Positions 1 to 64,000 of a stretch of 64,000 nt of DNA are shown here, one piece after another (the stretch's first letter is position 1; every line of letters starts with the position of its first letter). A program made the translations under genes and the position numbers. The stretch is taken from assembly GCF_902459465.1 (NCBI RefSeq), contig NC_047078.1, positions 12,648,001 to 12,712,000 on the forward strand. Direction: 5' to 3'. This DNA is from Asterias rubens (taxonomy: Eukaryota). The notes under the pieces are model-generated. The model was not told the DNA's origin. It was given only the letters and a program-made list of their open reading frames with translations, and did no database searches.

Positions 1-2962
1 CACCCAAGAACCTTTTCAACAAAACAAATTCTGTAAAGGGCTGTATACTATATAAATATTATCAAAATTCGTATTGTTAATTCCTAAAAGGCTGGATAAT
101 TTTCCGTCGAGCTTTGGAATTAATATTTAAGTTGAACAATGATAAAGGTCAACACTGTAAAATAACCTCAAAATCAAATGCTAAGTGCCGACCATTTTAC
201 AGTTGAATTTGAAATGTTCCCTGGCTACCAGTCTGCATGAGCCAATAGCAATAAATTTAGCTTGCCCACATGTCACTGCAAACCAATAGGGGGCTAGTGA
301 AGAGCCTCCATGCACATTGGGGGGAAGTCACCTAATTGGTGACCTTACGACCTCTACCAAATTAGTAGTAGGGGATAGTACTTCACCACTAAGGCACCCT
401 CCCTCTCTACCTCAAGGGACGCACTCACTTTGAGGATACCCAATCTTAATTCAAGGGAAGGATCTAGATAGGAAGTGAGTCAAGTCAAAAGGAACACTGC
501 CCTGGATTCTTCAAGATCAGCCGACATTGGACTTTATGGAGAGGTTAACACTGGGCTAGTTAGCAATGTTCATTTGTATCTTAGGCTGTGTTCGATTTGG
601 AGGCTACAGCTATGGCTAGATTTCCACTTCATTATGTGTTGGTACGTCCTTAGCAACACCCCTAGCAACAGCTGTAGCTGCCAATTCAGGTACGGCCTTA
701 GTGTGAAATATCAAAGCATATGGACTTGGCCAACAAATAAAAATTTTTAAAGTATTTTAGCACTGAAAAAAGATACTGCTCAACAGAACCAAAATTGTAA
801 ATCCAACGATTTAGAATCCAAAAAGGTTTATTTGACCTCCAAAAGATATGAGTAACAGGAACATAAAGTTGGTTAGCCTTGGTTGGATGGAGTACCTTGT
901 CTCCCAACCCTGAGTCATCTCCCTATAACTCTGAGGGGATCTAGTACTAAGAATAAACCATCTGTGAAATTGCAAGTGCCTCAAGGCTTAATCCCACACA
1001 CTGATTTGACCTACATTGGACAAGTACTCTCCCTTTGAAATGATGACATTGGGGACATTTAACTGAACATGGGTATTGCAGATCGCAAAGAGCCACGGAG
1101 TGACACGTGTTGTGCATGTTGCAAAAGCTAACGCAAAAGCTAAAAACAAACATGCTGAAGAAAAAAAGTCTAGCCACAATTAGCTAGTTGTGACTATTAC
1201 ATCCAAGATGACCGCTCTTCCCTTTTCCGTGCCCGGTGATTGTATATTATTCCCACTAGACCCGCATTGAATTGCAGACCTGATATCCGACAGACTTTTA
1301 AAAACTGTTAATTCAAAAGGGCCAGCCTATTTATTTATGCCTCTGTATGCATAAATATTTCTACTTGAATGAACTCTGGAATTACACATCTCCACCCCCT
1401 AAAAGTCTACTTAATTTAACCCGGCATATATTACATGCATGTGAATACTAAGCTTGCAGCCACCTGATATAAAGTGATCTTTGGAGTCCCAGGGACAAGG
1501 AAAGGATGTGACAAGGGTTGTGCACAAACATAAAAGTGACTCAGTTGTGCATAAAATCTAATTCTAAAGCACCACAGAGTCCATGCTTATTGAATAAGAA
1601 ACTGGAGCAGTGTATTGTGTATTGTAAAAGCCTGAGACTTGTAACCCTACATGTGCATAGTCATTGTGCAGGAGCCTACAGTTCTAAACCACAATGGGCG
1701 TGCCTCTTCCATTGGTGAACACCATAGAATCAGTATACCTACAACCCCAATATATTGCAGAGGGTGTCCCCCTACATCTTATCATACTTGACTAGTCCCT
1801 CTCTTAAGAATTCTTGAGATTTCCAGAGCACAATGAAGACACAATAAGAGTCAGACCTGAATAAGGTAGACCATAGACCTGAACATAGGGAGCTTGGCAG
1901 TCATTTAAATCTATGTATAATTATACTCTGGGCGGTCAGCAAGTTACACTCTGGTACATGGTTCACTAAAACATGGGTCCATGCACAACTTAAAGCTTTT
2001 TCCCCACGCCCACTTAATGCCATTCTCTTTTTAGGCCCAAAAAATGGTGGAATAATTCTTCTTGATAAAGACAAAGCAAAACTGTTTTGAATTAATGGGA
2101 AATAGTACAGATGTTTTGCCACACCTTTGATTGCACAGTTTACACAACATATTTATGTGGTCTGCACAACGTAGGCATACATGTTATCTTGCACTGTTTG
2201 GAAAAGGGCACAGTAGGAAAGACAGTTTGTAATCCTTGAAGCAACCTAATGAGCAGCATAGTCAGACACCTTGTGTGCGAACTTCCTTGAAACTGGCTTC
2301 TAATCGCAAGTTGTCACAGCTTAGGGACATGATCTTAGTTCAATTTTCAACATACCAAAAAAGGGGTCTTAGAATATAGTTGGATCTGCATGTACTGTGC
2401 ACGTGTCTCACAGGGAAGGGCTCTGCTGAACCTTCCATGAACCACGGCAAGGGGTGAGACTATGATACAGCTAGGCATGACCTCACAGTCATCCCCTGAT
2501 TGAGCCCAAATCATTAGTTTCCTTCTTCAGAGGGGAGACCCTGATTCATCATTACAATTTTAAAGGGAAGTCCAAGAAAGGCTAAGTATGTCCATGCTAC
2601 AACAATTAATAGGATTGAAGAACACAGGGAAGGAACTGACTTTCTTTGACGTTTTTAATGTTTTGTTGACGTTTTAAATACAACCAACTACACTTCCAAA
2701 AAATAACACCCGACAGTCTTCTCCCTTAACAGTGGTCTGCTGGCCAAAAACACTTAACAACACCCAAGGACCAGTCATAATTTTAGTCCAGTGTTGAACA
2801 CCATCCCTATTTCATTAGAATTGTGCACCAGTGGAAGAATTGGCAGACTAGTGAAATGACAAGTTAACTTGTCCTGCTGCCTAGTCATTAATAAATTAAA
2901 GGGCTAACCCTCTTTCTTACGACAAACAATTTTTCTTTTTTCGTTTCGTCTCTGACAAACAG

Positions 2963-3147
2963 ATGAAGACAGAGGAAATGTGTCATCTGAGCACGAGGTC
3001 TATGTCGAATCAGCTGAGCCTTACAACTCCAGAATAGTATCTTCTAGGTAACAGGAAAGCTGTTATAACTTTACTAACACAAAGGCGGGCTTAACTTAAC
3101 AAGAGTACTTTTTTCTTTTCTTTTTTTTATGCCTGATCAGGTTCTAG
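2963..3147 (+). CDS. Candidate last two coding exons of an unidentified gene entering from the left (2963-3047, then 3141-3147 ending ...YNSRIVSSRF*)
   Basis: Strong polypyrimidine tract, CTGAC and CAG acceptor before 2963; AG|GTAACA donor at 3047/3048; one open frame (D)EDRGNVSSEHEVYVESAEPYNSRIVSS; a second pyrimidine-rich acceptor ends at 3140 and is followed by G-TTC-TAG. No upstream exons or homology recognised. Confidence 0.3.
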
Positions 3148-4669
3148 GGGGATTAACAGTTACATAAATTGGTAATTATAAATGTTTCAACCATTTCAGC
3201 TCTATGATCAATAGGCCCTAAGACTTCATGATCATCAGCAACTGTACTTTGTAAGTGTAATTCGGTAAAAACAAAGCCCTTAAAATAAGATAAAATATAA
3301 TATCAATATTCCACAAAGTGAAGGAGAGGGAAACTGATGCTTTTGAATCCTTCAAATTTAAGACCTTAAAAATCGAGACATTCAAAAACAGTTTTCACTT
3401 TAAAAACAATTGTAATTTCATGAGTGAACTTGGTACGATGGCTTTCCAACAGTACTCTGACCAAAGGCTGTGGCCCATTGACTCCCACTATAGTGAACTT
3501 TGTCCACATTGAACACCTTGCTGCCCCCATCAAATTTGTATTAAGTCAACAGATAAAGCAATCAGAAGCGATATGGCCTGGTAGGACACTCGTCAAGTTA
3601 ATATTTAGATAAGATAGAGGTGTGATATCATTCAATGAATTCAACAGATGATGCGATAGTGTCTGAATAAAGTGGACAAGATTCTTACATGTGAACACAC
3701 CTCGCGTGGTGCCACTTCAGTAGAGTTTAGTGTCGCGTTGTGTTAGAGTAAAGGACTTATGTCAAATGATAAGAAAGGGCCAACTTCAAAATAATTTAAA
3801 TGTCTTTAAATGACAATTAGTCGATAATGAACAAATTGGGCATAGAGACAATGCTCTCTCTTCTTAGAAATAATCCAGATTTATTAGAAAACTGTAAAAA
3901 GTGATCTTTTCCACCAAAAAGGAGTTCCAGGTCTAACACGACATGAAATACAGATATTGAAAGGCCAACTTTTTAGATGCATTTAAACATTTCTAGTTAC
4001 ACCGAGCTGCACTACAGCAAAGCAATTCAACCCCTCAGTCCAATCCAATCCATCGATGTGATCAACTCTAAAATATGCTTAATTTAAGTTACTGTTTGCT
4101 TTGTTGCATGCAAACATTTGCCTACAAGGTTCGACTGAATGCAAAGAGGTTTTAATGTCAACACTGAACATCATGCCAAGGGTCAAGTACTGACTCTGCT
4201 TTATCTAGGGTACAATTTACTTTGGGATCGGAAGGGTCAAAAGACCAAGGCTTCTTTAAAAATACTAGTAGGCGTACTTTCTTAGCAACAAGGTGAACAA
4301 TTTCCTATGTATAGTGTAGCAAAAGTGCTACACAAGATGTACAAGTCGCTACTCAATATATAAGCATGCACAAAACAAGTTTAGTCTAAATATAATTGCT
4401 GGGCGAAATTCAACCTGCAACATATCCTAAATATCGAAAAGAAGAATGAATCAGAAATTTATTAACCAGTAATAATTTCCCTGAATTTAAAGCTAAAATT
4501 GAGATGAGGTTTTGTTATTTCTCCACGCCTACCCCACCCCAAAAAAAGACTGTTAAACCATCTGTATCTAAACAAAATATGATTAGTTTTTAGATTTGTT
4601 AACTTTGTCTTTGATTTGACTATTAAATTAACAATCTGATTAAGCCATCCATAGTGCAGGGCCCATCCC

Positions 4670-4795
4670 GGATAACTTTCCGTATGGCGCCACCACTTTT
4701 TCACTCATTTTTACAAAAAGGGATATCTCATTGAGGTAAATTAGATACTATATTATTTCATATCGAATGAAAAAGTGGTGGCGCCATACGGACAC
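4670..4795. repeat. Palindromic MITE-like repeat (TGGCGCCATACGGA family)
   Basis: CCGTATGGCGCCACCACTTTTTCA ... TGAAAAAGTGGTGGCGCCATACGG inverted arms; the same family recurs at about 55620-56022. Confidence 0.7.
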
Positions 4796-5438
4796 TTTTC
4801 CCCCATCCCTTACCATGGGCTTATCGTGTACACTGCTCAGTAAAAACTGCCATTCTCTTGGAATAGTAAAACAAAACTCCACTTCTTATCAAAAGAGTTA
4901 CTAAAACTGAGCATCTTTTGAAAAGGCAGCCTGTTGAAAAACACAACCGACTCTGGGGGGAGTCTGAGCATGCTATCATGCATCTACTAACTTGTAGTTG
5001 TAATTGTTACCCTGCCCCCTGGCTTGACCTTGGTTTTCAATGGATTATTGTAATGAAATATAAAAAACACGGTTCACTCAAATGTGTAGTAGAGCTAGAG
5101 GGTAAGGAGTATTATTTAAGCTTGCAAAAGCCACCACAAAAGTAAACTACACAACCACTCCATGACACGGCCATTCCAATTTCACCCCAAATACAACCGG
5201 TACCAGACTAATTACGTTAAAGCGCTATGGTGAAACGGTATGCACTCAACCAATTTCACGATCGATATGAACCCGAACTGAAGCAACGACCGGCAAACAT
5301 AATTTACACCATTAAAATCAATCATACATTCGACAAAATATATATGTTCTTCAAGGGTATAACATTCTCTTTAAGAAAACGGGTAAAAAAACAGAGCAAA
5401 ATGTTTATTTTTTTGAGAAATTCGTGAAAATTCCTTAC

Positions 5439-5468
5439 CTCGCCGTCCTTTTCGTACTTTACCGACAT
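5439..5468 (-). CDS. Candidate first coding exon (MSVKYEKDGE) of an unidentified minus-strand gene
   Basis: ATG in CAAG-ATG-T context followed by 10 codons and a GAG|GTAAGG donor; GC-richer promoter-like sequence just upstream. Downstream exons could not be assigned. Confidence 0.4.
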
Positions 5469-5503
5469 CTTGAAGCCGCGAAAGAGCTAGCAGGCGTGTT
5501 GAA

Positions 5504-5513
5504 ATCACGTGAC
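5504..5513. promoter_or_regulatory. E-box/CLEAR-like palindrome (ATCACGTGAC)
   Basis: TCACGTGA at 5505-5512, about 37 bp upstream of the ATG at 5468 (-). Matches the MiT/TFE/USF site consensus. Confidence 0.35.
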
Positions 5514-7480
5514 CAAATGGATGGGCGATACTACTTCATAGAGAGGGGGAGGGGAAGGTCGTTTGATGCTTCCCGTATACGATGACACACCGATTATGGC
5601 AGGAGGGATGTTACACTACCGGTATATAAACATGGAGGTAGGATTAAAATAAAACCCCAAAAAATAACTAACATCAAAGGTAAATGAGATTATCCCCTGT
5701 TATTCGAAACATCAACATACCTCAGTAAATCCCATAAATTACAACCTCTGACTGAGTATAATCATTGGCACTTCGAAAAAATATCTTCGGAAAACTCAAA
5801 ACTCTGCCTTCAGTTGCGGCATGGGGTGGAGGATGATGGAGGGGAAGGAGAGCATGGGGATCAATTATAAAACCTCAAATAAAATCTGGAACAGCAGGTT
5901 GTGTGTCATCACTCTCTTCCAACCGGCAATGCCTTAATTTTAGTACAATATTTCCCCTTGTTTTTAAACACATAACAAACTAATGTTTAGGCCCTTTGAT
6001 GATGGGGGTGTGGTTTAACCATGGAGGTCTACCTCCATGGTTTAACCCTGATGCACTTACTACAAATCAAGAAGATGTGGATGAACTTTAGTAGACCACA
6101 GCTACGACGATCCTCGTACCAACTTTTGTTAGACTTGGGGTCGTGGTTGTGTGCTATATTTTACTCCCGATAAATACTTTAAATTGTTCAAAATAGTGTG
6201 TAGTTAAAACGACAGGATCTGCCAGCTTAGTTCCCCATCTCACTCAATTAAACATGTTTAAAATAACAGCTAGTTTGATTTTAATTATTAAACCACAACA
6301 ATATAATTATAAAATCACATGTGAAAATGCATGTGAAATCAAAATGAACGAACTTACCAACACAAGTGTTCCTTTGAATAATTCAAGATTTAAAGTTGCC
6401 GTTAGATATTTTGTCACACACCAAGCTGTATGAGCGCAGTCGAACTTTTGACTGAACAAAAAGATATTTCCTTATATTAAATCAATCTGAACCATAATGA
6501 ACTGCAGCATAGTTTGTGTTTAACTTCGTTGGAAAAAAGAAATGGTACGGCCACATGATAAAAATATCAAAACGCATCCTTGAGAACTTTCCGGTCTTTC
6601 CGTCCCTCAGCGATCATTGTATACCTCCCCTATTCATAGAATAGTGATGCGGTCCACTCAGGCCTTGACGTCATGGAAATCTTTACCGCTGGCTAGCTAG
6701 GCTGCACAAACATGGGTCAGATCAATTCATTATAAATGCAGGTTGTGAGGGAGGGCGTATGCGGAGGCGTTGAATTTGGTCATGGACCAAACCTTTGAGG
6801 GGATGAATATTCAAAAGATAGACGCATATTATTAGCACTTTAAACCAAACTTTGGAAATTTTGAAGTAGACAATAAGAGAAAGAATATCCACCGTTCATT
6901 GCAGGTTTGTTTTTTGATCATTGCAATAGTTCATTCATTTATTTTATTTCGGATCTCGAAGAATTGGTCAGATGACTTGGTTTAGCAAAGAGGGCAACAG
7001 AGTCCCGCCCCTCATCTGCAACATTCAAAAGAACTATGTGCGTGTGTGGAATAATTGAAAAGGTTGGCGCTCGACGTAAACTGTGGATTGTTACCGCTTA
7101 CCAAAATAATCAATAGTGTTTGGCCTTGCTCCCTGATGGTACAAGCATTGAGTAAATTGCCCCAATGGGGGTCGAGAGCTATGACCAGGGAGTGGATAGT
7201 CACACTCACAGGGTGATTGTTGCACAGGTTTACAAATTATTGGGCAGCACTTGAAATTGATGCTGACAATAAAACAGTAACTCTAACGTGATTATATTAC
7301 GAGTCCAATATTGTCCGTACGAATTGAACACTAGAGAAATAAAAGGAAGAAGAAAGTCCCCGTACCGGCGGCACCTTCGCCCGCAGCTATTTTCGACCAC
7401 ATGCATTCACTAACGATGTTTATCATCTGTGGTGGGGCATACATACATCAATCAATTATCAATATGTGTGTCCCCAAGAC

Positions 7481-7513
7481 CAAAGATTATAGAGCGCCGC
7501 TCTATAATCTTTG
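7481..7513. mobile_element. 33-bp perfect hairpin insertion with 8-bp target-site duplication
   Basis: 15-bp arms CAAAGATTATAGAGC / GCTCTATAATCTTTG with loop GCC; CCCAAGAC directly repeated at 7473-7480 and 7514-7521. Confidence 0.7.
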
Positions 7514-8792
7514 CCCAAGACCTACATCAGCGTTAGGTTTTTTGTTTCTGCCGGTGAATGCGAAAGAGCACTTAGTTTGGCAACCAGTAATTTAGAATGC
7601 AATATGTTTGCAATTACAGCGTTGGGTTGAGAACAGCAATTCATTAGCCTGTTGGCGGGCTCCGGGTTCGAATCCCACCAATCCTGCCATCATGAATTGC
7701 ACTTCATGCTTATCACACATCGGTGTTGGGGGACACAATTACAATTATTTTTGCCCCAGAAGAGCACACATAAGGGTTTTCCTTCAGCCGGTGAATGCGA
7801 ATAGTTTGGCAACCAGGTTAGTTGTGAAAACCAGGTGGCGAAAAAGGAGAAAATTCAAAACCGTTCAATCTACCTTTTATTCTAATTTGAATGATAGCAA
7901 AAAATCAAGTGGTCTGCCACTTTTCGTCCGACAATAAAGAGGACAAACAATCTGCAAGTTTCTTGTAGCAGAAAAGCAAAAACATGGAAAATGCATTTTC
8001 CCCAAAAGTTCAATCTCATTATGAGGTAGCGACAAAGTTGACAATATCGGAAACTGGACTTTTAGCTATGATAAAGCAGATGGCAAATTGTCGTCCTTTG
8101 ACGAACGAGCCATACGAGCGCATGTGACGTTTTGAAATACCGCCACCCATTGGTGAAAATGAATAATAGACTAATTGTATCAGACACCGAGACTTCCCAT
8201 GTGAGTTATCAATAGAGAGCCGTGAGAGCCAGACTTTAACACGTACACACACGTTGTTGAATGGGAACAACATACTGTACTTCACTACAGAAATCAGCAC
8301 CGACGACAACGACCCTCACACTGTGACTGTGAGTGTGAGTGTGACAGCTAGGCTAAGCTACTTCAGTACTTGTACTTTGGACGAGTCAAAAACGGAGTTT
8401 GATGAGGTAATAAACAGTGGCCATCAATCATTTAGATGTAGAGTAGATGTGTAGATTCAGACACCTTAGATTCGCTTGTTCCAATGGATAACTAACTAGG
8501 ACCATGCCTACCTCCAATCTCCATGCTAGGACTAGCGAAAAATGAAGGGTAATCACCCAACGCGGTTGGGCTACATATCTGAATTTGAATTATAATAATA
8601 GTCAGCAAACAGGCAAAGCATCAGATCATCACATAATTCCAATTGAATGGAAACTTTTTGTAAAGAAAAAGAAGACGAAAAAGAAATTTCAACTTATAAG
8701 ACTAAGAGTTTAGACGTTGGTTGGAGAGGAAAACCCCTTATTAATAATAATAAATAAATAAAATAGAGTTTAGCCTTAGGTTAGTTAGGGTA

Positions 8793-8857
8793 TAGCCCCA
8801 CTTGTGTGGCCAAGGATAGCAAGGATTCAGCTATCCTTGGCCACACAAGTGGGGCTA
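8793..8857. mobile_element. 65-bp perfect hairpin mini-MITE with 9-bp TSD
   Basis: 28-bp perfect arms (8793-8820 / 8830-8857) with a 9-nt loop; GTTAGGGTA at 8784-8792 and 8858-8866; TAG...CTA termini. Confidence 0.8.
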
Positions 8858-9184
8858 GTTAGGGTAGGGAAAACCCGCAATTAGATCCACATGCAAGGCT
8901 CTGGTCCGGGAATGGAACCGGGTTTCAGCCAACCAGAATACAGAACGAGCAAGAGGTGTGTTATAATATACAAATATTGACTCCTTCGAGTGCTATGGTT
9001 AAAACTACAACTCCCGAGGTGATCCCAGAGCGTTCTATTTTCCCGAGGCGGAGCTGAAGGAAAAATGGAACGGTCCGGGGGATTACCAAGGGAGCAGGAG
9101 TTTTAACCAAAGCACGAGTAAAGGCAGTCAATATTTGTTTCATTACACCCAACATACTATTTATCATCCTCGTACACGTTGTGT

Positions 9185-9636
9185 CGGTCATACTACTTGC
9201 CGTCAACTCGCCGACTTGCCGTCAACCCGCCGTCAACTCATTTTCGTGCCGTCAACTCATTAAATTTACATGAAAAATCTATAAAAAGGGGGCACGGAAG
9301 TGTTAAGTCTGGGCTAAACTACATATTTCTCATGGTTTTCGGTACAAATTCATTCACAAAAACGACTTTGTGTTGATTAAAAAAAAGTACCAATCATTGA
9401 CATCTTGGGCCAAGACTAATCATTGTGAAAAAGCAAGATGGCGACCGACAGTTTTTCGGCTTCGAGAATTTTTTTTCACAAGAAAAAAACTCAATTTTTA
9501 TTCCGAAATATGACCTAAAATTTACGCGAATGCTCTTTGAGCTGATACTTTACAGTTCTATGCTTCTTTTGTGGATTTTAAATGTGTATTGGAGGAGTTG
9601 ACGGCGCAAGTGAGTTGACGGCAAGTAGTAGGACCC
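9185..9636. mobile_element. Non-autonomous DNA transposon with TIRs and 8-bp TSD
   Basis: TIRs GGTC(A/C)TACTACTTGCCGTCAACTC at both ends, subterminal GCCGTCAAC repeats, TSD CGTTGTGT at 9177-9184 and 9637-9644. Confidence 0.8.
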
Positions 9637-10017
9637 CGTTGTGTTCGTACACGATTTTCAGATACACAGCACACAACTGATTGGCTTCAAGGTGGGTTAA
9701 AAGACGTCTGGGTACCGCGCTAGCCATGTAATAGTCTGCTATTGCATGGCATATGACTATCTCACGGCCACCGGGTTTCTAGTAAAACTAAGACATATCA
9801 TGTGACACGTTCTAAACAGGGGAAATTCCCCTTGGCAAGCAATACCATGTTGTTGGGAAGGTTGGGAAAAAGACCAATGTAATAATTGTAAGAGAGCCCA
9901 ACATGGTGGACTAATCCATATTCATGCAATTTAAATTCCTTTTTTTATAAGTTCTTCTTTATATGGTTTAGATTTGTTTAGAACTTAAACAACTAAAAAA
10001 AGTTCTACTTCCCACCA

Positions 10018-10894
10018 CAGGGTTCGAAATTAGCGGTCGCCCGGTCGCCAAATGCGAGTGAAAATAGCGGCGGGCGACTGAAAACCCTTTCTCACTAGCC
10101 CGCCGGGCGAGTCAAATAATTATTCCTTTTCACATATAAATGAGGGTTCAGTGGCAAAATCCCACAGAAAAGCTTTTAAATTGGTAAGTTTGACAATTCT
10201 AGATACTTGCTAGAATTGCTGTCGTTCGTTTCAGAAAACACGTACATGTACAATCAATTGAAAACACGATGCACAAACCACATTGTGCCGAGTATCCTCA
10301 CAGTACACGGTCGCCCACTGGTGGTACGTCCATGCAGTATGCACAGCGCATACAAAATACACACAGTCGTCCAAAGTCCATTCTGACCAACACTCTGCAC
10401 GCTGTGATTGGCCGTTGATGGTTGTTGATAATTCCATATTCATGATGTTCTTGACTAGACTTCAATGCAGTACACTTTCACGAACGAAGTAAAGAATTGC
10501 CACACGTTGTGCATAACGACTGCAGACTGTGCACAATGTACAGCCTTGGACAACCAATAACATAGACAACTTTCGCCAACAGAGGGCGTTGCGGGGCAAA
10601 GTTCATTGAATTATTACTCGATGTGCGTTGTTGACTGATCGTTGATTCATGAAGATTTTGTTGCAAACGGAGTTTAAAACATTTTCAAATCAACCGACCC
10701 CCTAACCATGAAGTCATTAAAGTTGTTGTTGATGGAAAATGGATAGTTTGTGTGTGTGTTTTGTTTTTGTTTTTTCGTTTTGAAAATTTTGTGTATAATT
10801 ACATGTGGGCTAGTTAAAAAACCTGCGGGCGATCGAGAATTTTGGTTGACTCGCCCGGCGGGCGATTGAAAAAAAAAGTTAAGGGAAACCCCTG
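10018..10894. mobile_element. hAT-like non-autonomous element (CAGGG...CCCTG termini)
   Basis: CAGGG termini; subterminal inverted motif CCCGCCGGGCGAGTC / GACTCGCCCGGCGGG; CCACCA directly repeated on both flanks. No transposase ORF seen. Confidence 0.55.
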
Positions 10895-11325
10895 CCACCA
10901 TCCATGTGGAGAAGTTCCTCATTCATGTTTCTACCTCACTTAATTAATAATAATATTAACATTAACAATACTCGGCAGAGTTCATGCCAGAACTTAAGTT
11001 ACCCCCAAAAAAATTCAGGATAATTTTGTAAAGAAACATGCATGGATATATATCATATACCCACCGCACACTAATCTCAGCCAATGATTCTGAAGTCGGG
11101 TCTTCATTTACCTCACCTCCATGAGGCACTGTTCAGTTCATATTTGCTCTGCATTTTCGGCAATATCCTCCAAAACAAAGTATACTTTGTCTTTAAGTTT
11201 TGTGTTCTAATTCTAGCGCCCTGTTTCAAATTTTAGGTTGTTGGATTACGAATGTCTTCAACTTTGGATGTGGAGCTGGTGTCAGTGTGAATAAAGAATA
11301 GCCAGAAGTCCAGAAGAACGCAAAG

Positions 11326-14300
11326 ATGGAATTCGACCATGTCCTGAAAACAGTTGGGGAGTTTGGCCGATTGCAGAAATCCAATTTTCTCTTCTTGTCT
11401 TCACTGAACACCGTGATGGCAACCCACATGCTCGCCATTGCTTTTGTCGGAAAAGAGCCTGCATATATCTCATGTAAAGACAACCCTATTGCCAAGGACC
11501 ATCCATGCAGTCCAGATGCCAGACCATGTAATGAGTATGCTTACTCTCATGAGTTCACATCTATTGTAACAGAGGTGAGGGGTCATGGGGTCAAACAGGG
11601 GATGGGACCTTGATGTTATACAGTGTAGTTGAACCCTTGCAGGAAATGCTATTTTGAGATATGGTGGGCATACCATAAAGGCCCGGTCACACAGGCCCCG
11701 ATAACGAGATAATCAAAATGCACGCCCCAGATTGGTTAAATGAGCGTGGGCGTTTTCTGCGTGGTGCACTTCAACGAATAGAATGCATTCTCTTTGCGTT
11801 GTTATTGTTGTCGTTTTTGTTTTTCGCGGCAGTATGACTGTAGCAAGAACATCGAGTGTGTGAGCATTGTGTGTTGATGTAATGTATTCATTATACATAC
11901 AAAGGCTTACAGAATCATAAAATCTCACTACAAAATGTACAACAACTTGAGCTACTGCTGTAAGGATATCTGCATGAGGCAATGTTTACAGGTGTATGGA
12001 CCACTAATTGGCTTGATGATCAAATCGACAGAGATGCATACGTGCAGTTATCAATGCTAAGCAGTTGCTATGTGTGGGTATCGTACTAGGTAAAAAGCCA
12101 TTTGCGTGATTGAATGGTACAACGACGTGCTTGATCACAAGTTACCACTTAATTTTGAATTCCTCAGACTAGAGACAGTTGCTAGATACGTAAGAGACGG
12201 TAAACACCCATGCACAATTCTGAAGGATGGCACAATGGCACCATGCTCTGCTCATCTGGAGGTTGCTATACAAAAGCTTGCTCAGAACAATTTGACATAG
12301 CAACTGTCAAGTCTGAAGAATTCAAATGTAAGCGGTACATTGTGACTAAGCAAGTGTCTGTACCAGATATTCAAATCTAACTTGCAAAGGGCTTATTGCT
12401 ATGTTTGCTTTGCTGCTATAGATGGATTGCATTACATGTCATCGACCGCCATCTTTGATGTATTACCAAGGGACAAGTGTACGCATGTACGCCCTGCACA
12501 TGTGCTTTTCCCTTGTTAATACATCAAAGATGGCGGTCGATGATGCGTAGTGCAAACCATATTGTCGGATTGGTTTTACTAAGAAAATCTTTTAACCTTA
12601 GCCAATCACATTATTATAAATCTGGTGGCTTTCAGTCATTCACTTTTTGCTTTTCCATTGGAACAGTGGGATCTGGTTTGCAGCAACAAGTACAAAGTTG
12701 GACTTGTCCAGTCTGTCTTTATGTTTGGTGTCCTCATTGGAGTGATGATATTTGGTATGATGGCCGACACATACGGGCGCAGAAAAATGTCTCTGGTCGG
12801 ACTGATTTTGATGTCTATGTTTGGCATGCTGAGTGCTTTAACCCAAACTTACATGCAGTTTACAATTGCCAGGTGAGTGTTAATCTTTATTCATAAATAC
12901 CTCAGACAGTTTCGCTGTTCCTATTGGTGGAGAGTGCATCACCCAGGGTGTTTAAACGGTTGATAATGACTAGCTGGAGCTGTTTATAACCTGTTGTTTT
13001 CGGTTATGTTTGTGCAGGTTAACCCACAACCTCGTTCCCATGTGTCATCAATCTTAACGCGCACGCCATTAGCCCATGAATACAAGGATGCATTAGTACG
13101 CGCACGAATGCATAAAAATGAATCACACGTACACAGCTGAAGTACGTTGGAAAACAGATCAGTTTTAACAGAGTTTCCTTTAGTACGCCTTTTAACCATA
13201 ATGGCATTTATGAATTAGAACAAAAGAGGAGTGACTCGTTCTTTAACACCTGTTTAAAACCTCAGTACTACCCTTTTATTCCGTAGTCAAGAAGCTTGCT
13301 TGAAAAATGACTTTAAGATGCCTGCTATTACCAATTAGTATGATAAAGTTTTATAAAACTGTATTTTCTTTTGCTTTGTTTCAGGTTTCTGTTTGGCCTT
13401 GCTACAGGGGGAGTCATTCTGACTACATTTGTGCTTGCCACAGAGAACCTTGGAAATACACACAGAGGGCCAGCAGGTACCTTTATGCAGGGTCTCTTCT
13501 GTATTGGAATAATGGTGAGCATGTAACTAACCAAGAACCAACAATAGACTTTATCATTCTGCCTCCTTCTTGGTCATGTTCCTCATATCGAATCACAATA
13601 ATGCATGCTAATAATCGTCTTGCAATTCGGAACCAGACTAATTTGTTCTTACAGCCTTGGTTTGGTACATAGAGTTATATATAAGAACTAGAGGGCGCAC
13701 TGTTGATGTTTCTTGCTCAAACGCGATGGGACCGCAAGGAGACACTCGCGCGCCATTCTGTACTCACATTGGATCTGAAGTACATGTTGGAGTTTCTGTT
13801 TTAATGCTACAAGATGCTGTTTTTTTTAACTTACAAGATGGCAGCACAAACACACGCTGTGCGGTGGTGTTTTGTCAACTTAGAAAATGGCCGCCTGCGC
13901 GCATAACGGCCAGTGTGCCCTCTAGTTCTTATATAACTCTATGGTTTGGTAACATTGATATCAATGGGAGAAATTCAAGATGGCTGCACCGTGATAGAGG
14001 TCTAATATGGCTTTGAAAAATGTTTACCAAATGGGTACATTGTGAAATGCTAAGTGCTAATCTTTTAGACTGTAAGCATAACAACTATGGACTTGCGTAT
14101 TTTTGGTTGTATTTTTTTTTGTGGGGTAACATTTTCATAATTTGGATGAGATGTATTCCGATTGCACGTTTATTTTGAGTTGTACTGCATACTTGTAAAT
14201 TGGTTTTGTGTTTCCCCGTACAGCTCTTTGCTGTGGTTGCTTACTTTGTCCGAAGTTGGCGAGTTCTTCTGTTTGTCACAACAGCTCCTTTAACTTGCTA

Positions 14301-17300
14301 CCTCTCTATCAACTGGTATGTATTGAAAGTGATAACCCTTATAAGTCTCTCATCTACATCTTCAAATGTAGATGAGAGAGTGCATCACACATGCACTCAC
14401 TGGTAACAATGACAGACTAAAACACTTTGAAGCGCGGACCCAAAACACATAAGAGCCTTACAACATCTCAAGAATTCAACCAAAGCGGCCTACAATCGAG
14501 AGATAAACTTGCCAAAACATTGCACACATTGTGCAAATCTGTTCATCAATTAAAACCCATTTGATCTTGTGTGGAATTAAGTACTCTCTAAACTTTGGTA
14601 TATTTAATAGTAGGGTTATTTCATTTTATAATATTGAAGTCTTATATAGCGCACGTATCTATCAAACAAGGTATTCAAGGCGCTGAGTATATATACAAAC
14701 TTTCAGAAAGATAGGTTATTGCAGTGATGAATTCTGAGACCCAATTATTTAGCACCTTGTAAGGGTTTACAAGGTGCTACGGCGCATACAGCAGCCACAG
14801 CCAGGAACACCGGGGCGAACCCCTTCTCTTTATTAGAAAATACAATTTTATAAAACTTTATCATACTAATTGGTAATAAGTGCACTGTGTTCTTTTACAT
14901 GCGTTATGCAACACCCAGGACCAATGGCTTAACGTCCCATCCGAAGGACGAGGCAGTGGTTAAGTGTTTTGCTTTAAAAGGACACAAGTGTCACGGCACG
15001 CAAAACAAAGATGGCATTTACTTTTGTGCCAGTAACTCCTTCAACAAGAGAAATCATTCACATTTGAATGTTCACAAATTAATCTTGGGGATTGTTTGGA
15101 AAATGACTCATGTACTACCACAGTGTTCCTGTAGCATGCACTGGCCCCCTGCGGGTGGTTGCCTCCAAGTTGCATGTAAAAGTTGCATCTTGCGACAAGG
15201 CCCTTAGACTGCCACACACTATTTGTATAACGGCAAGAAAATCACCAAAGGAATGGTACAAAGTCATATCAACTCACTTTAGTTATGTGCATTATGTACA
15301 ATGTAGTCCCATACTTTTATGAGCTAGGTCTGATAGGGCACATCTTTTTTGATGCTGGCCTGGCTCGTTTTATTATTTTGTCCGAAGAATTAAAATAAAT
15401 ATATAAAATATTGATAAATGTTTCTAACAATGTCCTCCAGGCTTGTACCAGAGTCCCCACGATGGTTAGCTTCCCAAGGAAGAATATCTGAAGCGGAGGA
15501 TATACTGTATTACATCGGGCACTACAACGGCAAGAAAATCACCAAAGCAATGGTACAAAATCAAATCGACACACTTTAGTTATGTGCATTATATACAATG
15601 TAGTCCCACACATTGAATGTGTGACTTCATAAGAAGGGCAGATACATACTGATACTGCTGCATTAAAGACACTGGACACTATTGGTAATTGTCAAAGACC
15701 AGTCTTCTCACTTGGTGTATCTCAACGTATGCATAATATAACAAACATGTGAAAAATTGAACTTGATTGGTCGCCAAAGTTGCGAGATAATAATGAAAGA
15801 AAGAACGCCCTTGTCACACGAAGTTGTGTGCTTTCAGATGCTTGATTTTGAGAGCTCAAGTTCTAATTCTGAGGTCTCAATATCAAATTCGTGGAAAATT
15901 ACTTCTTTCTCGAAAACTATGTCACTTCAGAGGGAGCGGTTTCTTACAATGTTTTATACTATCAACCTCTCCCTATTACTCATTACCAAGTAAGGTTTCA
16001 TGCTAATAATTATTTTGAGTAATTACCAATAGTGTCCACCGCCTTTAAGGTGATAGGTTTGTGCCGTACTTCCTTGCAACTAAAAGATTCAGAAAGTTAG
16101 TTATTCACTTTTCTTTTAAAGAAAATACAAAAAAATGCTGCATGGTTCCTCAGTGATTTGTATTCATAATTTAGTAAATAAAAATAGTGAATCGGTTATA
16201 TGATAATGATTATGTTGTACAACAATGCACTCATAAGCCTACAATACTTTTCTATTTTAATAAGCCCATTATATCAAAGAGCCTTATACTTGTATCGCCC
16301 ATGTTCAGTTTGCCTTTCTCAATCTACAGGGTGTCTAAAAAAAACCTACACATCTTTGAAATGGCTGCCGAATAAAAAGTATATGATTCTGGGGGAAAAG
16401 TGAAGATGTATGGATAGCTTTTAGACTCAACTTTTTATATGACACCAACAAGTATATGCTTTGGTGAGCACTGCTCACTTTTGTAAAGGGTATGACAATT
16501 AGGTTGCGCAGGAATTAGCCTTCCAAGTTGTGAGAGGTAAGTCCTTTGAAGCTTACAAAAAACACTCCAAGATGTCGGCTACTTATTCTTCAATGAGCAG
16601 TGCTCACCCAAGCATGAATTATTCACAAATTTGTGTGTGTCTCATAAAAGTTGAGTCCATAAGCTATCCATACATCTAAACCTTCCACCCTGGAAATATA
16701 TTTTTGATTGGACAGCCATTTGAAATGTTATTTTAAAAGACGAACTGTATGTAGCATGAGCTGTATGCACAAGTTGCTATAGACTGATGAAAGCAAAGGA
16801 AAATCATTTGACATCTCACAAATCCTGTCATTGAAATTTTTATTTTGTCTCAGGTCCAGCTTAGGGCATCACCGAGTGTCACTACAAGCAACAAGCAACA
16901 TGGTTTGATTGACTGTTTCAGAACTCCACGTTTACGCTGGCGTATGTTAGTCATGATCTTTAATTGGTAAGACACTAGCCCAGCCTACAATCAGGGGTTT
17001 AGTATAACACTAGCCCAGCCTACTGTCGATGAGTCCAATCCTTTACTCTGTCTTTCATAAGCGCACAAATGTGCTAAGCACTGAAAGATCTTGCATTACA
17101 GAAACTGGTTACTGGGCAAACTACCAAATATGTACATTGTCCACAACAGGTTCTTTGCAATTATCATAATAATAATAATAATAATTTAATACATTTTGTG
17201 TGCCCCATTCTCAATCCGAGGAGATTTCGAAGGCGCAATTTACACCATTAATTTACAACAGTACTATTTGTTCAGCGATAATATTTTTCTAAGTGGCTTT

Positions 17301-20300
17301 TCAAATTGGGTTATGTACTTGTGTATGTAATCGGGGGACCATCTTGTTATGCAACTGAATGTGAACATTTGATGACATCATGATGAGATCTGCAGAATTT
17401 TTTTAAATCTTGATTTGTTTATCTGTCTTGTTTTCAAATCCTGTAGGTTTACATGCAGTATGGTTTATTATGGGTTAACCATGAATGCCAGCAATCAAGG
17501 GAGTAATATGTATACCAGCTTTGCCTTATCTGGACTTGCAGAAATACCAGCATACTTAGTGTGTTTCTATCTACTTAACAGGTTAGAGGCTTACATATCT
17601 GGTAGACACAGACAGCTTTGTATTGCAGTCACTTTGTGGCCATTCCTTTGATCTGGGCCCAATGTCATGGCTCTGCTTACCGCGATTCCCCGCTTACCTG
17701 CAAGTGCCAAATTTCTTCGCTAGCGTAGAATGCCTAGTATAACGTGGAGTACACACACGCAGAAGCAAAAATTTGCAGCTAACCTGTGAAATACCCTTGC
17801 CGAAAGCACATTTTGTGCTAACGGTAAGCAGAGCCATGATCTTGGGCCCTGTACACTTAAGAAAATCCTATATTTCAACACTGTTAATAACACTGTGTGG
17901 ACGCGTGTAAGTCCACATAGTGTTTCATATGTGGACTTTTTTCGTTCTCAGGTTCACACTTTGTATGTAGCGTTTAAACATGTACATGTTTCACTATAAT
18001 AAGGGAATCAATGTGTGGTGAAGAGGTTTTCAACTAGTGGTTTAATCCCAAAGAGGCCTGGTTCTTGATAATTTTACTGAGATTCCCATTCATAAATACC
18101 TTTTCGGTCAAAAAACATCAACACTTTTGGTCAAAAAGTAAAATAAATGCAAAAATTATAATTGTTCAATAATTTCTTTCAACACAACACCCCTCCAGCT
18201 ATGAAATGGTAAGGCCCTCTGCCGCCCTCGGGTAAACAACTCCTTCTCGGGAATGCTCTGCGCGTCGCGCGTATCGCGTGATGTGGCACAACTGTTTCAG
18301 CCGTTGCTCTCGACCAATGGGAATGAAGAAACTGTCTTAAGCACAGGTGGTGCATGCTCGCGTGTCCCGCCCATGTTCCAACACTTTTTACTGGTTATAA
18401 ACAAAGGTTTATACACACCCACGTGACGCCTTCTCCACCAATAGGAGTAGAGAAACTGTCTGGGGTATTTATGAATGTACATTTACAACTCACAGGTTGT
18501 ATGGCTTCCAAATTCCATGAAGTGATGAAGCTGAATGTAACCATTTGTTTGTTCTTTTAATCAAAAGGCTGGGGAGGCGAAAACTTCTGGTTTGGTCCAT
18601 TCTAACTGCAGGAATCACATGCTTAGCTCTAGTCACTGTTCCAATACGTGAGTAGCATACAGCAAGGGGACATTTACTAACGTTTTCAAATTAATTTGAA
18701 GGAGAAAATAGAATTAGCTGTTGAAAACTGCTTACCAACCAAAAGGACCTATGGTATAAATGCAAAAACGTCAGGTCATTAATTTGTTTTGCAGTAGTTT
18801 TAAGGACTGACACAATATGAGCATGAGCATTAAATAAGCCCAAAGTGGTGGCGTCACCTAGAAACAACACAATTTTTTGACTTTGACGTTCACGTGTTTG
18901 CTCGGGTAACGTGCAGCTAAACCTCCCTTATGTATCGAGCGTGGTCGGTGAGGAAGAGACAAGTTTGAAGTCTGTAATGGAGACTTCTAGGAACTCTAGG
19001 TGGCAGCAGACTTACCAGTTAAATCCATTGTTCTTGGAAATGTGAGCATGCTCAGAACGACGGAAACAATAGAAATGTATATGAAAAGGTTTGCGGTAAC
19101 ACCATGTAATGACTATCTCTAATGAGTTAGGATGGTTCTGAAAAGAACAGTTGGTTTCAACTCGACGTTTCGATCAGTATGCTCTGATCGTCTTCTGGAG
19201 AAAGCGATCAGAGCATACCGATCGAAACGTTGAGTTGAAACCAACGGTTCTTTTCAGAACCACCTCAACTCATTAGAGATAGTCATTACATGGTGTTGCC
19301 GCATACCTTTCCATATAGTATTTCCACCAAGCAAAGTTTCAAATCCTACTTAATAGAAATGTACTTGGTAAGTCTGCTGCCACCTAAAGTTCAAAAGTCT
19401 CCTACTAGCAGTGGTGTATGGTTCAACCAAAATATTAATGTTTATCAAACATGCAAATTATAATATCTATGGAATTGTTATTTATTACTCAGATGTGGAG
19501 ACAGAAACTCTACGTACCAGTCTTGCATTCCTTGGTAAGATGGGAGTCGCAGCAGCCTTTAATATTATTTATATCTACACATCAGAACTTCTACCAACAG
19601 TGCTCAGGTATGCAATCAATTTGATACAACTTGTTGTGTAACACCCGGTTCGGAAATAGATTAGGAGCGACTCTAGGTCGACCTAAATACATTTCGGTTT
19701 TAGACAGGCGAACTTTACAAAACATTTACATTAGCTCGGCTCATGACAAGATCGACATCTGAAACTAAGGCGCTCCAGAGTTGTTCCGAACAACTGCAAC
19801 AGTCGATATTTCGACTTCTAACGCGTCCAGTCACTCGTAACTGTGTCAGACATTGAACTTTTTATGCACTTAATTCAATATTTCGGTTCGCCGCGACTCT
19901 GGAACGCCTGTCTGAAATTGGTATAAGCTTGTGCAAGCTTGGGCAGTTAACCACAACCACCAGGTAATGATGTTCTTAATACTTGTCCAACTCATTAGAA
20001 ACCAGGGCTACGAAGAGCAACTTGTGTTCACAGGGCAACTTGTATTTTCCCCGTCCCATCAGAAAATGAGGAGACAGAGCAGTTTTTAGTTGCAGGCCCT
20101 AGGATGTGGAATTCCATTCCACACTCTATCAAAAGTTTTAGCTCCGTTACCTTGTTCAAAGGTCACTGAAAACATTTACTTTTTTTAATCAGAAACTCTT
20201 GCCTGGCTTGGCCTGCACGTTCTCGTCATAGAGAGACCGGCTTTTGCTGGACTTTCTTGGCCTCGATGCTGCAGGCTTTGCCTGGTTGTGGTTTCCCTCT

Positions 20301-22066
20301 TGGTTTCTGATTTCATTTCTATTGTTGTTTGTTTCTTGTCATTCTTTGAGTGCTTTGCAGCCTTAGGAAAAGCTGCTGCAATCAGTTTGATACAATTTGT
20401 TGTGTTAGCTTAATGCATACTTGGACAGAGTACCATTATAACAAAAGTAATGCTGTTTTTATTGCTAGAGTGGTGCAACAATGCAATGTGATGACCGTGT
20501 CTGGCACCAAGTCTTGTTTATTTATGAAATATGTTTTTGCTCTTATAAGGAAAAACATTTTTTTTGCCATTCATCATCTTGAAATATATGTTTTTATCTT
20601 GTTTTCAGGAATAGCGGTATGGGCATCTGTTCTATGGCAGCTCGAATGGGGGGAGTAGTAGCACCCTCTATTGTACCACTGGTAAGAAAATTAAGGTTTG
20701 CCAAATAAACTCATGCAATAAATTGTTGAATGTTTCAGCTTTACAAATGAATACACTATTATTGGTTGTGCAAATTGTAGTTTCAAAGTCAGTATATTCT
20801 TTATCCACATTGCAAATTTAACATCTATTAAATCGTTGCAGTACCCACTGTTAAAACATAGGATTCTAACTGCCTCTAGCCAGCAGGCAATCTCGGTGGT
20901 CTAGTTGGTATGACACTGCTCTTGAATTGCAAAGGTCGTGGGCTCGAATCTCACCCGAGTAAGATGACTGCGATTTGTTTTCACAAAACTTGGGAAAGTA
21001 CTGAGTATACAGTGCTAACACACATCGGTGTATGGGTAAACCAAAATGAATATTCTTTATCCCGATGCAAATTTAACATCTATTAACAAAAAAAGTTGAC
21101 AGTGTTGACCTCAAGCAACTACATCATGTGTGCATAATCACCTAATTGTTATAGCGCTGGAAATCGACCAACGCCGGGAATGATCGAGCCATGTAACATG
21201 CGTTTTTGTTGCGCATCACATGATTGGTTCTCGACCAATCAAACTTCACAGTTTGTTACCGGGGTATAACAAAATTATTTATTCGTATTATGTACTTTAG
21301 GATTCATTCAAAGCATGTTGTTGATGCACCATTGCCTTTTGAAACAGGCTTCCTCCCCTGCTCGAGTGTCTGCACAAAACATGTTCTTTACTATCAATTC
21401 AATCACTACATTTCCTTAAAGACACTGGACACTATTGGTAGTTGTCAAAGAACAGTCTTCTCACTTGGTGTATCTCAACATAAGCATAATATAACAAACC
21501 TGTGAAATATTGACCTCAATTGGTCGTCGAAGTTGCGAGATAATAATGGAAGAAAAAACACCCTTGTCACACAAAGTTGTCTGCTTTCAGATGCTTGATT
21601 TCGAGACCTCAAAAACTAATTATGAGGTCTCAAATTCAAATTCGTGGAAAAATAACTTCTTTCTAAAAAGTTTTGTTACTTCAGAGGGAGCCGTTTCTCA
21701 CAATGTTTTATACTATCAACCTCTCCCCATTACTCGTTACCAACTAAGGTTTTATGCTTTTTATTATGTTGATTAATTACCAATAGTGTCCGCTGCCTTA
21801 ACAGAGTTAAAATTTGGTGTATTATTATTTTACTTCAGGGTGATACAACTGCTTATCTGATCTTTGGTGGTACAGCATTTATCAGTGGAGTCTTAGATCT
21901 ATGGATGCCAGAGACTCTGGACAAGCCACTCCCTGAGTCAATCCGAGATGTTGAGGATGGAGACTTAAGATGGGCAGAGGATGACATTGTGGTTGTTGAG
22001 AACCCTAAGACTGTCCAAATTATGGAGGAGAAGATTGAGCTCTATAAGAAAGATGAAATGGACTAG
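11326..22066 (+). CDS. SLC22-family organic cation/anion transporter (MFS; SLC22A15/Orct-like), 510 aa, 11 coding exons
   Basis: Exons 11326-11574, 12667-12872, 13385-13514, 14224-14315, 15441-15552, 16854-16966, 17447-17581, 18568-18647, 19493-19607, 20609-20681, 21839-22066 all have AG/GT boundaries and compatible phases (1533 nt). Hallmark motifs: [45 protein letters not shown]. Confidence 0.93.
12889..13280. repeat. Interspersed repeat (ATTCATAAATACC / CCAATAGGAGTAGAGAAACTGTC family)
   Basis: Reverse-orientation relative of 18000-18476 and 57245-57720; shared blocks CTCCACCAATAGGAGTAGAGAAACTGTCTG and GAGTAGTGACTCGTTCTT. Confidence 0.6.
14628..15000 (-). mobile_element. SINE with Deu/Nin-like central domain and L2-like 3' tail
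   Basis: Minus strand reads GGACGTTAAGCC...TGTAAAAGAACAC...GAAGGGGTTCGCCCCGGTGTTCCTGGC, then ...GCGCCTTGAATACC...GTGCGCTATATAAGAC. A second copy lies at about 49836-50095. Domain name assigned from recalled consensus. Confidence 0.65.
15663..16048 (+). mobile_element. Kolobok-like MITE (TTAA TSD, AG...CT termini)
   Basis: TTAA|AGACACTGGACACTATTGGTAATT ... AATTACCAATAGTGTCCACCGCCT|TTAA; five copies in the window. Confidence 0.8.
17653..17851. mobile_element. MITE (GGGCCCAATTTCATGGCTCTGCTTACCG TIR family)
   Basis: TIRs of about 30 bp; related copies at about 34923-35121, 50900-51204, 54858-55104, 59753-60024 and 61139-61389. Confidence 0.75.
18000..18476. repeat. Interspersed repeat (ATTCATAAATACC family)
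   Basis: Shares the 3' block ...CCAATAGGAGTAGAGAAACTGTCTGGG(G/T)TATTTATG with 57660-57720. Confidence 0.6.
19080..19351. mobile_element. Penelope-like (PLE) terminal-repeat mini-element: two head-to-head inverted copies, 12-bp TSD
   Basis: Inverted arms of about 103 bp (19088-19190 / 19205-19307) homologous to the PLE 3' end at 58404-58559; TSD AATAGAAATGTA at 19068-19079 and 19352-19363. Confidence 0.8.
19161..19200 (-). ncRNA. Minimal type I hammerhead ribozyme motif (PLE-type, variant core)
   Basis: CTC-CAGAAGA-C-GATCAG-AGCATA-CTGATC-GAAAC-GTC-GAG: helix I CTC/GAG, 6-bp helix II, palindromic ACGU helix III, GUC cleavage triplet. Core has A at the normally conserved U4. Confidence 0.7.
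19640..19925. repeat. MITE-like interspersed repeat (AGGAGCGACTCTAGGTCGACC family)
   Basis: Collinear homologue at about 48674-48975. Confidence 0.65.
20040..20190 (+). mobile_element. Decayed L2/CR1 LINE 3' fragment
   Basis: Translates with breaks to ...[25 protein letters not shown]..., the conserved C-terminus of L2-clade ORF2. Confidence 0.6.
20794..21086 (+). mobile_element. tRNA-centred ~260-bp retroelement with terminal redundancy
   Basis: A-box TGGTCTAGTTGG and B-box-like GGCTCGAATCT; ATATTCTTTATCC...GCAAATTTAACATCTATTAA repeated at 20794 and 21050. Confidence 0.7.
21416..21801 (+). mobile_element. Kolobok-like MITE
   Basis: Same TTAA-flanked family as 15663-16048; ends 37 bp before the last SLC22 exon. 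Confidence 0.8.
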
Positions 22067-22251
22067 GGAGAAAGATCAAATAGCTGTTAAGCCTCTTCAT
22101 TGTAACTTTATTATGTTAGGAAACCCAAGTGTCGCTGTTGCTTGGATCCAAAGCTCTGGAATTGGGCGTCAAAATGTCCTGTGCACATCTTTAGCTTTGA
22201 GAATGTGCGTGGGTGTGAGTAGTCAATAGGTATACACATTCAACTACAGAG

Positions 22252-22815
22252 TCCACGGTTCGGGAAAAGTCAACAGTTGGAAAACATGTACAAAACCTAT
22301 GGGAAAAAAGGTTAAAAGAGTATAACACAAATGGACAATCAAGTCCACGGTTCAGGAAAGGTCAACAGTTGGAAAACGTGTACAAAACCAATGGGAGCTA
22401 ATTCAAAAAAGTTATATAAACAAAAGAGGGACAATATGAGGTCAACGGTTCCAATCGTGTACAAAACCTATTGGAAAAAAAGTTTAAAAGAGTATATACA
22501 TGTAACAAAGAGGACGATAGAGTCCACGGTTCAGGAAAGGTCAACAGTTGGAAAACGTGTACAAAACCAATGGGAGCTAATTCAAAAAAGTTATATAAAC
22601 AAAAGAGGGACAATATGAGGTCAACGGTTCCAATCGTGTACAAAACCTATTGGAAAAAAAGTTTAAAAGAGTATATACATGTAACAAAGAGGACGATAGA
22701 GTCCACGGGTCGGGAAAGGTCAACTGTTGGAAAACGTGTACAAAACCAATGGGAGCTAATTGCAAAACAAAGTTAAAGAGTATAAACAACAGAGGGACAA
22801 TAGGAGGTCCACGGT
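22252..22815 (+). repeat. Higher-order tandem repeat (179-bp period made of 98+81-bp related subunits)
   Basis: GTCCACGG anchors at 22252, 22343, 22522, 22701 and 22807; GTCAACGG anchors at 22441 and 22620. Confidence 0.85.
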
Positions 22816-23281
22816 TGCAGGCGTAGGGGTGCATGTGTACAAAGTGACCTTTTGGGAGTTCCCGTGTAGGATCTTATACACTATGGAACAATGGACCGCA
22901 CAAGGGAATTCTTTGTTCAACCCGGACCCCACAAGGGAAGTCTTAAGAAAGGGAATAATAGACCAACAATAAAGGACCCCTTAAACTGGACCCATAAGGT
23001 TGTGTGCACACACACACGGCACATCATTATTTGAGCGTGTCTCATGCATTATGTTCCGTTATGTCTTCCATTTGGTTTGTGTGCACAACCAATTAAACTC
23101 ATACACCTTCCAATTTCATCAAGATAGTATATTTATTTACTCTTTGTTTATTTTATAATAGTCTTAAATGCTAATATTATTTTTTTCTATTGTTAACAAT
23201 CATGTGTAACATTCCCATTTAATTTGTTCATGGCTTTTTTTTCCATATGAATTTGACTATTATGCTAAATAGAGGATTATT

Positions 23282-23460
23282 TTGGCTCAGTGGTTTCTTT
23301 CCCTGCCTTTCACCTCTGTGTACCCGTTTTGAATTCCACTCGAATTCGAAGACCAGGGCCTTGCATGTGAATGGATTTTTTAGTCCCCAGCTGGTCGTGT
23401 GGGTTATCCCCAATTAGGCTTTTCCTCACAGCTAAAACTGACCACCATTCTCGTTTCCGA
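23282..23460 (+). mobile_element. Old tRNA-derived SINE
   Basis: A-box TGGCTCAGTGGT and degenerate B-box GTTTTGAATTCC; related reversed fragment at about 8865-8960. Confidence 0.5.
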
Positions 23461-24779
23461 CTGGTCCTGTTATTACTAAGTGTGCTGTTGCGTATGAAAA
23501 CAAATACAATATATATATATAAAATAAATGGCATGTACATGTGTAAATATGTATACATTTTAATGGAAACCAATCATGTACATTGAAAATGTGCAGAATT
23601 TCTAACTAAAATGTAGAGCATCTCAAAAAATGAAGGGAATTTAATTAATGTGAATTTATCTCAAAGTTAACAATTAAATTAATATAAATGTTATTCTTTC
23701 TTTCCTTTTTAATTATATTCATATGCACAATCCAATTAATTAGAGGATTTTTGAAGGTCAGTAATTGCCAACTTTTTAACTGTGAACTTTGTTTGTGTGG
23801 ATGGGATGGGTAATTTATGCAAAACAATTACATAAATTATGAGATCTAATTATTAGATCTTCCACTTTTTTTGTGGCCATTTTACAAACAAAACAATTTT
23901 CCTTCACAGTTTGGTTAAGCTAAAGTTAGTGAAAAATCAGCTGGTGCAGATTGTTTTTTTCTTTTATTCTTTTTTTTCTTAATTATATAAACAGTTATCG
24001 AATTGATGCAAAGAAATCAGGTTACATAACTCATTTTGTTTGTTTGTTTTGCATTTATTAGCTGAGAAAAGTTTTACTGCTGGATTTGTCCTTTAGGGAA
24101 GTCTGTCGCGTCGGAGATTCTGTCCCCCATAACGGGAAGTTAACTTAGGTGGATTCAAAAGAGGGCGCTGTCTCCGTGACATAATCTCCTGCAACGCTAG
24201 CACTTTTTAGGTTTAGCATAACTCGGCAATCGTACTTTCCTCTAGTAATTCGATTCCAAAATTAACACTGCTCAGAGTGAAGTTTGAAAGGCGAAAAAAA
24301 CGACATAAATTTTGCATTTTAATGTTTTGTCATCTTTCCATTTCTTTCAATGTATCCTTACAACGTAAGTTTTGTTCGGAAGAATAAACCTAATTTTGTA
24401 ACAGAATGACTTGTAAACATTAAATTATTTCGGGTTGTGAGGTTTTAAGTGAAAACACCATTAAGTGATTTGTGTTCTGTTAACTAAATGGCCCTATATA
24501 GACCATGTAGACTTTGTTAACAATAATTATTGTGACCCGTTGTTAATCTTTAGATAGTCTGGCAGGGAAGGTACCTCACTGATAATATGGGATCAAGGTG
24601 ACATTTTGTGGCATAATTTCCACAAAAATCCAAAAGTTATGAAAGTAAAAGCTGGACAAGTTTTGAGATCTTATCAAAAAATGATAAGAATTGGACAGTG
24701 CACTATAATAAGATTTTAGGTTTAATGAAAGTCAGAAAGTGTAAGACCGCCGCGCCAGGGCAGTAAAGGCCTCACACAA

Positions 24780-25115
24780 GCACTGTCCACAATCTCAGGG
24801 TCGGAACCGGGTTGGAATCGGAGATTTTGTTTACCCCGATCCACACTGTAAACATTTCAACCCGCCTCCGATCCGAGTAGCATGGTCTTGCCAGATAGAA
24901 ATCAACCCAGGACCAGGATTGAAAATCTCAACCCGGATCGAAAAGCATTTTTCGGAGTGAACCGTTACACGGTTCACGCATTATCGGTTCACGTATGACC
25001 AGTGTGAATGTTGCTTATCTATGGTTCCGTGTCGAAAAGAAGCAAAGCTGAACTGAAGAGGACCCGGGTAGCTTTCAACGCGGTTCGAAATGGAGGTAGT
25101 GTGAAAAGGACTTAA
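24780..25115. repeat. Degenerate palindromic MITE rich in CCCGG/GGTTC motifs
   Basis: TCACAC...GTGTGAAA-type ends and internal AACCCG/CGGTT repeats. Confidence 0.45.
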
Positions 25116-25745
25116 GCTGAGATATGTTGGTGTTTTGTTGGCGGCAATATAAGCAGATTTGATTATGTGGCGTGGAGTACATGGTTATAGGTTATTTGGA
25201 CAACAGACGGACGTAGTATCTGGAGTTAGAATTAGCCTTGCTCGGGGCTTTTCACCTAATCAACTGTTGGGTGTGGTTACCCATTCTCTTTGACGTCCAC
25301 TCTGCCGTTATAGTTTATAATCTCGTGGGTAAGAGTTCAACCCGAGTTGAGTGTGGATTTATCCCGGCAGGACGCTGATTGAAAAATAATTTGTAAATCA
25401 TGCAAAACAAAATAATTGCCATTGTTTTACTACAGTGGGATTCGTGGTGTATTTGACCGTTCAAAATGACAAAATGAGTAACTGTTTCCTTTCCCCGTCT
25501 AAGATATTTTTCTGTAGGGATTATGTATGCATCCTGTCGTGCACATGAGGTGACATGCGGCCGTCATACCATGAATTTCGTATAATTACCCATCATCGTC
25601 GAAAATTGGGTTGTCTAGTTGTTCACTTTCTTTAGAACTATTTTATGTTTTTCTTTCGGATTTATCAAGCTAAATCTGTTATTTCCACTTTTTGAATGAA
25701 GCTCATGATAAATCAAAGTAAATTGTATTACAAAACAAAACTTAT

Positions 25746-26511
25746 TTACAGTTGGCCGGACTTTATGATGAGTCTGGCCGTGACAGCTGGGTCTCTGTAA
25801 TGCTCATGGGCGAGAGAGAGGAATCTATCGGCAGGCCCTCCTCCCTTCGACCCGCCGACTCCTCCTGGTGGACCAAACACTACGGAGTTCTGCATGTGAA
25901 GAGTTTTAATTGTCTGTAGATCGCTGAGTCTTTCCCGGTACACCTTGGCGCTGGATGCCCCACGGTCTCGATGGTAGTCTCTGCGGTTTGTAGTGGTGGC
26001 TATTGACGCAGCAGGGAATTGCTCTTTAGATAACAAAATCTGCCAACAAGAACAAGTACCTTTTTTTTGCTTTTGATAGTAATTTTTTCTTTTCTAAAAT
26101 GGACGAATTTATTATGGTGCATTTTGACTGTCTTCAGCAAATGCGGTGTTTTGATGATTCAATTTCTCACGTCCATGTCGCGGCCTCCCTATTTTAGACC
26201 TAGGCCTAGTATTGTTGCCCATAAGTCACTTTGAAACAGCATAATCTGTTAAACTTCGTTCATAGAAAATAATGTTATACAACCAAACAACAAAATCTGT
26301 GCCAAATCGCCCCAAGAACTATAAGTCTCACCCTAGCACATTGAGGTGGTTTTGCAAGAACCTGTTTGACAGAGTCAGCGCCCTCTGTTGTCCGTCTTTT
26401 AGACTCGATGTAATCTTTGTAGTAAGATGAAACCAAAGGTGTTTTGTCGTCACCCAGGGCAAAATTGGTGCCGTACTGTCGACCTTGGTGCTTGGATTTG
26501 ACAACCTCCAT
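25746..26511 (-). CDS. 157-aa protein resembling axonemal microtubule inner proteins (TEX45/SAXO5 N-terminal-like), 2 coding exons
   Basis: Exon 26511-26332 (ATG, 60 codons, AGG|GTGAGA donor) and exon 26039-25746 (pyrimidine tract with CAG acceptor, 97 codons plus TAA) join in phase 0. Repeated motifs NFALGDD..SSYYKDY, TTTNRRDY, SVVFG..FLSLAHEHY. Family assignment is from memory. Confidence 0.72.
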
Positions 26512-27963
26512 AACGCCACGAAAAATTGCCAACTATGCCTCAGTCAAAAAATTAATGTTACTTTTCTTCGCCAGCGTTGGTTTTTGTTGTTTGAGGTAGC
26601 CTACGTCCATCCCGCATGTTCAGTTGATGGTAAACTACTTGATTACACACCCAACTTTATATTTTGAAAGGTTAAAATGCGTTGTTTTATTTATTGTTAA
26701 TTTAACAAACACTTGTTGTCACTCTAGTGAAATAAAGTTTCATTGGTGGAAAGTTTAATGACTTAACAATGGGACGTCATCCAAACGTATTGGTGCAAAG
26801 TTTAATGACGTCACAATGGGACGTCATCCAAACGCTTGTCGTCATTCTGTGAACGTGGCTTTTATTCTAGATGGTGAAGTCAAACTTTATGAATCAACCC
26901 GACCCAGAGATATTATTCAGAAAATAAAAAAGAACCCCACATCAAAAAATACATTACTGCCATGGCCAATGCTCAAATAAAAATAACAGACGTTGGCGCG
27001 TAGATGCGGCGTTAAGCTCTCTGCTGATCACGGGCGGGCGACGACGTCGCTCTCTTCATGTATTTTTTGTGTTGGTTGGTTTTTGGGTGGTGCGCGCTCA
27101 ATATGATGCTATTTTTGCGCGCAGCATGCTGCGCACAGTGTAGTACAGTTTGAGTTATTAGTTGTTGATTTGTAAATTTACATTATCATGAGGTAGATAG
27201 ATGAGATACTGAGAGTGATGTGAGAAGTTGGCTCCCGATGTTTTGTATCCACCATCTGTTTTCTTGAAGACTTTTACTCCAGACGGAGGTTCGTTGACTG
27301 TGCTGTCGATCAACAACGGTTGGTATATAAACAGTAGGCTACGTAGGTAGGTACGTATTTGATGTAGAAATACTTCTAATATCTAACGCTATCACTTTAC
27401 AGTCTTCACACGCATTTTGATACTGCCGATTCACAGCAAGCAAAAACTAAAACTGTAAAAGGGGCTGTGTGAGTGTGGAGAGTGTCTAAGTTTATTGGAC
27501 CCAGCAACACTTTCAAAAATGTTTTGTATACGGTGTCCGAATTTTATTAAGAGGCGTTGTTTGTTCTTGTTAAAATAGGCAGTCTGTAGTTTTGTAGTGT
27601 AAACAAGCAAAGAGCAATAATTCAACTGTAAAATTAAGAATAGATTTTTGCTGTCATAATGTCTATCTCCACAGAATGATGTAATGTATCCTGGTGTCAA
27701 CTGTCATATGTTTTCAGTAGGACAACAGGAAAATAATTGTTCACAATCATGACAATAAAAAACTAAATGAATAAAAAAAAAATCATCTATCCATTCGAAT
27801 CCAACCTTTTATTTACAATGACACTTGCACTTCATCATGTGTTGAAATCTTAAAAGTTTTGGTTTACCGTTGCGAGAGACATAAGAGATAGTCCGCCATT
27901 TACACTAAAAATGACCGACTATCTCTCGGAGTCCCGCAACGTAAATTATGCAGTGCTTTATGC

Positions 27964-29312
27964 ATAATAATAATAATAATAAGAAATGCTTATATAGCGC
28001 AATTCAGTACTGCAAGTACTCTCAATGCGCTTTACAAAACAAATAAACAAATTAATTTATACAAGAGAAAGCAACAATTTAACTAAACAATACAATATTA
28101 CAAAAAAGATTTAGTGAATAAGTGAGTTTTGAGATGGGATTTGAAGAGATCCGGGTTTATCTGGGAACGGAGAGTAGCAGGAAGAGAGTTCCAAAGTGTG
28201 GGTGCGCTGAAAGCAAAGGTTCTTTTACCGTACGTTTTTGTTCTGTATGGGGGAACTTGTAGGAGAAGCTGTGAAGAGGATCTAAGTGACCTTGTTGGGG
28301 TGTATGGCGTTATCAGTTCAGAAATGTAATGAGGGGAGAGACCATGGACAGCATTGAACGTGAGGAGCAGGACTTTGTACTGTATGCGAGCATTGACAGG
28401 AAGCCAGTGGAGTTCTTGTAGAATGGGGGTGATGTGGTTCTGCTTCTTTGATCTAGCGATGAGCCGTGCTGCTGAATTCTGAATTCTTTGGAGTTTAGAG
28501 AGGTCTTTATCAGGAATGCCGTACAGGAGACTGTTGCAGTTATCTAGAAGAGATGAGACAAAGGCGTGAATCAAGGTTTCAGTAGTAGTTTTGTTTAAGA
28601 AGGAGCGAATCTTTCCAATCCTTCTCAGAGCAAGAGAGGCGTTTCGGCAGACTATGTTGATGTGACGACTCATGTTCAGATTCTTGTCAATGATGACACC
28701 CAGGTCACGCACTGATGTTGAAGATGTGACCTGACCACTGTCTATATTGATCGGGGAGAGCTCTTGACATGGTCTGAATTTGGAAGCTACATGAAGAACT
28801 TCCATCTTGTTGTCATTAAGGACCAGATGATTGCAGCCCATCCAGCTTCTAACCTCCTTCAGACAGGTGTCAAGCTTCCCCATCATCTGGTCCCGATTTG
28901 AAGATTTCATGGAAATATAGAGTTGTGTGTCTACTGCGTATATCATAGTGGAGAAACCATGCGCATGAATTAAATCTTGAACTGGTGTTGTATAACAGAT
29001 GAAAAGAACTGGTCCTACTACAGATCCTTGGGGCACACCCCAAAGCAATGGAGATGGATCCGAAGATGTACCTTGAATGAGGACTCTTTGTTCTCTTCCT
29101 GAGAGATAGGAAGAAAACCAGTTCAGTGCTACACCAGTCACTCCGAATCGATTGTTGAGCCTAGAAAGTAGAATCTGGTGGTCGACAGTGTCAAATGCGG
29201 CAGTCATGTCAAGGAGGATGAGGACCGCTTCTTGTTGCTTATCCAGGGATTGAAGAAGATCATTGTACACTCTTACCAGAGCAGTCTCTGCACGAAATTG
29301 GAGCAACGTCAT
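27964..29312 (-). mobile_element. 5'-truncated L2/CR1-clade LINE; 404-codon open RT fragment (28098-29312) with (TTA)n tail
   Basis: RT motifs LLDMTAAFDTVDH, GVPQGSVVGP, IYAVDTQLY (YADD mutated), LGVIID, then LHWLPV..RIQYK and GKRTFAFSAPTLWNSLP; 3' UTR and TAA repeat at 27964-28097. Confidence 0.93.
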
Positions 29313-29849
29313 ATGTTTTCATTACTTTCATTGGTTGGTGTTTTATTGAATATTCAGAAGCTAGTATGGAGTGCATAATAAATCAAAAATCTTGTTCAAT
29401 TACTGTTATTATTAAACAAATTGAATTACATTTTTGTCCTAGTACTAGATTAGATTAATATAATCCAGATATATCTCAAGGCATGACAGTAAAACACCCC
29501 ACCCCCTTGAAGCACAAACACTTCATAACAATCTGTTTTCCCCTATTTCAGACCAGCAATGTTTGGTTTCAGGAGAAAGTTATAGGCCTATCTTCTCTTA
29601 AATGTAGACATTTTATTTACTACATTATTTTAACCATTTATCAGAATTTATTATGAGTCTGCAGTTAACAAAAACAAATTCTTTCTTTTTCACTTGAAAT
29701 ATTTAAATTTTTTGCCCATATTGGCATGCCATAGATCGAAATAGCAACCACATCAATTGATATCTAGTGACTGAAGGGTGGAATGTTGTTTCTTTAATTC
29801 ATATGATTGTTCGCATAATAATGCACTAGTGATTATACAAAATATTAAT

Positions 29850-30040
29850 CATTTTATAAATATTTGAGCACAACCTACGACAAGAAACTTTATTCTCAGC
29901 ATGATTAAGCCTGACGAAAATACAGACGGTGAGTAAACTGCAAAGCTTCTGTCACCGGTGGGGTTCGAAAACATATGAGGGTCGATAACAATGATTCTAG
30001 TGTTCCTTTGCATTATTGGTAATAACCAAAACACCAATAT
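29850..30040 (-). mobile_element. Ancient L2 3' remnant
   Basis: Translates to ...TGDRSFAVYSPSV...LR, the L2 C-terminal motif. Confidence 0.5.
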
Positions 30041-32152
30041 ATAAACCTTATGATGGGAATTTTCAAACTTATGAGCATAACTTAAAACTGATAAAGAATG
30101 TGTTTACTACATCTGGGACCATATCCCCACAGGCAGCAGTTAATTGTTCCATTGTACTGTGTAGTAGTAGGAATGTAAGTACTTGGATTACCCCTACACA
30201 AATTAAGATAATCCCCTTAATCTCTCCTCAATTATCCTTTGTCACTAGATCACTTTATTGGTAATAGTGCTACAAGTGGTTCTGGAGCATCACTGGGCTA
30301 TTTATGTGACATAATGCTTTCAGGGCATAACCAGGTCAGGTGGGTGGGGGGGGGGGGGGGTTGCTGGCGCCAGCTCAAAATCCTTGAACCCCTCTTGCTA
30401 GCCAAATGAGATCGGTAAAAAAATACCCAAACTTTAGTTTGACACATCCAACAGCCCCCCCCCCCTCTTCTAAATAGTTTTGTCCCAGCTCGCCCACCTC
30501 CTCCTCCAAATTGAAATATTGTTACTGGTTGTAAAAGTCTAGCAGATAGAGCAATTTATTTAGTTTTCCATACACCAGAAATCTTGAAGTCTGGCTGCAT
30601 TGAGAGCAATGTGGAAATCATGACAGACATTTTGGAGGGAAATCAAGGGCTTGTAGCTCATAACTTTTACTGGATCAGATGTTGTTGACATGAACAAAAA
30701 TAAGATGGGGGGGGGGGGGGCACACAGTATTTGTTGTATTATGGTAAAACATTTCTCAATAGGCTACTCAACACAGTTTTAAAAACAATTTCAAAACTTA
30801 AAACTTGAATTTCAAGCCATGCATGGAAAACAAAATATCTGTGAATAAAAATAAAAAAATGTTATATGACTACTTTGGATATTTTCAATAAAGTTTTAGT
30901 AATAACAATTTTGCCATAAAATTCCAGTCATGAGTTTATTGGCCCAATGCCAAACTGGTTTTCTCTTGTTCTGTGGCACTTGGTGTAAATTTCAAGCCAT
31001 GCATGTAAGAATTGTTTTTTTTTATTCAACTGCTTTGGATATGTTCAATAAGGTTTTAGTATAGGTTTTCTCGGTCAAATTCGGCAAATGAGCAGCCAAT
31101 TTAATTTTCATGCGTTCGAATTAAAGCTATTTTGCCTCTCCGGTTTTTACTGCGTTTCAAATTCAGAATACGGTCATTAAATTTCGTTTTGAGGCATTCA
31201 AGTTCCTAGCACACTCATTCTTTTTCATGACACACAATCATCATTCAATTTAGCAAAGCTGGTTCAACTAGAGATTTTGCTGATTTAATCATTTTCAATT
31301 TCGTAAATAGACAATCAATTTCGCTCACCGAGGATTCAAATAAGTACGACTAAAGAAATACGAATAAACAGATAAACTGTATAAGGCAAACCGTTTCGTA
31401 CCTTCACTTTTAAATCGAGCGAACCTTATTTTCTTTATTTTATGTTTCCAGTAGACTTTACCTTGGGCCCAATAAGGGTCGTTTTCTTATTTATTTTTTT
31501 CGGGAGACCTTCAATGGTTAACTGACCAAGACCTGACATTTTTATGTGTACGAATGGTTTTTTTTAATAAAAAAAAAAAATGTTTTTCCAGTTGTTGGTT
31601 TTTGTAAATATTCACCAACCATCTGTTGGCGTGCCAGACATCTTGGCATATTATGTTCAAGAGTGCCAAAACATTAACCGCATGCCTTTAACATTCATAT
31701 AAGGAAACGACAAGTTAACCAAGCGTTTTTAAGACTGCACAAAATATCAGAATTGACTGCCTCAAAATGAAATTGAATGACTAAACAGACGCCTCAAAAA
31801 CACTCCTGCGAATTTGAATGCAGCTTCAATGAACTGTTAAATTGAATGATTATTTTGTTAAATCGAATGACGTAAAAGTAGATTTGACTAGTCTTAAAAT
31901 GAAATCGAATGACCCTTTTTTAGTAGCATTCGATTTCGTGCGAAACAGAATAGGCTGGTGGTTAAATTGGCTGCTCATTTTCCAAAATTGACAGAGAAAA
32001 CCTATAATAACATATTGTGCTATAAAACTACATGTATGCAGGTGATAACGATAGATTTAAATGATGTCTTTCAAATATGTCCTACATTTTTATTTTTCCT
32101 TCAGGCCATTGAGTTTCTTTTTGAAGTTTGCAATAAGCTATAGGAACCCACC

Positions 32153-35100
32153 ATGTCAATGCGGTATGGCTCAGTTGAGCTTAGTGTGCCTCCTGGATTC
32201 CAGAATATCTTATGGCTATTGTCTCAGGAGGTTCTACGAGTCAACCCAGAGAAACCATTGGAGTTTATTGCTGGATTCATGGATGATCTTCTAGCCATCA
32301 GGGAAGGTAAGATTGCACTGTCAAGAATTATGAAATGATTTACATTCAAGTAAGCAGCCATTTGTGGGGGTGTCATGGTCCAGCAGATAAGAGCACCGAA
32401 TTCAAGCTCTGGTGTTTCTGATCACCAGAGTGTGGGTTCGAATCCCGGCAGTGTCATTGAGCAAGACACTCAACCATTATGCTTCTCTCCACCCAGGGGT
32501 AAATGGGTACATCGAGGGCAGAGGTGGTTCTTGTGGTTGATTAGCTTAGTGCGCTACGTATTTGGCGGCACAGGGAGCTGAGATGGTGTAAGGAATCATT
32601 TAAGACCCAGTGACCAGGAGGTCATTGGTTCAATTATCCTGCTCTAGTAATTTTTTCTTGTTTATTCCCAAACATGCTTTTGGAGAATGAAAGAAAAAGC
32701 AAAAGCCATCATGCCCATAGCTAACCTGTGAATATTTCAACATTATCTGGAGATTTATCTTCTGCGGTTGTTTTCCATAAGGTTTGTCATAATATGGTAG
32801 CATCTAGAGCCATGAGTTCTGAGCCTAGCTGAAGCTGCTTGCTTCTATAGCATTAAGAAACCCCTAGATAGTCTCTGCCTATTGTGTGTAATTGCATTAT
32901 TTGACAAAGAAAACCACCTAACAGTCTTGATGTAAAGCTTTCAATTCCCAAAAGCATTCTTATTTGATTACAGTTTGAGTTGCTTCTATGTACATAAACG
33001 ATTTTTTTCAAACACTACAAGAGCTACTAAAAATGATCTAATAACTCTATTGTTTATTTATGAATGAAATAAGCTGCAAGGCCAAGATTTCTTGAAAATT
33101 ATTTTATGGTGAAATTGTTCAATAACAGAAAGTGATTTTAAGAGAAGTTCCAATGTGAGTTAGTAATTTTAAGCTTTGAATAATTTGTTATTTTCGAAAG
33201 AAATTTAGTTGTTGCGTTTTATGAGACGCATGTAACATTTTATTGTTACATTCCCTGTGATGGTGAACAACTATTCCAATAAATACTGTCTTAGGAGAGA
33301 AAGTTTCTTTTGAAGACATCCCCGGCCACCCCCAGCACCAAAAACACCCCTTAAAAAAATAACAAAAACCCCCACCAAACACTGCAATTGAAGTAAGCCT
33401 AAGAGTCGAGTCGGACTGCAGCGAGAATGTTAACGATCACGACGCAAAGAGAACGCATTCTATTGGTCGAATTGCTCCACACAGAATACGCACATGTTCA
33501 TTCAACCAATAGAATGCCTTCTCTTTGCGTTGTTATCGTTATCGTTCTCGTTATCGCTGCAGTGGGACCGGGCCTATAACACGATATATAAGGATGCACC
33601 AAATCATTGATATATAAACCATTTCTCACTAAAAATATGACCATTGCATGAAACTAGGATTATTAATTTTTGGGTTACCCTTACACAGTAACTAGGATTG
33701 TTCTTTGAAAACAGTTATTTTATTTTTGCCGCAATTCCCTTTCAAAATAGCTGTTGACACAGGTGTGTCAAATACACAATGTAGGCTTGCATCCGGTTCC
33801 CATGCCAACGTAAGATGTATATTTAATGATCAGTAACTTTCAAATGCAACACCCGATGAATATTTGATGTCTGCAAACAGATAGTGCTGCTACAGCACTT
33901 ATTGTAATTGATTTGACTTTATTATAATAAATTAAAGAATGATTAATTTAAACCTAAAAGCTCTGTCATTTGTGAAGATCTTACAGTACCAATGGTGAAA
34001 GTGAAAACTATTTTACAGCACATTAATTTATATGACTGTATGTTAATTAAGTGCAAAACTATTTGTATTTTGATTGCAGATTTTATGTTAAAAGCACTTT
34101 ACTCTAAAATTTATTGGAGTGATTAAATTATTGATTTCATTTGCTTTGTTTTGTTTTCAAAATGCAGAGAGTTGATATTTTGCGAATCAGAATTTGAAAG
34201 CGTTTTTATAGGTTGCTTTACATGGTGTGTTTGGTGGAAAGTAGATGATATGATTCAATTTACACTTTTAACAAATCTTTATTTAAAAAAATAAGTAAAA
34301 GAGTTGATAACTATTTTGATATTTACAGCATCTGGTTATGATCCAGTGACTCAAGGTGATATGATGTCTAGGGTACAGGAACAATACTGGCGAGTCCAAC
34401 AAGAGAGACAAAACAGCAAAAATGGCAGTGAAGCAGTAGCTGTGAAGAGACCCTACCACTCGCAACCCAATGGTAATCTCTAACAATTAATCAAACCATC
34501 ACTACATGTATTTAAAGATGAGCACCTCAACCCTCTTCCAACACTCCCTTGGATCTTCCCCTTGGATGTTGCTTGTCATGGCCGAGGGGTCAAGTGTACC
34601 GGACTCAAGATCTGGTGTTTCTGATCAGCAGAGTGGTGGTTCAAGTCTTGTCTTTATAATGGTACAAGTGTCATGGCCAATGGGTCAAGCGTACCGGACT
34701 CAAGCTCTGGTGTTTCTGATCAGCAGAGTGTGGAAGCTCAAGTCCTGTCTTGACACTTGTGTACTTTTAAAAAGCAAGACACTTACATTGTAACTAAGTT
34801 TACCTTGAGTGATCTTTCAGATTGAAATTAATCCTTTTTTTTATTAACAATTCCATACTTTTGTCTTTATGTTGTATGATAGAACTTAATTCTCGTGGTG
34901 TATTTGAGTGTGAATATTCTGACCTGGGCCCAATTTCATAGGGCTGCTTAAGCACAAAAAGATGCTAAGCACAACAAAATTATGCTTACCAGAATAAGGT
35001 TACCGGCCAAACTACTATGCCACATGTCCCGTTTGTGATTGGTAACCCCGCTCATTTCTGCTTAGCAGAGAGTTGTTCAGCAATATTTTCTGCTTAAGCA

Positions 35101-38100
35101 TCTCTATGAAATGTGGCCTAGATTATAATATTTTGATTTGGTCTCTGAACAGATGAAGCTGGTGACAATAATAAGGAGCTTGCTACAGATAATGCAGATG
35201 TTCTGGCAACACTTGCCATGCATCAACATCAGGGAGAAGGAACTGGGACTTCAGGTAGTGAAAGATATATTAAAGGCACTGGACACTATTGGTTTTTACT
35301 CAACAATTGTTTTAGTTGTTAGCATAAAAACATACTTGGTAAGGAGTAATGGAAAGCTGATGATAGTATAAAACATTGTGAGAAACGGCTCCCTCTGAAG
35401 TAACGTAGATTTTGAGAAAGAAGTAATTTTCCACGAAAATATTTGGATTTTATTTTGAGACCTCAAAATTAGATTTTGAGGTCCTGAAATCAAGCATCTG
35501 ATGAAAGCACACAACTTCGTGTAACAAGAGTGTTTTTTCTTCCATTGTTTTCTCGCAACTTCAACAACCAATTGAGTTCAAATTTGCACAGTTTTGTTAT
35601 TTTGTGCATATGTTGAGATACACCAAGTGAGAAGACTGGTCTTTTACAATTACCATTTATAAGTGTTCAGTGTCTTTAAGTGACATATCATATTATTAAG
35701 TGGCTGATTTGGGGTTTTGTTACCTGGGCTAGTAGTAATGAGGTTATAAATCCTGTGTAAAAAAAGTAGTCAAAATTAATTGTTTGGTTCAAGGTAAGAG
35801 TAATTGCTTGCCTTCAAACACTTATTCTGAGACCATCATTTTTGAGGAGCTGATTATTATCAATTGTTCATGCACAATAAATTCCATTTGATACTAAAAC
35901 CGTATGTAACTGTAATGACTGTACGACAAAATACATTTAACACAGAACTTCCTAAAGTTTAAAGAGTGCCAACAATGGCTAACATTCTTACGGGAAATTG
36001 CATGTCGCAGAACATTTAATGTTTTTGAGCTTGGGTTATTTGGTCATCATGTGCAATGTTTGCTAGAGTGGAATAGGCCCATGGCATGGTTGTAACAGTC
36101 TTGCTTTTAAAGGTCTTGGAATCAAAGACCAGGCTTTGAGTTTGTTGAACAAGATGCTACAGCCACGCCAAGCAATGATAACCAAATCATGGATCAAGAA
36201 CTAGACCAAGCATCCCTGGAAGTTTACAATAAACTTTGCAAAATGTTAGGTTTCAATCCCTATAGGGTAAATCATATGTACATTATAATTAATGCTCATT
36301 GTGCATGTATGGGTCATTAACTTTAGCAGATAAACAAGATGAAGTTGCTATGCAACAGGAAACGTGTTCCAAACAACTCGAGTCAGAACCTACTGAGGAA
36401 GAAGACATCGAGGGTGACACCATTCAGAAGGAGGGGACAGAATTAGGCGAGCCGGGGCAGGACGCTGACAAAGTTGAAGATAATGGTACATATTTCATTC
36501 AAAACTAAAATCTTACGTTAAGTAAAAAACTTTCTGCATCTTCACTGTTAACCAGGAAGCTAGTTGCTATGGATTATAGAAAAGTAATGAAACACAAATT
36601 GTTATCACAAATCAATCAATCAATCAAAGGTCGTTTGTAGAGCGCCAAAATCAAGAGTTTGTTCTAAGGCGCTGAGGCATAGTTGAATGGGCCTGCTGGA
36701 ACAGGTGAGCTTTAAAGAGTGTCTTGAATGAGGTGTTTGAGCTGGCATTTCTGATCTGTGTACAAAGATTATTCCACATTTTCGGGCCATATACAATAAT
36801 AATAATAATAAGACTTGTAATGCGCACATATCCACCCTGCTGGGTGTTCAAGGCGCAGTAAAACCAAAAAAAACAAAAAAAAAACAAAAAAAAAAAAAAA
36901 ACAAAACAAAAACAAAACACAAAGAAAAAAACAGACACAACAAAATTAGTCATTGAAAACCTGTGACATAAGATAAGTTTTGAGAAGTGACTTGAATTTT
37001 GCGGTACAAACACAAGATCGAAGATTAAGTGGTAGAGAGTTCCAGATGCGAGGCGCGGCTGAAGAAAAAGACCTGTCACCCCATGAGTGTCGAGACTTGG
37101 GTTCAATGAGGAGAAGCATGGAACTTGATCGAAGATTCCTTGATGGAGTGTAAACTTGAAGCAGTTCAGAAATATAATGGGGAGCCTTGCCATTTAGAGC
37201 TTTGTGGACAATGAGCATCAGCTTGAAGATGATTCGTTGAGAGATAGGGAGCCAGTGTAGTTGTTTCAGAATGGGGGTGATAGAACAGGATTTTCTAGAC
37301 AGTGTCACAATGCAGGCAGCAGTATTTTGGAGCCGTTGAAGTCGGGAAATCTGGTTGTTAGGAAGACTGTATAGAAGAGCATTGCCGTTGTCAAGACGAG
37401 AAGTGACAAATGCGTGAATGACCTTTTCAGTGGCACTTTTGTCCAAGTACTTGCGAATCTTACCTATATTCCTGATGTGATATGATGATAAACGAACAAT
37501 ATTGTTGATGTGTGGCTGAAGTGTCATCGATGAATCAAAAATAACCCCCAAGTTCCGAGCTTTTAGCGAGGGAGCTATCCGAGCGTCACCGATGGAGATG
37601 TATGGCACTGAAACCTTAGTTAACTGTTGACGTGACCCAAATAAAAGGAACTCTGTCTTATCATACAGAGAATGATCTCTCTGCAAAAACTGAATAGAGA
37701 GTTCTTGGCACAACAAAAAGGGAGCATGAGGTAGACAAATGAAGATGTCTCTGTTGAGATCTCAATTCGAGCATGATCAACGGAGGTTTGTTTGCACATA
37801 ATGTGTGTGTATTCACAACAAATTGACTCTCTTGGGGCAATGCCTGTTTAATGTTTAAATGTCACAAAAAGTAAGAAATAATGTAAACTCAACCTTTTTA
37901 TATAAATTGTTTACAAGGTAGCCGGAAAAAACAAAATGGCCAAAGCTGCGATCAAATCTGTGATCTTTCAAATAGAGCTGTACCAAAATGGATAAATTAA
38001 CCATCACTTTATAATTGGGTGGTTCATGTGATGGCAGATAAAACCCCTATAAATATAAGCCTTACTGCCAATTGGCCACTCAGTGATCATGCTCCTGGGT

Positions 38101-38214
38101 AGTGGCAGAACCCGGGATCACACTGGCTTTTTAACATTTTTGAAACATGATTGTTTCTCTCTACTATAAACAGGTAATGAAGACTCAGACCAGAACGCAG
38201 AAGATGAGGGCTAG
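32153..38214 (+). CDS. RIIa dimerization/docking-domain protein (Sp17/CABYR/ropporin-like) with acidic tail, about 116 aa
   Basis: Exons 32153-32306 (CCACC-ATG; VPPGFQNILWLLSQEVLRVNPEKPLEFIAGFMDDLL), 36330-36485 (or 36327 via NAGNAG) and 38174-38214, all phase 1 and compatible. Further exons cannot be excluded. Confidence 0.8.
32368..32620 (+). mobile_element. tRNA-derived SINE with CORE-like central block
   Basis: B-box GGGTTCGAATCCC, then TTGAGCAAGACACT...CTCCACCCAGGGGTAAATGGGTAC; two tandem head fragments at about 34570-34790. Confidence 0.7.
33400..33576. mobile_element. Palindromic MITE (GATAACGAT...GCAAAGAGAACGCATTCTATTGG family)
   Basis: Inverted arms; related copies at about 44626-44810 and 11680-11840. 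Confidence 0.7.
35270..35679 (-). mobile_element. Kolobok-like MITE
   Basis: Reverse copy of the TTAA-flanked family. Confidence 0.8.
36610..36795 (-). mobile_element. L2 LINE 3' fragment with (TTGA)n tail
   Basis: GPKMWNNLCTQIRNASSNTSFKTLFKAHLF; (CAAT)n on the plus strand at 36610-36625. Confidence 0.75.
36796..37716 (-). mobile_element. 5'-truncated L2 LINE (ORF2 C-terminal 256 aa) with (TTA)n tail
   Basis: KTEFLLFGS, ARNLGVIFDSSMT, LHWLPISQRIIFK, WGDRSFSSAAPRIWNSLP; tail ...GTGCGCATTACAAGTC(TTA)n. Confidence 0.9.
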
Positions 38215-39334
38215 CATATCGTCAAATTCATGGTTTCAGAAAACCAAAGTTGAGTCTAATCATTGAGTCAGTGCATATAATAATGTTTCTCCCAAGGTGT
38301 AGCATTGATACAATCACTAGTTTGTAGTTTACAAACATTGTATCAGCTAACAATCCTGGATGTTCACACAAAACTTGAGTTAGGAATGACCACATACAAG
38401 ATGCAATGCTATTCAAAACAAGCTGCAATGTTTTTGTGCTGACATTACAATGTTTACCCCATTCGTACAAAATGAGAGTATTTTGAGTCATACAAAATCA
38501 TTGCCAGATATAGGGCACTCTCAGGCGTGATAATATTTCTATTCTAATCCGAGTTTTAAGTATTTCCGACCTTGTTAAATAAAGGTTTTTTAAGAATAAC
38601 CTTAAAATATGTAAAGGTTCAAATATATCCTGTCTTAGCTCTAAGGTCAAAGTTTAACACATCCAAAAGTCATGACAACTTAATAAACTCTTAAACTCTT
38701 TACTGATATTTAATGTGTGGCCATGAGTGAATTCGCATTAGAATTACAGCTCTTTGCTCTTTTTGTGAGATTAGGATATATTTAACGATTTTATAAATTT
38801 TTAAAGTTTGCTTTTTGAAACGGTCAAATATGTTTTTGAAGAATTGTTGTATAGGCCTTTGTGTATAAAGTATTTTATTTGCAGTTGAAATTGATCCTAA
38901 TTTATTTGCAAAGTTTGCCTAGTGTAGACTTAGCCCCAAACACCATGAGAAGTTGAAAAGAATGGTTATTTATCTTTTATGTAGTCTTGGTGCAAGTTGT
39001 TCTTGTTTATTCCTCTACAGCCTAGTGTCCCACTGAACATGTCCAAAACACCATTTGAAGACCTCCCAAATCACTATTACTCTTTTTGAGATGATGTACA
39101 AGTTCACTGTTTGGTTTGGGTATGTACAGACAAATTTACCCAAACTATTAAAGTAATTTCATGGTAAATTTTTCACCCTTTCTCAAAATGGCTAAACAGG
39201 CTTTATTTGACTTGGTTTGAATCTGCACAAAATTCCTTAATAAAAACAAAATAAAAATGTTATTTTCCCCCTTAAAATCTGTTAACCGAATTTAATGAAT
39301 TTTTATTGAAAACTTGAGGAATAGTATGAATGTA

Positions 39335-39515
39335 TTAATTTTGGTTTTTACCCATACACCGATCTGTGTTAGCACTGTATACTCGGAATATTCTGGAGTC
39401 CTGTGAACAAATTTCACAGGCATATTACTCGGGTCTGACCCTTGCAATTCTAGAGCAGTGTCTTACCAACTAGACTACCGAGGTTGCCTGGTAGCTAGAG
39501 GCAGTTCGAATCCTA
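39335..39515 (-). mobile_element. Copy of the tRNA-centred ~260-bp element (internally deleted) with TSD
   Basis: Homologous to 20794-21086 and 63103-63460; ATGAATGTA at 39326-39334 and 39518-39526. Confidence 0.7.
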
Positions 39516-41802
39516 GAATGAATGTAGTCATCTCGAGACCAATGATGTGTAGTGCCATGGTTCATTTAGAGTAGTTGCAGCTGTTTGTCCCTGCACTGCT
39601 GAAGCCAATCCTTACCTGTATGCAGACTGTGGTGCCAGTCTCGATTGTAAATATTATAATAATTTTGATTGTTGTAGATTTTGGCACCATACATTTGAAG
39701 ATTTTACAAACTGGTTTAGACAGGATGTGGTATATATTACGTGTTATTTGATGCCAAAAAGTCTTGCCCACTGTAAGTTGAAAATTAAGAGTTGAATTAA
39801 ACAACACAAATTCAAACTTTGGGTATTAAATTCTCTTCTTTTTGTTGTCACTGTTTTGCATGTTATCACTTTTATTGTATGCTCATGTTTATAGGATTTA
39901 CAACAAAATATCCACCGTTTCAAATTCTTTACAAACAAATAAAATCGTTTAGTGATGTATTCACAGGACCAGGCTGCTTCATTTTATGAAGCAAAACTGT
40001 GAAACCACAAAACATTGACACAAAACAGCAACCATGGATGAATAGGATGAGTTTTGGCAAGTATTCAAAATAATTTGAGATTATCTGAAAGTATGGCAGA
40101 ATTAAAGATGACAAAGCTCCCATAACTGGATATAACAAAGTATTTGTTTTTGGTGTTTTAATCCAACGGATAAAGAAAGAGGTTTTTCCCCGACAAAACT
40201 ATTTGAGACCAACCATTTTATTATAAGAATACTTCTTCTTCTGCATTGTTTCTGCATTGTTTGCACACATCTAGATCCACAAAACATCTCAAGAAAAAGT
40301 AGATATCGTGTTAACTTGGTTTTTAACAATAGACCCTTCTCAGCCACAGTCGAAACATGTGCCATCATGCACACACATCATTAGAACATGCCAACATGTG
40401 CTTCCGAAATGCAATGCTGTATGGCACTACGCATACTGCGTAGTACTTCAACATGGCAGACTTGCATTGCTGTCGACGCATTGTATGTAATGTCACAAAC
40501 CCCAAAACAGTGCCCTGACTGAGGTCAATGAAGAGTTATCATTGGCTGAAAGTCGTGCACACAGTTCATACAGGGGAGCACGTTTCCATTGTTGGCATCA
40601 AAAGATAGCGACCAATGCAGGGTATGAGAACCCCCATAGCGCACAGTACTCCAAAGCCTTGCAGGAAAATATCAACAGTCACATTGAGTAGGACTCGAAG
40701 TATGTGGTCTCAAAAACTAACAAATATTCTAGATTTTTTTTCAGAGAGTTTTTACACATTAATGTGTGGTATAATATGTTTATTTTGATTTGACTTTAAA
40801 AGTCGGGTGGATAAGGGCCATCTATAATAATTAAAAATGAACCAAAACTGTACAAGAACAAGGTCGCTAACATTATGGGATGGTATCGGCACGCTTTCCA
40901 ATAAAACAATGAAAAATTATCAAACTTGCATTTCTCCGCTTTTAGACCAACAATTCCTTTAAACAAAAATGCTTTTATTACAAAATGCTTTATATTGAAT
41001 GAAAAATACTACTTCAATCCAATGGGTTCCTCCATAAACATAATTAAAAGTAACTTACGATTTGTCGAGCTCAGTCCTCTGTGCCTCACCAGAACTTAAC
41101 GTCTGTGCTGTAGCAACGCAAGCAGAACTCTAAATGCATAGCCCGAACTTCCTACACATCACCACACTCACTTCAGAACTGGTACTCTGCACATCACTTC
41201 ACTTTCTCCCATTCATATACACCACCACCACAATCTACACTCAAGCATACCAGTGAAATTCTCAAGACATTCCTGAGAGCCAACGCCCCAAGGAAAACAA
41301 AGGACCGCCCCTAACAAAAAGCCTTTGTGCTTGCATTGCAAGTTCTACTGCTGCACAGTAGCACTTGCCCACCTGTCCAAACTATTTACAACATTTCAAC
41401 ACAGTAGCTGTAGCAGCTGCACAGTAGCCAGTAGCGCTTGCCCCAGCAGTTGCACAGTAGCAGCTCGCGTTAGCACTATTTACAACAGCAAATCATGGCC
41501 CTATATTTTAGTGTACCACAAAATATACAAAACAACTATTTCCAACTGCTTCCATTAGTCAACCTGTGACAGAGTTGAACATGAAATGATCATACATTTT
41601 ACAAATAAAGTAGACGTAAACACAGTATTGTTTTTCCACCACCACTTTGTGCATTTAATACTGGTCACTATATTACTTGACAATGATTGCACCTGTAATT
41701 AAAGACAATTGTTTTAAGCATTTATGCCACAGATTTGAAATCACTATGACCCACTGTGATGTTAGACCTGATTTAAGACTTGAATCAAGTTCATTGTCAC
41801 AT

Positions 41803-41974
41803 AGGCCCTTTTACAAAACCACGGCTTCGGCTTTGGATACGGCTTGAGGCTCCTGAAGCCCTGATCGCATACACGCAAAGCACGCGCAGTGTCAAAACAA
41901 CCGGCAGGCCAGAGCTAGCCTGAGCCGAATCCAAAGCCGAATCCAAAGCTGAAGCAGTTGTTTCGAAAAGGGCC
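41803..41974. mobile_element. Palindromic MITE
   Basis: GGCCCTTTT...CGGCTTCGGCTTTGGAT / ATCCAAAGCTGAAGCAG...AAAAGGGCC. Confidence 0.65.
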
Positions 41975-42727
41975 GTAGAGACGGAGAAAAATGTGAATGC
42001 AAATGACTCCCATGGAAACAGGCTTCTAAATCATGGCAAAATAACCCAAATAAAAAACTGAGATGAAAGTATGAAAAGAGGTCGAGACAGGATATGATAT
42101 ATTCACATCCATACGTATAACTTTGAAATTGAAAAAAAATAAAACATTCAATTTCCCCAGAAATGATCTTAATAGAAAACAATTGTTTTTTTTAGTTTGG
42201 CTGTTTTGCCATGTATGGGAGTGCTATCAATTTGGGTTTCCTTGTACCGTTTTAACACTGAGAGATCAAGACTAAAACTATAAATTACAGCCATATTTAT
42301 TGGGCAAACTAAAATCAGTACAATATTTGTCATCTTTCAAATATCCATCCTTAATGTGGTTGTAATGGTCCTGGAAGTTGTTTATATTTTAATATCATGA
42401 ACAATTTAGATAAACTAAAAGGTTATGCACAAATGTTGTGCATAAAGGAACAAAATATACTTTATTTACATATTGTACAAGAAAGAAAGAAGGCAAAATA
42501 ATAAGTTTGGCATAATAATTTGACAACTTTTTCTAAACCTTTTTAAAAAGTTTTAAGTAATTAAAAGTAATATCCTGATGAAAAACCATAGGAAAATATA
42601 ACAATACCGTAATAAAAGATGGAATGTCTCCAAAAGTACTTCTTGTTTGGTTGATTCATTCTATGAATAACCAGTGCCAGAATGCTTGGATTATTATGAG
42701 TTAGCCAATGGTTTGATATTAATACAT

Positions 42728-42920
42728 CGATCCATTAGGCTCCGCCCAAGGCGCACATGTGAGCAAGAACACGTGAGCCACTCCAATGCCATTATGCACA
42801 ACTCTGTCGCGCATGCCAAACATACGCGCACTCATGTCAGACTTTATAGTGTCAGACTTTTGGTTGTGCAATGGGTTATGATTGGTCAATACGCAATGAG
42901 GCGGCGCTTAATGGATCTGT
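42728..42920. mobile_element. MITE (GATCCATTAGGCTCCGCCC family)
   Basis: Inverted termini; second copy at about 43510-43681. Confidence 0.65.
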
Positions 42921-44078
42921 CTATTGCTTGGCTAGTGATGACAAGATACAAATCACCTCAGCAGTCTAGTATGACTTGTGAATCAAATTCGGACTCTATT
43001 GCGACTCGTGTCACAATATTAAAGACTTGACTCAACAGGGGCTTGAGTCACGATGATAAATAACTTCAACTCCAACTTGGGACTAAAGACTTGACACTTG
43101 TGACTTTGAAATCAACACCAAAATGCAAAGTAGTGCTATAATTAATGAAATACATAATCTTCTTGCAAAATGGTTGTAATTAACCCACTTAGAGACCATA
43201 GAGGAAACATTCTCACCTCATTGTTTTCTAAGTCTATATGAGAAAGTTGGGTTCACACTTTGTGACTTGATTGACATTGACTTAGACTGAATCCCAGTTA
43301 ACCCATGACTTACACACTCAGACTTAAAACTCAAGACTCAACTTGGACTCCTGGATTGCACACTCAAACACAAAAATGCTTTGGCAAAAGTGAAATATTA
43401 TCTGAAATATCAATATTTGACCTTGATAAAATGTGTTGCCCAAGTCCCTGCTCCATAATAGTAAATGTTTACCAGCCACTGGTAATGTATTGCCTGGCAA
43501 CCAATAACCCGATCCATTAGGCTCCGCCCACGACACACGTGTGAGCAAGAACACGTGAGCCTTTCTGCACAACTCTAACGCGCACACCAAGCATACACGC
43601 ACGCATGTTGGACCTTATTTGTCAGACCTTCCTTGCGTAGTGATTGGTCAATACACAATGGGGCGGAGCTTAATGGATCGGTCTATTGTTCAGCAAAAGT
43701 TCTGCTCAAATATTACAAGGTTATTTTATAATTACAAAACACACTAATAAAGTGCATGTTTTCTCAATGGTGCGTATCACAAACTTGTATAACATTATTT
43801 CAAAGAACCGGGTAATATTTCAAGTCAAAATAAGAGACAGCCTAATTCAAGACTCTTCTGAATTCCCTGCAGACTTGCTATGGTAACTAATGCTTGGCCG
43901 AGTTAAGCTGTCATATTTCATGTTTTTTTTTAAAGTTAAATATAACTAATGAATAGTTATGACATCAGCCATCCTAGTAGATGTGTCTATTACTGTCAAA
44001 GTTAAAGCACGCTAGGCAGGGCTGCTAAAATCCTTCCCCCACCCAGCTTACTCTATTTAAATCGAAATAACAATATAC

Positions 44079-44083
<5 letters not shown>

Positions 44084-44118
<35 letters not shown>
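44084..44118 (+). repeat. (AG)n microsatellite
   Basis: Direct reading. Confidence 0.95.
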
Positions 44119-44120
<2 letters not shown>

Positions 44121-46139
44121 CAATTTCTTTTGTTCCAATACTATTCTTTAAGGATGTGTCAGGTTTGCAAATCTTCGATTTCACTCCTGTTTTGTTGACG
44201 AGAATTGTACTACGATTGCTAAACTACACACAATTACTGCCCTGATACTGCAAAGATGCATTTATTGCACATTTGAAGTATAATGACTAGCGGCCATTTA
44301 ATGACAAATTTATTAAAACTTTTTGCGTTATTCACATTAGATTGAAAGTGAGGCTGGAAGGTAAATAACCCCTCCTCCATAGCGAACATGATGAATGCAT
44401 ACCAACAGTCTGATTATTAACAAGTACTTTTATCACTTCTACATCAACAATGAGAAACATTGCCCCTGTCAACGGACAAATAGTCTGGTTCCCTGAATGA
44501 ATATGCGCGTCCATTAGTTGTATGCACATACACTTTGAATCACCAGTGAATCACTACCCAACACTAACTGCATTGCACACTAAGCAAGTACTGTTATCAG
44601 GGAATAAGACAGCAATATGGTGACTTAAGGCCGAGTTACACTGCAGAGATAACGAAAAGGATAATGATCACAACGCAAAGAGAACGCATTCTATTAGTAA
44701 AATGAGCGTGTGCATATTCTGCTTGGAGGAATTCAACCAATAGAATGCATTCTCTTTGCGTCGTGATCGTTATCGTTTTCATTATGGCTGCAGTGTGACT
44801 CTGTCCTTAAGGCAGTCATGTAGCCAGATGATGTCACTGTACAGTATCTCGCCTCCCTTACAAGACACTAGTGCACAAATTGGTATCAGTCAATAAACCA
44901 TTTTAATAAACCAATTGAAGATATAACTTGAGCATTTTGAAATACAGGTGAAAGTCATGTATTGTTGCCATGTTGGAATACTAATAGTATTAATACTGCC
45001 AAATAGAGCCAGTGGTTCCATACTTAGACCACATGGTTCCAACCAGGGAACAAGATCACTCCAATTCAGGGCAACTTGACCATCAGTGCCCTCATTACAA
45101 GGGTACATTTATTGCACTGTTGGCAAAATGAAATGCCTTTAGAGCCATCACCATACTTTGACACATGGTAAAATGTTATCATCTACATGTCAGGGGCTAT
45201 TCAATTGTAAGTCCTATTTCATTGCGTGCAGCAGATGAGTTTGCGTGTGTTGTAATGACTTCCATGTACCAGCAGAGAAAGCCTTTCAGAAAGACTCTGC
45301 TAGGGTCCAAACGTCAGGCCATTAACTATTTTTGACTTACAAGCAGGATAAACATCTCATGAACTCCTTCATCGTTACATTTCATGTTATTTTAAGCTAC
45401 AAGGCAATCTAATATAAACTAGCACAATCTACATAACATCTGCAGTTATTACATAACAATTTCGTTATTATGGCAAGGTGAGTTTACATAATACATTCAA
45501 ATCTTATTTTAAGGACCTTCCTTTCTTCGTTCAAGATTTAAAGTAATGATCCTAAATGATTTCATGCACTGAATAAACACTAGGGACCAGTGTCACACTT
45601 CAAAACACTTACTATTGGCAACAAGTTTAGCCTGCAATTATCCATTGTTTAACTACAGTTTTGAGCAAGCGTACATGTACACTCAAAAACTGACACTTAA
45701 CCGTCTCTGATAAAAACACCTTAAATGGTGCTGCTATACTTTCAAAATCAGGAAAATATTTGCTTTGCGTAGTGGAACACTCCCAGATCTAACTATTAGT
45801 TTAGCAGAAACATGACATCAGGCCTAGATCTAACCGCAACTCAATTTCATTGAGCTACAAGGACCACTAAAATAAAAATGTGCTAAGCCAATTTTGCTCA
45901 AAGACCATGTAAAACTTCTTTTTTTAAAGTTGAATAATGTTGATATGTCTCCAGTAGTATCACCACTGGAAACAGATATGAAAACAGAATAAATACCTGG
46001 AATTAAGCTTGGTTTTGCTGATGGGAGTTTCTAAGAACACATTATTGTGCATCAATATTGAACCACTGGGTCAATAAAGTACATGTAGTACTTCCTGTAT
46101 AACCTCTAAAACAATGAAACAATGGGCATCCCCATAGAA

Positions 46140-46769
46140 CCATGGAGGAAGGAAGAGAAGGAGCTCGAACGAAGGGACTTCACAAGTCGAACCTGTGGTA
46201 CCGCGGTCGTTTAACGACACCTCGTAATCACCCACATACCTTATACAGACAATGGGCGACCTGGCATGTGTGAGTTTGCGCGTGTGCACTTGGTTCTTCA
46301 CTCAACTATGGTGTCGTATGTCAGATGGATATAAGACAGAAAAAAAAAACTTTTTTGAGACCTGATAAAAATTGTGTACACTTTCGCCCACAAAATCAAA
46401 ACACAATTGAATACCAACCACCATCGTGTGCCAATACTTAAATTTTGAATGACCGCTAGTGACAGGAAAGTCACAAAAAATGTAAAAATAAGCCATGTTT
46501 CCGTGAAACACCACAAACGGTAAATGAAAACGTGTATATTCACAATTCTTGTCTCCAATGATTCAACTTTACACGAAGGCAACGGTGCAGAGCGGCGGTA
46601 CAGAACGGCGGTTCTGTACAAAGAGATCTAATCCTGCTCGTTAATCGGCCGTACAGCTGGAGGTCTCCTATCTTTTTCCACTGCTCAGACAAGGGCACAG
46701 TCAGGGTATTCTTTTGTTACTCTGCGGTTTTGCGGGTCATTCGAGCTCCTTCTCTTTCTTCCTCCATGA
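46140..46769. mobile_element. Non-autonomous DNA element with 30-bp TIRs (CCATGGAGG...)
   Basis: TIRs match at 28/30 positions; flanks TAGAA / TATAA. Confidence 0.65.
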
Positions 46770-47676
46770 TATAACTTGGTTAATCACCTTTTCTGCCAAG
46801 ACGCTGCATGTTCTAACCTCCTAGAGAACATTCATGTAAAGCATGGGGACATTTCCTGAACCTCAACAATACATGTACATCCCAATGGCATGTAAACCAG
46901 GCAGGATATTTGGCCTCCCAGATTTACAACATTTTATTGAGTACAAGGGATGACCTACATGTCTTTTAATATGGAACAGACTTTGATGTCAATTTAGCTG
47001 TTTTTTCTGCAGGCAAACACAAATCAAAGAGCAGACTTAAGTTGGAAGAAAATCATCCGGAATATACATGTACAACACCCTGCCAACCATTCACAAAGAG
47101 CTTCTGATTCCATAAATAACAAAATGTGGTAAGCTTACAAATGGGTAAAATAATACTTCTTCCCACATCACATTTTACTTGCTTCAATTTATCAACACTT
47201 GAACTTGTTTTTGACACTTTTGAAGTAACTGAACACTGTAACAGATTTACCATGGAATATATAGGACAAACATAACAACCTGCGACCCCCACAGCCATCT
47301 TAATCCAATCTCAGATTATGTTACATGACCTGCCTTCAGCTATGGTTGCTAAGCTTCAGCATCAATGTTGGACTACAGCAGAAATCTTGACAAAGTTGCA
47401 GCCAAAGATCCTAATAAGTAACTGCCTGAGGCCTCGTCCTGAATGGCGCCCTCAGCTGCAGCTACAGCTAGATCAGCGCATCTTCCAATGTTGAAGAATA
47501 GACAGACACGCGGGATCTAGCTGTAGCTGCAGCCGAAGTCGCCGTTTTGGACACAGCCTTAAAATATAAGTTACAGGCTAGTCTGTAGCCAATAAGCATG
47601 CATTGTATATTTTCTAAGCTAAGCAGCCAGGGCACTAGACATCGATAGTAAATGGGAGGTCAAGAGGTCATTATGC

Positions 47677-50600
47677 CTACTTCTCTAGTAGTATCTCATC
47701 TATCCGATCTTTGAGTGGTTCACAAACTTTTCGGTAGCCTTCCTTGGTAAGATGCAGGTAATCAAACATATCTAAGTGGCTTATCCTACCGTCTTCTTGG
47801 ATGAAATCACTGGAGGCATCAAACAGCTCCGCTGTAGGGTACTTCTTAGGTTTGGTATTGAGGAGGCTGCCTAGGGAGTCATTGATGATCTTGAGTTTGT
47901 CTCGGAGTCTGTTGGGATATCTGCCTCGTGGTAAAACACCCTAAGAGGAAGCAATGGTAGACACAATATATTACTGGTACAACTCATACATACATACACA
48001 CAACAGAGTATTTATAAAGCGCCTTCTCATCAAAATCAAAGTGCTGAAAATAGCAAAACCAAAGGAACTAAACTACAACATAATACATATGATACAAATA
48101 AGTTTTAATGACAAAAAAAATCCTGGGTTTTGGTATTATCCCATGGTATTTATTTTTGGAACCTCAACCCCAAATGTTAGTGTGGAATATAGTCGTCAAA
48201 ATGTAGTCCTAAAGTAGTAAAACAAACCCGATGAAGTCAAACTGAGCCAAGAGGTTAATATTGAGACCATGTACCGTGGTTTGTCAGCTAAATACACCAG
48301 CAGTTAACTGTGCAATAGCTTTTTACTATCTGCTGCATGCTGCATGTGCATAATGTTTGCATGTAACTGTAATCAAATGTAATGTGTGTGTACACATGTG
48401 AATGGATGCGAGGTCAAAGGTACATCTGGCAGGATCTCGCCAGGTTCTCATGGCTGGTATCTGACATTATTCAAGAGCCCCAAAGTGTGACGTCAGAAGT
48501 CCGGCTACCTCACGGTCTTTAACCAAACACAAACAAATCCCAAGATAAAATCTGAGTAAAGTTTGCAAAACAATGGCTTTGATTATATTGCTTTATAAAG
48601 AAGTGCAATGCAGCGTTTCTTTTTTTTTTAGAATTGGGATGAAAAAAAAACTCTGATCCCAAGACAACAGAGTAACACCTGTTTCAGACAGGTGCACCAG
48701 AGTCGCGCCTAACCAAATACATAAGGAGCGACTCCAGGTCGACCCAAATAAATTTTGGCTTCAGACAGGCAACATTAACAGAACATTTACTATGGCATCA
48801 GCTCAAGACAAGATCGTCGTCTGAAACCAAGTCGCTCCAGAGTTGTTCCGAACGACTACAACAGCCGATCTTTCAATTTCTAGCGAGTCCAGTCGCCCCT
48901 TACTGTTTCAGATGTTGGATATTTCATGTACTTAATTCATAATTTGGTTTGGCGTGACTCTGGAGCGCCTGTCAAGAAGTTTACATGTAAGATGTAGAAA
49001 GCTACTTACCATGACTATTAGTCGTGCTGATGGGATCTTATCTGTGGTGTATTTGATGATGGCTTCAATCCCACCAAATGTCTCTTCCGCGGTGTGGTCG
49101 TGATTATTGGTCCCTACCAACAACACAATCACCTGTTGGGAACATAATGTACACAAAAACTTGTCACCATTAGCCCGGTTCATACTTCCTGCACATGCTT
49201 CGTGCGAAGCCAATTTCACTGCATCACAAAGGGAAATGGAGCGCGTACCGAGTGTTGCGTCACCAAAATTCGCTTCGCATTCGCAGAGTATGAACAGGGC
49301 TTAGGTAGGATTGGAAACTTTGCATGGTGGAAGGATAACTATTAGGGTTTTGCGGTAATAGTATTTGATATATATTTTGAGCAGTGTTGGTTCTGAAAAG
49401 AACCGGTGGTTAACGACTCAACGTTTGGATCAGTATGCTCAGATTATATTCCGGAGAAAGAATATGTCACCTGTTAGTGAAAAAGTCACAGGGCCTTTAG
49501 CCAATGGGCCTGGACTTCGAACAGGTAAAATAGCCCAAGAAAAGGAATAAATCTTAAGACTGAAAATTGTAATAAAAATAACAGTAGCAAAAATTTGGGA
49601 GGCTAATCGTCACAGCTGAGAAGCTGAATTGTTAGGGATGCGGCGTAGTGCTCCAGCTGCATGCCATGAGAGGGCGCCTTTAGCAGCCAGCCACATCGAC
49701 CCATGTACGACCACATAGTACAGCAACATATTAATAATGTGGCTTCTTGTATAGCGCATGTCCGTCACCCAGTGACACTCCTGGCACTGTAACATACAGT
49801 ATTTCCTGCCAGATGAGGGACTACGTTTGAATTATGAGACCTTATCATTTATAGCACCATGTTATGTTTTACAAGGTGCTGTGGCGCAATTTGCTGCCGA
49901 TCGGACCAGGAACATCGGGGCGAACCCCTTCTCACTACGATAAGTGCACCGGGTTCTTTTACATGCACTTAACAACACATGGGACCACCGGCTTTACTGA
50001 AGGACGAAGCATTGTGTTTGAGTCTCTTGTGTTTTGAAACCACACTCTGCTGAACAACAGAGCTTGAGTGCAGTGCTCTTAACCACTAGGCCATGATGCG
50101 TCACATATTAAAAGTGTGTGATAAAAGTTCCTTTTCCTATCAGGAAATGTCTTGAAAAGAATAAGATCACTTTTTTGTAAACAAACATGACATGATGTAT
50201 TGCAGTAGATCATTTCATCCCAACATATTGTTGAGTGATAGTTCTGTAAAAACTCCAAATAAAAGCAGTCCCAGTTAGGTTGCCATTTCTCTAGTCTGCC
50301 AGCTGATGTACTTCTCCATAGCTTAAAATTTCTTTTCAAAATTCAAATTTCTTATGTATTGGTCTTGACTCTAAAATAATCTGTGTAGGCAATGGTTAAG
50401 TTTTGGGAAGCAATGCTCACCTTGGGCTTGATGTTATCTAAGGATCCATTCTGTAAGCGCCATAGTAGATGTTGTGTCTGGTCTCCACCTATTCCAAAAT
50501 TGAGGGAGTGGAGTGGCTCAAACAGCTCATTCCATACCTACGTAAGAATGAAACAAAGTTATTGGTTTGTAGAACTTAATTACATAAAAACGGTCAAATG

Positions 50601-50926
50601 ACCTTTAACTTCTTATAGGTGTACTCCTTGTAGAAGCCTAACATTAAAACAAAAATTAATGACAACCTAAAATGCTTTTCAGAGAGTTGAACTTTCTGAA
50701 TTACTTCTCAAATTATTGCCCTTGCGGTTATCATCATTTGGTGTCATTACACAATTGCTTGCCAATAATGAGCAACTTGGGAGTTGGCTTCTGCAAGGTC
50801 CTCCATGGTGCAGGTGTGATGCAACAAACCACAGTTCAGTAGGTGGTCCATAGTCTGGGGTATGCAGTCGCAGTCTGGTGTCCGTAGGTTTGCAGTTTGC
50901 AGGGCCCAATTTCATGGTTCTGCTTC

Positions 50927-50967
<41 letters not shown>

Positions 50968-53900
50968 GTCGAGCGCCATCTAGAAGCTCGAGCCTGCCCA
51001 GTTGTTCTGCTTACCGTAGGCAAAAATCAGCACTTCTTGAAGCAGGGTATTCTGTGCTTGCCTCTTGTATTTCATGGGTTAGCTGGGAATTTTGGCTTGT
51101 GCAAGTGCGTACTCAAGGCTATTAGGCAAACTTCACTTTACACAGCTACATTAGTGCAGAAACTCAGAATTTGGCGGTAAGCAGGGCCACAACATTGGGC
51201 CCTGCAGCTACAGAATATCCCACTGCTGCAGACCGAGACTGTGGACAAGGACCCCAGATTATGGTAAGCAGCACTTACAGTATGACCTAAAAATACCATT
51301 AAGCAGAAAATATCTGAGAGAACCAACATCAATAGGTCCATTAAAACCCTAACCATGCTAAATGCAATGCACCAACTGGAAATAGTTGTTGTAATATGTT
51401 GCATTTAGCAGTCCACTCAGATGTCATTCTTTGGCTGAATTTGTTGCATTCATCAGTCAAGTGACTTCATATTGGTGTTGCATTTTGTTGTATTTGGCAG
51501 TTGACTTTATTGTATTTGGCAGAGGTCATGGTCCCACTGATAAGCAAAGTCACCACTACACCAATGGTCAGTCCTAACACAAACAACATCCATTGTTACA
51601 TTTTGTTGTATTTGGTATCCGTTCTCATTTCAACTGGGTTCCATTTTGGCAGGGTATGCATAGTACTTACATCATATTGTGTCATTTGCTGAATGATGGA
51701 ATCTCCAACAAAGAGGACCTCTGGTTCTTTCTCATTGGCTTCAGCAACATTATGTTCATGCTATCATAAAAAGAACAACAAATCATTCATTAATGGCTGG
51801 CTAGGTTAAGGTATGGATGAAATTTCTTTCAATTCCAGTCCAAAAATGGGCCTGTATGGTGAAGTAAGTACGTACGCCTAAGTACAGCATCATATCAACT
51901 AGCAATGGCATAACGTCCGTTGATATATCAATAATACTCAAAAACTCGTTATTTTTTTGACATCGAAATCGCCAATGTCACTTTTTTTAATCATATCGAA
52001 ATATCAAATATTTTGATTAATCAAAACCGTCACTGTACCTCCATGCAAAAACAGGCATGCAATTTTTCAGCTGAAAAAAAAAAAACGGAAAATAATGTCC
52101 CATTGATCGCGTAAATTGAAGATTGCCGGCGAGTATTTTTGTCCCTTTTTCATCTGGTTCCGGCCCCGCACCCCCATATACAACAAGCAATAAAACAAAA
52201 GGAGCCAGACAGTGCAGAAAATAGTCTAGAAGGTATGCTGTATGGGGAGAATTGTGTAAAAACCATAGAAATAGAACCCAGAGAATGCTGAGTGTCTCAT
52301 TGTGCGTGCGGTTTCATTGTGAGACCATTTTTATGGACACGCATACGCCATTGTTGTTACGCTTGTGTATGGCAAAATATTTTGCAATACGATGACATCA
52401 TCATTAACCAATGAACACACTCGAAACGGTATATGTGCGCTGATATATTGCCATTTTGCCATACACGCGTCTCATGCGATAATCATTTTGCATACACATG
52501 TATCATACACATGTATCGCGCGGTATCGATGCGCCGCGTCCACAGACGACACAAACGGTGGCCGAGCTCAGCGTTCTCCGGGTTCTATTTATATGGTTAA
52601 ATCTATGGTTTGACACATAAGCCAAACTGTGCATCAACAGTGTAGATGGTATGCTGTACGAGGAGAATTGTGAAGTTTTTGTTCTCGCTGCATATTGGTA
52701 CCTTTGTGTGTAAACAAGCTATACCGGAAACAGGACATTCTCTACTCTACTCTTCGCCTAGTGAGCAGAAGCGGCAACGAAATCGCGTCTTTTCTTTGTT
52801 GGTGGTAGAAAGAAAAAAAAAAAACGGAGAATGGCGGGGCAATGGTGAAGGATCAAGACAAAAATCAGTAAACATAAACCCTTAAATAAACTGTCGGTCT
52901 TCCAGTTTTTTAATCGATTTAATCGATTTAATCGAGTATACTCGATATTGAATTTCCGATTTATCGGTTATTAAAAAAAAAAGTTACATAGACGGACGTT
53001 ACAATGGCACCTCATCAATCATCTTTTGTGCACATAACCAATTTTTAATGCAAAATACGCAAAACACTCTCTACAAAATGATAAAAAAATATTCTGTAGT
53101 TAGCCACACATGTTACAAACATTAGAGGCAATAGACTTCACAGCAGTTGAACCTAGGTAAATCTAAGAAGTTTTTCACGGTCGTACCTGAATTACAATGT
53201 TTTTTTGCTACATTTGCAAACCATTCACACAAACTGAGACTAGAATCCATTTCCAGAGGGTAACACTAACATCCTTTGTTGAAAAAAAACACTCTCAAAA
53301 TGTACTTTCCTGATGGCGTTACATAATAAAACTGGAACAACATCAACCCATTTCTCCTTCCATTTAACCAGATCGCTTCAAAGGAGCAAAACACATGCAA
53401 CACTCTGACAATACGATGGTAACATACACTTCACTTGCATACGTACATGTGTCTGTATAAACCCAGTGGCCAAGATGGGCCAATGAATATTACATATTCT
53501 CATTTGTACCTCCTTTGTGAGGGCACCCAGCATGTACCTCAAAAGACATCAAATGCATCGAAGGTCTATCAGAAACCCCGTGTAATACATGTATCTCCGT
53601 CCATTTATTTTTTAAATTTCTCATGAAAACCTCCCACACAACATAGGCCAGCAACAGTACACTTTTATGTCAATTGACAAATGTAACAACGTAATTAAAG
53701 GCACTGGACAGTGAATACTTTTTTGTAATTGTCAAAGACCAGCATTCTCACTTGGTGTTCATCTCGACAGAATAAAAATAAAAAAACCTGTTAAAATTTG
53801 AGCTCAATTGGTCATTGAAGTTGCACGAAAATATTGAAGGAAAAAACACCTTGCATTTATAAGTTTGTCTGCTTTCAGATGCCTATTAATAGGATTCAGG

Positions 53901-56285
53901 CCTGAAGTATTTTAATGTTTGAGAGAGAAATTACCTCTTTCTCGAAAACAACTTACTTCAGAGGGAGCTGTTTCTCACAATGTTTTATACATGTACATGT
54001 ACTATGAACAGCTCCCCATTGCTAGTTACTAACAAGTAAGTTTTTATGCTAACAATTATTTTGAGTAATTACCAATAGTGTCCAATGCCTTTACTAAACC
54101 TGGTCCCTGATGAATGACATTTGTCTGTAGTTGCACAAAGCAACAGTCCACAAGTTCTTTACAATTCTCTTCAAAAACACACAATAACACAAGGTTAAGC
54201 CAATGTTTTTAGATGCAATTACGGTAAAGGTCCAATACCTTTGTGGCATTTTCAGTAGTTTATTTCAGTCAGTAGCAAGACCTGACTAAATATAAACAAC
54301 CTACATATTGTGACAAACTGTTTAAATTCACACCCGAATCACTTTACACAGACACAACATGTATGTATGTACCTACCTTGTATACTACACTAGCACTGTG
54401 TACAACATTAAATATTTTAGATGTTCATCCTAACATAATTGGCCAGGCTGAACTACACCCACAAGGCACTAGACCACTGGCCAAAAACTTTATCAATTAG
54501 CAGATTATACCTGCTAAGCTAAAACACTGAGCAAGTTCAATGGCCCACTGATTTACATGTAACATAGTTTCCAATGCCTTCTTTTACAATGTGTAAAAAG
54601 CTTACACATCCAAACATCCTTCGCAAACTTTTGAAATGTAAGGTATGCAAAGAAAAGTTTTGAACATTTTTTTGGTCCAGTGAATGATCTGAACTAAAAT
54701 AGTATACATTGTAGCAACATGTACACATAGTATGGAGGCTCACGGTCAGGTGGCTATCAGATCTTAGTTCTTTTACTGCTTTACTACTTTATTTGCTATG
54801 TATAGAGAAACTTTATACCAGGACCTGAGTGAAGTGCAATAGAGACTAGCATCCTACCAGAGCCCGATTTCATGGCTCTGCTTACCGTAGACACAGAATC
54901 AGCGCTTATGGAAGCAGGGAATTATGTGCTTACGGCAAGCATTCACGGGCTAGCGAATTTTGGCTTCTGCGCGTGCGTACAGTACTAGGCATTCTATGCT
55001 TACAAGGTTAGCGCAGAAATTCAGCACTCGCACAGTCATAAGCAGGGAATCGTGATCGTAAGCACAGAATTCAGCGGAAGGCAGAGCCATGAAATTGGGC
55101 CCTGGCCTATAGAGCAGACTGAACTGTGATTAGACATCACTCAATAAGAAGCAAGAAGAGAGAAAATTAACTATCTTTCCTTACTCATTTCCACATAATA
55201 TTATTTCATCCTGGGAAAAGTACAAACTCAACATTGTCGTCACTGAAAACCGAAAGATTATTTTTAGCGTATTCAACAATTTCATCTTCAAAAGAAAAAA
55301 GCTGAAACATTAACGTAAAAGCCATACATTTTATTTCATAGTTCTAATTGAACAACAATCATTTATCTAAAAATCTGTCTCAACAATATAAACCTACCTA
55401 CCAGGGACCAGCCACTAGTTGCTGTTGCTTTTGTTACTTGTATTAAGATGGTTTTAGGCCAGTGTATCTCTTATAAACAAATGTTCAGCCTAATGTACAA
55501 TTCAATTATGTTGAAAGTACCGCTGGGCGAATAGTGAAATTTGGTATACGGTTAACTGTTGGCCAACTATCCGAAATTAACCGGATATTAAACATGCTTT
55601 AAAGTGAGTGCCACGACCGCTAGTATCTAATTAACCTCAATGAGATATCCCTTTTTGTAAAAAATGTGTGAATAAGTGGTGGCGCCATACGGAAAGTTAT
55701 CCAAATTAAATAGTGATAATTTTATGGTTTCCGGTCTTTTCCACTTCATTCAAGTTCCAATTCCAGTGTTTTCCTGTATAATTGTGCTGTGTATTCTGGT
55801 TGTTTTCCGATGTTTTCTTGAAGTTATTCATTGGGTGTTTTCCTGTATTTTTCGGTGTTTTCAGTATTTAGTATGGAAAAGTTTCCGTATGGCGCCACCA
55901 CTTTTTCATTCGATATGAAATAATATAGTATTAATAATTAATAGTATCTAATTTACCTCAATGAGATATCCCTTTTTGTTAAAAAGGGTGGAAAAGTGGT
56001 GGCGCCATACGGAAAGTTATCCTTTAGTATCATCCCAACTCTACTCTAAAAGAAAAATACATGCTGCCTGAGCTGTGTCTTATGTGTGAGACTGAGACTG
56101 TGAGAGTTCAGTGTGAACATGCAACTCACACCCTATGCTCACACTGACTCAAAAATAGTCAAATCCTGCCTGGCCATTTTCATTTTGTTCTCACTTTAAT
56201 TTCTTACCAGATTTATCCATCGCTTGTCTCCTTGAACATCAACCAGGGCCGTCGGAACCGCTGCTGTGTTTGTTTCTGAACTCAT
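47677..56285 (-). CDS. PAFAH1B2: Platelet-activating factor acetylhydrolase IB catalytic subunit (alpha1/alpha2; SGNH hydrolase), 223 aa
   Basis: Exons 56285-56208, 51760-51671, 50537-50421, 49132-49010 and 47940-47677, all phase 0. Motifs VLFVGDS (catalytic Ser), LNFGIGGD, GTNNH, GVLPRG and DMFDYLH (Asp/His). Confidence 0.95.
49170..49301. mobile_element. Palindromic MITE
   Basis: AGCCCGGTTCATACT ... AGTATGAACAGGGCT termini with GCTTCG/CGAAGC internal arms. Confidence 0.6.
49305..49460 (-). mobile_element. Degenerate solo PLE terminal repeat with decayed hammerhead
   Basis: GTAGGATTGGAAACTTTGCATGGTGGAA...GGTTCTGAAAAGAACC...CTCAACGTTTGGATCAGTATGCTC matches 58404-58559. Confidence 0.7.
50929..50967 (+). 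repeat. (CAT)13 microsatellite
   Basis: Direct reading; intronic. Confidence 0.95.
52262..52598. mobile_element. MITE with ~30-bp TIRs
   Basis: CCATAGAAATAGAACCCAGAGAATGCTGAG / CTCAGCGTTCTCCGGGTTCTATTTATATGG. Confidence 0.65.
53695..54094 (+). mobile_element. Kolobok-like MITE
   Basis: Same family as 15663-16048; right TTAA mutated to TTAC. A 3' fragment also lies at 57767-57874. Confidence 0.75.
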
Positions 56286-56910
56286 GCCTAATTTCACTCA
56301 GATCAAATCACCATCAAAAGCATGAAAAAGGGATTTTTTCCAACAAAAATTACACCAACCACAACACCACGTAATTCCCGCGGGTTGACCTCAGTTCTCT
56401 AACCCGGAAGTACAGTTGCAGCATGGGCATGCGTCCATAGACTTCAACCAGTCACTTATTGTTTTGATTTCACTGGGGCTTGTGTGTAGGCTAGGCGTAG
56501 CTGGCACGGAAGAGCGCTATATTTGTTATGCTAAATAGAAGCGAGTTGATCATAATTTGTTTTAATTTGTTTTCATAAATTTTTTATTTAATAGGAAAAT
56601 ATAACTGGTCAAACCTTGCTCTATTTGGTCAAACCGCACACAAACCACCCACACAAATCATCAGCTCCAGAAAAGTAGAGCGGGCGCTATTCTTAACATA
56701 TCTGGGACTGGGACTCAGGGAGGGGCACGGAAGAATGCTCCATTTGTTATGCTAATAGAAGTGAGCTAGTTGATCATAAATAGGAAAATATCAGGTCAAG
56801 GTCAAACCGTACACAAAATTACTAACCACCCACACAAGTCAACGGCTCCAGATAAAGGGTTGTTCTTCTTCCTAGTCTACTCAACCTCTTCACTTGAGCT
56901 AGAGATTGGT
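56286..56910. promoter_or_regulatory. Putative bidirectional promoter (PAFAH1B <- -> FGF-like gene) with ETS motifs and a non-coding + exon donor
   Basis: CCGGAAGT at 56404-56411, further CGGAAG motifs near 56507 and 56728, and a plus-strand G|GTAAGC donor near 56909. The next plus acceptor (59355) directly precedes the ATG at 59356. Confidence 0.5.
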
Positions 56911-58403
56911 AAGCAGTGGTAAGTTGTTAAATATAATATAAATAATGTTATTGTATAGAATAGCCCTGGCCTTGTTGTACTGTAGGACGTCAGTCAGGAG
57001 GAGTCCAACCTGGTGTCTCGGCTACGTTTAGTAATAGTAGTCTACTACTAGTACAGTCGTGACTGTTGTTAGTTGTATTGGTTGTTTATTTGTTAAAAAA
57101 GATAGGCCATGTGACTCTGTGACAGATCATGACATAACAAAAACATATAAATATTGACCATCATCATGACATCATCATGACATCATCATCATCATGAAGA
57201 GTGATGAATTGTTATGTTAGGATTGTTATTTTAATAAGGTAATAATAAAAGGGTAGCGACTAGTTCTTTCACGGCCGTTTAAAACAGCGCAGGGTCAAAT
57301 TGCCGTGTTAGCGCAGGGCAACGACCCTGCAAGGTTTTAAACGGACTTTTAAGAACGAGTCACTACTCTTTTATTCCCATTCATAAATGCCCTTTTGTTA
57401 AAAAATGTACAAAAAATACAATTACAGACACTTTGACAGTTGAAAATTCGAGGTTTGAAATATTTTTTTCAAAAACTTTGTTGTGCGTGGGTTGTTTGTA
57501 TGCGCTCGAGCTTAGAAATAGATTATGGGCATGCGCTTAGAAGTAGATTACGCGCTGTTGTAATAACTATGAATTGCATTCCGCGTGATAATCTTGCGCG
57601 CCTGACACGCTGAAGCCAGCCGGGGTTATAAACACTGGTCATTATCAACCGTTTAAACACCCGCACGTAACGCGCTCTCCACCAATAGGAGTAGAGAAAC
57701 TGTCTGGGTTATTTATGGATGTTATTTATCGGGTGAATCAGGATATTTTATTATTGTAAATATTATAGGGAGCCGTTTCTCACAATTTTTTATACTATCA
57801 ACCTCTCCCCATTACTCTGCACCAACGCTAACAATTATTTTGAGTATTTTACCAATAGTGTCCACTGCCTTTAATGCTACGTTTTTAAAATCGGCGTTGA
57901 TAGGATATGAAAGTTTTACGACCGTTATAGGCGTAAGCCATCAATAACTAAAGTTTCCTTTGTACTACACAACCCAAACTTTCCCCGCACACTCAATATA
58001 GGAATATGTTCAACGCTGTATTTTTTGGTCACCAAGCACTGTACCCCGCAGGTACTAGCCTGCTGGATTGACAAAGTGCCGAGCCACAACCGAGTCGGAC
58101 TAAACCATTCTGTAAAAGGGGTGTTGCGCGGCAGTGCATGTAAGCTATATGCAAGAACGGCGGGCATCGTGAGCAGACAGCGCGCACGCGCTGCTGTGTA
58201 ACACCCTTTTACAGAATGGTTAAGTCCAACTCGGTTCTGGCTTGGCAGTTCAGCAAGCGAGAAGCCTGGTACTCGCTGGCAAAGCGCCGGTGAAAAAAAA
58301 AAATAAAGCATTGAGCATATTGAGAAGTCAAATTACATTTTTTGAAGATGTTTTTTAATTTAACTCAACAAAAAGGCAATACAAGCATTATGAATGTATA
58401 TTG

Positions 58404-59070
58404 AGTAGGATTTGAAACTTTGCATGGTGGAAATAAGATATAGAAGAGTTTGCGGTAACACAATGTAATGTCTATCTCTAAATGAGTTGGGGTGGTTCTG
58501 AAAAGAACCGTTTGGATTAACTCGACGTTTCGATCAGTATCTCTGACCGTCTTCTGGAGAATGCTGGACTCTGATGCTGCATGCTGCTTAAGTACTGGGC
58601 GGCGGATTAGCTTGGTGATGCACGAAGGCGGGAAATACAGGCGGGAAGTTGAACTCGATGATGCGTGGTGAAACCTGTTGTGGAGCCTTGGGTGGTGTGT
58701 GGGGGGTGTGTGCTCACTGAACCGTGTCAGTAGGAACAAGCACAGGGGATAGTGAGGGTGTGGGGCCTAGGTGACTGAGGGTATAGAAGACCCAAAGCAG
58801 TCTAATGGTTGGGGGCCTAGGGGGTGACCGTGGATATAGAAGATCTATTGGTAGGGAGGAGGGGGAGCCAGATGTCGCTGATGTGGAAGCCGATGTCTTG
58901 GGGTACGGTGTCATGCTTGTGGATCTCGGTGGCCTCTCTGATGCGTCTAGGGTGCCACGCCTGGATTGGAGCGATGATTTCTGCTGCTTCCCAATTCACT
59001 TGGTGGTCAGTGATGTGGGAATGCTTGACGATGGCGGATTTATCAAAGTCCCCCCTCCTTCCGTGTACTC
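58404..59070 (-). mobile_element. 5'-truncated Penelope-like retroelement: GIY-YIG endonuclease C-terminus, 3' UTR, hammerhead, terminal repeat
   Basis: KSAIVKHSHITDHQVNWEAAEII...RRIREATEI...DIGFHISDIWLPLL* (stop ends at 58817) is the typical PLE GIY-YIG C-terminus; AATGTATATTGAGTA is duplicated at 58393-58407 and 59071-59085. Confidence 0.88.
58521..58559 (-). ncRNA. Minimal type I hammerhead ribozyme motif (PLE-type, variant core)
   Basis: CTC-CAGAAGA-C-GGTCAG-AGATA-CTGATC-GAAAC-GTC-GAG; helix II is retained through a G-U wobble; same strand as the GIY-YIG ORF. Confidence 0.7.
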
Positions 59071-59355
59071 AATGTATATTGAGTATGTGGGGGAAAGTTT
59101 TGATTGTGTAGTACCATGAAAGGAAGCTTCAGTGATTGGTGGTTAACGGTCGTAAAACTTTCACCTATCAACACCGATTTAAAAAAACATAGTGTTAAGG
59201 AGGCCCAAACTATTAGTTTCTTGAAGAAATTGGAAGATAGATAGATATAGATAATATAGTGAAGTATATTATAGGCCGGGTAAAACCAAATAATCAAAAT
59301 TCGGATTTTGAATACGGGCACATGTATCACAACCAAAGTTGTTTCTGTTTTTCAG

Positions 59356-62300
59356 ATGGCACAGCCTCCGCCTTACAATGCACAGGGCAAACCACCCCAA
59401 CAACCAGGCTACCCACCACAGCAAGCCGGCTACCCACCCCAACAACCAGGCTACCCACCCCCAGTTTATGGCAATCAGGCACCAGTGACCAATGTTCAAG
59501 TTCAACACACAGTAAGTACAACAATGTATTTGTCAGTGTTTGAACCCATAAAGCAGTAGGACATCAGACTTTCTATCCATGTGTAAGCCACACCCAAACC
59601 CATGAGTGTGAACACAAATTATCTCTGACTCCAGAATGGGTATTTGGTCTTGATTGGTATTAAATAAACTCCCTGTGTTAGGCAGGGCTATGTTTAGCCT
59701 GAACATCTGACGTCACACTTCAAGGCTAGTGAATAATGCCACAGATGGCCTCCAGGGCCCAATTTCATGGCTCTGCTTACCGCCGAATGCTGCACTTACG
59801 ATCTCGATCCCCGCTTACATGCAAGCGCCGAATTTCTGCACTACCCTCGTAAGCTTTACAATGCATAGTAACGAGGACTACGCATGCGTAGAAGCCAAAA
59901 TTTTGCCGCTAGCCCATGAAATACGCTTTCCGAAAAATAGGTTTGCCGGAAGCACAGAATTCCCTGCTTCCATAGGTGCAGATTCTGTGCTTACGGTATT
60001 AAGCAGAGCCATGAAAGTGGGCCCTTTTAGGTCAATCCCATCAATATTGACCTTTCACCTAGATTCATATGCAAGTGCAGCTGCTAAACGTCACATAGGA
60101 CCAATCAAACACAGCTATGGAAAGCTTAAAAGCTAATGTCACTGCACCTGTATCTAATGAAATCATTGTAGCCAATGAGATCACTGGTTCTGAAAAGCAA
60201 GTACAGTGTACCTGGCTTTATCATTGCGGATAAAGACAGGGGACCAGTCTAGGATATGCTATGATTAACTTTGACATATTATGTGATTTTAACACCCCTT
60301 ACAGAATCTTATTATTGTAAACTATTTTCTACTTTGTACAGAATGTTGTTGTTCAGCAAAACAGAACCAGCGGGTTGGAGGTAAGTTGATAAAAGAATTC
60401 TAACCTGTTGTAATCAGTCAATATGCCACATCTTGCTCATAAATTAATCACAGCCTGAGGTTTTATCCATGAAGTTTATACATTAAATTTTAAACATGCT
60501 TATCAATCATTATTATACATTTGAGCGCTGTGCAACCTTAGGAAAAGGCACTGTATAAATGGTGTTATAATTATTGTATTTTTATTATTGCTGCAATAAA
60601 CTATTGTGGTTTTTATGGTCTTCAAATGAATTTTGATAGGAATTGAATGAGCTATCAGATCAAAATAATCAATTGTTCTAATAATTACCAACCTGTACTT
60701 TTCCTCTGAGTTTTTCAACAAATATTCACGAACCGGCTTTAAGAAAACTTATTCATTACTAGTATTATAATTTTTGTGTCTGATAATCTGTATTACTATA
60801 ACATGAATCTTCTGTAAAAGAAAAGTAGATTATAATTTTGGTGCTTTCCCAAGCTCTGTCAACAAATCAGTGCTAAGACACATCAGTGTAAGGGTAAAAT
60901 CAAAATTAATATTCTTTATTCCTAATGCAAATGCAATAACTGTTAGAAAATTTGATATTATTTTGTTTCCTTGTGTCAGAGATCTTTGGGGAGTCTTTTC
61001 AAATCTGCTGAAAAGGTTGTAAATAATGCCAGCAACACACTTGTTCGTGAATCAGATCGTTATGCGAACTCCCCAACATTGGTAAGTAAAGAGTAACTTG
61101 TGCAGGATTGGTAGCAGTATTAACCTGTATCCTGAATTCTGGGCTAAATTTCATGCCTCTGCTTACCGCCGAATTAGTTTACGATCACCATTCTCCGCTT
61201 ACATGCAAGCACCGAGTTTCTGCACAAGCCTTGTAAGCATAGAATGCCTAGTAACAGGGAGTACGCATGCGCACATGCCGAAATTCCCTGCTAACCCGTG
61301 AAATGCGCTTGACGTAAGCACAGAATTCCCTGCTTCCGCAAGTGCCGATTCTTGGTTTACGGTAGGCAGAGTCATACAATTGGGCCCAGATGTCATCACT
61401 GAGGCCAGATACCAGCCATCCGAACCAACAGTCTATTGCTGTTGCCTATTCTTTGGTGATGTCAGAATAGGTGGCTACAGCTATGGCTACAGCTGGATCA
61501 CCGCATCATCATGCATTGAAGTATAGGACATCCTAAGAAACCCCCTTAGTAACAATCAAAGTCATAACCATAGCCATTAATTCAGATACAGCCCTAACAG
61601 GGGACCAGTCTATTCATAAACTTTTCTTATATCAACATTCCTTTAGTGACACTACAGCCAACTAAACTTCTCTATCAGTTTGGTTTGTAAGATTTTCTGC
61701 TAAATTGGCAAGTTTATTTCATCAACTAACATTCTCCATTACAACTCTCATTCAACGTCAGATATTGTATTAATAATAGTTATTGTTTCTTGTAGAATTT
61801 ATTCAGTAATGGTAACATTTTGAGACTTCAAGCCAGATCCAATGGAGGATATCTGCAAATCCTTCCTACTGGGGCATTGGATGCCAAAGGCTCTCCAAAT
61901 GACTTAGCAGGTAATAATGGTCAAGTTGGGCATAGAGCTTCAAGATCACACCCAAATTGTTCAAGCTGATAAATAGATAAGTAGGCACAAAAAAGTAGAA
62001 GCGTATTTTACAGCTTAGCAAGAAAAATTAGGCTTTTTTTTACGCTATTCATTTTCATACAGTAAGCACTGGAAGGTAAGCATGCCTTTTTGCATGCTTG
62101 CTGTTAGTGTTAGCAGCATTAAGAAATGGAAACTCATTAAGCACCTCTCCCGAGAAGGTTTTTTGTAAGAGAGCAATGAATGCTTGATTCTGTGAAGAAC
62201 ATTAGATGTCTTGAATGACAGCTACGTACCTTGATAGGAATGAAGAGAATACTGAAGGTTAAATGCGCCGTATTTTTGACAGTGTGAGAGCGTTTTCAAA

Positions 62301-64000
62301 CATATTTGTATCATTTCCGGGGTATATTCATTCGTACCCAAAACAGTTAAAGACTGGAACACATTTACCACCACAGATATCATATTCATCAGGGACAATG
62401 AGACTTTTAAAGGAGCCGTTATAATCCACCTCTAAGGCAACTTAACAACAAAAATGACAGAACGCCGATACAAACTGTGTAGGACGAATCGCGTATACCC
62501 CCGGGAGTGATACATACTATTGAGAGCGCCCTCACGCCGTCAAAATTACGGTGCATTACATCAAACCTAAAGACTAAAAGATTGCTTATTATTTAAGTTC
62601 AATCTGAAATCTCACTGAGGATAAAGTTCACACTAGTACTGATCTGCTAGAGATATATTTCTTTAAAAATACTTTTAAAAGTGAGGAAATACTGTCTTAA
62701 AAAGCAGAACAGTTCTATGAACTGAGAAGTCTCTTGAACATCCGATAAATCTACTCTGCGGTAGTAGAATAAAGCAAGACAGTTCTCTAAGAACAAACTC
62801 TACCTGGCAAGTAGATACACACATGGCGTTACCAAATTTATATTGATACCTCACCATGCAAAGCCTCAAATCCTAAATACTGTCTTAAGATTAGTAAGTT
62901 TAAGGAGTAAAACTTCCAGTGGTACTCACACATTGTTTTCATGTTGTTTCTCCATTCTAGCTCACTTTGTGGTAGTGAACATTGGTTTCAACCAGATCAT
63001 TCTCAAAAGTGCTATATATCCTACATGTCATATTGGCAACCATGGCGGCCACATTGTGGGAAATGTAAGCTGATTTGTTTGTAGTAATTAATACAAAGAG
63101 AATATTCATTTTGATTTTTTACCCATACACCGATGTGTGTTAGCACTGTATACTCGGTACTTTCACGAGTCCTGTGAAAAAATATCACAGGCATGTTACT
63201 CCGGTGGGATTCGAACCCACGACCCTTGCAATTCTAGAGCAGTGTCTTACCAACTAGACTACCGAGGTTGCCTGGTAGCTAGAGGCAGTTCAAATCCTAT
63301 ATTTGGCAGCGGGTACCGCAGCGATATAAATAGAAAGAGAGATATAATGGATGTTATCGGGGATAAAGAATACTCATTTGGGTTTATCCCATATGCACTG
63401 ATGTGTGTTAGCACTGTATGCTTGATACTTTCCCAAGTTCTGTGAACAAATATCACAGTGAAAGAGAAGATATCACTGGAGGGCAGCTGTGCAGACCTTA
63501 TTATTGTATAGCTGCAATTGTTATTCGTCATAACTTTTAATAAGTGGAATACAACCAACCAACCAAATACAACCAACCAAATAGCTTGGCAACTCTGCTT
63601 TGCTGCAGACGTAAAAAAGTTTTTACCCCATAAAATGGCCGACCATGTTATAGCAAAGTTAAAGGAAAACCACGCAAATTTCTAGGCTTGTTTGTATGGA
63701 TCATTATATTCTACTTTTAAAACATCTTTCTAACCATGCATAATCCAAAAAATGAACTTATACACCGATTTAAGTGGCTGGAAACTTTGAAGGCTTTGGA
63801 CTCTGATACATAACTTGTTTGATTTCTAAATCCAGGGTAACGGTGATCACTCATGTAAGTTTCGTCTGCATGAAACCATGCAAGGTTTCATCACGTTTGA
63901 ATCCGTGAACCCTGTAGATCAGCACATTGGAGTAAATGCAGATGGGAGTATGAAACCTGCTAACGTTGTACGCAAGGATATTTCAGCTATGTTTGGCCCA
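59356..64000 (+). CDS. Pro/Gln/Gly/Tyr-rich N-terminus plus FGF-like beta-trefoil domain protein (runs off the window end)
   Basis: Exons 59356-59511, 60342-60380, 60980-61081, 61796-61910, 62961-63064 and 63836-64000+ have canonical splice sites and compatible phases (0,0,0,1,0). Core: LRLQARSNGGYLQILPTGALDAKG / AHFVVVNIGFNQIILKS...GHIVGN / GNGDHSCKF...FESV...HIGVNADGSMKP...AMFGP. Confidence 0.85.
62335..62430 (+). mobile_element. Short LINE 3' remnant inside a palindromic MITE (about 62260-62560)
   Basis: SFVPKTVKDWNTF...TFKGAV..HL* resembles the CR1/L2-type C-terminal motif. Confidence 0.45.
63103..63460 (-). mobile_element. tRNA-centred element, about 1.3 units (268-bp period), with 8-bp TSD
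   Basis: Intact A-box TAGTCTAGTTGG and B-box GGTTCGAATCC (63207-63217); GATGTGTGTTAGCAC at 63132 and 63400; AAAGAGAA at 63095-63102 and 63461-63468. Confidence 0.75.

What the first reader, a model, noticed from the sequence alone, without database searches (positions are those of the whole stretch)
59356..64000. Divergent FGF-like beta-trefoil gene with FGF-type exon structure and no signal peptide
Seen: splicing six exons gives a core that aligns by eye with FGF1/2. SNGGYLQILPTGALDA matches SNGGHFLRILPDGTVDG, ILKS matches YIKS, GHIVGN|GNGDHSCKF matches GLLYGS|QTPNEECLF (including the conserved Cys), and HIGVNADGSMKP..AMFGP matches FVGLKKNGSCK..ILFLP. The middle core exon (62961-63064) is exactly 104 nt with phase 1 at its start and phase 0 at its end. 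Established: canonical FGF1/FGF2 have this 104-nt, phase 1/0 middle exon. Inference: this is a deep-branching, probably intracellular or unconventionally secreted FGF-superfamily member. It may instead be a stand-alone version of the FGF-like trefoil annotated in RP1/PLAT-type proteins. The ORF track misses it almost entirely.
Basis: partly seen in the sequence, partly recalled or inferred. Interest (0 to 1): 0.82.

Follow-up and report, generated by a model that had tools for sequence, protein, structure and literature searches.

The report
Signal-peptide-less FGF-fold gene, conserved across bilaterians
This is a real, expressed starfish gene for a protein with a fibroblast-growth-factor-type fold but no secretion signal. 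It belongs to an unnamed family shared by echinoderms, acorn worms, amphioxus, molluscs, annelids and probably brachiopods, and keeps the two hallmark FGF introns, so FGF-fold proteins without a secretion signal appear to be older than published FGF surveys assume.

Summary
Six GT-AG exons in the window splice into one open frame. The gene runs on: exon 6 ends 9 nt past the window, and a seventh exon 1.5 kb downstream carries the stop, giving 253 aa. Spliced transcript contigs from four public runs join exons 3 to 7 at these sites.

The core is an FGF-type beta-trefoil:
- Pfam FGF scores above its cut-off for the 89%-identical Asterias amurensis orthologue.
- An AlphaFold model matches only FGFs at the top of every structure search (Z 18.6-21.5, rmsd 1.3 A).
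- The 104-nt, phase 1/0 middle exon covers the same FGF profile positions (33-67) as the middle exon of canonical FGF genes in this genome.

The same seven-exon, same-phase structure is present in amphioxus, a hemichordate and an abalone, so the family dates to the bilaterian ancestor. Every source calls its members "uncharacterized", and the FGF surveys I read do not include it.

It differs from growth-factor FGFs. It has no signal peptide, fails the FGF signature motif, has replaced the receptor- and heparin-contact positions, has near-neutral charge, and carries a conserved PPxY-rich disordered N-terminus.

Most likely it is an intracellular FGF-fold adaptor. That function is inferred, not shown.

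The parts
59356..59511 (+). Coding exon 1 (156 nt, phase 0 to 0). It holds the start codon, which sits directly after an AG acceptor, and the Pro/Gln/Tyr-rich disordered N-terminus with two PPxY motifs.
   Evidence: Splice and frame check. The N-terminal start MAQPPPY is shared with orthologues from starfish to gastropods. PPxY is enriched over composition-matched shuffles.
60342..60380 (+). Coding exon 2 (39 nt, phase 0 to 0), a Val/Gln-rich linker.
   Evidence: Canonical AG/GT sites. A 39-60 nt exon sits at the same place in amphioxus, a hemichordate and an abalone. It is collinear with orthologue P0001.
60980..61081 (+). Coding exon 3 (102 nt, phase 0 to 0). It encodes the predicted helix and the conserved D..S..L segment that leads into the trefoil.
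   Evidence: Transcript contigs lie on it and join it to exon 4 (table 8). A helix is predicted at residues 62-80 of the orthologue model. Conserved columns are listed.
61796..61910 (+). Coding exon 4 (115 nt, phase 0 to 1), the first third of the FGF-type trefoil (FGF profile positions about 4-32). It ends at the FGF core intron ici1.
   Evidence: The Pfam match of the orthologue maps residue 95 to profile position 4, with no net indel up to residue 150 at position 59.
62961..63064 (+). Coding exon 5 (104 nt, phase 1 to 0), the middle third of the trefoil (FGF profile 33-67). It is the hallmark FGF middle exon.
   Evidence: Canonical FGF genes of the same genome have middle exons of 104, 104 and 107 nt, phase 1 to 0, matching profile 33-67. 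The exon is 104 nt in amphioxus and hemichordate family members and 101 nt in abalone. Transcript contigs cover it.
63836..64000 (+). Coding exon 6, the last third of the trefoil (FGF profile 68-120). It is cut by the window end. The true exon is 174 nt and ends at window-equivalent 64009. Exon 7 (72 nt including the stop) lies at window-equivalent 65499-65570, followed by a 3' UTR; the transcript contigs run about 1 kb beyond the stretch laid.
   Evidence: This exon alone hits Pfam FGF positions 71-117 (E 0.0099). The extension and exon 7 come from L004. Contigs join 4836-5008 to 6498 onward in L004 coordinates.

Best explanation
SHOWN. The stretch is the first six of seven coding exons of an expressed, single-copy gene. 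The organism is a starfish very close to Asterias amurensis, probably Asterias rubens. The gene encodes a 253-aa protein in four parts:
- a disordered Pro/Gln/Tyr-rich N-terminus with conserved PPxY motifs;
- a short helix;
- a confidently predicted FGF-type beta-trefoil;
- a short Thr/Val-rich tail ending in Lys.

The trefoil shares ancestry with FGF growth factors. It keeps both FGF core introns (ici1, ici2) at the same profile positions and phases, including the 104-nt middle exon. The gene belongs to an unnamed family inherited vertically since the bilaterian ancestor. I found members in echinoderms, hemichordates, amphioxus, gastropods, a bivalve and annelids, plus a probable brachiopod member.

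INFERRED. The protein stays in the cytosol. The trefoil acts as a protein-binding module, as in the intracellular FGF homologous factors. The N-terminal PPxY motifs recruit WW-domain proteins such as Nedd4-type ubiquitin ligases, linking the bound partner to ubiquitination or vesicle sorting. It is not a classical heparin-dependent ligand of FGF receptors.
For: Gene and RNA:
- Open spliced frame with GT-AG sites.
- Contigs from four runs join exons 3 to 7.
- Of the coding differences from the sister species that read laying listed, 9 changed codons are synonymous and 5 are not.

FGF ancestry:
- Pfam FGF scores 28.2-32.9 bits (cut-off 24) in P0001, P0002 and P0007, covering 4-120 of 124 profile positions.
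- FGF is the commonest Pfam family among the 27 members: 11 hits, best E 7e-8. The next are RicinB_lectin_2 (5 hits, best 0.012) and Fascin (2 hits, best 0.023).
- The trefoil is modelled at pLDDT above 90.
- The Foldseek PDB top 50 are FGFs and FGF-1-derived designed trefoils (Symfoil), with TM by target 0.75-0.90. The Swiss-Prot AlphaFold top 30 are all FGFs.
- In VIA-align, the nine best hits are FGFs at Z 18.6-21.5. The best other trefoil scores 18.2, and no IL-1 appears in the top 50.
- Intron positions match canonical FGFs of the same genome. A published survey treats ici1 and ici2 as ancestral to all FGFs (PMC11733497). FGF5 exon 2 is 104 bp (PMC2754481).

Age and range:
- Seven exons with intron phases 0,0,0,1,0,0 occur in amphioxus, Glandiceps and Haliotis.
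- The family tree separates deuterostome from lophotrochozoan members (SH-aLRT 100).
- Taxa are listed. The best AlphaFold-cluster hit is a further full-length member at 30% identity, which I take to be from the brachiopod Lingula on its accession style alone; the tool withheld the organism.

Not a classical ligand:
- No signal peptide in any member.
- Trefoil net charge is about +1, against +9 in a canonical starfish FGF.
- The recalled FGF signature pattern matches the canonical control but none of the roughly 40 family members.
- In the alignment to consensus FGF, the positions that I recall as FGF2 receptor contacts (Y24, E96, Y103, L140, M142) read Q, M, F, A (Gly in the window's own protein) and S. 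Most basic residues of the heparin loop are absent.

PPxY:
- 20 of 22 members with an N-terminal disordered region carry at least one PPxY, against 6.7 expected. In total there are 34 motifs against 8.6 expected.
Against: - No experiment or localisation data exist. Intracellular residence rests only on the missing signal peptide, and FGF1, FGF2 and IL-1 are exported without one.
- The PPxY-WW link is motif-based. The one complex prediction I ran gave no verdict.
- The shuffle test for PPxY ignores relatedness among members.
- Similarity to FGFs is weak by sequence: 14-24% identity, with the family profile matching natural FGFs in the PDB at E about 1e-3. Only 11 of 27 members hit Pfam FGF at all.
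- The structural margin over other trefoils is about 3 Z units.
- The window's own protein could not be scanned as one piece. The whole-protein tests used its 89%-identical orthologue.
Confidence: 0.6

Rival explanations
1. It is an unconventionally secreted growth factor. Like FGF1 and FGF2, it would leave the cell without a signal peptide and signal through the FGF receptor or another surface receptor. The PPxY motifs could load it into extracellular vesicles.
For: It has the FGF fold and FGF ancestry. FGFs that lack a signal peptide can still be exported and act as paracrine signals (PMC11733497). PPxY motifs are known vesicle-budding signals (general knowledge).
Against: The aligned receptor-contact positions and most heparin-loop basic residues are replaced. 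Which positions are contacts is my recollection. Trefoil net charge is about +1 against +9 in a canonical starfish FGF. The FGF signature pattern is not matched.
Confidence: 0.13
2. It is the counterpart outside tunicates and vertebrates (Olfactores), or the ancestor, of the intracellular FGF homologous factors (FGF11-14). Those factors bind the cytoplasmic tails of ion channels.
For: - Both lack a signal peptide.
- Both have extra introns flanking the core. The literature regards these as peculiar to FGF11-14 and absent from amphioxus and ambulacrarian FGFs (PMC11733497).
- The ranges are complementary. FHFs are reported only in tunicates and vertebrates, and this family was found only outside them.
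- FGF13 and FGF12 are among the best natural hits by profile and by structure.
Against: - FGF18 and FGF8 score the same as FGF13 and FGF12, so there is no specific affinity.
- The flanking introns here are both phase 0.
- FHFs have no PPxY-rich N-terminus.
Confidence: 0.12
3. The resemblance to FGFs is only a shared beta-trefoil fold. On this view the family belongs with another trefoil lineage: fascin-like, ricin or Euonymus-lectin-like cytoplasmic lectins, or the trefoil inside LOXHD1-type PLAT proteins.
For: - There are weak Pfam hits to RicinB_lectin_2 (5 members) and Fascin (2 members).
- A language-model search puts plant Pro-rich plus RicinB_lectin_2 proteins at 0.84.
- PLAT/LOXHD1 proteins are the top or near-top structural neighbours in two libraries.
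- The only other relative in this genome is an unclassified trefoil gene on contig 22.
Against: - FGF hits are 5 or more orders of magnitude better than any other Pfam family.
- FGFs have the best Z, rmsd and identity.
- Both core introns coincide with FGF ici1 and ici2 in position, phase and 104-nt spacing. By my rough estimate this is improbable by chance (order 1e-4).
- The trefoil has no tryptophan and no QxW motif.
- The LOXHD1 cluster is itself recognised by Pfam FGF in 62% of its members. Kinship with it would therefore still be FGF-superfamily kinship.
Confidence: 0.07

Closest known systems
Canonical secreted FGFs (for example FGF8/17/18 and FGF9/16/20; Pfam PF00167)
   Same: - The 12-strand FGF-type trefoil (Z up to 21.5, rmsd 1.3 A over 125 residues).
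- A Pfam FGF match over nearly the whole profile.
- Both core introns, with the 104-nt phase 1/0 middle exon, exactly as in three canonical FGF genes of this genome.
- The conserved Cys in some members.
   Different: - No signal peptide.
- Seven coding exons; the one canonical FGF of this genome that I fully spliced has three.
- A PPxY-rich disordered N-terminus and a conserved tail.
- The FGF signature pattern is not matched.
- Receptor and heparin contact positions are replaced.
- Near-neutral charge.
- Only 14-24% identity.
FGF homologous factors (FGF11-14, intracellular FGFs)
   Same: An FGF fold without a signal peptide. They are presumed to have an intracellular, non-receptor role. Their genes have introns flanking the core in addition to ici1 and ici2. 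They are among the best natural matches.
   Different: FHFs are reported only in tunicates and vertebrates (PMC11733497), and this family was found only outside them. The flanking-intron phases appear to differ (recollection, untested). The N- and C-terminal extensions are different. Channel-binding residues were not examined.
FGF-like trefoil inside LOXHD1-type PLAT-domain proteins
   Same: A cytoplasmic protein carrying a trefoil that Pfam calls FGF in 62% of cluster members. It is as close in structure as canonical FGFs (TM 0.54, rmsd 1.9 A over 137 residues; E 7e-12).
   Different: That trefoil is embedded among PLAT repeats in a large protein, whereas here it stands alone with a PPxY tail. 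No sequence-level link was found, and the family profile finds no such gene in this genome. Intron positions were not compared.
IL-1 and 'IL-1anc' cytokines (PMC13736523)
   Same: A beta-trefoil without a signal peptide, found across invertebrates, with an (F/L)ES-type motif in the third trefoil unit.
   Different: [quoted passage not shown]
- Here there is no PDZ domain.
- No Pfam IL1 hit was found; one member gives a marginal IL33_bt hit at E 0.067.
- No IL-1 chain appears among the 33 and 29 PDB sequence hits.
- No IL-1 structure appears in the top 50 structural matches.

Membership tests
FGF family (Pfam PF00167) | Match to the FGF profile above Pfam's gathering cut-off (24 bits) | tested here: met
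   The 89%-identical orthologue P0001 scores 28.2 bits over profile positions 4-120 of 124. P0002 and P0007 score 32.9 bits. The window's exon 6 alone scores 16.3 bits. Caveats: only 11 of 27 family members hit at E<=1, and the window's own spliced protein could not be submitted whole.
FGF family (Pfam PF00167) | FGF-type beta-trefoil fold | tested here: met
   The model has pLDDT above 90 over residues about 81-220. Top hits are FGF18 (Z 21.5, rmsd 1.3 A, 125 aligned), FGF10, FGF12, FGF8, FGF4, FGF13, FGF20 and FGF9. The Foldseek top 50 (FGFs and FGF-1-derived designs) and the Swiss-Prot top 30 (all FGFs) agree.
FGF family (Pfam PF00167) | Two conserved core introns (ici1 phase 1, ici2 phase 0) bounding a middle exon of about 104 nt | tested here: met
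   Exon 5 is 104 nt, phase 1 to 0. It maps to profile positions 33-67, the same as the canonical FGF middle exons of 104, 104 and 107 nt in this genome. It is conserved in three other phyla. Literature: PMC11733497 and PMC2754481.
FGF family (Pfam PF00167) | FGF signature motif (PROSITE-type pattern around the conserved Cys, as I recall it) | tested here: not met
   The regex matches the canonical starfish FGF used as a control. It matches none of the roughly 40 family proteins, including the window's own. Three of the specified positions differ. The pattern was written from memory.
FGF family (Pfam PF00167) | Receptor-contact and heparin-binding residues | tested here: inconclusive
   In the HMMER alignment to consensus FGF, the positions I recall as FGF2 Y24, E96, Y103, L140 and M142 read Q, M, F, A (Gly in the window's own protein) and S. 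The basic loop has 3 basic residues where the consensus has 8. Net charge is +1 against +9.
FGF homologous factors (FGF11-14) | Core-flanking introns cfi1 and cfi2 at the FHF positions and phases | tested here: inconclusive
   Introns flank the core here, both phase 0, and are conserved in four phyla. From memory the FHF ones are phase 1.
FGF homologous factors (FGF11-14) | Specific sequence affinity to FHFs over other FGFs | tested here: not met
   Family profile against the PDB: FGF13 22.3 bits, FGF18 21.7, FGF12 21.5, FGF8 21.0. The Z-scores are likewise tied.
IL-1 / IL-1anc | IL-1-type trefoil (Pfam PF00340), usually with an N-terminal PDZ domain | tested here: not met
   There is no IL1 or PDZ hit in any member. 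One member has a marginal IL33_bt hit at E 0.067. No IL-1 chain appears in the PDB sequence or structure lists.
Ricin-type lectins | (QxW)3 repeats | tested here: not met
   The window's trefoil has no tryptophan and no QxW. The best RicinB_lectin_2 E-value in the family is 0.012.

The most novel reading that the evidence does not exclude
This family would be an unrecognised ancient FGF subfamily that works inside the cell. It would date to the bilaterian ancestor, be tied to WW-domain/Nedd4-type machinery through its PPxY tail, and have been lost in tunicates and vertebrates, where the intracellular FGF11-14 genes appear. It would then be either their ancestor or their functional forerunner. 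That would overturn the published view that intracellular FGFs are an innovation of tunicates plus vertebrates.
Probability: 0.15. Interest if true: 0.8.

Novelty: new variant of a known kind. Interest (0 to 1): 0.6.

Why it matters
Published FGF inventories for echinoderms, hemichordates, amphioxus and spiralians list only secreted-type FGFs. They state that signal-peptide-less intracellular FGFs arose in tunicates plus vertebrates (PMC3420111, PMC11733497, PMC8180254).

This gene shows something different. An FGF-derived trefoil without a secretion signal, with its own conserved seven-exon structure and PPxY-rich tail, was already present in the bilaterian ancestor and is still expressed in starfish.

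It offers a tractable case for asking what the FGF fold does when it is not a receptor ligand. Starfish and amphioxus embryos can be injected, so localisation and knock-down tests are feasible. It also gives a new outgroup or sister lineage for rooting FGF phylogenies.

The intron evidence is a useful template for telling true FGF relatives from look-alike trefoils.

Tried and rejected
- Complex prediction. I paired the exon 1 peptide (52 aa, two PPxY motifs) with the fourth WW domain of a WW x4 + HECT ligase gene of this genome (C4:14599262-14610411). Score 0.06 against a mark of 0.34, so no verdict either way.
- Single exons 1, 3, 4 and 5 give no Pfam hit on their own. The exon 4, exon 4+5 and exon 5 equivalents of P0001 likewise give none.
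- Mistake in the representative-library query. I ran it with exon 6 plus 5 intron-derived residues, having first mis-set the exon end at 64024 instead of 64009. The hits aligned only to the true exon, so the result stands.
- IL-1anc identity was considered because of the FES motif and the missing signal peptide. I rejected it: no PDZ domain, no IL-1 hits.
- Fascin identity of the contig-22 relative was not confirmed by Pfam.
- Literature searches for FHF exon sizes found nothing usable.
- No phylogeny with a full FGF set was built. Only one complete canonical FGF could be spliced from this genome, and it sits on a branch of 6.4 changes per site.
- The search of earlier findings gave only this same finding and unrelated notes.


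Full report
WHAT IS IN THE SEQUENCE

The exons are 59356-59511, 60342-60380, 60980-61081, 61796-61910, 62961-63064 and 63836 onward. Every exon is preceded by a polypyrimidine tract and AG. Exons 1-5 are followed by GTAAGT-like donors. My first splice was off by one base at the ATG and was corrected. Exon 5 is exactly 104 nt, entered in phase 1 and left in phase 0.

The window is G000:C18:12648001-12712000 in a 417.6-Mb genome. Fetching downstream DNA (L004) shows that exon 6 runs 9 nt past the window, to a GTAAGT donor at window-equivalent 64010. A seventh exon at L004 6499-6570 (window-equivalent 65499-65570) supplies 23 residues and the stop. The seven coding exons measure 156, 39, 102, 115, 104, 174 and 72 nt, and the protein is 253 aa.

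RNA SUPPORT

One call of read laying on L004:750-6749 used four runs whose word share (0.06-0.13) fits exons only. Each run holds a contig of 1.4-2.4 kb lying on exons 4, 6 and 7 (in three of the four runs also on exons 3 and 5, as listed) with the introns missing. The record coordinates are contiguous, and the shifts at the joints are 1-2 nt (table 8).

Two runs (organism A) match without a single difference. Two (organism B) differ at positions that reproduce the amino-acid differences of the Asterias amurensis orthologue. Among the listed coding differences, 9 changed codons are synonymous and 5 are not.

These two junctions rest on collinearity with orthologue proteins and on conserved gene structure.

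WHAT THE PROTEIN IS

A phmmer scan of 1.84 billion representatives with exon 6 found nine proteins. The best is P0001, "uncharacterized protein [Asterias amurensis]", 239 aa. It is 89% identical to the window's protein over the whole length, with one 14-residue indel in the Pro/Gln repeats.

Pfam FGF (PF00167) matches P0001 at 28.2 bits and two other members at 32.9 bits, against a cut-off of 24. The match covers profile positions 4-120 of 124. Across 27 members, FGF is the commonest family by far: 11 members, best E 7e-8. Next come RicinB_lectin_2 (5 members, best 0.012), Fascin (2, best 0.023) and IL33_bt (1, 0.067).

An AlphaFold2 model built on the 27-sequence alignment has pLDDT above 90 from about residue 81 to 220. 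Confidence is low in the N-terminal 80 residues and in the tail. The structure searches agree:
- Foldseek against the PDB returns FGFs and FGF-1-derived designed trefoils (Symfoil) in the top 50: consensus FGF, FGF12, 18, 1, 13, 2, 10, 8 and 9. TM by target is 0.75-0.90 and rmsd 1.3-3.1 A.
- The Swiss-Prot AlphaFold library returns only FGFs in the top 30.
- VIA-align against 48,161 representative chains puts nine FGFs first, at Z 18.6-21.5. Other trefoils follow from Z 18.2 (botulinum HA1, a mosquitocidal toxin, fascin). No IL-1 is in the top 50.

By sequence, the family profile finds FGF-1-derived Symfoil designs (1e-6), then FGF13, FGF18, FGF12 and FGF8 at about 1e-3. It finds no other natural trefoil family. 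The orthologue trefoil aligns to a consensus FGF at E 5e-5.

THE INTRON ARGUMENT

A six-frame Pfam FGF scan of this genome finds canonical FGF genes on contigs 8 and 10. Their middle exons match profile positions 33-67. Splicing them shows middle exons of 104, 104 and 107 nt, all phase 1 to 0. One of these genes has a clear signal peptide.

In the orthologue, residue 95 maps to profile position 4, residue 150 to position 59, and the first residue of exon 6 to position 68, with no net indel. Exon 5 therefore covers positions 33-67. Both introns coincide with the canonical ones in position, phase and spacing.

A recent survey calls these introns ici1 and ici2 and treats them as ancestral to all FGF genes (PMC11733497). 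FGF5 exon 2 is 104 bp in elephantids (PMC2754481). A rough estimate of chance coincidence of two introns at given positions and phases in a 130-codon domain, allowing some alignment slack, is of order 1e-4. That figure is my estimate, not a tool result. This is the strongest evidence for common descent with FGFs rather than fold convergence.

A CONSERVED, UNNAMED FAMILY

Searches with the family alignments found members in these groups:
- echinoderms: Asterias, two genes in Patiria, Amphiura, Apostichopus;
- hemichordates: Glandiceps, Saccoglossus;
- amphioxus;
- many gastropods;
- a bivalve: Mactra;
- annelids: Ridgeia, Lamellibrachia.

The best AlphaFold-cluster hit is a further full-length member at 30% identity. 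Its organism was not given. From the accession style I think it is the brachiopod Lingula.

Every name given by a source is "uncharacterized" or "hypothetical", apart from two evident mis-names. I found no member in vertebrates, tunicates, arthropods or cnidarians. The searches are word-limited, so absence is not shown.

Exact splice mapping of the amphioxus, Glandiceps and Haliotis proteins onto their loci gives seven coding exons in each. The intron phases are 0,0,0,1,0,0, and the middle exon is 104, 104 and 101 nt. A maximum-likelihood tree groups all deuterostome members (SH-aLRT 100) apart from molluscs and annelids. This is consistent with vertical descent. The one canonical FGF included sits on a very long branch.

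In this genome the gene is single-copy. The only other hit of the family profile is a weak one on contig 22.

HOW IT DIFFERS FROM GROWTH-FACTOR FGFS

- No member has a hydrophobic N-terminus.
- The FGF signature pattern, written from memory and validated on the canonical starfish FGF, matches no member.
- In the alignment, the positions I recall as the main FGF2 receptor contacts are replaced. The basic heparin-binding loop keeps 3 basic residues where the consensus has 8.
- Trefoil net charge is about +1 (median pI 8.3), against +9 (pI 9.8) for the canonical starfish FGF core.
- The N-terminus is disordered, Pro/Gln/Gly/Tyr-rich, and often starts MAQPPPY, from starfish to sea slugs.
- PPxY occurs in 20 of 22 members that have this region, against 6.7 expected from composition-preserving shuffles. 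In total there are 34 motifs against 8.6 expected. Relatedness inflates this contrast.
- The tail after the trefoil (…YP…V..V.K) is also conserved.

MECHANISM

What is shown: a real, expressed, conserved gene; FGF ancestry of the trefoil; no signal peptide; loss of the FGF signature.

What is inferred: the protein works in the cytosol. The trefoil binds a partner, as FGF11-14 do with channel tails. The PPxY motifs engage WW-domain proteins such as Nedd4-type ligases. I located such a ligase gene in this genome (WW x4 plus HECT on contig 4). The single complex prediction gave no verdict and is not evidence.

Export without a signal peptide, as for FGF1, FGF2 or IL-1, cannot be excluded.

RELATION TO KNOWN THINGS

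The family is not among the FGFs listed for the sea urchin, hemichordates, amphioxus or spiralians in the papers I read (PMC3420111; PMC11733497; PMC8180254).

Those papers hold that intracellular FGF11-14 arose in tunicates plus vertebrates, and that their two core-flanking introns are absent from amphioxus and ambulacrarian FGFs. This family is found in exactly those animals, lacks a signal peptide, and has introns flanking the core. A link to FGF11-14 is therefore worth testing. However, FGF13 and FGF12 do not score better than FGF18 and FGF8. By my unverified recollection of FHF exon sizes, the flanking introns also differ in phase.

The IL-1anc family recently described in invertebrates is different: it has a PDZ domain plus an IL-1 trefoil (PMC13736523).

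PLAT-domain proteins of the LOXHD1 type carry an FGF-like trefoil that is as close in structure as canonical FGFs.

VERDICT

The finding is a new, architecturally distinct branch of the FGF superfamily rather than a new kind of system. The function is unknown and is stated here as a reasoned hypothesis.

Noticed in passing
window 63195-63269 (- strand), flanked by 63099-63190 and 63367-63458: ARAGORN calls a tRNA-Ser(AGA) inside intron 5. It is bracketed by two 92-nt direct repeats that are 82% identical. It may be a tRNA gene carried by, or the head of, a tRNA-derived mobile element.
   Followed up: partly
window 63616-63741 (intron 5): A repeat of about 125 nt has at least 69 matches across the genome at 75-90% identity. 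Many lie as closely spaced pairs on opposite strands, which looks like a MITE-like element.
   Followed up: no
window 59808-59998 (intron 1) and 61192-61364 (intron 3): The two introns share pieces of one dispersed repeat (80-87% identity). Transcriptome contigs pile up on these stretches at very high depth (table 2). Depth over the introns therefore says nothing about this gene.
   Followed up: partly
G000:C22:3752924-3753100 (- strand) = L011 2924-3100: A 59-aa exon is about 28% identical to exon 6 (my hand count) and is likewise bounded by phase-0 introns. The preceding exon appears to encode the first two-thirds of a trefoil without the ici1 intron. Pfam does not name it. A language-model search puts it among AbfB, fascin and ricin trefoils. 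It is the only other relative in this genome.
   Followed up: partly
window 59398-59460 (exon 1): The window's protein has 14 more residues of the PGYPPQQ-type repeat than the Asterias amurensis orthologue. This is an in-frame repeat-number difference between sister species.
   Followed up: partly
P0002 and P0010 (Patiria miniata), same 28-Mb record: Patiria has two family members on one chromosome, whereas this genome has one. This points to a lineage-specific duplication.
   Followed up: no
P0012 (Apostichopus) and P0014 (Elysia marginata): Public names for two members look like mis-annotations: "AT-rich interactive domain-containing protein 1A-like" and "FHA domain-containing protein". They were probably triggered by the low-complexity N-terminus.
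   Followed up: no
G000:C4:14599262-14610411 (- strand), partly in L012: Four WW-domain exons are followed by HECT exons, which indicates a Nedd4-family ubiquitin ligase gene. I used it as the source of the WW domain for the complex test.
   Followed up: partly
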